Assembly (NCBI RefSeq): GCF_000092465.1 | Contig: NC_014205.1 | Span: 330,001 to 362,000, forward strand | Direction of reading: 5' to 3' | From: Staphylothermus hellenicus DSM 12710 | GTDB taxonomy: Archaea > Thermoproteota > Thermoprotei_A > Sulfolobales > Desulfurococcaceae | Length of the DNA: 32,000 bases | Part shown: positions 1-32,000 of the stretch, piece by piece | Layout: every line of letters begins with the position of its first letter | Position numbering within the stretch: the first letter of the stretch is position 1 | Position numbers and translations under genes: made by a program | The notes under the pieces: generated by a model | The model's input: only the letters and a program-made list of their open reading frames with translations | The model's database searches: none | Told to the model about the DNA's origin: nothing

Positions 1-250
1 GTTTTAGATGATAACTACTAATTCTCGACGAGAACACAATTATTGCTCTAACAATTTTGTTTCGGGTATTGAGAAGATTATCACTAATATAGTCATGATC
101 CTTATCTTTCAATGTGAACCAAGCCTGGGACAGGTATTTTTTATGAATAGGTTTCCCGTTATCTACAATGTAGTATGTAGGAGATATGATGCTGTGAATA
201 ATTATGGTTATGATCAATATTGTGGAGGCTAGACCCATATTAAAACGCAT
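1..250 (-). CDS. Hypothetical membrane-anchored protein, N-terminal part (ORF runs off left edge)
   Basis: Minus-strand ATG at 250-248, open to position 1 with no stop (MRFNMGLASTILIITIIIHSIISPTYYIVDNGKPIHKKYLSQAWF...). It has an N-terminal hydrophobic helix. It is absent from the supplied track because it is open-ended. Its composition is more protein-like than the competing + ORF 8..232. Confidence 0.4.
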   Translation of the reverse strand, partial: MRFNMGLASTILIITIIIHSIISPTYYIVDNGKPIHKKYLSQAWFTLKDKDHDYISDNLLNTRNKIVRAIIVFSSRISSYHLK

Positions 251-333
251 TATATTGCATCCCCAACCATGTCAGCGGACAATTTCACTGATTTCCCTAG
301 AATTTTATTATGATATAAAAATGTAAAAACTGT

Positions 334-1833
334 TTATTTGTTTAAGTATGTCTTCATATGAACCTCTAAAGGATTGTTTATTGTATAGTTTAGAGCTTTT
401 ATAATGTTCATTGGTGAAACAGTTTTCTTCTGATGTAGAAGATGGTCTCCCACTAATCCATTAATGTATGCTCCTATACATGCGGATATGAATGGATTAT
501 TAGTTTTAGCCAGCATAGATGCAACTATACCTGTTAGAACATCTCCTGTTCCACCGATTGACATGTATGGATTTCCTGTTTTGTTAAGCTTTGTTTGATG
601 CCCATTACTTATGATGTCTATTGGTGCTTTTAGAAGGATAGTGGCGTTTAGTGTTTTAGCGGCTTCAACTACTTTTTCTACATCCTCTGCGGGTTTCCCG
701 GATAAAGTTATATTTGTAAATGCTTTGAATTCTCCTCTATGAGGGGTTAGGACTGTTTTTCCATTAAACATTGTTTTTCCATATTCTATAGTGCGTAGTG
801 CATCAGCATCTATTACGAGACTAATGTTTTTCTTCAGTAATTCATCAATAATCTTCTTAGCTGCTTCGAGTGTTTCAGGTAATCTGCCAAGACCAGGACC
901 TATGACCACTACATGTGGACGTACCTCCACAATATATTCCAGAATGGTTTCAACATGTCTTGGCTCCAAGTATTCACCATTATAGGGGAGCGTTATTAGC
1001 TCTGGTGAGTATGATGCTATAATTTTTCTTACACTGCTCGGAACTATTATAAAAGCTAGATCAGATCCTGCCTCTAACGCGGCAAGGCCTGATAGGGCTG
1101 GTGCACCAGTAAATCTGTAGCTTCCACCTATAACCACTATTTTCCCAGCCATCCCCTTATGAGTATCTGGTTTACGTGGAGGAATACTGTATAAAACATC
1201 TCCCGGCCCAACATATGTTTGTGCATCCGGAGGAATACCAATATTTGCAACAACTATTTCACCAGTTATATCAGGTTTTTTTAAGAGACCGAGTTTAACA
1301 TCGTGGAATGTTACAGTGATATCTGCTTTGAAAGCTACTCCATGGATCTCGCCGGTATCAGGATTTAAGCCTGTAGGAGTATCTATTGATACTTTAAGCC
1401 TTGCACTAGTCTTATTTGCTTCTTCAACAAGTGTTTTTATAGGTTCTCGAAGAGCGCCCTTAACTCCTGTCCCTAATAATCCATCAATTATTACACCAGC
1501 ATCTCTAATAGGATCAATAATTCCCGGTTTATGAATAGTTATTGAGTTCATTCTAGAAACTATTTGGTAGTTTTCACGAGTATCCGGGTGATTAATTAGT
1601 TCAGGTCTATATGCTGGAACGATTTCTACATGGTAACCCTTACTGGCTAGGTATCTTGAAGCTACTAGTGAATCGCCGCCATTTCCGCCTCTACCCATCA
1701 GTACAACTATTTTTCCAGCCTCCTTTGGAGATATGCGCGAAGCAATTGTATCAGCTATGCTTTTACCAGCAGCCTCCATTAACCTAATGAGAGGAATACC
1801 TAATCCGATAGTGTTTGTTTCAAGAATTCTCAT
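334..1833 (-). CDS. nnr: Bifunctional NAD(P)H-hydrate repair enzyme (YjeF_N epimerase + ADP-dependent dehydratase)
   Basis: N-terminal YjeF_N motifs (LMEAAGKS..., VVLMGRGGNGGDSLVASRYL). C-terminal carbohydrate-kinase-like dehydratase motifs (HKGMAGKIVVIGGS, GPGLG, TPHRGEF, GGTGDVLTGIVASMLAK). I prefer the internal ATG at 1833 (MRILETN...) because the 37 residues upstream from the TTG at 1944 are not part of the conserved fold. Confidence 0.85.
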   Translation of the reverse strand: MRILETNTIGLGIPLIRLMEAAGKSIADTIASRISPKEAGKIVVLMGRGGNGGDSLVASRYLASKGYHVEIVPAYRPELINHPDTRENYQIVSRMNSITIHKPGIIDPIRDAGVIIDGLLGTGVKGALREPIKTLVEEANKTSARLKVSIDTPTGLNPDTGEIHGVAFKADITVTFHDVKLGLLKKPDITGEIVVANIGIPPDAQTYVGPGDVLYSIPPRKPDTHKGMAGKIVVIGGSYRFTGAPALSGLAALEAGSDLAFIIVPSSVRKIIASYSPELITLPYNGEYLEPRHVETILEYIVEVRPHVVVIGPGLGRLPETLEAAKKIIDELLKKNISLVIDADALRTIEYGKTMFNGKTVLTPHRGEFKAFTNITLSGKPAEDVEKVVEAAKTLNATILLKAPIDIISNGHQTKLNKTGNPYMSIGGTGDVLTGIVASMLAKTNNPFISACIGAYINGLVGDHLLHQKKTVSPMNIIKALNYTINNPLEVHMKTYLNK

Positions 1834-1984
1834 CTCATTAACTGTTATAACCAAGGAGATCAACCCTATAATCTCGTCTATATATATCTTATTCCATACG
1901 ATTCCTATATAGAAGCAAATATATAATGATATACTTCGCAGCAAATTCTTATTGATAATGAAAATACATGTTAAAACTAGATAT

Positions 1985-2632
1985 TTATTGATCTATTTTT
2001 ACTACGTGGCGAATAGGACTATTGTCTGGAACTATTTCAATATATTTTCTTTTATCCAGTTCATTTCTATTGAAACGATCTTTTGGGATCACCACTAATC
2101 TACCGTGTGGCGTATTAATCATACATTTTTCCCCAGCAATTTCTCCTTTCAGATCAATGCATGCTTCCCTAAATAGTTCTATATCACCTGTTCTTAAAGC
2201 TGTAGCAAATACTACCCAGCTTTCCAGTCTAGTTGGCGGAGACCCCTTTATCATTACATTATTTGTTTCCAGGAAGAATTTATACATAGATGTATTGATT
2301 AAATCTAAAACTACTGGGACAGCTTTGGAACTTCTATTTATAAAGATGTTGAATCCTCCATAAAACATTGTTTTGATAATAGCATCTGTGAGGAAATCAG
2401 ACGAGTATATCTTACCCTCGGCAATATTCATGCATATCTTCTCTATTTTACTTGGTAGTAATTGTTTAGGAATGTTATTGATTATTCTTTTTTCATCCAT
2501 GCTCGACAAAATATTGACTCTATAGTTAAGTATTGGGAATAAAACTATTCCTTCACAGTGCGCGATATTAATGTGTCCTAGGACCATTATTGCTGGACAA
2601 CTAAGTAATTGTTCATAAATCCAATTATTCAA
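1985..2632 (-). CDS. Hypothetical protein (215 aa, TTG start), divergent from the surface-protein cluster
   Basis: Long ORF with no recognisable motifs. It shares the 2633-2784 divergent intergenic region that holds the GTTCCA repeat array. Confidence 0.5.
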   Translation of the reverse strand: MNNWIYEQLLSCPAIMVLGHINIAHCEGIVLFPILNYRVNILSSMDEKRIINNIPKQLLPSKIEKICMNIAEGKIYSSDFLTDAIIKTMFYGGFNIFINRSSKAVPVVLDLINTSMYKFFLETNNVMIKGSPPTRLESWVVFATALRTGDIELFREACIDLKGEIAGEKCMINTPHGRLVVIPKDRFNRNELDKRKYIEIVPDNSPIRHVVKIDQ

Positions 2633-2664
2633 CTACTAACCGCCTCAGCCAATTGTCCCGGTTT

Positions 2665-2696
2665 GTTCCATCGTTCCAAGCCTGGAACGGTTCCAG
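2665..2696. promoter_or_regulatory. GTTCCA/TGGAAC hexamer array including a 15-nt perfect palindrome (candidate operator)
   Basis: GTTCCA at 2665-2670 and 2673-2678. CTGGAAC-G-GTTCCAG perfect palindrome at 2682-2696. This gives four hexamer copies in 32 nt inside a divergent promoter region that is locally GC-richer than its surroundings. Confidence 0.35.
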
Positions 2697-2723
2697 CACC
2701 ATTGACTGTATCATGATATCCCT

Positions 2724-2732
2724 TTTATAAAC
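2724..2732 (+). promoter_or_regulatory. Candidate TATA box for the 2785 gene
   Basis: TTTTATAAA about 55 nt upstream of ATG 2785. A GGAGGG Shine-Dalgarno-like element lies just before the start. Confidence 0.3.
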
Positions 2733-2784
2733 TGAACTATAAAGTAATCCAACAGAGCCTGGAAGGAAAAAGGAGGGTTGAATC

Positions 2785-4026
2785 ATGATAAGCAATACTC
2801 ATCTCAAAATCGCCGGGTTAATCCTGATAGTACTGGTAGCATTATCGATGATCTCATTGCCGGCATCACTTGTACTAGCCGGCGATGGACAAGGGAAAGA
2901 AGAAAATGGAGGACTAGATGAAAATATTAGGGTAAGATTCAACTTAACAATGTCATTTAATGAAGCACTGGATCTAGCGTATACTGTTAGAAATGTTTCA
3001 TATCCAATGTTTGAATGGGGACAAACACAAAACATTACATTAGCTAACACATTGCTTAGACATGGAGATAGTCTCTTAGAGAAAGCAATCAATATGAGTA
3101 GTACAAATGAGACAAAAGCGACATTATTAGCACTAGCTGCTGCAGCAATATATAGTAGAGCACCTATAGTGGCGTATCCAGTGCTCGGAAAAACTATTAG
3201 GAATAATCTCGGAGAAAACCGTAGCTTAACAAATAATACGGTTTTAGCAGTAATTGGGAAAGCCGAGGAGATAAAGAATTTAATCAGTGAAGCCAAGAAT
3301 ATCTCTGCACAATTCAATATAACGCCTCTAAGAATAGTTGATTTCCTAGTAGCTGATGCGACTGGGAAGATAAACACTAGTCTACAATTATTAGAGATGA
3401 ACTATACTGGACGCGCACTAAGTTATGCTGTGAGAGCATATCATGAATACATAAGAGCATATACATGGATTATTAAATCAGTATTCATTGAAAAACTAAA
3501 TCTCGGCGAAACACCAAGAATTACAGAGAAAATAATCATTAAAAAAGTTGATAAGAAAGTAATGGAGAAACTAATTGAGCACATGCCTAGATGGATCAAA
3601 GCTAAAATAATGGAAAAGCTTCGAAAAGGCTTGATCAAAGATATTGTAGACTTAAGAAGACATGTTAGATTAATAGTTAAGATATACAAGGAAAGACTCG
3701 AAAACATAACAGCAGACCAAATAACTAAAACAGCTGTCTTAGTCATAATCGCCGGCTCTAAATTGCCGGGAAAGCAGGGACAAGCAATTAAAGAATGGAG
3801 ATCTAAGCATAGATTATACAATCCTAGATCACTATACAACTATACATTATCAATAGTGAAAAAGGTTCAAAACGAAACCAACGCTACAGGAATAGATTTA
3901 CTAGAACAAGTATTGCATCAGTTAGAGATAAACATAGAGAATGATACAGGCATACATGTAGATCTTACACAAGTATTAAACATAATAATAACAATACATG
4001 TAATACGACACGGCCCCCGTCATTAA
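2785..4026 (+). CDS. Secreted or membrane-anchored, predicted all-helical glycoprotein (413 aa), function unknown
   Basis: N-terminal hydrophobic signal/anchor (LKIAGLILIVLVALSMISLPASLVLAG). About 16 N-x-S/T sequons. Heptad-like Lys/Glu/Ile-rich helices. SD-like GGAGGG upstream. Confidence 0.6.
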   Translation: MISNTHLKIAGLILIVLVALSMISLPASLVLAGDGQGKEENGGLDENIRVRFNLTMSFNEALDLAYTVRNVSYPMFEWGQTQNITLANTLLRHGDSLLEKAINMSSTNETKATLLALAAAAIYSRAPIVAYPVLGKTIRNNLGENRSLTNNTVLAVIGKAEEIKNLISEAKNISAQFNITPLRIVDFLVADATGKINTSLQLLEMNYTGRALSYAVRAYHEYIRAYTWIIKSVFIEKLNLGETPRITEKIIIKKVDKKVMEKLIEHMPRWIKAKIMEKLRKGLIKDIVDLRRHVRLIVKIYKERLENITADQITKTAVLVIIAGSKLPGKQGQAIKEWRSKHRLYNPRSLYNYTLSIVKKVQNETNATGIDLLEQVLHQLEINIENDTGIHVDLTQVLNIIITIHVIRHGPRH

Positions 4027-4092
4027 GATTAAAACAAATATTTTTTACGAATTACTCATTGTCTTTTTACTATAATTATATGGTGGTGAATT

Positions 4093-4917
4093 ATGAGTAG
4101 ATCTGCTGTTTTTGCATTATTGATAATTGTGTTCTTGGTATTAGGTACTAGTATTTATTGTAATGCACAGAACATGGACGACAATGTTAGGGGAATAAGT
4201 ATTAAGATAGTATATGATCCATACATGGATTATGGAATAGTGACTTACGAGATATTATTTTCTAAAACAATGGAGAATACAATAATTGATCTACCACTTG
4301 TAGCAGACAACATTAACGACATCATAAATGTTACGGGAAGCGAGGGCCAAGTATTTCCATACACTTATATCAACGAGAATACATCCATATCAATACTGAT
4401 CAACAATACGGATACATTGATAATTACTTATGAAATATCAGGGTTCATGGACGAGGTTGGAATAGATGCTTATAGTGGAATATTGGATTTATCTCTACTG
4501 AGCGGTATGAATGTTTCCGTCGAAATAGTGTTGCCCAGTGTTTTCAATGTTTCAACGGAGCCTAGAAGTAGTTATGTAGAATACGATGATGGATTAACGA
4601 TTATAAAAATAAATAATCCAGGCATTTACGCAGTATATGTTGAGAAATCATTACTTGCAACAACTACTACAATCAGCCCACCCACCACCACAACAACACC
4701 TGCCCCATTGTCATCTATTACTTCTACAACCACTACAACTACTACTACCCCATCAACCACTACTGTATCATCACATTCCATGACCACTACAACGAGCCCG
4801 ACTTCCCCAAATACTGTATCGCCTAGAGAAACAGTTGGATTATCACCATTCATGATAGGATTAATTATTGCCGTCATAGTGATTATTGTATTGATCGCCT
4901 TATTGCTAAGGAGATAA
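4093..4917 (+). CDS. Cell-surface protein: signal peptide, beta-rich ectodomain, Thr/Ser/Pro stalk, C-terminal TM anchor
   Basis: Signal peptide MSRSAVFALLIIVFLVLGTSIYCNA. About 160 aa globular region with sequons. 55-aa T/S/P tract. C-terminal helix FMIGLIIAVIVIIVLIALLLRR. The ectodomain aligns with that of the next gene (LIITYEISGFMDEVGIDAYSGILDLS vs VLVRYAIYNYLDEIGVGVYGLLIDLS). Confidence 0.7.
   Translation: MSRSAVFALLIIVFLVLGTSIYCNAQNMDDNVRGISIKIVYDPYMDYGIVTYEILFSKTMENTIIDLPLVADNINDIINVTGSEGQVFPYTYINENTSISILINNTDTLIITYEISGFMDEVGIDAYSGILDLSLLSGMNVSVEIVLPSVFNVSTEPRSSYVEYDDGLTIIKINNPGIYAVYVEKSLLATTTTISPPTTTTTPAPLSSITSTTTTTTTTPSTTTVSSHSMTTTTSPTSPNTVSPRETVGLSPFMIGLIIAVIVIIVLIALLLRR
4660..4824 (+). 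repeat. Low-complexity ACN/TCN/CCN codon tract encoding a Thr/Ser/Pro-rich stalk
   Basis: Residues 190-244 of the 4093 ORF: TTTTISPPTTTTTPAPLSSITSTTTTTTTTPSTTTVSSHSMTTTTSPTSPNTVSP. Confidence 0.8.
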
Positions 4918-5016
4918 AAGAAATATTTCTTTTTAATGTACAAACATATTGTTTTAATACTATTCGCAATAAAACAATTTTTTAGTATATTAAACATATT
5001 ATGGTTAGAATCTGTG

Positions 5017-6087
5017 ATGGGGATTATTGTATTGCTGAAAAATGTTTCATTAATATCTCTATTATTGATCGCGGCATTGTTTATCGTATTAAATGGTATG
5101 TTTCCGGCATGTTCACAGGAGAGCCTATATGTTTCTAGAATCGATATAAGCGTCTTCTATGATGTAATAGACGATCTTGGTTTTGTTGAGGAAAACATCT
5201 CTTTAAACACAGTACCGACTCAATTAATAGAGATTGATGCGCCGCTTATTCCTCCACCTATAGGTGGTAGGGGATACTATGAACTAATAAACATAAGTTA
5301 TTCATCTAACCACAAAAATGTATATCTAAGCTATAGTGTTGATAGGAAGAATAACATGGTGAAACTAGTATTTAATGCTACGAGAACTGTTCTGGTCAGA
5401 TACGCCATCTATAACTATCTAGATGAGATCGGTGTGGGGGTTTATGGTTTACTAATAGATTTATCAAACTTCTCAATAGCTAATAGTATCCATGCTAGGA
5501 TAAGAATCATAGGCAATTATACTGTAGATGTATATCCATCATTAAACACGGGCATAACGAAAAGTAAAGATGTGGTTGCTATAGAATTAAATGATCCACA
5601 ACCCTACACTATAATAATAGTTGAAGAAGGCTTTGGAGGAATAACGACTCTCCCCACGACTTCGCCAACTACAAATGTAGAAACGGGGGCTCAGCAGCAA
5701 CCATTAGCTGTTCTGGAAACTAATAATTTAATCCTTATACTAGTTGTAGCAGTAATAGCATTATTATTACTATATCTATTTTGGAGAAGACACGGAGCTG
5801 ATGTGGAGGTTGAAACAATTGCTCCAGGCGATATCTTAAGTGATGAAACGGTGAGGGATATTATTGTGACAGTAGGTGATTCTGGAGGAGAAATTAAACA
5901 AAGTGATCTTGTTAGAGCAACTGGCAGGCCCAAATCAACGATAAGTAGGAAAGTAAAGAGATTAGCTGAGGAAGGATATACCGAGATAATTCGTAAAGGC
6001 AAATATAATATTGTAAAACTAACCCCACAAGGAAAAGAGATTTATGAGAAAATAAAATCCGGGGAGAAGAGCAAGAATGAGCGATAA
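5017..6087 (+). CDS. Membrane-tethered winged-HTH transcription regulator with extracellular sensor-like domain
   Basis: Signal/anchor helix (SLISLLLIAALFIVLNGMFPACS). About 200 aa ectodomain paralogous to the 4093 protein. Short T/P linker. TM helix (LILILVVAVIALLLLYLFWRR, nt ~5725-5814). Cytoplasmic wHTH of MarR/TrmB type (IKQSDLVRATGRPKSTISRKVKRLAEEGYTEIIRKGKYNIVKLTPQGKEIYEKI, nt ~5836-6060). Start taken as ATG 5017; the track start 4936 is possible. Confidence 0.7.
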   Translation: MGIIVLLKNVSLISLLLIAALFIVLNGMFPACSQESLYVSRIDISVFYDVIDDLGFVEENISLNTVPTQLIEIDAPLIPPPIGGRGYYELINISYSSNHKNVYLSYSVDRKNNMVKLVFNATRTVLVRYAIYNYLDEIGVGVYGLLIDLSNFSIANSIHARIRIIGNYTVDVYPSLNTGITKSKDVVAIELNDPQPYTIIIVEEGFGGITTLPTTSPTTNVETGAQQQPLAVLETNNLILILVVAVIALLLLYLFWRRHGADVEVETIAPGDILSDETVRDIIVTVGDSGGEIKQSDLVRATGRPKSTISRKVKRLAEEGYTEIIRKGKYNIVKLTPQGKEIYEKIKSGEKSKNER

Positions 6088-6613
6088 TATAACACCACTA
6101 TATGCACATGGATACTTCTATATGCATGAAACAGGATTGGTGGATCAGGTAATAGTGTTTGATTACTGGGACCCCGATCGTTATTATTGGAAACTATTAT
6201 CCAAGCCTGTGAAGCTTGAAGAGGAAAGAGTATTTCTCGCAAATAATATGCAGTATTATCTTGACCAGGAAAAAGTTCTTATAAATGATGTAGAGGCTCC
6301 ACCTAAAGTTGTAGATGTAGAGATCGGTGTTAGGGGAAAACCTGAGATCGCATATATAGTTTTCCTTATAGAGTTTAAAGGAGAATTAAAAGAAGGCTTA
6401 AACGTTTATGAAAACATCTATGAGGAGGAAGAAGCCGAGTATGAATATATAGTGTACTGGTTTATGCCCGAGAACGCTAGAATAGTTAAGGCCGAACTAG
6501 GCGTTCCATACCGTGTGGAGCCTAATGGTAGAGTATTATTCTTTAAAGTAAAGCCAGGAACTAGAGTGGGTGGTAGAGAAGCAATATATTTCGAGATAAA
6601 ACAAGATGTTTAG
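6077..6613 (+). CDS. Hypothetical cytoplasmic acidic protein (178 aa), overlapping the end of the wHTH gene
   Basis: ATG 6077 overlaps the last 11 nt of the preceding gene. No signal peptide. Contains an acidic patch (YEEEEAEYEY). No family recognised. Confidence 0.6.
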   Translation: MSDNITPLYAHGYFYMHETGLVDQVIVFDYWDPDRYYWKLLSKPVKLEEERVFLANNMQYYLDQEKVLINDVEAPPKVVDVEIGVRGKPEIAYIVFLIEFKGELKEGLNVYENIYEEEEAEYEYIVYWFMPENARIVKAELGVPYRVEPNGRVLFFKVKPGTRVGGREAIYFEIKQDV

Positions 6614-6653
6614 ACGAATATTTATCAGAGCATAAACTAAATAGTTCTATTCT

Positions 6654-6737
6654 GGCGGGTAAATGATGAATGGGGACCTCCCAGTATGGGAGGTCGCCTG
6701 AACAAGCGTGATGTGGGGCCAAAGCGCTGAACCCGCC
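6654..6737 (+). ncRNA. Atypical C/D-box sRNA with a hairpin in place of the D' guide
   Basis: 7-bp terminal stem GGCGGGT (6654-6660) / ACCCGCC (6731-6737). C box ATGATGA 6663-6669. D' CTGA 6698-6701. C' GTGATGT. 12-nt spacer GGGGCCAAAGCG followed by D box CTGA 6727-6730. The 8-bp hairpin GACCTCCC-AGTAT-GGGAGGTC occupies the C-to-D' spacer. The locus is a GC-rich island followed by a T5 run. Confidence 0.65.
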
Positions 6738-6744
6738 TCTTTTT
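6738..6744 (+). terminator. Oligo-T archaeal terminator after the C/D sRNA
   Basis: TCTTTTT immediately 3' of the terminal stem. Confidence 0.4.
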
Positions 6745-6748
6745 AAAA

Positions 6749-6768
6749 CGTATATATACGATATAAAG
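6749..6768 (+). promoter_or_regulatory. TATA-rich promoter candidate (contains the 12-nt palindrome CGTATATATACG) upstream of the second sRNA and priL
   Basis: CGTATATATACGATATAAAG lies 8-27 nt upstream of the C box at 6776 and about 75-90 nt upstream of the priL start. Confidence 0.35.
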
Positions 6769-6770
6769 TA

Positions 6771-6838
6771 TAGAGATGATGAATACGCCATCGTGTGAGC
6801 AATCGTTGATGAACGGAACCCGTCCCCACTGATAACAT
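6771..6838 (+). ncRNA. Candidate C/D-box sRNA lying in the priL leader
   Basis: C box ATGATGA 6776-6782. 12-nt spacer ATACGCCATCGT. Degenerate D' GTGA 6795-6798. C' TTGATGA 6806-6812. 16-nt spacer, then D box CTGA 6829-6832. No terminal stem. It ends 9 nt before the GTG start of priL. Confidence 0.45.
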
Positions 6839-6840
6839 GG

Positions 6841-7980
6841 GTGTATGTTTTGTCAATAACAATAATAGATTATAGAAACTACCCATTCCTAGCAGACCTA
6901 AATGATACCTTAAACTATAGATGGCCAGGACTAAAACTATCTGATATCATATCTTTGCCAAATAATTATCCAAGACTGCGTGCTAAAGTTTTGCTTAAAT
7001 CAATAGTTTCTAAAAGAAAAATATTACCACCAAAATCTACTAGCGAAGACGAGGTATTAGCATTTTATACTTTAATCTCTATTGTCAAGCTTTTAAAAGA
7101 TAAGAAGCTTGCGAGCATGGTTGCGGTTACATATGCAAAGTATGCATATAGATATTTACAAAACGAACCAATTAATACATTATTGAAAATATCCAGTATA
7201 CTTGGACTTAAAGCTGAAATACCGAGAAACTACCCATTAATTCCTATAGATGTAAAAAGGAATAAACCAATATTTGAACCCAGACCGATCGGTATTGATC
7301 TAAAAGATTACTTAAAACTCACAGCTAAAAGACTGGCACGAGATCCAAAATATTCATTAGTTAACCAAATCGTGTATAGAGGAAAAGTATTCTTAAACAA
7401 GAAAGTTTTTTCTCGAATACTGGAAGAAGCCATATACTATAAAATATTAAGCATAATTGAAAATATAGAGGTTAAAGAAAATAAATTCCAAGAACTACTA
7501 GAAGAAGCTAAAAAAGTTTTAGATGAAGTCGGATGGCTGCAGAAGAGAATGCTGGACATTGAAGTAGAGAAGAACACTGAGGGAGTAATAGATTTTGAAG
7601 CTTTTCCTCCATGTATGAAACTACTCCTAAACAGGCTTAGATCAGGGGAGAATCTAGGACATCACGAAAGATTCACGATTGCAGCATTCTTGGCAAGAAT
7701 AGGTATGGATGTTGATTCAATGCTGGAATTCTTTAAAAATGCGCCAGACTATAATGAGAAAATAGCCCGGTACCAATTAGAACACATAGCCGGCCTTAGA
7801 GGTTCTAGAAAAAAATATTTACCCTATAGTTGTGAATCTATGAAAGCATTAAACCTTTGCCCTATAAGCGGTCAATGTAAAGGTGGAAAGAATCCATTGG
7901 CTGTATATAAATATAATGTACGAATGAAATATTTGAAGAAAACCAGTAAAGAAACTAGAACAAAACAAGCATCACGGTGA
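6841..7980 (+). CDS. priL: DNA primase large (regulatory) subunit PriL
   Basis: Conserved archaeo-eukaryotic PriL C-terminal Fe-S domain region: FPPCMKLLLNRLRSGENLGHHERFTIAAFLARIGMDVD...YQLEHIAGLRGSRKKYLPYSCESMKALNLCP. GTG start at 6841 (TTG 6850 is an alternative). Confidence 0.9.
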   Translation: MYVLSITIIDYRNYPFLADLNDTLNYRWPGLKLSDIISLPNNYPRLRAKVLLKSIVSKRKILPPKSTSEDEVLAFYTLISIVKLLKDKKLASMVAVTYAKYAYRYLQNEPINTLLKISSILGLKAEIPRNYPLIPIDVKRNKPIFEPRPIGIDLKDYLKLTAKRLARDPKYSLVNQIVYRGKVFLNKKVFSRILEEAIYYKILSIIENIEVKENKFQELLEEAKKVLDEVGWLQKRMLDIEVEKNTEGVIDFEAFPPCMKLLLNRLRSGENLGHHERFTIAAFLARIGMDVDSMLEFFKNAPDYNEKIARYQLEHIAGLRGSRKKYLPYSCESMKALNLCPISGQCKGGKNPLAVYKYNVRMKYLKKTSKETRTKQASR

Positions 7981-7983
7981 TTA

Positions 7984-8589
7984 TTGGTAGTGTCCAATAA
8001 TAATGATAAAACCAAGGTTCATGAATATGTTTCTGCAATATTCTCAGCGCCATTCATAGCATTATATATCCTCTTAAGATTAACAATTGATAAAACAATC
8101 GATGATCTAGTCACTTTTACTATCCTTTCCATCGGGCTTGTTATAATCCCCCTTGTATTTCCATTATTTATTGCTTTTCGTCAAGGATATGAGTGGGATT
8201 ATCCCATTAGGTCTACTAGGATAGTTCCTTTCAGTATTGTGACGATATTCTATTTTATAACTTTGGGTTTAACAATATATTTTCGATGCAGCAATGAAAT
8301 AATTTTTCTCGCCCTATCTTATTCCATGAATGGATTAGTTTCTCTGCTTATTAGTTTAAAATATAAGGTCAGTATACACTTAGTTGGAATAGCTGGGCCG
8401 ATGACCTATTTTTATCTATTAGGGTATTGGATCGATGCTTTCATACTATGTCTTATAGCTTTTATAACAGCGTATTCAAGGTTTTATTTGAGAAGGCACA
8501 CTATGCCACAACTAGTAATGGGGGTCATAATAGGAATAATATTTACGTACATATCGTATTTAATAGTGTATTATTATAATAGTGTTTAA
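7984..8589 (+). CDS. Polytopic membrane protein, possibly PAP2-like phosphatase family
   Basis: About 6 hydrophobic helices. C-terminal SRFYLRRHTMPQL resembles the PAP2 SRxxxxxHxxxD motif, with the final D not conserved. TTG start 3 nt after the priL stop. Confidence 0.45.
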   Translation: MVVSNNNDKTKVHEYVSAIFSAPFIALYILLRLTIDKTIDDLVTFTILSIGLVIIPLVFPLFIAFRQGYEWDYPIRSTRIVPFSIVTIFYFITLGLTIYFRCSNEIIFLALSYSMNGLVSLLISLKYKVSIHLVGIAGPMTYFYLLGYWIDAFILCLIAFITAYSRFYLRRHTMPQLVMGVIIGIIFTYISYLIVYYYNSV

Positions 8590-8715
8590 TAAGTGAAGCA
8601 ATTTAGCATGATATTATAGATGATTTTGCACCTTCGGTTCATCAGCTTTAACCACAATAGTATTTATTCCCTACAAGTATGCAAATCGATGTATAAGTGG
8701 TAGTAATAAAGAGTT

Positions 8716-9948
8716 TTAATCTGTTACTAGTATTTGATTAAATTTCCTATATGCAATCCTAATAATTTCGATAAGGATTAGTATAAGCGATATATCGAAA
8801 ATGATAACGAATATTGCATCAGAAAGTGATAATACTCCTCTCTCTTCAACAGTCAAGCCTTTTAACCCTATAAGATCGTTTGTCTCATGGAGCTTGATCG
8901 GCGATCCTCTGAGTTTAATTCTTACATTCTGAGGTTTATCAAAGATTCCTGATACATATAATACTATTGTTGAAGCATTATACTTTACCAAGTCTATATT
9001 TGAATATTTAATATCTGTTTTACTATCTAGTAACAATAATACTCTATATGGTGCATAACTAGTAATATTAAGTTGGATAGTTTCATTTATAACAGATACA
9101 TCCATTTGGATATTTGTATATGATGTATTTAATCCTATAAAGCCTATTTTTCCAATACTTCCTGTCTTGCCATATGTGAAGAAAGTTGAATTAGTTATTA
9201 TAATTTTTGATAATCCCTGTCCTAAGCCATTGTTTATTATAAGTATTTTTTCTCTAATGTATCCTAAGTTATGCCTATTATATGTGATCTCATAATAATA
9301 TAGTGGAATACTCGTTATTATTTCACGGTACATACTGACTGTATCCATGTAACTCGTATTCTCGAGACTGCCCAAATAATAATATTTTATCTCGTAACAA
9401 TAGACATCATCAAAGATTGTTATACCTGTTACATCTCCGTTTCTACCAGTTTTCGTCAAGGTAGCAGAGAAATTTTTAAGTTTCAGTTTTATCATTGGAT
9501 CCACTGAATTTGATGATTCCCTAAAGGTCTTGTTTACGAGTTTGTCCATGGATTTATTAATTGCTTCTATAATTGATTTCTTAACATTATTACCACTAAC
9601 AATGAAACTGGTTAATTTATATTCGTAATCATATATTTCACTATTAGGGTGAAACGTGACATTTATAGCTATCTCGTATGCTATGCTTAACCTAATTGTT
9701 CCGCTTAGACTTTTTTGTAACATATATTTACTAGCATAGATCCCTGAAGCCTCTAATGTATACATTGCAATATATAAGCCTGAAACTTTGAAATTATTGC
9801 TGCCGGATTCCTTACTATAATTAATTGGTTGAGCATACAATGATTTGTTCCCGAAAACTATGCTGGGACTTATTATATTAAATAGAATAACTAGGAAGAT
9901 AATCAACCATGATGTTTTCTTAGATGATCCTTTTAAAACACTAGCCAA
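8716..9948 (-). CDS. Surface glycoprotein, N-terminal signal peptide and C-terminal TM anchor (410 aa), function unknown
   Basis: Signal WLIIFLVILFNIISPSIVFG. Many N-x-S/T sequons. C-terminal helix AIFVIIFDISLILILIEIIRIAY. TTG start. Confidence 0.6.
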   Translation of the reverse strand: MASVLKGSSKKTSWLIIFLVILFNIISPSIVFGNKSLYAQPINYSKESGSNNFKVSGLYIAMYTLEASGIYASKYMLQKSLSGTIRLSIAYEIAINVTFHPNSEIYDYEYKLTSFIVSGNNVKKSIIEAINKSMDKLVNKTFRESSNSVDPMIKLKLKNFSATLTKTGRNGDVTGITIFDDVYCYEIKYYYLGSLENTSYMDTVSMYREIITSIPLYYYEITYNRHNLGYIREKILIINNGLGQGLSKIIITNSTFFTYGKTGSIGKIGFIGLNTSYTNIQMDVSVINETIQLNITSYAPYRVLLLLDSKTDIKYSNIDLVKYNASTIVLYVSGIFDKPQNVRIKLRGSPIKLHETNDLIGLKGLTVEERGVLSLSDAIFVIIFDISLILILIEIIRIAYRKFNQILVTD

Positions 9949-10152
9949 ATCAATAACCCTAATAATTATTATGTAGTGGTAATTTTATTTTTAATTTATT
10001 TTTCGCCTTAGCTCTTTAACTCTATTATTTTATCAACGTTTTCTCATCAAACATAAACATATTTTCACTTATCTCGAGTAATTTAAAAATGTTATCAACG
10101 AGTAAAATATTCGCAACAAATTAATAACCAATTATATAATTTATTGATTCTA

Positions 10153-10221
10153 CGGGATGAAGAAGCCGGCCTGTCCCGTATCCCCTGCTAGGGATGGGGA
10201 AGGCTCGGCCTCTTCTGACCC
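10153..10221 (+). ncRNA. GC-rich extended hairpin RNA closed by a C/D-like K-turn (unknown class)
   Basis: About 62% GC island in a 306-nt AT-rich spacer. The 5' end GGG-AU-GAAGA and the 3' end CUGA-CCC can form a C/D-type K-turn. The interior folds into an irregular stem of about 25 bp with hexaloop CTGCTA (10185-10190). There are no 12-nt guide spacers and no ORF. No oligo-T run follows on either strand, so the strand call rests on the box orientation. Confidence 0.5.
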
Positions 10222-10254
10222 TTCATTAAAGAGGATCAGAATAATTTATGAGTA

Positions 10255-11652
10255 TTATTTTTTCTTTAGTAATGCGTAGTAGAAGCCTATTGTGCCATGT
10301 ATATGGGGCCATGCACGCATTGTTCCCGGTAGGATAGGTGATTGCTTAAATGGTTTATTTAATGATATAAGCATTGCATCCCAGTGTTTTTCTAGGAAAT
10401 CTTTAATAATATGTTCTCCTTCCCAAGGCAGTACGCTGCATACTGTGTAGAGTAGTTTTCCATCTTTTCGCAGTATTTTCCATGCTGAATCTAATAGTTC
10501 CCTCTGTAGAACAACCAGTTTCTCGGCATCTTCTACACTATACCTCCACCTAACATCTGGGTTTCTAGCTAATGCACCAGTAGAACTACATGGGGGGTCT
10601 AATAAGACATAATCCATACTGTTATTTCCCAGAATACTTGGTGCTTCTCTAGCGTCTCTAACAAATACTTGGACAGACTTATCTGTCCCTGTTCTTTCAA
10701 GCATCAATCTAAGCCTACGAGCTCGGTCACGGTAGATTTCAAAACTATAAATTCGGGATTTAAGCCCAGTATATTCTGCTAAATAAGTTGTCTTACCACC
10801 AGGTGCGGCACATAGATCTCCGATTCTACTCCCAGGCTTCGGATCAAGTATTTCTACTGCTACAATGCTTGATTCATCCTGTGGAACAAGTATGCCTGTC
10901 TCAATAAACCTTATAATTTCCTTCCCAATACTTCCATAAACCCTTATAGCCCTCCTACTATACTTGCCTAGTTCAACCCTGTACCCTGAATCTTTGAGAA
11001 ACTTGTATACAGCTTCTGGTTTAGCCTTCAAAGAGTTAACTCTGAAAACCCTATACTTGATCTTCATTGTTGAATTTAAGAAATCATCTAGATTCTCGCC
11101 GAGTTCTCTGAGAGCCCTAGCTAGTGCACGGTATAGTTCTGGGGATACCCTATATTTTAGGAGAACCCTGTCTTCTCCACTATTTGGAGACCATTTATTA
11201 CTAAATAATAGCTTAGTTTTACCAATAATTTTCTCTCTAACCGCTTTATCACCTATTTTTTCACCCAAATATCTCAAAATATATCTTTTAAAAGTCTTTT
11301 TCATCGAGCTACTCATTTTCTCATCTAGTTGTGAAACATAAGCAGCTACAAGTAAGGCTGCACGAACATTGTATGGGAGGCTAGACGGGTTAAAACCGGC
11401 TATGTCGGAAACGATCTTGTCTAAAAGCCCTTGATAACGATAAATACTGTAAACAATGCCGGAAACCCTACGATCAACAATTGGATCACTTATTCTATAC
11501 CTAGAAACAACCCTCCTAATAGCCTCCTGAACAGGTTTAACCCTAAAACCTAAACCAACAGATTCTATTACAGCATATACTATTCTTCTATAATTAATCA
11601 TTCTAATCTTCCTACCACTATGTTCTGGATAACGACTTAATAGCTTAACCAT
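10255..11652 (-). CDS. NOL1/NOP2/Sun-family RNA cytosine-C5 methyltransferase (RsmB/Nop2-like, with N-terminal NusB-like domain)
   Basis: SAM-binding motif DLCAAPGGKTTYLAE. Catalytic motifs LLDPPCSSTGALARNPDVRW and TVCSVLPWEGE. Confidence 0.9.
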   Translation of the reverse strand: MVKLLSRYPEHSGRKIRMINYRRIVYAVIESVGLGFRVKPVQEAIRRVVSRYRISDPIVDRRVSGIVYSIYRYQGLLDKIVSDIAGFNPSSLPYNVRAALLVAAYVSQLDEKMSSSMKKTFKRYILRYLGEKIGDKAVREKIIGKTKLLFSNKWSPNSGEDRVLLKYRVSPELYRALARALRELGENLDDFLNSTMKIKYRVFRVNSLKAKPEAVYKFLKDSGYRVELGKYSRRAIRVYGSIGKEIIRFIETGILVPQDESSIVAVEILDPKPGSRIGDLCAAPGGKTTYLAEYTGLKSRIYSFEIYRDRARRLRLMLERTGTDKSVQVFVRDAREAPSILGNNSMDYVLLDPPCSSTGALARNPDVRWRYSVEDAEKLVVLQRELLDSAWKILRKDGKLLYTVCSVLPWEGEHIIKDFLEKHWDAMLISLNKPFKQSPILPGTMRAWPHIHGTIGFYYALLKKK

Positions 11653-11783
11653 ATTTTAATCAATACTAAGTATTGTAAGGAAAATATAGCTAGGTAAATT
11701 GTCTAGTATAAATAGTTTATCTAGTCTTTCCAACATATAGTATTTTCGGCAGTAAACACGGAGTTTTGGAGAGGTGATTATTT

Positions 11784-12959
11784 ATGGTTTTAAAAATTGG
11801 TTTTGCAAGCACTTATCCCCCTACTCATTGTGGGGTTGGAGAATATTCTCGTATGCTTATTACTGCTTTGAAGAGTTTGTATCCACGTATAAAAGCATAT
11901 GTGTTTGCTGATAAGAGGGGTGGGGATAGGAGATTTGATGAATTAGCCAAAGTAGATATTATACCGAGTTTTGAACATGAGGAAACTAGTTATAGGAAAT
12001 TATTAGATAATCTTGCTCTTATTGATGGTGTTGATATTTTACATGTACAGCATGAATATGGTATTTTCGGTAAACATAATGGTTTAATAGAAGCTGTTGA
12101 GGAAGCTAGAGAGGAGAGGCTTGTAGGGAAAATAGTTATAACAATGCATACTGTTGATCATCCATACACTCTTAGATCAGGGACATTAGAGTTTCAAAGA
12201 CAACTAAACAAATTTGATGCGATAATAGTTCATAGTGCTCTACAGGAATTTGAACTAATACATCAGGGAATTGATCCATCTAAAATTATAAGAATACCGC
12301 ATGGAACCCTCTTAAACCCATATCTATGGTTGCCTAGATTCAAATTAGCGGAATCACTAGGAATATCTGAGGAACAACTAGTAGGATTCTTAATTGGTGT
12401 CCCGGGATTTCTTAGAAAAGATAAAGGCTTAGATATTCTCGTAAAAGCTGTGAAGCCTCTCCTACATGATGGGGATTACACGGTTATTGTTGCTGGAGAA
12501 ACAAGAGACCCTGTGTTGAGAAAGGAGCTCGAGGAAATGGTTAGGAATGGACCCAACATGATCTTTATAGAGAGATGGTTGACAAGCGAGGAGATACTGA
12601 AACTTGTTGCATTAGTAGATGCTGTTGTCTTACCCTATAGGGATAGGCCAGCATCATATTCTGTCTCCGGCATATTACACTTATCAATGGGCGGGTTAAA
12701 ACCTATTATTGGTACTAGGGCTCCGAGATTGATAGAACTATATCATCATGCGCCGAGAATGACTGTTCCAGTTAGAAACCCTGATGAGCTAACAAGGAAA
12801 ATTAGATGGTTAAGGATAAACTATGATGTAGCAATAGCGTATATGAGCAGTCTTTACAGCTATGCTGTTAGGACGGAATGGCGTAGAACAGCTAGAAGGC
12901 ATCTATCTCTCTATGCCTACGTTTTAGGCATTGAAAAATCTATTCTTTCAGGAGAATAG
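11784..12959 (+). CDS. Glycosyltransferase, GT-B fold (family 4-like)
   Basis: N-terminal FASTYPPTHCGVGEYS. C-terminal nucleotide-sugar-binding region (VIVAGETRDP...LVALVDAVVLPYRD). Strong SD GGAGAGGTGA upstream of the ATG. Confidence 0.8.
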   Translation: MVLKIGFASTYPPTHCGVGEYSRMLITALKSLYPRIKAYVFADKRGGDRRFDELAKVDIIPSFEHEETSYRKLLDNLALIDGVDILHVQHEYGIFGKHNGLIEAVEEAREERLVGKIVITMHTVDHPYTLRSGTLEFQRQLNKFDAIIVHSALQEFELIHQGIDPSKIIRIPHGTLLNPYLWLPRFKLAESLGISEEQLVGFLIGVPGFLRKDKGLDILVKAVKPLLHDGDYTVIVAGETRDPVLRKELEEMVRNGPNMIFIERWLTSEEILKLVALVDAVVLPYRDRPASYSVSGILHLSMGGLKPIIGTRAPRLIELYHHAPRMTVPVRNPDELTRKIRWLRINYDVAIAYMSSLYSYAVRTEWRRTARRHLSLYAYVLGIEKSILSGE

Positions 12960-12978
12960 CCTGGAAGAGGAGATATAT

Positions 12979-13557
12979 ATGGTGGAAATCATGGAGATCT
13001 GTAAGATCAATTATAGGGGAGTAGTGGTCAGGGGGGTTAGGGGAGATATTACAGAACTAGATGTTGAAGCCATAGTTAACCCGGCTAACAGCTCGATGTT
13101 GATGGGCGGCGGTTTAGCAGGGGTTTTGAAGAGGAAGGGTGGAGAAATTATTGAGAATGAAGCAAAGAAGTTTGCACCAGTACCTGTCGGTAAGGCTGTT
13201 GTAACAATTGCCGGCGCGTTAAGGGCTAAATACATTATTCATGCACCAACAATGGAGAAGCCCGCTATGAGGATTAAGCCGGAAAACGCATATAAAGCAA
13301 CATTTGCTGCTCTCACAAAAGCATTTGATTTATCATTGAATAAGATAGCAATACCAGGTATGGGAACAGGTGTTGGTGGATTATCTCCTAGTGACGCAGG
13401 CAAAGCTATGGCTAAAGCAATAAAGGAGTTCCTAGACCTAGTTCCTTCAGGAATCAAAGAAATACTCATAGTTGACTTGAACCCTGAAATACCCAGGATG
13501 GTTTGTAGATCCTTGGAGGAAATGATCGGGGAAACAGGAAATGAATATCAAAGTTAA
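12979..13557 (+). CDS. Macro-domain protein (ADP-ribose / O-acetyl-ADP-ribose binding or hydrolase, AF1521-like)
   Basis: GDITELDVEAIVNPANSSMLMGGGLAGVL, IIHAPTM and IAIPGMGTGVGGL motifs. I prefer ATG 12979, which is preceded by GGAAGAGGAG, over the track start 12931. Confidence 0.85.
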   Translation: MVEIMEICKINYRGVVVRGVRGDITELDVEAIVNPANSSMLMGGGLAGVLKRKGGEIIENEAKKFAPVPVGKAVVTIAGALRAKYIIHAPTMEKPAMRIKPENAYKATFAALTKAFDLSLNKIAIPGMGTGVGGLSPSDAGKAMAKAIKEFLDLVPSGIKEILIVDLNPEIPRMVCRSLEEMIGETGNEYQS

Positions 13558-13807
13558 ATATATGCTTTGGCTACGCGAGAAAATAGGATTAGAACAAGAA
13601 GAATTCAAGCTGGATAGAGAGACTAGTTTAGAAGACTTGGTAAGAATTATTATTTTAAAACATAGAGAAGCAGAGAAATATTTAAGCAATATATTTAGCG
13701 ATGATAATCCCTTCATAATACTTGTCAATGGAATACCTAGAAAGAAAAACTATATACTAAAAGATAATGACTTAGTCACAATTCTCCCCCCAGTATCAGG
13801 AGGATAG
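13541..13807 (+). CDS. MoaD/ThiS-family ubiquitin-like small protein with C-terminal Gly-Gly
   Basis: 88 aa. Begins MNIKVKYMLWLREKIG and ends ILPPVSGG-stop. The start overlaps the macro-domain gene by 17 nt. Confidence 0.8.
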   Translation: MNIKVKYMLWLREKIGLEQEEFKLDRETSLEDLVRIIILKHREAEKYLSNIFSDDNPFIILVNGIPRKKNYILKDNDLVTILPPVSGG

Positions 13808-13923
13808 TGTCTTAGAAACAATTATTTTTGAATTCAACAACTTATAACGGCGTAAACATTATTTTTCCATGATTCTTTAAACATAGTTATAAATAAATTA
13901 CTTGTTTAAACGGTGAGTAAGTA

Positions 13924-14628
13924 ATGGATTATTTGTTTGAACTTGTTCCTTGGAAAAAGAAATTAATAGATGAAATAGTAGATTTAGCAAGAGATTTCTT
14001 CAGTATTTATACTATTCCGGAAGGCCCTGGAGGTTATCCCGGCATATATAGTTTAGCTACTGCAATGTATCTTAAATACAAATATGATCTAAAAGCGTTT
14101 CCTCATATAAGACTATATGATATAAACAGATTAGCGCTCTTATCAATTGCTAATGCTGTAGAAGCATATGGTCTTGAAGGATTAGTGCTTCTTCGAGGAG
14201 ATAAGCCTTGGAAAGGAATAATAGTTGAGGATATAGGTACTGAGGAAGCATTGAGCCTGCTTAAAAAGAAAGGCTACAGGTTTGAGAAGGGGGCAATTAT
14301 TAGCCTGAGATACCCTTATGAGAAGATAATTGAGAGAATAAGGCTTGGAGCAGATTTTTACCATGTAATAAACTATGATGCAAGTAAAGACCAGTTGCTT
14401 ACCAGGATTTATAGGGAAGCTAATAGGCTGGGTGTGAAAATATATGTATTTATTCTTTTAGGGATCGGTGGGAATAAAGGATTATTTGCCAAGCTTAATC
14501 AGCCATATATAAGTCCCGGGGAGTTAAAGGATCGTTTGGAAGCGTTGAGGAATATGTGTGATGGTGTGGTATTATCTACTCCATTAGAGCCTTTAGAGGG
14601 CATACGTGTATTTATGAAGTATGCATGA
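13924..14628 (+). CDS. Methylenetetrahydrofolate reductase (MetF)-like protein, short form
   Basis: FPHIRLYDINRLALLSIANAVEAYGLEGLVLLRGDKP matches the MetF signature (pHLtcrD.nr....L......Gi.n.LaLRGD.P). TIM-barrel-sized ORF. SD GGTGA upstream. Confidence 0.6.
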   Translation: MDYLFELVPWKKKLIDEIVDLARDFFSIYTIPEGPGGYPGIYSLATAMYLKYKYDLKAFPHIRLYDINRLALLSIANAVEAYGLEGLVLLRGDKPWKGIIVEDIGTEEALSLLKKKGYRFEKGAIISLRYPYEKIIERIRLGADFYHVINYDASKDQLLTRIYREANRLGVKIYVFILLGIGGNKGLFAKLNQPYISPGELKDRLEALRNMCDGVVLSTPLEPLEGIRVFMKYA

Positions 14629-15615
14629 CTAGTTCTTTTGGAGAAGCTTTACTATATTAATTATTCTATGCAGCTTCTCTAATCCTATATGGTATGCTTC
14701 ATATGGATCGCCTGACTCGGTAGCTAATCCGCCGAAGCCGCAGTCTGCTGAGACCAGGTCTATTCTCCACATGGTTTTTTCACCTATCTTCCTAAGTAAA
14801 TCGCTTAGTTCCTCATATGATTCAATAACTGGTTTCTTAGCACTGGCTATTCCAGGGGCTAGAACTTTGTTGTTCTCCTCTAATAGGTTAGGATTTATTG
14901 ATTCAATATTCATTGAGTTATCGTGGAATTCGAAGTTTAGAATGTCTAGTTTATCGGTGATTGCTAGTGTTTCGAAGAGTTTAGGAGATATTCTCCCGCA
15001 TACATGTATACCGTGTTCTCCCGGTGCTTGCGAAAATATGTGATTTATTGTTTCTATGATTTCTTCTTTTGAGAAGCCAAATAGTATTCTTCTCTTACCA
15101 ACGATAATTCCGAGAACAGGTTCATCAATGAATAATATGTTATAGCCTAGTTTGCCCATATACATGATGTGTTTTCTAACATATTCTATAATGTATTCTA
15201 GCAGTGTTTTTTCTCGGAGAAGTGTTCCATGTAATCCCACGCTTATGTCTTTGGATAAATATATTCTAGATGCTAAGGTATAGGCTCCTGTCACAGGTGC
15301 TCTGAGCCATTTAAAACCATATTTTTTCTCCCTGAGATACTTGATCATGTATTCTGCTTCATAAATACTTGGCTCAAAATATTCTATATCTTTCAATGAC
15401 TCCTTAGAATCTAGGAAATAAAATCCATTCTTTTCTTTTAATAATCCATTGTCTGCTAGGGGCTTGAGATATATGTCTATAAAGCTTCTTAGTTGAGGAT
15501 AGGGTGGGGCATCCAGTTTAATTCTCCATAGATCATCTATTATTATCCTAAGATTATCTAAACTGTGAGGAAGGGGGAAGCTTCCCACATGGCTTGTCCT
15601 TATCTTCCCATGCAT
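14629..15615 (-). CDS. Core-MetE-like zinc-dependent thiol methyltransferase (cobalamin-independent methionine synthase catalytic-domain family)
   Basis: N-terminal TSHVGSFPLP. Zinc ligand motifs GIHVCGR (HxC) and VSADCGFGG. Its 328 aa size equals a single MetE catalytic barrel. Confidence 0.8.
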   Translation of the reverse strand: MHGKIRTSHVGSFPLPHSLDNLRIIIDDLWRIKLDAPPYPQLRSFIDIYLKPLADNGLLKEKNGFYFLDSKESLKDIEYFEPSIYEAEYMIKYLREKKYGFKWLRAPVTGAYTLASRIYLSKDISVGLHGTLLREKTLLEYIIEYVRKHIMYMGKLGYNILFIDEPVLGIIVGKRRILFGFSKEEIIETINHIFSQAPGEHGIHVCGRISPKLFETLAITDKLDILNFEFHDNSMNIESINPNLLEENNKVLAPGIASAKKPVIESYEELSDLLRKIGEKTMWRIDLVSADCGFGGLATESGDPYEAYHIGLEKLHRIINIVKLLQKN

Positions 15616-15710
15616 TCTCGGTCACTTGTTGAGTTTTTAATAATATGTGTTTTTCTCGGAATAAATGCTTATAGTAATAAATAGTATCGTTATAGGTTAG
15701 GTGCGGTGAT

Positions 15711-16382
15711 GTGGGTGTTGAGGAGTTATTTGATAAGCTCTACAGTTGTCTTGTAGATTTGGATAAAGACTGTGTATTGGATAATGTTCAAAAATTATTG
15801 GAGAAGGGGGTTAAAGCTATAGATATTGTGCTTGGACCCATGAGTAAAGCTATGGAGAAGATTGGCAGACTATATGAGGAGGGAGAATACTTTATAGCAG
15901 AACTTATGGAGGCGGCGGACATATTTAAGGAAGCAATGAAGATACTTGAGCCTCGGCTAAGAATGGAAGCTAAATCTATGGCTTCTGGTAGGAAGAGGCT
16001 AAAAATAATACTGGCAACTGTTAAGGGCGATATACACGATATCGGTAAAACCCTTGTAGGAGTTATGCTGCAAGCAGCTGGGCACGAAGTAATTGATCTA
16101 GGTGTGGATGTTGATGCAGAAAAAATAATTGATGCAATCAAAAAATATAAGCCGCAAATAATTGGTTTAAGCGCCTTATTATCTACTACTGCGAGATATA
16201 TGAGAGTGATAATTGAAGAGTTGGAAAAGAATGGTTTAAGGGGGAAAGTAAAAGTTTTAGTTGGAGGAGCAGCTACTACTAGTGAGTTCGCGGAAAAAAT
16301 CGGTGCAGGTGGCTGGGCTCCGAACGCGATCGAGGCTGTAAAGCTAGTGAATAAGATTGCCGAGGAGTATAGGGATGCATAG
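15711..16382 (+). CDS. Corrinoid (B12-binding) protein, MtaC/MtbC/MetH-B12-domain type
   Basis: N-terminal helical cap followed by a Rossmann B12 domain. It has DxHxxG (GDIHDIGK), SALLSTT and VLVGGAA motifs. GTG start. Confidence 0.9.
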   Translation: MGVEELFDKLYSCLVDLDKDCVLDNVQKLLEKGVKAIDIVLGPMSKAMEKIGRLYEEGEYFIAELMEAADIFKEAMKILEPRLRMEAKSMASGRKRLKIILATVKGDIHDIGKTLVGVMLQAAGHEVIDLGVDVDAEKIIDAIKKYKPQIIGLSALLSTTARYMRVIIEELEKNGLRGKVKVLVGGAATTSEFAEKIGAGGWAPNAIEAVKLVNKIAEEYRDA

Positions 16383-18012
16383 AAAATGTGAAGAAGTAAC
16401 TATAAATGTTGTCGGTTATGGAAAAATATCTGCGTGTAAAGGGGATAATCTAGGAGAAATACTAGCGTCAAAAGGGATCATGCCATTACCATGTGGTGGT
16501 AGAGGATTATGTGGATTATGTAGGGTAAAAGTATATGGAGAAACTAATCCTATCACAGGAAACGAAATTGTTCATGGACTAAGTGGGAATGAAAGACTAG
16601 CTTGCCAAGTAATAGTGATGGGGGATCTGGTTGTTGAAGCTGAGAAGCCTAGAATAATTAGTGTTCCAAGATACTCGATAAATATTCCGCTTAAACAAAT
16701 AAACCCAGTAATCAATATTGTTCGTTTAGAAAAGCCACCATATATAAACAAGGACTATGTAGTAATAAATGGGTTGAAACCATCTAACTATATATTATTA
16801 GAAGACATGATCCTATCCACAACAGGTGATCCGGAGAAAATATTATTGGTTGATCTTGGAACAACCAAGATAGCGTATCAAGCGGTAACAATGAGTGGAG
16901 AAGTAATTGGTGAGAAAATACATATTAACCCGCTCAACATTTACGGCTCAGACATAATTACGAGAATAACCCATATTCTAGAAAAACCTGAAAGCCTCCG
17001 GGAAATGGGTTCTTCGCTTAGAAAAGAAGTGAACAATGTTGCTGAAGAATATAATATTGGATCAATATTTATTGCTGGGAACAGCGTTATGGAGCATCTA
17101 TATCTAGGGTTGCCAATAGAAACATTAGCGGAGAAACCATTTCAACCACTATTCCACGGCCCCTTCTTAACATATACATATGATAAGCCAACAATACTGG
17201 CTCCCCTAATAGCTGGCTATGTTGGAGGAGATGCTTATTCCGAACTAATAGCTTCTCTTAAACTAGCATTGAAGAAGCCATATATGATTATAGATTTGGG
17301 GACAAATACTGAGGTATTACTTGTAACAAATGATAAAATATATGCTACAAGCACACCTGCCGGACCCGCCTTTGAGGGGCACTTAGCTAGAGGATCAACA
17401 ATTGTCTATGGTGGAATATATAAGGTTGAAATTATTGGTTCAAGAAATAGCGAGCCTGTTTTCAACTATAAATATATTCATAAACCATACGGGTTGCTTG
17501 GAACAGGAATTATTAGCTTAGTTGCCGAGCTTCTCCGCCATAAATACATTGATGAAAGAGGCAGGTTTCTCAAAGGCTATAAACGCATCAATAATGTTAA
17601 AACATATGTTATAGATAAGGATCAACAAATATTCTTTACACAGAAGGATTTAAGGGAGTTCCAGAAAGCTTATGCAGCTGTTAAAACAGCTTGGATAATA
17701 CTGTGTAGGAGAGCTGGGATTAAATGTGAAGATTTAGAACACGTAATTATTGCTGGAAGTTTTGGCTCAAACATTGAGTCTAGAGATCTTATTGATTTAG
17801 GCCTTGTACCTGTAGTAGAGAATAGTAGGTTAGTATATGCTGGAAACATGGTTTTGTCTGGTTTGAAAATTATGATGCTTGATTCCAGCATGTTCAAGAT
17901 ATATAGGTCTATTCTGGAGAAGATTGCTCATATAAACTTGGCTGAGGACAAAGACTATATGAAGACATGGATTAAATGTTTAAACATAGTTTCACTTAGA
18001 GGTAGCAAATAG
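16375..18012 (+). CDS. Reductive activator of corrinoid enzymes (RACE/RACo-like: N-terminal [2Fe-2S] ferredoxin + ASKHA ATPase, DUF4445)
   Basis: Plant-type ferredoxin Cys pattern CGGRGLCGLCRV...ERLACQ. ASKHA phosphate motifs (LVDLGTTKIA, IIDLGTNTE). ATG 16375 overlaps the stop of the corrinoid protein gene (ATGCATAG). Confidence 0.85.
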   Translation: MHRKCEEVTINVVGYGKISACKGDNLGEILASKGIMPLPCGGRGLCGLCRVKVYGETNPITGNEIVHGLSGNERLACQVIVMGDLVVEAEKPRIISVPRYSINIPLKQINPVINIVRLEKPPYINKDYVVINGLKPSNYILLEDMILSTTGDPEKILLVDLGTTKIAYQAVTMSGEVIGEKIHINPLNIYGSDIITRITHILEKPESLREMGSSLRKEVNNVAEEYNIGSIFIAGNSVMEHLYLGLPIETLAEKPFQPLFHGPFLTYTYDKPTILAPLIAGYVGGDAYSELIASLKLALKKPYMIIDLGTNTEVLLVTNDKIYATSTPAGPAFEGHLARGSTIVYGGIYKVEIIGSRNSEPVFNYKYIHKPYGLLGTGIISLVAELLRHKYIDERGRFLKGYKRINNVKTYVIDKDQQIFFTQKDLREFQKAYAAVKTAWIILCRRAGIKCEDLEHVIIAGSFGSNIESRDLIDLGLVPVVENSRLVYAGNMVLSGLKIMMLDSSMFKIYRSILEKIAHINLAEDKDYMKTWIKCLNIVSLRGSK

Positions 18013-18927
18013 TTTCTGGACTTTTCTAAGTATTTTCTTTATTGGATGAATACTAGAGATTCTTTCTCCTTTTCTTCTAAGACTATATCCAAGCAATGAA
18101 TCAGCCATGGCTATTGCTGGGGCAATATATTTTATTCTGGACACAGGGCCATACATGATATAATCTGCTCCATGGATTCTTAAATAAACAGCAACACCTC
18201 CATGCACACCATACATTTCTCCAATACTGGTTTTAGACTTAGATACGGGTCCAAGCGCGTTAGCTGGTGCACAACCACTTGGATACCCGAATCTCTTTTT
18301 GGCTTCAAATATTGTTTCAGCACTAAACGCTATACTTGCAGGATCGATTACTATAGCGTCAACAATAACTTGTTCAACACCGCTTTTCCTGGCGAGGGAC
18401 AGTAGGGTGGTTTCGAGAAGCCTTAGCCTCTCCAAAGGACTGATCGACTTCAACGGGTTTCTAGGATCAAAAGCCATTATTACCGATGTTTTTATCCCGC
18501 TATCTCTTAATGCATTTATCTCCTCCTCGGGGCTATCTATGAAGATCCCATTAGCTATTACTCTATCATTTATTCCGAGCTCTTTAGCCGCTAGATAGCT
18601 TTTAGCTCTAATAACTGGGTCTGGGCTATCAAGGAATATGGGGATATCATATTCTGATATAAATGGCAGTATCTTATCTATACTTTCAATACTGGGGAAT
18701 ACAACGTCTAATCCAAAAACTAACGAGTAGTTTTCAGCAATACTTATAGCTTCCTCGATTTTTGCTTTAGCTTTTTCCTTATCAAAATCTCCTTTTTCAC
18801 TAAGTAAAAGCTTGTCTCCAAGATAAAATATTGATCCAATAAGCCATACAGGATTTTTACCTGGCTTACCGCCTATTATATATTTACCAATTCTATACTC
18901 TAACTGCTTAGTCCATTCATCATACAT
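17992..18927 (-). CDS. MtrH-family pterin-binding methyltransferase (methyl-H4MPT/H4folate:corrinoid methyltransferase-like)
   Basis: IGGKPGKNPVWLIGSIFY, FLDSP, MAFDP and YGPV...APAIAMAD follow the MtrH pattern. I prefer ATG 18927 (MYDEW...), which gives the same spacing to the IGG motif as methanogen MtrH and follows GGTGG. The track GTG start is 18954. The 3' end overlaps the RACE gene by 21 nt. Confidence 0.85.
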   Translation of the reverse strand: MYDEWTKQLEYRIGKYIIGGKPGKNPVWLIGSIFYLGDKLLLSEKGDFDKEKAKAKIEEAISIAENYSLVFGLDVVFPSIESIDKILPFISEYDIPIFLDSPDPVIRAKSYLAAKELGINDRVIANGIFIDSPEEEINALRDSGIKTSVIMAFDPRNPLKSISPLERLRLLETTLLSLARKSGVEQVIVDAIVIDPASIAFSAETIFEAKKRFGYPSGCAPANALGPVSKSKTSIGEMYGVHGGVAVYLRIHGADYIMYGPVSRIKYIAPAIAMADSLLGYSLRRKGERISSIHPIKKILRKVQKLFATSK

Positions 18928-18997
18928 TGTAGTTTTACCACCCACGTGTTTCACATATTTCTATAGAATATAATTACTTGAATAAAGACTTATTGGA

Positions 18998-19151
18998 GAA
19001 GATCAGCATTCGTTCCCCCAAGCATCACCCCCGATTCTCGAGGGCTTCATCAAAGACCAATTCTCATCATTTCAATATAGGGATCCGCGGAGTGGGCTCG
19101 TGCATCCCCCTCTAAGCGGGGTTTTCGAGTGCGTAACTTCTTCATCTCCCC
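18998..19151 (-). ncRNA. GC-rich composite structured RNA with C/D-like termini and internal C-box-like motifs (unknown class)
   Basis: Minus-strand read: GGGGAG-AUGAAGA...(internal AUGAUGA at 19070-19064, UGAUGA, hairpin CCCUCGA-GAA-UCGGGGG, GUGAUG)...CUGA (19006-19003)-UCUUC. The 5' GGGGA can pair with the 3' UCUUC. GC-rich island between the MATE stop and the MtrH promoter. The only ORF here (19100..19303 +) is implausible. It could be two adjacent RNAs (about 19080-19151 and about 19000-19075). Confidence 0.4.
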
Positions 19152-19185
19152 TATACAGGTATTGTGTTTATGAGATAGATATTTT

Positions 19186-20532
19186 TTACACGATCTTCCT
19201 AGCTAATTTCTCGAAATACTTGGTGAATATTATTAGAAATATTATTCCTCGAATATATACGTCTATAAACATTGCTAGCCAGGCTCCTATGACTCCTAGA
19301 TAATTAACCAGGATCATGGCGGGGATTATGCGGAATAAGTATAGGCTTCCAGCATTAATTATGAGAGGTGTCCTTGTATCTCCCGCACCTCTTATTGCTC
19401 CACCAATCACCATAGCTAATCCTAGTCCTAGCTCGCTTAAACCAGCTATGATTAAATATATCGATGCCAGCTTGTGTACTATAGGATCCGTTGCGAAGGG
19501 CATGGTTATATAGTAGGATGTAGCAGCTACGGCTACTCCTGTCAATGTAATAAATAGTACTCCAAGCTTGATTGTTTCCCAACCAATTCTCCTCCCACCA
19601 CTAATATTTTCAGCCCCTATTTCTTGACCCACCAGTGCTGATGCCGCCATTGAAAATGCAAAGCCCGGCATATATATTAAACTCTCAATACGTACCCCTA
19701 TTTGATGAGCAGCTAAAGCTTCTTCCCCGCATCTAGATATAAGAGATATATAGATATTGTTTCCGCCTGCAAAAATTAGTCTTTCAATCATAACCGGTAA
19801 ACCCAGGTTCATGATCTTGAAGACTATTTTCGGCTTATAAATCCTGTTGGGAGCTAGTTCATGTTTAGCTAGATAATAATATTCCAATGGCATCATTAAA
19901 GCAATAGATATAACAGTTGCTAGAGCAGCACCCACAACGCCTAGTCTTGGAAAACCAGCATACCCATATATAAATAGTGGATCTAGTACAATATTTAATC
20001 CTACACTATAAAGATTAACATACATCGACTGCTTTGTTGCCCCAATAGCTCTGAGACCAGCGTCCATGGACCATGCTATAAGACTAATCGGTAACCCCAG
20101 GACGCGAACACTAAAATAAGCCTTTGCAACTTCCCATACAGGCCCTGTTCCCCCGGCTTGCAACATCAAAATATATCCTCCATAATAGTATCCAAGAACC
20201 GAAATTGCAAATACTATTATTGCGCCATAAACTACTGCTTCACTTAACCCCCTCCTAGCATATACTAGTTTGCCGGCACCATAAGCTTGCGCAACATATA
20301 TTAATACACCATTATAGAAGAGCGATAACACAACGAAGAAAAGCCACGATAAATAACTACCTAAACCCACACCTGCTAAAGCAACAGTGCCAAGACCCTT
20401 AACAAAATAAGTATCAGTTAATGAGTAAATACTATTACTTAATTCACTAATGATCATTGGTAAACTTATATTAACAACCCTACTCAATAATTTACGGTCA
20501 AAAAACCTCGGCAAAGGTATCGAGATACTCAT
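19186..20532 (-). CDS. MATE-family multidrug/toxic-compound efflux transporter
   Basis: 448 aa with 12 predicted helices. N-terminal PMIISELSNSIYSLTDTYFVKGLGTVALAGVGLG is typical of the MatE repeat. Confidence 0.9.
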   Translation of the reverse strand: MSISIPLPRFFDRKLLSRVVNISLPMIISELSNSIYSLTDTYFVKGLGTVALAGVGLGSYLSWLFFVVLSLFYNGVLIYVAQAYGAGKLVYARRGLSEAVVYGAIIVFAISVLGYYYGGYILMLQAGGTGPVWEVAKAYFSVRVLGLPISLIAWSMDAGLRAIGATKQSMYVNLYSVGLNIVLDPLFIYGYAGFPRLGVVGAALATVISIALMMPLEYYYLAKHELAPNRIYKPKIVFKIMNLGLPVMIERLIFAGGNNIYISLISRCGEEALAAHQIGVRIESLIYMPGFAFSMAASALVGQEIGAENISGGRRIGWETIKLGVLFITLTGVAVAATSYYITMPFATDPIVHKLASIYLIIAGLSELGLGLAMVIGGAIRGAGDTRTPLIINAGSLYLFRIIPAMILVNYLGVIGAWLAMFIDVYIRGIIFLIIFTKYFEKLARKIV

Positions 20533-20663
20533 TTCTCACCGCTCACCATGGATCCATAATGCTTTCTACTCTACTCATCATTTACTCTGCCTAATTCATT
20601 GGATGAGTAATCAGGTAAAGCTATTTTTCTATCGGGAAAATAAAGTATTATTATAGAAGAGGA

Positions 20664-22625
20664 TTGGGGAGAGCAAAGTTGAATAAACCAGAAGACCTAG
20701 CTCACCTCAAAATAGTTTCCTCACCAATAATAACAGTTAATGGTGACAAGGTATTCTTTACACTAACGAGCATTAATATGGATAAGGATAGATATGAAAC
20801 AAATATATGGGTTTATGATCTCTCAACAAATAATTATGCACCGCTAACGAAGGGGCCGATGGATCAGAGCCCGGAGCCTGATCGGAGAGGTGAAAAAATA
20901 GCGTTTATAAGCAGGAGAGATGCTGAATCCGAAAAGGATCGTGGAAACGGTATATACATACTTGATCTAAAGTATTCTCGCGAACCTAGACTGGTTGCTT
21001 GGTTTAAAGGAGGAGTTAGAGGAGTAAAGTGGAGTCCTGACGGGAAATACTTGTTAGCAATAATTAATGAGGGTGAACCCGAAGAAGATGTTAAACACAT
21101 AGATGATATGCCTATATGGTTTAACGGTGTTGGATTCGTATACAATATGTCCTCTCATCTAATCATACTTGATCCTGATAGTGGAGAATATGAGAAAATA
21201 ACTAGTGGAAAAATCTTTGTAAGATCAGCTTCTTGGAGCAATAATGGAAGATACATCGCCTACATTTTATCCAAGGATAGAGTGAACCCTTATCTTTCAG
21301 AGCTACACATATATGATCTTGTCGAGAAAAAGGATAGAGTATTATTAGAGAACATAACAACATATTTTACTCCTACATGGTCTCCAGACGATAAATATAT
21401 TGCATTAATATTTCATCGTAGGGAGAGAGGGTTTAGCACTCATTATAAAGTATACCTGATCAATCCAGATACGGGAGAGGAGAAATGCATAACATGTGGT
21501 CTTGACAGAAACGTATTGAATACTTTAAACTCCGATGTTAGAGCACCAAGTAATACTCGTGAATTATACTGGGATAAAGACTATAACTTATACTTCTTAG
21601 TATCTGAGAAAGGCATAACGCATCTTATGGCTTATAATCCTATATCCGACCAGTTCATAGAAGTATATGGTAGAGAGGGGTTTGTAGTAGATGATTATAG
21701 TGTATCGCTTAATGGTAAAATAGCTTTACTGGGCATGACCCCTTATGAGCCAAGAGAACTATACCTCTACGAGAAAGATTCATTGAGGAAACTAACGTTC
21801 TTTAACAAATTCTATCTATCAAGAATAGAGCTGGGTAAAGTTGAAAAATTTGTATTTAAAGCTAGTGATGGAGCTGAAATTGATGCATGGATCATGTATC
21901 CAAGTAAAACTGGGGAAAAAATACCATGGATCCTATATATTCACGGCGGCCCCAAGACAAGTTATGGCTGGAGCTTCATAGAAGAACTCCATTATTTAGC
22001 CAGTAATGGATATGCAATTGTCTACGGCAACCCTCGTGGAAGCGATGGATACAGTGAGGAATTCGCTGATATACGTGGTCACTATGGTGAAAGAGATTAT
22101 CAAGACTTATTAGAAATAGTTGATGAAGCATTGAAAAGATATAGTTTCCTAGATCCGGAGAGAATAGGTGTTTCTGGAGGAAGCTATGGTGGGTTCATGA
22201 CTAACTGGATAATAACACATACTAATCGTTTCAAAGCAGCTGTCACACAAAGATCTATATCAGACTGGATAAGCATGTATGGAACAACAGATATTGGACA
22301 CTATTTCGTAGAGGATCAGATAAGATGTAATCCTTGGAGAAACCCGGAGACATGCCTGGAGAAAAGCCCGATCAAATACGTTGAAAACGTTGAAACACCA
22401 ACACTCATAATACATTCGCAGGAAGATTATCGTTGCTGGCTAGACCAGGCATTAATGCTATATAACGCATTGAAACTAAAGGGAGTAGACACAAAACTCG
22501 TTATATTCCCGGGAGAAAACCATGATCTCAGCAGAAGCGGTAGGCCTAAACACAGAATGGAAAGATTAAAAGAGATCAAGGAATGGTTCGATAAATACTT
22601 GAAAAAGAAAGATAAGCAAAGCTAA
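20664..22625 (+). CDS. S9-family serine peptidase (acylaminoacyl-peptidase / prolyl oligopeptidase-like, beta-propeller + alpha/beta hydrolase)
   Basis: N-terminal propeller repeats (WSPDGKY, WSPDDKY). Catalytic GVSGGSYGGFMT nucleophile elbow. Later D and H (GENHDL). TTG start. Confidence 0.9.
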   Translation: MGRAKLNKPEDLAHLKIVSSPIITVNGDKVFFTLTSINMDKDRYETNIWVYDLSTNNYAPLTKGPMDQSPEPDRRGEKIAFISRRDAESEKDRGNGIYILDLKYSREPRLVAWFKGGVRGVKWSPDGKYLLAIINEGEPEEDVKHIDDMPIWFNGVGFVYNMSSHLIILDPDSGEYEKITSGKIFVRSASWSNNGRYIAYILSKDRVNPYLSELHIYDLVEKKDRVLLENITTYFTPTWSPDDKYIALIFHRRERGFSTHYKVYLINPDTGEEKCITCGLDRNVLNTLNSDVRAPSNTRELYWDKDYNLYFLVSEKGITHLMAYNPISDQFIEVYGREGFVVDDYSVSLNGKIALLGMTPYEPRELYLYEKDSLRKLTFFNKFYLSRIELGKVEKFVFKASDGAEIDAWIMYPSKTGEKIPWILYIHGGPKTSYGWSFIEELHYLASNGYAIVYGNPRGSDGYSEEFADIRGHYGERDYQDLLEIVDEALKRYSFLDPERIGVSGGSYGGFMTNWIITHTNRFKAAVTQRSISDWISMYGTTDIGHYFVEDQIRCNPWRNPETCLEKSPIKYVENVETPTLIIHSQEDYRCWLDQALMLYNALKLKGVDTKLVIFPGENHDLSRSGRPKHRMERLKEIKEWFDKYLKKKDKQS

Positions 22626-22665
22626 AAATTATTAATCCCAACTAAATCAAATACATTAATGAGTA

Positions 22666-22793
22666 GCCGCCGTAGCTCAGCCCGGTAGAGCGCCGGCCTT
22701 GTAAGCCCGGAGGTGTCAAGGAACTAATTCAGGCCCGTACAATACATGGGCCGGGGGAGCCGGTGGTCGCGGGTTCAAATCCCGCCGGCGGCT
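22666..22793 (+). tRNA. tRNA-Thr (anticodon UGU) with a 54-nt intron at the canonical 37/38 position
   Basis: Acceptor GCCGCCG/CGGCGGC, U8, D arm GCTC-AGCCCGGTA-GAGC, anticodon stem CCGGC/GCCGG, loop CUUGUA^A, T arm GCGGG-TTCAAAT-CCCGC, discriminator U, no encoded CCA. The intron 22704-22757 forms a full hBHBh' motif: central helix C32-G, U33.G, U34.G, G35-C; two 3-nt bulges; a 5-bp intron helix GCCCG/UGGGC. Confidence 0.88.
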
Positions 22794-22801
22794 CTCTTTT
22801 T
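22794..22801 (+). terminator. Oligo-T terminator after the tRNA
   Basis: CTCTTTTT directly after the discriminator base. Confidence 0.4.
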
Positions 22802-22926
22802 CCGGTTCCAATACATAATCTAATTTTTTATGAATAATCCCATTGTCCTATCTGGAACAATAGAAACATAAATAAAACATGTCTCGAATTCCGAATATAT
22901 ATGGTTGTTTGTTCGAGGTATGTATT

Positions 22927-23601
22927 ATGAAGTGGGAAATAGTAACAAGGCCTTCATATTCTCTTCTACAAGTTGTTCTTGAACCAAATGAGAATGTTAC
23001 TGCGGAACCAGGTGCAATGATGTATATGGCTGGGGACATTAACGTAAAAACTCATACGGGCGGTTTGGGCAAGGCTATTGCAAGGAAATTATTAGGTGGA
23101 GAATCAATATTCATGAATACTTTCATAGCTGGTCCTAGAGGAGGAGAAGTCTGGTTTGCTCCATCACTACCTGGAGATATAAAGTATATTGCTCTAAATG
23201 GTTCAAGAAACCTTATTATCCAGGATACAAGCTATCTCGCTCACCACGGCGATATAAAGCTCAGTGTCGCATGGAGGGGTTTAAGAGGATTATTAGCTGA
23301 GGGAGAAATGTTCTGGCTTAGAGCCAGCGGTGTTGGAGGAGTATGGATAAATAGTTATGGAGGAATAATAGAGAAGGAACTAGGTGTAGGTGAAAAAATA
23401 ATTATAGATAACTTCCACTTCGTAGCAATGGATGATGGCATGAAATGGAATATTAGAAGATTCGGTGGACTAAAAAGCTTCCTCTTCGGCGGAGAAGGAC
23501 TCGTCATAGAAGTTGAAGGGCCTGGAAGAATATATGTACAAACAAGATCACTACCACCATTCATGCAATTAATAGCAAAATATATTGGCAGGAGAAAATA
23601 G
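22927..23601 (+). CDS. AIM24/DUF124 (TIGR00266) family protein
   Basis: MKWEIVTRPSYSLLQVVLEPNENVTAEPGAMMYMAGDINVKT... and C-terminal GEGLVIEVEGPGRIYVQTRS are characteristic. ATG 22927 is preferred over 22879. Confidence 0.8.
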   Translation: MKWEIVTRPSYSLLQVVLEPNENVTAEPGAMMYMAGDINVKTHTGGLGKAIARKLLGGESIFMNTFIAGPRGGEVWFAPSLPGDIKYIALNGSRNLIIQDTSYLAHHGDIKLSVAWRGLRGLLAEGEMFWLRASGVGGVWINSYGGIIEKELGVGEKIIIDNFHFVAMDDGMKWNIRRFGGLKSFLFGGEGLVIEVEGPGRIYVQTRSLPPFMQLIAKYIGRRK

Positions 23602-23851
23602 AGCTATACCACTAAACAAGTATAATCAAGTTTTTATTAATCCTATTATATCAAGAATTCTGCAAAAACCGTAGTGAAACAAACTATTCAGCCTTGTTAT
23701 TAGGGCAAGTTTGCCGAATAGATCTCCTAGTTGGACGAGGCTTAGCTTAGATCATGTCTTAGCAATACACTTATACATCCTTCCCTAGCCTCAACAACTA
23801 AAACACTATATAAGTGCTTATTTCTTGATATAACATATTAATTATATGTTT

Positions 23852-24115
23852 TTATTCTAAGAAGGCCACGATGATTGATATTATTAATACAAGTAGTAGT
23901 ATTATTGATAATGTAAATGATCTATAGTCTTTTCTTAGAAGAAGCATAATGCTTATAGAGAATAAAGTGATCATGGGTGTTACGACTATGGTTATTAATC
24001 CAATATATACTAAGAGATCTATGTGTAATAAATTATTGATGAACAAACCTACTAGCAATATTGCTAGTCCAAGAAAAACTCCGTATCTTAATATTTTTGC
24101 GGTTTTTTCAAGCAT
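23852..24115 (-). CDS. Small 3-TM membrane protein (DUF1634-like), partner of the TauE/SafE permease
   Basis: 87 aa, hydrophobic, lying 22 nt downstream of the TauE-like gene on the same strand. This pairing is commonly seen for DUF1634. Confidence 0.6.
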   Translation of the reverse strand: MLEKTAKILRYGVFLGLAILLVGLFINNLLHIDLLVYIGLITIVVTPMITLFSISIMLLLRKDYRSFTLSIILLLVLIISIIVAFLE

Positions 24116-24137
24116 GTTTTCAGTTCTCCTCCTAATA

Positions 24138-24890
24138 TTATATTAAGAGTCTTATTGAGGCATACATTAGTATGACTGAGAATATTATTTTTAGAATTCT
24201 TGGACTAATCTTTTTCAGCATATGAGCGCCTAGAGTTGCTCCTGGTATTATCCCTAGAGCTAATGCTGCAACCGCGTAGGGGTTTACGTATCCTTTTAGT
24301 AAATAAACTAGGCTTCCAGCACTAGCTGTTAATCCCACCATAAAACTGCTTGTAGCTATTGCTGTTCTTATAGGTAGGCCTAAAACAATTGTCATAAGAG
24401 GAACTTTGAGAACACCGCCGCCAATACCAAGCATCCCCGATGTTAAGCCGGCTAGAAAAGCTATCAGTACACCTAATCCTTTACGCTGTTTTGATACCAT
24501 ATGATTTTTCGCATCGATCCTTTTTCTCTTAAAAGCATCTATCAACATTGAGAGAGAAACATATAATAGTAGAAGAGAGAAAACTATCTCAACTATTCTT
24601 GTTGGTAGAGATATTGTTAGAAAAGCCCCCACTATCGCTCCAGCAGCTGTTGGGGGTTCAAGTAGAAAAGCTGTTTTTAGATCAACATCTCTTCTACGCA
24701 AATAAATACTTGATGCAGATGATGATGTAACAATTATACTTACAAGACTGGTAGCAATAGCTTCTTTTACATCATAGTTCAGTACGAGGACCATGAATGG
24801 GATCATGAGGGTTCCTCCGCCAATACCTACAATTGCAGATACAAATCCTATCCCGAGAGCTCCTAGAAACAATATTATTAAGTCTAACAA
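24138..24890 (-). CDS. TauE/SafE (DUF81, TSUP) family anion/sulfite exporter
   Basis: Two-repeat 4-TM architecture with GIGGGTLMIPFMV and GIGGGVLKVPLM motifs. TTG start. Confidence 0.85.
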   Translation of the reverse strand: MLDLIILFLGALGIGFVSAIVGIGGGTLMIPFMVLVLNYDVKEAIATSLVSIIVTSSSASSIYLRRRDVDLKTAFLLEPPTAAGAIVGAFLTISLPTRIVEIVFSLLLLYVSLSMLIDAFKRKRIDAKNHMVSKQRKGLGVLIAFLAGLTSGMLGIGGGVLKVPLMTIVLGLPIRTAIATSSFMVGLTASAGSLVYLLKGYVNPYAVAALALGIIPGATLGAHMLKKISPRILKIIFSVILMYASIRLLI

Positions 24891-24962
24891 GCTCCATCCC
24901 TATATCGCGGATAAATCGTTGCTTTTTATTTTTATTCTAGTCTATTATGGAGCTAGATATAA

Positions 24963-25675
24963 TTAAAACGATATGGTTTTATTACATATATACTTGGTGT
25001 CCATTTCAATACTGACTTGATAATAACCATTGGTTTCCCAGCAAATCCTGAATACCTTATTACCAATGCTCTTGACTTTTTCAACCATTCTCTTCGACGC
25101 TTCTATTGCATGTATACTCCATGGACCAGGATCTCCTCCGAAGAAACATGCACATGTCATCTTCTCGTTCACACTATTAACAAGATCCTCCACGCTAAGG
25201 AGGGGTTTCCCCTGAGACGCCGTTTTTCTATATTCCCAGTTTTCACAATATAAACAATCCATATTGTATTAACCATAAAATACTGCAATATTATAATAGC
25301 CTTTTTCTCCATTAGGAGATAATGCGTATTTTGGATAACCCAGCCCGGTTACTGTGGGACATACAGGGTAAGCTACACAATTAGTTGGATGCGGATCATA
25401 ATAATATAAACCAGTAGCTATCCAGGGGCTACCGGTTATGTTCACTAATCGGTTATCCTTATTTAATCTTACACCACAATATCCTCGTTTATTATTTCCA
25501 ATAATACATCCCCTACCACAGATACGCATTTAATACGTTCACGATCAGTAGGTGTAATGGGGGGTAATCGGAATCTATATCTTGATCTCCTATGGGCTTC
25601 TAACGCTATGGGGAGAGCTTGTTCAGGATATTTTCTTAAACAATCAACACAAACTCCAATAGTGTCTGAAACCAA
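24963..25675 (-). pseudogene. Decayed radical-SAM enzyme gene (PflA/AmmeMemo-like activase family)
   Basis: Three consecutive ORF fragments. Fragment 1 (...PPITPTDRERIKC) shifts frame near 25530 into fragment 2 (RICGRGCIIGNNKRGYCGVRLNKDN...AVFYG). An in-frame TAA at 25269-25271 follows, then YNMDCLYCENW. The expected CxxxCxxC has Tyr in place of the first Cys. The ORF ends shortly after the WETNG motif, so the C-terminal half is missing. Confidence 0.7.
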
Positions 25676-25754
25676 TGTATTTTATCGACCAAAGATCCTG
25701 CACTTACCCATTTATTTCTACCATTTATACAAGTATTTTTCCGAGGGTGAATCC

Positions 25755-26309
25755 TTATTGTTTATTGTATGATTTAAGATAATCTCTTATATAGAATGGT
25801 AAGAATGTGAACACTGCTAATAACTCGGGAACAGCTGCTCCTCTCGGAATCCTTAAAGCAAAGTGCATATACCACATCACAATATGGCTTATTATTAGTA
25901 GGACCGCTATCCATGACTTATCCAGTATAGATAATGCTATGAAATATGTTATTATTGATAAGAAAAATAATACTGAGACAAGGAAATGTATCCAACCATA
26001 TACTTCGTCGAAGACACCGATTAAGTTGAGAAAGATGCCCATGGATATGATTAAAGATCCTTTAATCTTGCTCCACATATATAGATTCCTTAAACCCACC
26101 ATGATAATTAGTATTCCGCCGATTGCAAGGCCTAGATTAAATATTGGAGCAGCACCGCTTTTAACAGCGTGTCCTAGATCGCTTAGTGCATTATTCAATA
26201 TATTAAACCATGGCGACACGGAGATGGCTAATGCGATCATTATTAATGGGAAAGAGAAGCTGAGAATAAATATTATTGCATCTATCCATGAGCATTTGTT
26301 TGAAGACAT
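25755..26309 (-). CDS. DUF998-like polytopic membrane protein
   Basis: 184 aa, 6 hydrophobic helices, with the NALSDLGH motif after the first helix. Confidence 0.6.
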   Translation of the reverse strand: MSSNKCSWIDAIIFILSFSFPLIMIALAISVSPWFNILNNALSDLGHAVKSGAAPIFNLGLAIGGILIIMVGLRNLYMWSKIKGSLIISMGIFLNLIGVFDEVYGWIHFLVSVLFFLSIITYFIALSILDKSWIAVLLIISHIVMWYMHFALRIPRGAAVPELLAVFTFLPFYIRDYLKSYNKQ

Positions 26310-26378
26310 AATAGCTTTTCAACCTCCACAACATTAATCTTAGTCTACACATTGTATTTTTGATTAGGGTGTTAATAA

Positions 26379-26897
26379 TTGATCCGCCAAGAATACGATA
26401 TCAGGTTAGAACCTATAGGCATTGTCCATACTAATGCGAGTATTGAGGATATAAAGAATAGTTATATGGGTGTTGAGGGAGTAGTAGAGGTTTTCCCGGA
26501 ATATGAGGAAGGACTTGATAGAATTGAGGGTTTTTCACACATAATAGTAATAGCATATCTACACATGGTATCGGATGAGAATAGGAAAGTCTTAAAGGTT
26601 AGATATAGGAGACTTAGAAGATTCGGTATAGAAATTGATGATTTACCATTAGTAGGAGTATTCTGTACAGATTCTCCGCACAGACCTAACCCGACAGCCT
26701 TATCTATTCTAGAACTAGTTGAGAGAAACGGGAGATTCTTAAAGGTTAGAGGACTAGATCTATATGATGGGACGCCTGTTCTCGATATTAAAGCATATAC
26801 TCCGGATAGATGTATAGAGAACATCAAAGTTCCTTGGTGGGTTAAGAAATTAGAGGAGAGGATTAGGAAAGCATTGGGAGAACTTAAATGGATATAG
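26379..26897 (+). CDS. TsaA/YaeB (TrmO) family SAM-dependent methyltransferase
   Basis: LEPIGIVHT, FSHIIVIAYLH, GVFCTDSPHRPNP and LDLYDGTPVLDIKAY are family signatures. TTG start. Confidence 0.85.
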   Translation: MIRQEYDIRLEPIGIVHTNASIEDIKNSYMGVEGVVEVFPEYEEGLDRIEGFSHIIVIAYLHMVSDENRKVLKVRYRRLRRFGIEIDDLPLVGVFCTDSPHRPNPTALSILELVERNGRFLKVRGLDLYDGTPVLDIKAYTPDRCIENIKVPWWVKKLEERIRKALGELKWI

Positions 26898-26904
26898 TAT
26901 ACGG

Positions 26905-27669
26905 TTGTTTGAAATGATAATTTTCCAGAACGTCTCTAAATATTATGGTGGAACACCTGCATTGAAAAATATCAGTTTACGTATAGAGCCTGGAAAAGTA
27001 AACATATTACTCGGACCTAACGGTAGCGGTAAAACAACACTTATGAAGCTTATTCTGGGAATAATAAAGCCTGATGCTGGGAAGATAAGTGTTTATGGGT
27101 ATGACCCGGTTCAAGACCCAATACCTATAAGAAGAATCACCGGCTACGTGCCCGAAGACGATACATTATATCATAGTCTCCGCGTTAAAGAATACTTAGA
27201 ATTTGTTGCTAGAACATATGGGTTAAAACCAGGTGTTGCTGAAAGAAATATTGAGAGAGTAATTGATGCTTTTATGCTAAGAGATAAAATACATGAATTC
27301 ACAGGATCGCTTAGCCATGGATATAGGAGAAGAGTATTATTAGCTGCAGCATTCATACATGATCCACAAATTTACCTGCTTGACGAACCATTTATAGGAG
27401 TTGATCCTAGGATAGCTAGAGCATTAAAGACTGTGCTTAAGAATAAGGCAAAGAATGGCTATTTAGTTTTATTATCTACTCATGTGTTAGAAATAGCTGA
27501 AGCATTAGCTGATAATATTATCCTACTATATAAGGGAAGAATAATATCTACTGGAAGCCTTAGAGAGGTCTTGGAGAAAGCGAGAACAGAAGGATTAGAG
27601 GAAGCTTTTCTAAGCCTAACCATGTCTAGGCTGCAAGTTGAAGAAATTGTAAAAGCTTTAATGGGTTAA
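26905..27669 (+). CDS. ABC transporter ATP-binding protein
   Basis: Walker A GPNGSGKTT, Q-loop, signature LSHGYRRR, Walker B IYLLDEP, H-loop STH. The start is TTG 26905 or ATG 26914. Confidence 0.9.
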   Translation: MFEMIIFQNVSKYYGGTPALKNISLRIEPGKVNILLGPNGSGKTTLMKLILGIIKPDAGKISVYGYDPVQDPIPIRRITGYVPEDDTLYHSLRVKEYLEFVARTYGLKPGVAERNIERVIDAFMLRDKIHEFTGSLSHGYRRRVLLAAAFIHDPQIYLLDEPFIGVDPRIARALKTVLKNKAKNGYLVLLSTHVLEIAEALADNIILLYKGRIISTGSLREVLEKARTEGLEEAFLSLTMSRLQVEEIVKALMG

Positions 27670-27673
27670 GCCA

Positions 27674-29266
27674 ATGAATATACTGGACCCTGAATCTTTC
27701 TATTTAGCATCAATATTTATCCGGGAAGCAATTTACCGTAGTCTATCCCGTTACCGTGTTAGGAGGGGAATACATGGTTATCTCGTAAAACTCCTGATGC
27801 CTAGTATAGATGATAAAGTATTAGTCTATAATATGAAATGGTTTGTAACGGGGATGATGAGTGGATTATTTATTGGTTTATGGATACCAATAGTATCTTA
27901 TGGTTCAAACCTTGTAGGATTACCTAGTATCTCAAAAGCTTTCATAGCATCCTACCTAATTATGGCTATGCTAATATCTATAGTGATTATTCTAGATCTT
28001 ATATATCAAGTAACAGCTTCAATCCGCGACCTTGGAATAACTAAGCCTATAGAATATATGCCGATCAAGTATGAAAGCATCGAGAAAGCGGCTTCATACA
28101 GTATCATTGTTGGAGGAGGACTAAGTCTCTTATTAGGTACTGGATTATCTATTGGTATAATGGCATCTATTGTTCTAAAATCATTTCCGCCTATGATTAT
28201 GATGCCATTAGGTTTTGCATCATTGGTCTTCTTAGTTTATCCCTTAACAATAATTATTTATTCAAGGATTAAGCCGGGAACTAATTCATTGGTATCTTTA
28301 GCAATATACTTATTTGTTATTATAACAGTATTATCCTTCTACGTATACTTTATGGGTTTAGGCTCTAGATACATGGTTCTCTCAGTTATTAGGGACTACA
28401 TGTTTATTTTCCCAATCCCTTATGTTTATGCTTCAATAAACGGTTTTGATCCGGAATCGACACTGTATTGTCTACTATACTTCGTCATCGGACTTGTATC
28501 TTCACTATATATTCCGAGAAAATACGGAGTTAAAATAATCTGGTTTCAGAGAAAAAGCTACGGTAATAGTAAGAGGATCCTCTCTAGATCGAAGATTATT
28601 ACTTTAGGACTAAAAGATCTATATTTGCTGATCAGGGATCATACTCGGCAAAAACAATTTTATGGCGAATTAGCCGCTGTTCTAACACCTTTATATATTC
28701 CATTATTTAATCCCGCTGTACAATCTTTTCTGAAAGCATTGAATAGTGTTAGTTCAATTGTTCTTATTGGTTTATATGGTTTAATAGCTTATATTTTAGC
28801 AGTGATAACTGTTCCAATCCTTATTTTCGTCGAGGCTGATAGGAATAAGTTACTCTATGCTTATCCGCTTAGTAGGGAAGAAGTTGTTTTAGGAAAAACC
28901 ATTGCCTCAACAATATTGTTTTTTCCAATACCATTTATTTCTCTAATAATTGTATCATTTCTTATCTCGTGGCTGCATGGCTTAATAGTTTTCTATACAT
29001 TTATCTCATACTGGGTTAGCGGAGCATACTTATCTAATTCTCTAATACTTCGTTTTCTCTGGGGTAGACTTGATGCTTGGACAGAGCTTAGTCTGGGTAT
29101 TGTTAGAAGGCTATTATTATTGTTTATTTTATCTATTCCATTAATGTTTTTTACACCTTTGATCTTATTCTTTTTTGTTTTCAAGCCGCAAATAGCACTA
29201 TATTTACTCCTATTATCCCCTCTACCAATCAATATATACGTCGGTATTAGAACCTTAACCACATAG
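27674..29266 (+). CDS. Large polytopic membrane protein, presumptive permease partner of the ABC ATPase
   Basis: 530 aa with more than 12 hydrophobic helices. It starts 4 nt after the ATPase stop. No family motif recognised. Confidence 0.65.
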   Translation: MNILDPESFYLASIFIREAIYRSLSRYRVRRGIHGYLVKLLMPSIDDKVLVYNMKWFVTGMMSGLFIGLWIPIVSYGSNLVGLPSISKAFIASYLIMAMLISIVIILDLIYQVTASIRDLGITKPIEYMPIKYESIEKAASYSIIVGGGLSLLLGTGLSIGIMASIVLKSFPPMIMMPLGFASLVFLVYPLTIIIYSRIKPGTNSLVSLAIYLFVIITVLSFYVYFMGLGSRYMVLSVIRDYMFIFPIPYVYASINGFDPESTLYCLLYFVIGLVSSLYIPRKYGVKIIWFQRKSYGNSKRILSRSKIITLGLKDLYLLIRDHTRQKQFYGELAAVLTPLYIPLFNPAVQSFLKALNSVSSIVLIGLYGLIAYILAVITVPILIFVEADRNKLLYAYPLSREEVVLGKTIASTILFFPIPFISLIIVSFLISWLHGLIVFYTFISYWVSGAYLSNSLILRFLWGRLDAWTELSLGIVRRLLLLFILSIPLMFFTPLILFFFVFKPQIALYLLLLSPLPINIYVGIRTLTT

Positions 29267-29297
29267 ATAAAACATTATGAGTTAATGGTGTGTATTC

Positions 29298-30023
29298 ATG
29301 GCCAGGTTCTGCATATATTGTGGTGCCGAAGATACGCCTGACAATCCAGTTGTTGAAGGTGTTTGTCTACGTTGTAGAATTAAGAGAGGAGAAATAATTG
29401 AGCAGGTTAAGAAAGAGATACGGGTGGATTTCTGCAAGGTTTGCGGAGCTGTGCGAATAGGTTATAAATGGATAGATACGGGTGGTTTTAACGAAGCCCT
29501 ACACCATATTGTTTATAACCTACTAGGCGGGCTTGTTAAACCCGGTATAGGTGTGAGTGATCTGAGAATTGACAGGTACGAGCTTGTAACTAGTGCTTCT
29601 TGGCGAACAGTTGTCAGAGTATATTTTAGAGGTGTTTATGGAGGTAAAGAATTTGTTTATCCATTGGATTTCATTGTTTACTTAAACCCGACAAAGTGTC
29701 CTAGGTGTAAGATGGTTGAGAGCGGAGAGTTTGAAGCAGTTGTTCAAATTAGAGATGTCCAATTCAAGGTTTTAGAGAAAGCTTTAGAGAAAGTTTTCAG
29801 TAGAGATAAGCGTTTAAGACAAGATCTCGTGGACTATATTGAGGTTAAAAACGGTATTGATATCTACTTTTATAATCATGGAGCAGCACGCAAGCTTAGC
29901 CGTAAACTATCTTCTATGCTTGGCTTGGTTGTTAAGGAAAACTATGAAGTAGCAGGTATGAGGAGCGGTAAGCAAAGAGCAAGATTATATGTTAGTTTAA
30001 AACCCAGTAATATATCCCATTGA
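29298..30023 (+). CDS. Archaeal NMD3-family protein (homologue of the 60S export adaptor N-terminal domain)
   Basis: N-terminal Cys pairs CIYCG...CLRCR...CKVCG and later CPRCK. Its length and layout match the NMD3 N-terminal domain. Confidence 0.7.
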   Translation: MARFCIYCGAEDTPDNPVVEGVCLRCRIKRGEIIEQVKKEIRVDFCKVCGAVRIGYKWIDTGGFNEALHHIVYNLLGGLVKPGIGVSDLRIDRYELVTSASWRTVVRVYFRGVYGGKEFVYPLDFIVYLNPTKCPRCKMVESGEFEAVVQIRDVQFKVLEKALEKVFSRDKRLRQDLVDYIEVKNGIDIYFYNHGAARKLSRKLSSMLGLVVKENYEVAGMRSGKQRARLYVSLKPSNISH

Positions 30024-30070
30024 TTTATTATAAAGTTTAGAAATATAAGGGCTTAAGTGGGAAACAATAA

Positions 30071-30613
30071 ATGGTGGATGCCATGGCAAGAAACTTTGAC
30101 AACGCTGACATCAAGCTAATACAAATGCTAACCACTGATGGTAGGACTAGTATTTCTAAGCTCGCGGAAGTAACAGGTTTAAGCTATACAGCTATACGTA
30201 ATAGAATAATCAGACTAATAAACAAGGGCTATCTCGAGATAAAACCATTTGTGAACACAAAAATCCTTGGGAATACTGCTGCTATTATAAGGTTTAGGAC
30301 TAAGAATCCTGAAAAGCTAGCAGAGATCTTATCGAAATGTAATAAGTCACTTGGAGTAATGATTAACCATGATGGAGTAATAGCAATGGTTTATTCCAAG
30401 AATAAAATTGAGATAGCAGCTTTTATAAGCCGTTTAATAAGTCTTGATCCAGATATTGAAGAGTACTATATAGAGTATGGTAAAATACCTAGTAATACTA
30501 TGATTCCCATTAAAAACCCTGCTCCAAGCTGTGAAAACTGTTTATACTACCAATTAAAACTATGCAGTGGATGCTTACCATTATTAAGGATAAAAAATAA
30601 TAATAGGAAATAA
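30071..30613 (+). CDS. Lrp/AsnC-family transcription regulator with extra C-terminal CxxC-x7-CxxC tail
   Basis: HTH DIKLIQMLTTDGRTSISKLAEVTGLSYTAIRNRIIRLINKGYL. RAM-like domain. C-terminal CENCLYYQLKLCSGC (nt ~30530-30574). Confidence 0.8.
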   Translation: MVDAMARNFDNADIKLIQMLTTDGRTSISKLAEVTGLSYTAIRNRIIRLINKGYLEIKPFVNTKILGNTAAIIRFRTKNPEKLAEILSKCNKSLGVMINHDGVIAMVYSKNKIEIAAFISRLISLDPDIEEYYIEYGKIPSNTMIPIKNPAPSCENCLYYQLKLCSGCLPLLRIKNNNRK

Positions 30614-30910
30614 TCAGTAATAAAACGGATTAATTCCCTCCTCGACCCATTCATATATTCTAGGACCGACAATGTCTTCTCCAAGCTTTAAAATATTGTA
30701 AAGGCTGGGGTCTCTTCTGATCTTATAGATTCTCCTCTTATATTCTGGATGCTCATATATTATCATTCGCAGAATCTCCTCTAATAATCTCCTGCCATCA
30801 CTATTCACGTAGTCGCCGTGGAAGAATCTATGATAATTAATAATTAGTTTCCTAAACAAAAACCCTATATCTCTCCCCCACCTCGGTTTCTTACCCATAT
30901 TATCCGCCAT
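30614..30910 (-). CDS. Hypothetical basic protein (98 aa)
   Basis: ATG-initiated ORF with plausible composition. Its stop directly abuts the Lrp gene stop (convergent, zero spacer). No family recognised. Confidence 0.5.
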   Translation of the reverse strand: MADNMGKKPRWGRDIGFLFRKLIINYHRFFHGDYVNSDGRRLLEEILRMIIYEHPEYKRRIYKIRRDPSLYNILKLGEDIVGPRIYEWVEEGINPFYY

Positions 30911-31010
30911 ACAGGATCATTGCGGTGTTTTTAGGGTTATCAAAGAATATAATATATTCTAAGACACAAATATTTCTTATCAGTTAAAAAGAAATATGTA
31001 TGGGTGCTAT

Positions 31011-31691
31011 ATGTTGCGAATAGTATTAATTGGTCCTCCAGGAGCGGGTAAAGGCACGTATGCAAGGTATTTCTCGAAAAAATACTGTATTCCACATATT
31101 AGCACGGGAGACATATTTAGAGAAGAAGTAGCTAAAGGAACAGAGCTTGGAAAAAGAATAAAGGATATACTTGATAGAGGAGAACTAGTGCCTGATGAAA
31201 TAGTTATAGAAATTGTTAGGAAGAGACTACGACAACCAGACACGGCTAAAGGATTTATACTGGACGGCTTTCCCAGAACAATTAGACAGGCAGAAGCACT
31301 AGATGAAATAGCCACGTTAGACGCTGTCATACACATATATATTACTATGGAAGAAGCTGTTAGGAGGCTCAGCAATAGATATATTTGTCCAAAATGTGGA
31401 AGAGTCTATAATTTACTATTTAATCCTCCAAAGAACGATCTTAGATGTGATGATGATGGAACACCCCTTATAAGGAGATCAGATGATGAACCAGAAGTTA
31501 TACGTAGAAGATACAAAATATACTATGAAACATTCCAGCCAATAATTGAATACTATAAGAAAAAGAACCTATTAATAGAAATAGACAATACAATCGGAAG
31601 TGATAAAGGAATACCATTACTGGAAAGAACTCTTATCGATAAAGGCATACTAAAGCTAAAGCCGTGTAATCCAAACGTATCCATTAAGTAG
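31011..31691 (+). CDS. adk: Adenylate kinase, long bacterial/eukaryotic type with Cys-containing LID
   Basis: P-loop IGPPGAGKGT, ISTGDIFR, ILDGFPRT, LID CPKCGRVYN...CDDDG. ATG 31011 (MLRIVLIG) is preferred over 30996. Confidence 0.9.
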   Translation: MLRIVLIGPPGAGKGTYARYFSKKYCIPHISTGDIFREEVAKGTELGKRIKDILDRGELVPDEIVIEIVRKRLRQPDTAKGFILDGFPRTIRQAEALDEIATLDAVIHIYITMEEAVRRLSNRYICPKCGRVYNLLFNPPKNDLRCDDDGTPLIRRSDDEPEVIRRRYKIYYETFQPIIEYYKKKNLLIEIDNTIGSDKGIPLLERTLIDKGILKLKPCNPNVSIK

Positions 31692-31792
31692 GGGAACAAG
31701 GCATCCCAACATAACTAGTTTCTAAAACAAATTATTTTAGAGTTCTTAACCAAACTATTCTAACGAATCATCGCTTAGTGGATGCATAGAAA

Positions 31793-32000
31793 ATGATCAA
31801 CATCATTGTTCGTAGCTCTAAGGATGCTGATGCTGTTAAAGCAACGATTAATAAGTTTTATAGAGACTGGAATATAGGGGTCTACACATTACATGGTGCA
31901 AGAAAAATTGATGATATAAACTATTGGCTCGAAAAAACTATTAGCGATGATAAATTCTATCTCCTACTACTTGGCAGAGAAGAAAAAGATATTGTTGATG
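31793..32000 (+). CDS. Hypothetical protein, N-terminal fragment (runs off right edge)
   Basis: ATG 31793, open for 69 codons to the window end (MINIIVRSSKDADAVKATINKFYRDWNIGVYTLHGARKIDDINYWLEK...). Not in the supplied track because it is open-ended. Confidence 0.4.
   Translation, partial: MINIIVRSSKDADAVKATINKFYRDWNIGVYTLHGARKIDDINYWLEKTISDDKFYLLLLGREEKDIVD

Follow-up and report, generated by a model that had tools for sequence, protein, structure and literature searches.

Organisation of the locus

Within the 32-kb stretch of DNA analysed here (hereafter the window), the genes g2785, A, B and g6077 follow one another and are preceded by a promoter-like element and a cluster of GTTCCA hexamers (Table 1). 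B encodes a single-pass membrane protein with a predicted DNA-binding domain, and A encodes a paralogue of its extracellular part. Both reading frames are present as first described, and both peptides quoted in the preliminary description were found. The start of B was placed at the ATG at 5017 by fit to its homologues; the longest open reading frame begins at 4936, but the stretch that this adds has no counterpart in the relatives. The start of g6077 overlaps the stop of B by 11 nt. AT-rich spacers and T-runs lie upstream of A and of B, so that B may not be co-transcribed with g2785.

Table 1. Positions of genes, protein segments and promoter features at the locus (numbering of the window)
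Feature	Position	Strand	Description	Basis
GTTCCA/TGGAAC array	2665..2695	.	Candidate operator upstream of the g2785 promoter; GTTCCA at 2665, 2673 and 2690, TGGAAC at 2683	
BRE/TATA-like element	2721..2733	+	CCCTTTTATAAAC, putative promoter element of the g2785 operon, 64 bp upstream of the start codon	
g2785	2785..4026	+	Secreted alpha-helical protein, 413 aa, sequon-rich, mature pI 9.6; first gene of the module	
Gene A	4093..4917	+	274 aa, without an output domain	
A signal peptide	within 4093..4917	+	Residues 1-26 (approximate)	
A ectodomain	4171-4650	+	Residues 27-186	
A stalk	4651-4851	+	Residues 187-253, Ser/Thr/Pro-rich	
A TM anchor	4852-4908	+	Residues 254-272, tail RR	
Gene B	5017..6087	+	Type-I single-pass transmembrane wHTH protein, 356 aa	
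B ectodomain	5125..5634	+	Residues 37-206, all-beta sandwich, paralogue of the A ectodomain, pI 4.7, fast-evolving	
B linker	5635..5718	+	Residues 207-234, Thr/Pro-rich, disordered; TTLPTTSPTTNVETGAQQQ	pLDDT <50
B TM helix	5719..5790	+	Residues 235-258, followed by RR of the positive-inside cluster	AF2, hydropathy, K/R counts
B juxtamembrane segment	5791..5844	+	Residues 259-276, motif (V/I)E(V/I)ET...D(I/L)LSD(E/D)T	Family alignment
B cytoplasmic wHTH	5845..6051	+	Residues 277-345, pI 9.7; recognition helix PKSTISRKVKRL	
g6077	6077..6613	+	Acidic cytoplasmic beta-sandwich protein, 178 aa, pI 4.7	

Architecture and topology of B

The protein begins with a signal-like helix. The AF2 model contains an all-beta ectodomain at residues 39-203 and a confident wHTH at residues 277-335, both with pLDDT >90, with a disordered tether of about 18 residues before the wHTH and a single helix (residues 337-355) after it. 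The hydropathy of the TM helix, which is kept in 20 of 20 family members, peaks at 3.19 (Kyte-Doolittle, 19 residues), and a cluster of K/R residues follows directly. Across the 20 members, the sequon N-x-S/T occurs 100 times in 3935 ectodomain residues and not once in 1965 cytoplasmic residues. The signal-like helix, the sequon distribution and the K/R cluster are indicators of a predicted N-out, C-in topology.

The C-terminus of B matches Pfam DUF7343 with an E-value of 5.9e-11 (42.5 bits against a cutoff of 27.6) over residues 275-335, corresponding to profile positions 3-61 of 62, and relatives of B also carry a precomputed match to this family. MarR_2 (26.2 bits against a cutoff of 27), HTH_IclR, HTH_24 and TrmB scored just under their Pfam cutoffs, and MarR reached 17.0 bits against 24.6. 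The wHTH superposes on small archaeal-virus wHTH proteins with an rmsd of about 2 A. The layout given in the preliminary description, with signal helix, ectodomain, single TM helix and cytoplasmic wHTH, was thus recovered by Pfam, AF2, the sequons and the K/R cluster, and the C-terminal wHTH was found by profile as well as by structure.

In the region of the recognition helix, residues P305, K306, S307, S310, R311 and R315 are invariant in the family alignment. The mean pairwise identity within the B family is 61% in the wHTH, 49% in the juxtamembrane segment (pLDDT <50 at residues 259-270) and 30% in the ectodomain; a conserved wHTH combined with a divergent ectodomain agrees with a DNA target that stays the same and an outer surface that changes. 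B has both of the features by which transmembrane transcription regulators (TTRs) were recognised in PMC10269533, namely a predicted DNA-binding domain and at least one predicted TM region, and is probably a transmembrane one-component regulator that would bind DNA through its wHTH.

The ectodomain family and gene A

The ectodomain family has 76 representatives among 1.84 billion proteins, and these occur in two architectures only, wHTH-bearing (34 representatives) and anchor-only (38 representatives). All genome loci and named relatives belong to the Desulfurococcales, or to Thermoprotei or Thermoproteota without a finer label, and as far as the members can be traced the module is confined to the Desulfurococcales. 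Names that relatives already bear in their sources include 'wHTH/MarR regulator' and 'uncharacterized membrane-associated protein/domain'. A Pfam search with 16 ectodomains at E-values up to 0.1 gave no family, Ribophorin_I included, and a profile search of PDB sequences with the ectodomain gave nothing at E-values up to 10.

With Foldseek, the best matches of the ectodomain model in the PDB and BFVD were the beta-sandwiches of ribophorin I, the M1-aminopeptidase N-terminal domain and ITIH1, at E-values of 1e-6 to 1e-5 that reflect a weak resemblance only. The top PDB matches include chains 8b6l_O, 8pn9_E, 6s7t_E and 6s7o_E of the human OST complex (E about 1e-6), which we take to be ribophorin I. 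These were aligned with TM-scores of 0.30-0.32 of the query length and rmsd values of 22-28 A; M1-aminopeptidase N-terminal domains and ITIH1 scored equally well, which points to a generic beta-sandwich class. The model of the unrelated g6077 matches the same set, so that the resemblance of the ectodomain looks like that of a generic large beta-sandwich. Homology to ribophorin I was rejected on account of the low TM-score, the high rmsd and the lack of sequence-profile support.

The ectodomains of A and B are paralogous, as had been proposed: BLASTP aligns the two proteins with 28% identity over 134 residues (E 4e-8), and hhalign aligns the A and B ectodomain family profiles over 155 columns, the whole ectodomain, with a probability of 99.9% and an E-value of 3.3e-35. 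The Thr-rich stalk and membrane anchor ascribed to A were likewise found, Ser, Thr and Pro making up 71% of the 70 residues that precede its C-terminal TM helix. Within this gene family, a duplication of the part that covers ectodomain, stalk and TM helix gave rise to A; the neighbour-joining tree of A and B ectodomains is too star-like in shape to put a date on that event.

Gene A is present at the locus in 8 of the 20 related loci and missing from at least 8 of them (L003, L004, L005, L008, L010, L013, L014 and L020), absence being judged at the locus only, with copies elsewhere in those genomes possible. About half of the syntenic loci thus lack A, which therefore appears to be an accessory duplicate and not an obligate partner, and since the loci without A keep g2785, B and g6077, B appears to work without an adjacent A. 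The pairing of a sensor with a decoy, suggested in the preliminary description, is by this distribution not what is conserved at the core of the locus.

The conserved gene module

As far as the loci were fetched, the gene order is g2785, optionally A, then B, g6077 and priL, among housekeeping genes. Homologues of g2785 directly precede A or B in all loci with a fetched upstream flank. Of the 20 loci, the 19 with a fetched downstream flank all have g6077 (L009 breaks off within B), and in all of them its start usually overlaps the stop of B or else lies at most 40 nt away. The invariant module is g2785, B and g6077, with A as an optional extra, and B is the only module protein with a recognisable DNA-binding domain.

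The protein g2785, a predicted glycoprotein with many N-glycosylation sequons, has a signal-like N-terminus and, in many orthologues, a His-rich C-terminus; searched as a single protein and with its alignment members or profile, it gave no match in Pfam, NCBIfam or PDB sequences. The best-conserved gene of the module is g6077, with 54-85% identity across the loci against 29-41% for B. Its family comprises 33 clusters, for which every source or title that names an organism gives Desulfurococcales or Thermoprotei, and its AF2 model has a pLDDT of 95; searches of Pfam, NCBIfam and PDB sequences (the last by profile) gave no match. It was compared with the ectodomain because both models match the same Foldseek targets, and was rejected as a third, cytoplasmic copy at an hhalign probability of 0.2%. 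The isoelectric points of the module proteins form opposed pairs, the ectodomains at 4.0-4.7 against 9.6 for g2785 and the wHTH at 9.7 against 4.7 for g6077.

The GTTCCA array and the promoter of g2785

The array places four hexamers in 31 bp, and the window holds 23 on both strands against 11 expected; the exact sequence GTTCCANNGTTCCA was found only at the array. Judged by archaeal promoter architecture, the element CCCTTTTATAAAC would be the TATA box, and a near-identical CC(C/T)TTTT(A/T)(A/T)AAA occurs 34-67 bp upstream of the start of the g2785 homologue in 16 of 18 loci. Relative to the TATA box, in loci where it is canonical, GTTCCA lies mostly at -84 to -47, chiefly at -57 to -47, and TGGAAC mostly at -38 to -31 with one outlier at -79. 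L015 and L016 have the same half-sites at a similar distance from variant TATA boxes. Taken together, the upstream regions have 32 hexamers in 1588 bp, where the frequency in the remainder of the loci predicts 0.65; this enrichment of about 49-fold is not an independent-sample probability, because the loci are related.

No exact hexamer occurs in the scanned regions of L002 and L008, that of L008 being shortened by the end of the locus, and L002 has degenerate GTTTC sites. The recognition helix carries N instead of K/R in one clade only (L001, L002 and L012), and the array reads GTTTC in the two members of that clade with a fetched upstream region, L001 and L002, so that the co-variation of recognition helix and half-site represents one clade. 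The array had been suggested as a possible target of B from this one sequence, and now has cross-species support and, in most loci, positions that are fixed relative to the TATA box. It is a good, although unproven, candidate operator, on which B may act.

The array also lies within the divergent promoter region of an uncharacterised gene at 1985-2632, for which Pfam and NCBIfam gave nothing useful, and could belong to another factor.

Relation to known regulators

In ToxR and CadC the OmpR-type wHTH is N-terminal and cytoplasmic and the sensor is C-terminal. B, unlike these, has a signal peptide and the sensor first and a DUF7343/MarR-like wHTH last, and Trans_reg_C was not among the 15 Pfam families listed for B at E-values up to 1. 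The label 'ToxR/CadC-like' used in the preliminary description therefore fits only if taken broadly, for any transmembrane one-component regulator; the topology is reversed and no OmpR-type family was among the Pfam matches. Nor are the partners of B, g2785 on the outside and g6077 on the inside, related to ToxS or TcpH.

Like the archaeal TTRs (PMC10269533), ToxR, TcpP and CadC, B joins an extracytoplasmic domain, one TM helix and a cytoplasmic wHTH, and with these three parts in one polypeptide a signal from outside could influence transcription directly at the membrane. The survey of Demey et al. (2023; PMC10269533) counted 1,384 archaeal transmembrane transcription regulators, about four per genome, with Thermoproteota enriched and single-pass proteins as the commonest type. 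The earlier remark that such proteins are rarely described in archaea holds for experiments, but not in view of that survey. B is an uncharacterised, lineage-restricted example of this known class, and differs from the named TTR prototypes in that its ectodomain belongs to no known family.

The only crenarchaeal membrane-bound regulators studied experimentally are ArnR and ArnR1 of Sulfolobus acidocaldarius (PMC6396743), which like B are membrane-anchored HTH one-component regulators and which regulate surface-structure genes. ArnR, reported as conserved in Sulfolobales and Desulfurococcales, acts via repeated promoter boxes; it begins with an HTH, continues with HAMP and sensor domains in the cytoplasm and ends in two TM helices, without a sizeable ectodomain (PMC6396743). 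The ectodomain of B measures about 170 aa, and the protein has one internal TM helix, a C-terminal wHTH and no HAMP match in Pfam, so that its layout differs from that of ArnR as originally stated.

The wHTH of B passes the gathering score of DUF7343 (PF24034), a family that covers the wHTH alone and is without an assigned function, whereas the ectodomain, the paralogue with an anchor only and the conserved partner proteins belong specifically to this Desulfurococcales family. One relative is named 'Uncharacterized membrane-associated protein/domain' in IMG, presumably the label of COG2512. Literature searches for DUF7343 and COG2512 gave nothing relevant, and the B family is not described in the 2014 archaeal 'dark matter' paper. 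Some relatives of B are called 'MarR family' by NCBI, and the weak PDB sequence matches of its wHTH include AspA and MarR structures (E 0.015-0.06). MarR and AspA are soluble dimers, the wHTH of MarR being flanked by dimerisation helices on its N- and C-terminal sides, whereas B is membrane-tethered and is without the N-terminal dimerisation helices of MarR.

Proposed mechanism and alternatives

How archaea pass signals across their membrane is poorly understood, and ArnR and ArnR1 sense on the cytoplasmic side, unlike the outside sensing proposed here. In the explanation that we favour, and consider moderately probable, B regulates its own module. A glycosylated, acidic and fast-evolving ectodomain would face the outside, and a short conserved juxtamembrane tether would hold the basic DUF7343/MarR-like wHTH at the cytoplasmic face. 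The state of the ectodomain, which could be one of contact with g2785, with a different ligand from the envelope or the outside, or with a second ectodomain, would set the oligomeric state or the accessibility of the membrane-held wHTH. The latter would bind the conserved GTTCCA half-sites, which lie 25-35 bp before the BRE/TATA element of the g2785 promoter, and B would in this way control the expression of the module. The translationally coupled g6077 may act as a modulator on the cytoplasmic side, and A, where present, could titrate the ligand or form output-less heterodimers.

An obligate pair is conceivable in which A and B meet through homotypic ectodomain contacts, B sensing cell-cell or cell-surface contact and A serving as decoy, co-receptor or ligand on a neighbouring cell. 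The two genes are adjacent and their ectodomains are clear paralogues, both displayed on Thr/Pro-rich linkers and both evolving fast, which is common in recognition surfaces; the diversity of A-type and B-type proteins is similar (38 and 34 representatives), and Staphylothermus and Thermosphaera grow as cell aggregates. Such a pair is nevertheless unlikely, since at least 8 of the 20 related genomes have no A at the locus but keep g2785, B and g6077. Even less probable is a role of the ectodomain as a self-recognition surface, with B as a contact or kin-recognition receptor acting at the GTTCCA operator and A setting the threshold. B would then read A or B on a neighbouring cell, or the secreted g2785, and A would be its output-less partner; if true, hyperthermophiles that form aggregates would have a pathway of cell-cell signalling made up of a single protein. 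Regulated proteolysis, in which inactive membrane-bound B is cut upon a signal at the (V/I)E(V/I)ET segment to free a soluble wHTH of about 90 aa that would work like any ordinary regulator, is a doubtful alternative, and one that is compatible with the favoured module regulator. The tether, disordered in the model, is more conserved than the TM helix or ectodomain (49% against 30%), and proteolytic activation or control of the bacterial transmembrane regulators CadC and TcpP is documented in PMC11484849 and PMC11323476. However, no protease gene was found in the conserved neighbourhood, and binding of g6077 or dimerisation would explain the juxtamembrane conservation equally well.

It is also rather improbable that B is not a transcription regulator at all and that its wHTH is a module for protein interaction or DNA tethering, for instance for docking of g6077 or for anchoring a chromosomal site to the envelope; the array would then be assigned to another factor. 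The acidic g6077, conserved best among the partners and coupled in its translation to B, could suit the basic wHTH, the closest solved relative of which (weak, E 0.015) is the archaeal centromere-binding AspA, and the module stands beside priL in every locus with the downstream flank fetched. The priL synteny, however, extends to many unrelated housekeeping genes, and the weak PDB matches include ordinary MarR regulators. Regulation is favoured by the invariant basic recognition helix PKS-ISR-R, typical of wHTH domains that read DNA, and the conserved repeat array at a fixed promoter distance in the same locus. Very improbable indeed is a ribophorin-I/Ost1-like ectodomain acting as an N-glycosylation accessory, with A and B as structural envelope or glycosylation factors. 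Human OST chains are among the top Foldseek matches in the PDB and ribophorin I is type-I single-pass, as is B; yet the poor superpositions are equalled by M1-peptidase and ITIH1 domains, the 16 ectodomains had no Pfam match, the PDB profile search had none, no AglB gene was found in the conserved neighbourhood, and no other glycosylation gene in the module.

The B family is a compact, testable system: its ectodomain is defined, its wHTH is well conserved, and its candidate operator has the support of conservation across species. Its module brings two invariant partners, g2785 outside and g6077 inside, and genomes with and without the output-less paralogue A provide a natural comparison. If B binds the GTTCCA array from the membrane, a target would for the first time be known for a type-I transmembrane regulator of archaea; should the prediction for the array fail, the module stays a conserved envelope-associated unit, seen to date in Desulfurococcales alone. 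When the window was scanned in all six reading frames, no additional ectodomain copy turned up, and the only second wHTH match, at 30071-30610, was marginal.

Gene organization

Genes A and B encode, respectively, a stalked, membrane-anchored surface protein and a neighbouring protein with a winged helix-turn-helix (wHTH); g2785 and g6077 flank them.

Features of the window around genes A and B, with further features noted in the text
Feature	Position	Strand	Description
214-aa protein gene	1985-2632	-	divergent from the module; GTTCCA control region in common
GTTCCA array	2665-2695		four half-sites within 31 bp
g2785	2785-4026	+	secreted protein
Gene A	4093-4917	+	real ORF, 274 aa
Gene B	5017-6087	+	real ORF, 356 aa
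g6077	6077-6613	+	cytoplasmic protein, 178 aa
C/D-box sRNA-like genes, tandem pair	6659-6732, 6772-6834	+	between g6077 and priL
Polytopic membrane protein	7984-8589	+	201 aa; conserved downstream of priL
Surface protein	8716-9948	-	410 aa; signal peptide, large sequon-rich ectodomain, C-terminal TM anchor
tRNA gene	22666-22793	+	Rfam tRNA, 60.8 bits; 128 nt

Architecture of the gene B product

The window has a G+C content of about 36%, and its genes and their relatives assign it to the Desulfurococcales. The longest reading frame of gene B opens at 4936, and homologues support ATG 5017 as the start; both peptides quoted in the preliminary description were found in the window translation. The layout proposed there (signal/anchor helix, ectodomain, single TM helix, cytoplasmic wHTH) was borne out by Pfam, AlphaFold2 and topology indicators. 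Residues 275-335 match the DUF7343 winged helix (E 5.9e-11, 42.5 bits against a cutoff of 27.6), making B a member of that Pfam family by score, while MarR_2, HTH_IclR, HTH_24, HTH_27 and TrmB matched slightly below their own cutoffs and the NCBIfam wHTH-regulator matches were all weak. A literature search on DUF7343 found nothing relevant. The AlphaFold2 model, built on a 20-sequence alignment (mean pLDDT 79), opens with a helix and then an all-beta domain predicted with confidence (residues 39-203). A disordered Thr/Pro linker (207-234) leads to the TM helix (235-258), beyond which lie the wHTH, again confident (277-335), and a long helix. In a search of a viral structure library, the C-terminal part superposed with an rmsd of about 2 A on small archaeal-virus wHTH proteins.

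Across 20 family members, N-x-S/T sequons number 100 in 3935 ectodomain residues versus 0 in 1965 cytoplasmic residues, and Lys/Arg number 2-5 in the 15 residues that follow the TM helix versus 0-2 before it. These indicators agree on a predicted N-out, C-in topology, in which the C-terminus is inside, as anticipated, and not extracellular.

Ectodomain family

The similarity claimed between the two ectodomains was recovered by BLASTP of A against B (E 4e-8), and profiles of 9 A-type and 20 B-type proteins aligned over the whole ectodomain (probability 99.9%, E 3.3e-35). In A the ectodomain is followed, as described, by a stalk of 71% Ser/Thr/Pro and a TM helix, ending in the tail 'RR'; this stalk-anchor design is common to all A-type proteins, and the Thr/Pro linker of B is shorter. 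A is a B paralogue that lacks the output domain, and B is in effect an A-type protein plus a juxtamembrane segment and wHTH.

Searched by word index, 5.8 billion proteins yielded 24 clusters for B and 3 for A. With an ectodomain-only profile, a full HMMER search of 1.84 billion representatives gave 76 proteins, sorted by a wHTH HMM and hydropathy into 34 B-type, 1 B-type fragment, 38 A-type and 3 spurious-looking long repetitive proteins; these three aside, the ectodomain thus occurs in two contexts only. All 20 related loci are labelled Staphylothermus, Thermogladius, Desulfurococcaceae, Desulfurococcales, or just Thermoprotei/Thermoproteota, and of ten of the most distant B-type representatives, those that carry a name are Desulfurococcaceae, Thermosphaera among them. 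NCBI labels the relatives of B 'winged helix-turn-helix' or 'MarR family' regulators and IMG 'uncharacterized membrane-associated protein/domain'; a Pfam search of the ectodomains showed them covered by no family.

Foldseek (PDB and BFVD) matched the ectodomain model to human OST complex chains, which we take to be ribophorin I, to the M1 aminopeptidase N-terminal domain and to inter-alpha-inhibitor heavy chain 1, with E 1e-6 to 1e-5 yet TM-scores of just about 0.3 of query length. Sequence-profile searches of PDB sequences and Pfam gave these matches no support, and the model of g6077, unrelated to the ectodomain, matches the same targets. We read the predicted ectodomain as belonging to the general class of large beta-sandwiches.

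Conserved module

Gene order was obtained by tblastn of the window proteins against the 20 loci. These share a fixed order, set among housekeeping genes: an NnrD/E-type gene (-), the 214-aa gene (-), divergent g2785, optional A, B, g6077, two small RNA genes, priL and a membrane protein. Both g2785 and g6077 were seen in every locus whose upstream or downstream flank, respectively, was fetched (L009 ends inside B), and in most loci g6077 starts before the stop of B (an 11-nt overlap in the window; gap at most 40 nt everywhere). A was found in eight loci (L001, L002, L006, L007, L009, L011, L015, L016) and at least eight (L003, L004, L005, L008, L010, L013, L014, L020) lack it at this position, with B following g2785. 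The conserved unit therefore consists of g2785, B and g6077, with A an accessory duplicate.

The g6077 protein is acidic (pI 4.7), without signal peptide or TM helix, 96% identical to a protein of Staphylothermus marinus F1, and 54-85% identical across loci where B is 29-41%; it is modelled as a beta-sandwich with a helical hairpin (pLDDT 95). By inspection the g2785 protein is sequon-rich and largely helical; once mature it is basic, with a pI of 9.6. In many orthologues the C-terminus is rich in His (for example HILMHHHHPRR, ETTHHHH, MHMWMHGHHRG; L004, L005, L006, L008, L011), a motif that may serve in metal binding or anchoring; the window protein ends IRHGPRH (3990-4026). The 214-aa gene, fast-evolving (24-37% identity) and without a match in Pfam or NCBIfam, keeps its position in nearly all loci and may be co-regulated with the module.

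Candidate operator

The GTTCCA array noted previously is present, and the exact pair GTTCCANNGTTCCA occurs once in the window. With upstream regions of g2785 homologues aligned on the strongly conserved CCCTTTTATAAAC element, in most loci GTTCCA lies mainly near -57/-55 and -49/-47, with TGGAAC between -38 and -31, positions that hold across lineages with B ectodomain identity of just 17-33%. The 18 upstream regions (1588 bp) contain 32 exact hexamers versus 0.65 predicted from the rest of the same loci, an excess that is a footprint and carries no independent-sample probability because the loci are related. At 25-35 bp upstream of BRE/TATA, the array occupies a common binding position of archaeal activators.

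B is the sole module protein with a recognisable DNA-binding domain, and its recognition helix, PKS[T/S]ISR[R/K][V/I][K/R][R/K]L, shows almost no variation across the family. Asn replaces Lys/Arg in one clade only (L001, L002, L012), where the array has drifted to GTTTC half-sites (read in L001 and L002); as a single evolutionary event, this co-variation is no more than suggestive.

Proposed mechanism and alternatives

We somewhat favour, as the best-supported model as a whole, B as a type-I transmembrane one-component regulator. The architecture and topology indicators, the paralogy with A, and the distribution, synteny and conserved cis-element are observed; the interactions and DNA target we infer as follows. 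The wHTH would be kept within about 18 residues of the membrane by a disordered yet conserved tether of that length. It would probably bind the half-site array as a dimer or oligomer, and probably autoregulate its own module. The ectodomain, which is acidic and evolves twice as fast (mean identity 30% versus 61% for the wHTH), would take the input; as its ligand or partner, the basic, secreted, co-conserved g2785 protein is the most economical candidate, and g6077 is a candidate modulator on the cytoplasmic side. A, where present, could titrate ligand or form heterodimers short of one DNA-binding domain.

Homotypic A-B contact sensing by an obligate pair would suit the ectodomain paralogy, which stands; the fixed partnership does not, as A is so often missing, and we consider this reading unlikely. 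To proteolytic release of the wHTH from B, set beside the conserved tether, we give the same low weight. A non-regulatory tethering or docking role, to be held against the near-invariant recognition helix and the half-site array, seems slightly less probable again, and a receptor for homotypic contact or kin recognition that feeds straight into transcription is more doubtful still. A ribophorin-like glycosylation role is very improbable: the Foldseek matches suggested it, and ribophorin homology was rejected on low TM-scores, missing profile support and targets shared with g6077.

Comparison with known systems

With its DNA-binding domain and TM region, B fits the definition of transmembrane transcription regulators, of which there are about four per archaeal genome, Thermoproteota being enriched (PMC10269533). 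Since this class is catalogued and the relatives of B are annotated, it is known and recognised by annotation pipelines. The comparison with ToxR/CadC holds for a single-polypeptide transmembrane regulator; wHTH type and position differ and the topology is reversed, placing B outside that family. Nor is B a relative of ArnR as published (PMC6396743), in keeping with the dissimilarity already asserted. The earlier observation is thus confirmed and its interpretation partly supported. New here are the definition of a lineage-restricted family, an ectodomain that occurs both as a sensor and in an anchor-only form, the invariant module of three genes g2785-B-g6077 and a candidate operator in the GTTCCA array; the system is a compact, experimentally tractable way into archaeal transmembrane signalling.

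Other features

Both sRNA-like genes have C (ATGATGA), D' (CTGA or TGA), C' (GTGATG or TGATGA) and D (CTGA) boxes and complementary terminal ends; in the first, the spacing between C and D' is unusually wide (about 28 nt) and includes a hairpin. The guide segments, GGGGCCAAAGCG and ACGCCATCG...CCGTCCCC, recur almost unchanged in most related loci, at the corresponding spacer. Full-length Rfam matches to the archaeal C/D families sR3, sR35 and sR42 were weak (E 0.07-0.6), all under the gathering score. One Desulfurococcaceae clade (L013, at 8575-9150, L014, L017, L018) has an extra small ORF ending in CxxC (...QPPRCRKCGY...) where the window and most loci have these two genes.

The polytopic membrane protein shows PAP2-like motifs by eye (SIH...SRFYLRRH) and no Pfam match at E up to 1e-5. 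The 410-aa surface protein, without a match in family searches, is kept in some related loci and is unrelated to the A/B ectodomain, since A and B were the only hits of the ectodomain HMM within the window. The tRNA gene, given its span, presumably contains an intron.

Follow-up and report, generated by a model that had tools for sequence, protein, structure and literature searches.

Five adjacent genes of Staphylothermus hellenicus DSM 12710 probably encode a multi-component corrinoid-dependent methionine synthase, which would be MetH-like in its action but is composed of separate and mostly non-homologous parts. They were studied in a window of 32,000 nucleotides (the whole stretch of DNA analyzed), and their coordinates are given in Table 1. 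The host is a non-methanogenic archaeon of the Desulfurococcales, as guessed in an earlier note on this DNA. The MetF-like and MetE-like genes meet convergently with zero nucleotides between them (14628/14629), the activase ATG overlaps the stop codon of the corrinoid-protein gene in ATGCATAG at 16375-16382, and the activase gene shares its last 21 nt with the convergent MtrH-like gene (17992-18012). These three junctions had been described before and are present in the sequence. The five ORFs are likewise all present at their stated coordinates. For the MtrH-like gene, however, the ATG at 18927 (Met10) is probably used instead of the GTG at 18954, giving a protein of 311 aa; homologues are 305-315 aa long and the 320-aa form is absent from the deposited protein collection. 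The divergent intergenic region presumably contains promoters for both directions.

Table 1. Positions of the gene cluster and its features in the window
Feature	Position	Strand	Description
Five-gene cluster	13924-18954		Staphylothermus hellenicus DSM 12710; tightly packed
MetF-like gene	13924..14628	+	234 aa, ADI31518; miniature MTHFR-fold beta/alpha barrel
MetE-like gene	14629..15615	-	328 aa, ADI31519; single-barrel 'core' MetE-type zinc enzyme
Divergent intergenic region, MetE-like (-)/corrinoid-protein (+) genes	15616..15710	.	95 bp, AT-rich; sequence read directly
Corrinoid (B12-binding) carrier gene	15711..16382	+	223 aa, ADI31520; MetH-type cap and Rossmann domain
RACo-type reductive activase gene	16375..18012 (ORF from 16357)	+	545 aa from ATG 16375, ADI31521
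MtrH/MtgA-family pterin methyltransferase gene	17992..18954	-	maximal ORF 320 aa

All five component identities are supported by profile searches, motifs, the closest solved structures and two high-confidence structure models. The MtrH, core-MetE, corrinoid, RACo and MTHFR-like assignments, put up for testing beforehand, are backed by profile and structure searches, and every motif named in advance (LRGD, HxC...C, DxHxxG, the [2Fe-2S] cysteines and the ASKHA DxGT) is present. In profile searches Pfam backs four of the five assignments, the exception being the MetF-like protein. The corrinoid protein matches B12-binding with 97.8 bits and B12-binding_2 with 66.1 bits and shows the motifs D107-x-H109-x-x-G112, S154-x-L and G185-G; its nearest solved relatives are 1Y80, 4JGI, MttC and the MetH B12 domain. 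The activase, deposited in the 545-aa form that starts at ATG 16375, comprises an N-terminal [2Fe-2S] ferredoxin domain (cysteines C40/46/49/77), a middle domain and an ASKHA ATPase with the phosphate motifs DLGTT160 and DLGTN307. It is matched by the Pfam models RACo_C_ter (186.5 bits), Raco_middle (83.5 bits) and Fer2 (20.4 bits), by AcsV with 201 bits in profile search, and by 3ZYY, the RACo of C. hydrogenoformans, with 137 bits.

The MtrH-like protein, which we propose to be a methyl-pterin:corrinoid-protein methyltransferase, reaches 141.9 bits with Pfam MtrH as well as 215.7 bits with PRK00979, 177.9 bits with MtgA and 125 bits with TIGR01114, each of the latter three below the model cutoff. 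Its nearest solved structure is 6SJ8, the methylcorrinoid:THF methyltransferase of D. hafniense (168 bits), against 104-133 bits for MtrH structures of the Mtr complex. That an MtrH of a non-methanogen linked to MetE is uncharacterized biochemically, as had been supposed, is correct for the MetE-linked version only, since MtoA (Kurth 2021, PMC8630106) and D. hafniense MtgA (6SJ8) have been studied outside the methanogens. With corrinoid proteins and pterins as partners, both of these MtrH-like enzymes work in either direction.

The MetF-like protein has no match in Pfam but reaches 25.3 bits with TIGR00676 over residues 15-107. Its AF2 model (pLDDT 93.1) finds exclusively MTHFRs among the best 50 Foldseek matches in the PDB (E down to 1e-9, TMq 0.62-0.76), and the beta/alpha-barrel fold is common to MTHFR (MetF) including the flavin-independent mycobacterial Mfr (8BGR). 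The LRGD motif (R91-D93), site of the catalytic Asp in MTHFR, is also kept, and so is the PH..D strand: in the profile alignment PHiRLyD...LRGDkP falls on PHLTGID...ALRGDEP of MetF. E6, H61, R91, G92 and D93 are invariant across 17 homologues, and E6 at the end of strand 1 presumably takes the position of Glu28 in E. coli MTHFR. On the other hand, identity with solved MTHFRs is 12-18%, and the flavin-binding segment differs and carries an invariant PEGPGGYP motif. We propose that the protein supplies the methyl-pterin donor as a methylene-pterin reductase; with about 60 residues fewer than MTHFR and no evident electron-donor partner, it may, however, not be a reductase. At all ten informative metagenome loci anchored on the MetF-like gene the MetE-like gene is its convergent neighbor, and none of the ten is without it.

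The MetE-like protein matches Meth_synt_2 marginally (24.5 bits, cutoff 21 bits). The best 25 Foldseek matches of its AF2 model (pLDDT 95.2) are all methionine-synthase barrels, and the top one, 3RPD (E 1.3e-12), is the structure of a core methionine synthase determined with selenomethionine. When the protein is aligned to T. maritima MetE, its H204, C206, E229 and C292 match the zinc ligands, D164 matches the homocysteine-binding Asp and Q41 occupies the position of Glu484. Together with S12 these residues are invariant across 15 homologues; S12, Q41 and D164 are the homocysteine-binding equivalents, with the counterparts of S12 and D164 contacting the amino-acid moiety. All seven positions by which homocysteine and zinc binding is defined in MetE and MesA-D are kept in this family. 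Price et al. (PMC7857596) based their case for MesA and MesC as methionine synthases on this residue set, with Gln at the Glu484 position included. We propose that the MetE-like protein is a methylcorrinoid:homocysteine methyltransferase.

That the acceptor in this corrinoid-dependent system is a thiol or nucleophile other than homocysteine, such as a cofactor precursor, a protein cysteine or a low-molecular-weight thiol, and that no methionine is made, appears unlikely. Such an acceptor would suit the position of the family as a distant outlier, which besides its marginal Pfam score remains far below the cutoffs of the curated methionine-synthase models (PRK04326 30.8 vs 406, PRK06052 37 vs 387 and PRK00957 50.6 vs 258 bits). 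Coenzyme M is methylated by the related URO-D/MtaA fold, two family members match MtaA-type models weakly, and some MesC-like proteins were doubted on residue grounds by Price et al. (PMC7857596). But retention of all seven positions, among them the Ser and Asp at the amino-acid moiety, speaks against such an acceptor, as do the selenomethionine-containing structural match and the obligate linkage with an MTHFR-like gene, which fits the classical pairing of metF and methionine synthase.

Dozens of genomes and metagenome contigs show the arrangement again, far beyond chance. Co-conservation in related genomes, a further point set for testing, was observed across the Desulfurococcales despite shuffled order or inversion of the whole block: the five-gene arrangement is unchanged in a relative that has just 42% identity in the MetF-like protein, and Thermogladius has the same gene set in different order. 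With the MetE-like gene as anchor, at least one corrinoid-system partner lies within 6 kb in 53 of 82 loci and in 27 of the 44 with full flanks, about a third of the latter being solitary; in most linked loci the corrinoid gene is within this distance. At some loci (L030, L035 and L044) MetF-like, MetE-like, corrinoid and RACo genes are present but no MtrH is within reach. At ten loci of other lineages a methyltransferase gene of the MttB superfamily (262 bits) lies between the MetE-like and corrinoid genes, and none of these ten has an MtrH-like gene nearby. A URO-D-type methyltransferase occurs at six loci of other lineages, of which four (L027 type) are without MtrH and two (L048 type) also carry canonical MtrH. 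Where an MttB- or URO-D-type methyltransferase replaces the MtrH-like one, the MetE-like, corrinoid and activase genes are usually retained. These three form a recurring chassis, and the donor-side methyltransferase (MtrH-, MttB- or URO-D-like) is exchangeable between lineages. Characterized members of the MttB superfamily are donor-side methyltransferases, and because such an enzyme replaces MtrH at ten loci, the MetE-like protein is placed on the acceptor side.

In the best reading of these genes the methyl group would flow from methylene-pterin via methyl-pterin and a CH3-Co(III)-protein to homocysteine, yielding methionine. The mini MTHFR-like protein would reduce methylene-pterin to methyl-pterin, from which the MtrH/MtgA-like barrel would load the methyl group onto the Co(I) corrinoid of the 223-aa carrier (His-on). 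Homocysteine would be activated as zinc thiolate by the single-barrel MetE-like enzyme, and Co(II) from accidental oxidation of Co(I) would be reduced back by the RACo-type activase using its [2Fe-2S] cluster and ATP. Methyl transfer from methyl-pterin to homocysteine is strongly exergonic, as known from MetH enzymology.

The opposite, demethylating direction had been called equally possible, but is disfavored by the loci with MttB in place of MtrH and by the invariant homocysteine-binding residues. We consider it improbable that the cluster encodes a catabolic substrate-specific demethylase similar to three-component O-, N- and S-demethylases. The MetE-like protein would then be the substrate:corrinoid methyltransferase (MT1) taking methyl groups from methionine, methylthiol or another methylated compound, the MtrH-like enzyme would pass them to the pterin, and the MetF-like protein would oxidize them into the C1 pool, to be used in biosynthesis or as a source of energy. 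MT1, corrinoid protein, MtrH-like MT2 and RACo indeed represent exactly the Mto/Mtg layout, whose MtrH-like enzymes methylate pterins; both half-reactions are reversible in principle, methionine is plentiful in peptide fermenters, and mtrH-corrinoid clusters of non-methanogens are mostly taken as catabolic in metagenomic papers. Yet the ten loci with an MttB-type MT1 and without MtrH would possess two donor-side enzymes and no acceptor, and, as in biosynthetic enzymes, neither the residues that bind the amino-acid backbone of homocysteine nor the zinc thiolate site vary. Moreover, the energetics of MetH make thioether demethylation onto a pterin thermodynamically very unfavorable, S. marinus has no purine synthesis and so little need of C1 units, and no genes for methylene-pterin dehydrogenase, cyclohydrolase or formyl handling occur within the window.

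Very unlikely, finally, is an ordinary cobalamin-independent methionine synthase (e.g., the catalytic half of a split MetE using methyl-pterin directly) beside an unrelated corrinoid system: Price et al. take many thermophile archaeal 'core' MetE as catalytic subunits of split MetE, the GenBank label reads 'Methionine synthase II (cobalamin-independent)-like' and about a third of the family is solitary, but a Meth_synt_1 (N-terminal, pterin-binding) gene was found neither in the window nor next to those solitary homologues that were examined, the protein is under the cutoffs of all three curated models tested, and the linkage with corrinoid, activase and methyltransferase genes survives rearrangement, block inversion and partner swaps, which is unexpected for chance neighbors.

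Compared with known systems, the proposed methionine synthase shares its logic and chemistry with MetH and split MetH (two- or three-part) with RamA/DUF1638 reactivation (Price 2018; PMC12478193), namely a pterin-binding methyltransferase, a His-on B12 carrier (DxHxxG), a zinc homocysteine methyltransferase and a reactivation system. Only this set of components corresponds; the supposed agreement of gene order with the domain order of MetH does not hold, as the MtrH-like gene is last and on the opposite strand. The corrinoid protein and the B12 domain of MetH are homologous, whereas a MetE-type barrel takes the place of the MetH/BHMT-type PF02574 as homocysteine module, the pterin module is of MtrH/MtgA type instead of the MetH pterin-binding domain, reactivation is by ATP-dependent RACo instead of a SAM/flavodoxin domain, and the host is a hyperthermophilic archaeon. 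In Ruegeria MtgBCDE a corrinoid protein is common to demethylation by a quaternary-amine (betaine) MT1 and methionine synthesis (PMC12478193), which parallels the MttB-linked variants described here. With the catabolic MtoABCD (Kurth 2021, PMC8630106) and MtgABC of D. hafniense (6SJ8) the cluster has in common a soluble MtrH/MtgA-family pterin methyltransferase, a corrinoid protein of about 22 kDa, a [2Fe-2S]/ASKHA activase, clustered genes and Co(I)/CH3-Co(III) cycling. In those systems methyl groups pass from substrate via corrinoid to pterin, in contrast with the proposed route from pterin via corrinoid to homocysteine; here a MetE-type homocysteine enzyme would act as second methyltransferase and a linked MTHFR-like gene would feed the donor side.

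Core-MetE enzymes (the folate-independent methionine synthases MesA-MesC; Schroeder & Thauer 1999; Deobald 2020, PMC7005905; Price 2021, PMC7857596) likewise consist of a single catalytic MetE barrel (about 310-340 aa) and lack the pterin-binding barrel at the N-terminus. They use methylcobalamin in vitro, and corrinoid methyl donors in vivo are predicted for them (Price 2021, PMC7857596, among others) as for the MetE-like protein. MesA and MesC also show Gln at the Glu484 position together with the zinc and homocysteine residues. The predicted donors are MtrA of the methanogenic Mtr complex for MesA and CoFeSP of the Wood-Ljungdahl pathway for MesB and MesC, contexts that the present host does not have; instead, the MetE-like protein is encoded with a dedicated MetH-type corrinoid protein, an MtrH-like loader, an activase and an MTHFR-like gene. 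It fits none of the curated methionine-synthase models. Adjoining CoP, MtrH and metE genes were mentioned in one sentence and a supplementary figure by Loh et al. 2021 (PMC7886697) for Ca. Methanomethylicus, a putative methanogen of another lineage with the same three gene types (metE being likened by gene type only), and anabolic methyl transfer was suggested for the corrinoid-MtrH couple. Beyond this passing mention of co-location no biochemical work on the combination was found in the literature; the MetF-like protein, the activase, residue analysis, distribution over genomes and swappable donor modules are not part of that report and are covered here.

Staphylothermus grows on peptides, so net methionine synthesis may be dispensable. 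For a host that ferments peptides and has no purine synthesis, remethylation of the homocysteine left by SAM-dependent methylation is probably the main task of the proposed methionine synthase. The cluster points to the long-sought B12-protein partner of archaeal 'core' methionine synthases.

We infer that the five adjacent genes for the MetF-like, MetE-like, corrinoid, activase and MtrH-like proteins together make up a dedicated methionine synthase of the core-MetE type, which depends on a corrinoid, has five components and works with exchangeable donor modules. The first four products are identical to ADI31518-ADI31521 of S. hellenicus DSM 12710, a non-methanogenic member of the Desulfurococcales, and the MetE-like protein of S. 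marinus F1 is at least 90% identical. All five open reading frames lie exactly where the earlier note had placed them, and the three unusual junctions it described are real when the sequence is read directly: the convergent MetF-like and MetE-like genes meet with zero nucleotides between them at 14628/14629, the stop codon of the corrinoid protein overlaps with the ATG of the activase in ATGCATAG (16375-16382), and the convergent activase and MtrH-like genes overlap by 21 nt. The activase is deposited in its 545-aa form starting with ATG at 16375. For the MtrH-like gene the ATG at 18927 (Met10) is a likelier start than the GTG of the 320-aa reading frame, since the latter is absent from the protein collection searched and homologues comprise 305-315 aa. 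GenBank annotates these genes one by one (‘methionine synthase II (cobalamin-independent)-like’, ‘MTHFR’, ‘cobalamin-binding protein’, ‘ASKHA domain protein’ and ‘MtrH’) and therefore the parts are named and the system as such is undescribed. The label ‘cobalamin-independent’ on the MetE-like gene is probably misleading.

Features of the window and of related loci (L-numbers denote loci in related genomes and metagenomes, anchored on homologues of the MetE-like or MetF-like gene; positions without an L-number are window positions)
Feature	Position	Strand	Profile match or remark
Macro-domain gene	12931-13557	+	paired with ThiS-like gene
ThiS/MoaD-family protein	13541-13807	+	88 aa, ends GG; PF02597 40 bits
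MetF-like	13924-14628	+	
MetE-like	14629-15615	-	
Corrinoid protein	15711-16382	+	Pfam B12-binding 97.8 bits, B12-binding_2 66.1 bits
Activase (RACo type)	16375-18012	+	Pfam RACo_C_ter 186.5 bits, Raco_middle 83.5, Fer2 20.4 (0.6 below cutoff)
MtrH-like	17992-18954	-	MtrH (PF02007) 141.9 bits, residues 17-294, profile positions 3-293 of 299
GC-rich element	19002-19149	-	within the 231-nt spacer between MtrH-like start and MatE-family gene
GC-rich element, other loci	L005:286-431, L006:114-259, L081:7777-7907, L082:136-266		
tRNA-Thr (anticodon TGT)	22666-22793	+	Rfam spans 128 nt, ARAGORN 96 nt
ORF	2785-4026	+	four such ORFs, 274-530 aa
ORF	4093-4917	+	
ORF	8716-9948	-	
ORF	27674-29266	+	
Five-gene block, inverted	L081:8001-13062		
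ORF, 324 aa	L030:10035-11009	-	
MttB-superfamily gene	L043:10984-12420	-	
MttB-superfamily gene, other loci	L045, L067, L036, L042, L047, L022, L032, L071, L034		
URO-D-family gene	L027:12929-14212	-	
URO-D-family gene	L048:11096-12394	+	

The MetE-like protein (328 aa) is a MetE-type (β/α)8 barrel that lacks the N-terminal Meth_synt_1 domain, for which Pfam gives no match. It passes the model Meth_synt_2 (PF01717) marginally with 24.5 bits against a cutoff of 21, and many homologues carry a precomputed match to the same model. The best 25 PDB structure matches of its AlphaFold model (pLDDT 95.2) are all catalytic barrels of methionine synthases, headed by 3RPD, the structure of a MesD-type core enzyme in complex with selenomethionine; the folds of MtaA and URO-D come further down the list. 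In the profile alignment to T. maritima MetE the positions of the zinc ligands His-x-Cys, Glu and Cys (E. coli H641, C643, E665 and C726) are taken by H204, C206, E229 and C292. D164 (IDEP) is aligned to the aspartate with which the IDEP motif binds the amino group of homocysteine, and Q41 (PPYPQ) to the Glu of HGE, the equivalent of Glu484. S12 lies within HVGSFP; the E. coli reference positions for homocysteine binding are S433, E484 (or Gln) and D599. Throughout an alignment of 15 family members S12, Q41, D164, H204, C206, E229 and C292 are invariant. The same residue set served to argue that MesA-MesD are methionine synthases, and Gln at the Glu484 position is the state of MesA and MesC (Price 2021, PMC7857596).

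The protein scores below the cutoffs of all three curated methionine-synthase models of NCBIfam that were used (50.6, 37 and 30.8 bits versus cutoffs of 258, 387 and 406), and 15 diverse members of its family are all weak on the curated models, with a best E-value of 1e-23. Because the family is such a distant outlier by profile scores, the MetE-like enzyme might methylate a thiol acceptor other than homocysteine; beside this stands the invariance of the residues at the homocysteine site. Membership of the MesA-MesD or NCBIfam families was defined as more than 30% identity to the prototypes or a score above the curated HMM cutoff, with scoring against the NCBIfam models as an indirect measure, and we conclude that the MetE-like protein is a genuine core-MetE-type enzyme of a family distinct from the NCBI-curated ones, MesA-MesD being compared by their reported residues. 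The host contexts of the Mes enzymes are methanogens with Mtr (MesA), Wood-Ljungdahl organisms with CoFeSP (MesB/MesC) and aerobes with MesX/DUF1852 (MesD); the 32-kb window contains no genes for MtrA, AcsCD or DUF1852, and the host lives as a non-methanogenic anaerobe that ferments peptides.

The MtrH-like protein remains under the equivalog cutoffs of TIGR01114 (125.1 vs 271.4), of the MtgA model NF047990 (177.9 vs 550) and of PRK00979 (215.7 vs 287). Its closest solved structure is the methylcorrinoid:tetrahydrofolate methyltransferase MtgA of D. hafniense (6SJ8, 168 bits), with the MtrH structures of the Mtr complex behind it (104-133 bits). It is a divergent branch, nearer to MtgA 6SJ8 than to MtrH of the Mtr complex. 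The window holds no mtrA-G genes, and the neighbours of the MtrH-like gene are those of the corrinoid protein and the activase. The corrinoid protein shows the base-off/His-on signature (D107-x-H109-x-x-G112, S154-x-L and G185-G), and its closest solved relatives are corrinoid proteins of acetogens and methanogens and the B12 domain of MetH. The activase is composed of an N-terminal [2Fe-2S] ferredoxin domain, a RACo middle domain and a C-terminal ASKHA ATPase domain, with Cys40/46/49/77 and the ASKHA motifs DLGTT160 and DLGTN307. RACo from C. hydrogenoformans (3ZYY, 137 bits) is the closest solved structure, and the AcsV model is matched with 201 bits, under its exception-level cutoff of 800.

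An identification of the MetF-like protein as methylenetetrahydrofolate reductase (MTHFR) from sequence alone fails, with no Pfam match, PF02219 included, and profile searches of the PDB that reach E-values of 0.27-0.66 over 65 residues; TIGR00676 is matched with 25.3 bits over residues 15-107 (cutoff 293.7). Seventeen relatives were found. The predicted structure is a β/α barrel (pLDDT 93.1, pTM 0.91) and its best 50 PDB matches are all MTHFRs, the flavin-independent mycobacterial enzyme among them (E 1.4e-9 to 9e-7, TMq 0.62-0.76, identity 12-18%). Since the profile-to-PDB alignment superposes PHiRLyD...LRGDkP on PHLTGID...ALRGDEP of MetF, the invariant D93 within LRGD corresponds to the catalytic Asp of this motif (D120 in E. 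coli). E6, at the end of strand 1, is likewise invariant and, judged by its position, the probable equivalent of Glu28 in E. coli MTHFR. Compared with MTHFR it lacks about 60 residues in length and differs in the flavin-contacting strand. Its assignment as an MTHFR-type protein is based on the fold, the two motifs and the gene context. Among the profile assignments proposed beforehand those of MtrH, the corrinoid protein, RACo and Meth_synt_2 stood, and that of PF02219 did not.

With the MetE-like protein as anchor the searches yielded 80 genome loci, of which most belong to Desulfurococcales and a few to Bathyarchaeia, and two further loci (L081 and L082) bring the number to 82. At least one partner of the corrinoid system lies within 6 kb of the MetE-like gene in 53 of these 82 loci, and in 27 of the 44 that have 6 kb or more of sequence on each side; all four partners are present in 13. 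The genes are therefore co-conserved across related genomes, as anticipated, and the gene set outlasts its rearrangement. L081 and L082 show identical order and orientations with MetF-like proteins that are only 42% identical. Thermogladius has the same gene set in another order with the MetF-like gene moved beside the MtrH-like gene, and three loci (L030, L035 and L044) display a co-directional operon for MetF-like, MetE-like, corrinoid protein and activase. S. hellenicus and L081 have their flanks in common: the Macro and ThiS genes on one side and, on the other, a conserved GC-rich element with DUF998, NMD3, AsnC and ADK after it. Between these flanks all five genes are inverted together, which suggests that the block behaves as a cassette. 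Metagenome searches with the MetF-like protein yielded 17 loci; the MetE-like gene is convergent beside it in all ten that extend past the gene, the remaining seven being truncated. The MetF-like family was never observed apart from the corrinoid/MetE-like system. In some loci MtrH or RACo is absent within reach, and of the MetE-like genes whose flanks are complete about a third stand alone. In L030 a reading frame of 324 aa sits between the genes for the corrinoid protein and RACo, i.e. in the slot taken by the MtrH-like gene at other loci; it has no Pfam or NCBIfam match and no BLAST similarity to the MtrH-like protein.

The constant chassis comprises the MetE-like enzyme and the corrinoid protein, usually together with the activase, and the other methyltransferase varies. 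At ten loci a gene of the MttB superfamily adjoins those for the MetE-like and corrinoid proteins; its product matches PF06253 with 262 bits and TIGR02369 with 315 bits, the latter under the equivalog cutoff. Seven of the ten have a RACo gene at a distance of up to 6 kb, and none has an MtrH-like gene nearby. Six further loci carry a URO-D-family methyltransferase of 427-432 aa, two of them together with a canonical MtrH. These variants are found in other Desulfurococcaceae, Zestosphaera and Ignisphaera-related genomes. Because characterised members of the MttB superfamily are donor-side substrate:Co(I) methyltransferases (PMC12478193 among sources) and no MtrH-like gene is nearby, the MetE-like enzyme at the MttB loci would have to fill the acceptor-side (MT2) slot. 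The MttB and URO-D variants would imply that the methyl groups of methionine come straight from quaternary amines or another methyl donor.

The earlier note had regarded synthesis of methionine and demethylation of a methylated substrate as equally possible, and the variant loci with MttB and without an MtrH-like gene argue otherwise. In the catabolic case the cluster would demethylate its substrate and pass the methyl group to the C1 pool; this is disfavoured by the variant loci and would need downstream C1-oxidation genes, none of which are present in the window, and S. marinus, which the literature describes as a peptide fermenter that reduces sulfur, needs few C1 units since it lacks purine synthesis. 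Methyl transfer from methyl-pterin to homocysteine is exergonic, as known from MetH enzymology. Since, in addition, the homocysteine site is invariant and the MTHFR-like partner obligate, flow from pterin via corrinoid to homocysteine is favoured, and methionine synthesis is in our judgement the probable direction. The main proposal of the earlier note, a corrinoid methyl relay with core-MetE for methionine synthesis, is hence supported by the parts, their co-conservation and the variant loci. A split MetE is unlikely, as a search for a Meth_synt_1 partner, both within the window and next to solitary homologues, found none.

Some neighbouring elements deserve a separate description. The GC-rich element has about 50% GC against a background of 30-38%, and its nucleotide identity is 81-82% in Staphylothermus MAGs, where neighbouring proteins are only about 60% identical, and 72% in a more distant relative. 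Its sequence includes long invariant blocks, a C-box-like ATGATGA and, at its end, CTGA; a hairpin varies between lineages, and there are a few compensatory pairs. Two of its invariant segments are guide-like. At the gathering threshold a tRNA is the sole Rfam match in the window, a permissive Rfam scan of the spacer upstream of mtrH gave nothing credible, and the single-sequence fold of the element is no better than that of shuffled sequence. It holds position and strand while the adjoining five-gene block inverts. These results argue against a riboswitch or leader RNA controlling the cluster, and the element is therefore treated as an independent small-RNA-like gene; judged from its sequence it is probably an independent small RNA, not a leader or cis-regulator, and perhaps C/D-box-like with atypical spacing. 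The ThiS-like gene lies beside the corrinoid cluster, on either side, in at least ten loci, in most of which (Thermogladius excepted) the Macro-domain gene accompanies it. A function as sulfur carrier, for instance in homocysteine or cofactor synthesis, is speculation, and further genes that would support such a role in homocysteine synthesis were not found. The tRNA-Thr gene exceeds the usual tRNA length and so may contain an intron. The four listed ORFs of the window have no Pfam match at E ≤ 0.001.

In the proposed mechanism the MetF-like protein would reduce methylene-pterin to methyl-pterin, from which the MtrH-like protein would methylate the Co(I) carrier, and the MetE-like zinc enzyme would transfer the methyl group to homocysteine; the RACo activase would return Co(II) to Co(I) with ATP and its own [2Fe-2S] cluster. 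The likely role in a peptide fermenter is recycling of the homocysteine that arises from SAM-dependent methylation. The survey of Zhang et al. 2009 found the B12 biosynthesis pathway in none of four Desulfurococcales genomes, therefore the cobamide must be salvaged; B12 is nevertheless used by three of the four, and an ‘other’ B12-dependent methyltransferase is present in one.

The working logic is that of MetH and of split MetH with RamA (PMC12478193), but the homocysteine module is of MetE type, the pterin module of MtrH/MtgA type and the reactivation module of RACo type. The parts list resembles that of Mto (Kurth 2021, PMC8630106) and the Mtg three-component systems, whereas the acceptor enzyme is biosynthetic here. 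The cluster extends the core-MetE/MesA-C concept by a corrinoid partner set of its own. Use of methylcobalamin by archaeal core-MetE in vitro has been known since 1999, MtrA or CoFeSP were predicted as in vivo donors from phylogenetic co-occurrence (Price 2021), and according to Chadwick 2022 the methyl donor ‘remains unknown’. In the literature searched the only earlier mention of the linkage is one sentence in Loh 2021 (PMC7886697) on the corrinoid-protein and MtrH genes of Ca. Methanomethylicus, which stand beside a metE homologue and are perhaps anabolic. A literature search on MtrH, MetE/methionine synthase, corrinoid protein and MttB in Thermoproteota/Desulfurococcales found no characterisation, and Price 2021 with its supplements mentions neither Staphylothermus nor Ignisphaera nor Thermogladius.

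Tentatively, and with somewhat less than even confidence, we suggest that core methionine synthases include a fifth family, as yet without a name, built from a chassis with lineage-specific docked donor modules. Its hosts may be Desulfurococcales and some neighbouring Thermoproteota, and in its chassis the MetE-like zinc enzyme may be joined by a MetH-type corrinoid protein dedicated to it and by the RACo activase. The docked module may be an MtrH-like enzyme that draws on the C1 pterin pool through a miniature MTHFR, perhaps one without flavin; it may also be an MttB-type enzyme, with quaternary amines as direct source of the methyl group, or a URO-D-type enzyme with a further methyl donor. 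If true, no physiological corrinoid-protein partner would have been identified earlier for any core-MetE of archaea; MetH would have been re-invented convergently from non-homologous parts, and heterotrophic hyperthermophiles would make methionine directly from environmental methylated compounds. With five soluble proteins from cultured and sequenced hyperthermophiles (S. hellenicus, S. marinus and Thermogladius) the 25-year-old donor question is directly testable. Confirmation would correct the predictions of methionine synthesis for many Thermoproteota genomes, where the genes are now annotated ‘cobalamin-independent’ and metagenomic studies read mtrH-corrinoid genes as remnants of methylotrophy or methanogenesis. 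It would also reveal a B12 requirement in organisms unable to make B12 and, with the MttB and URO-D variants, a routing of methyl groups from different donors straight into methionine.
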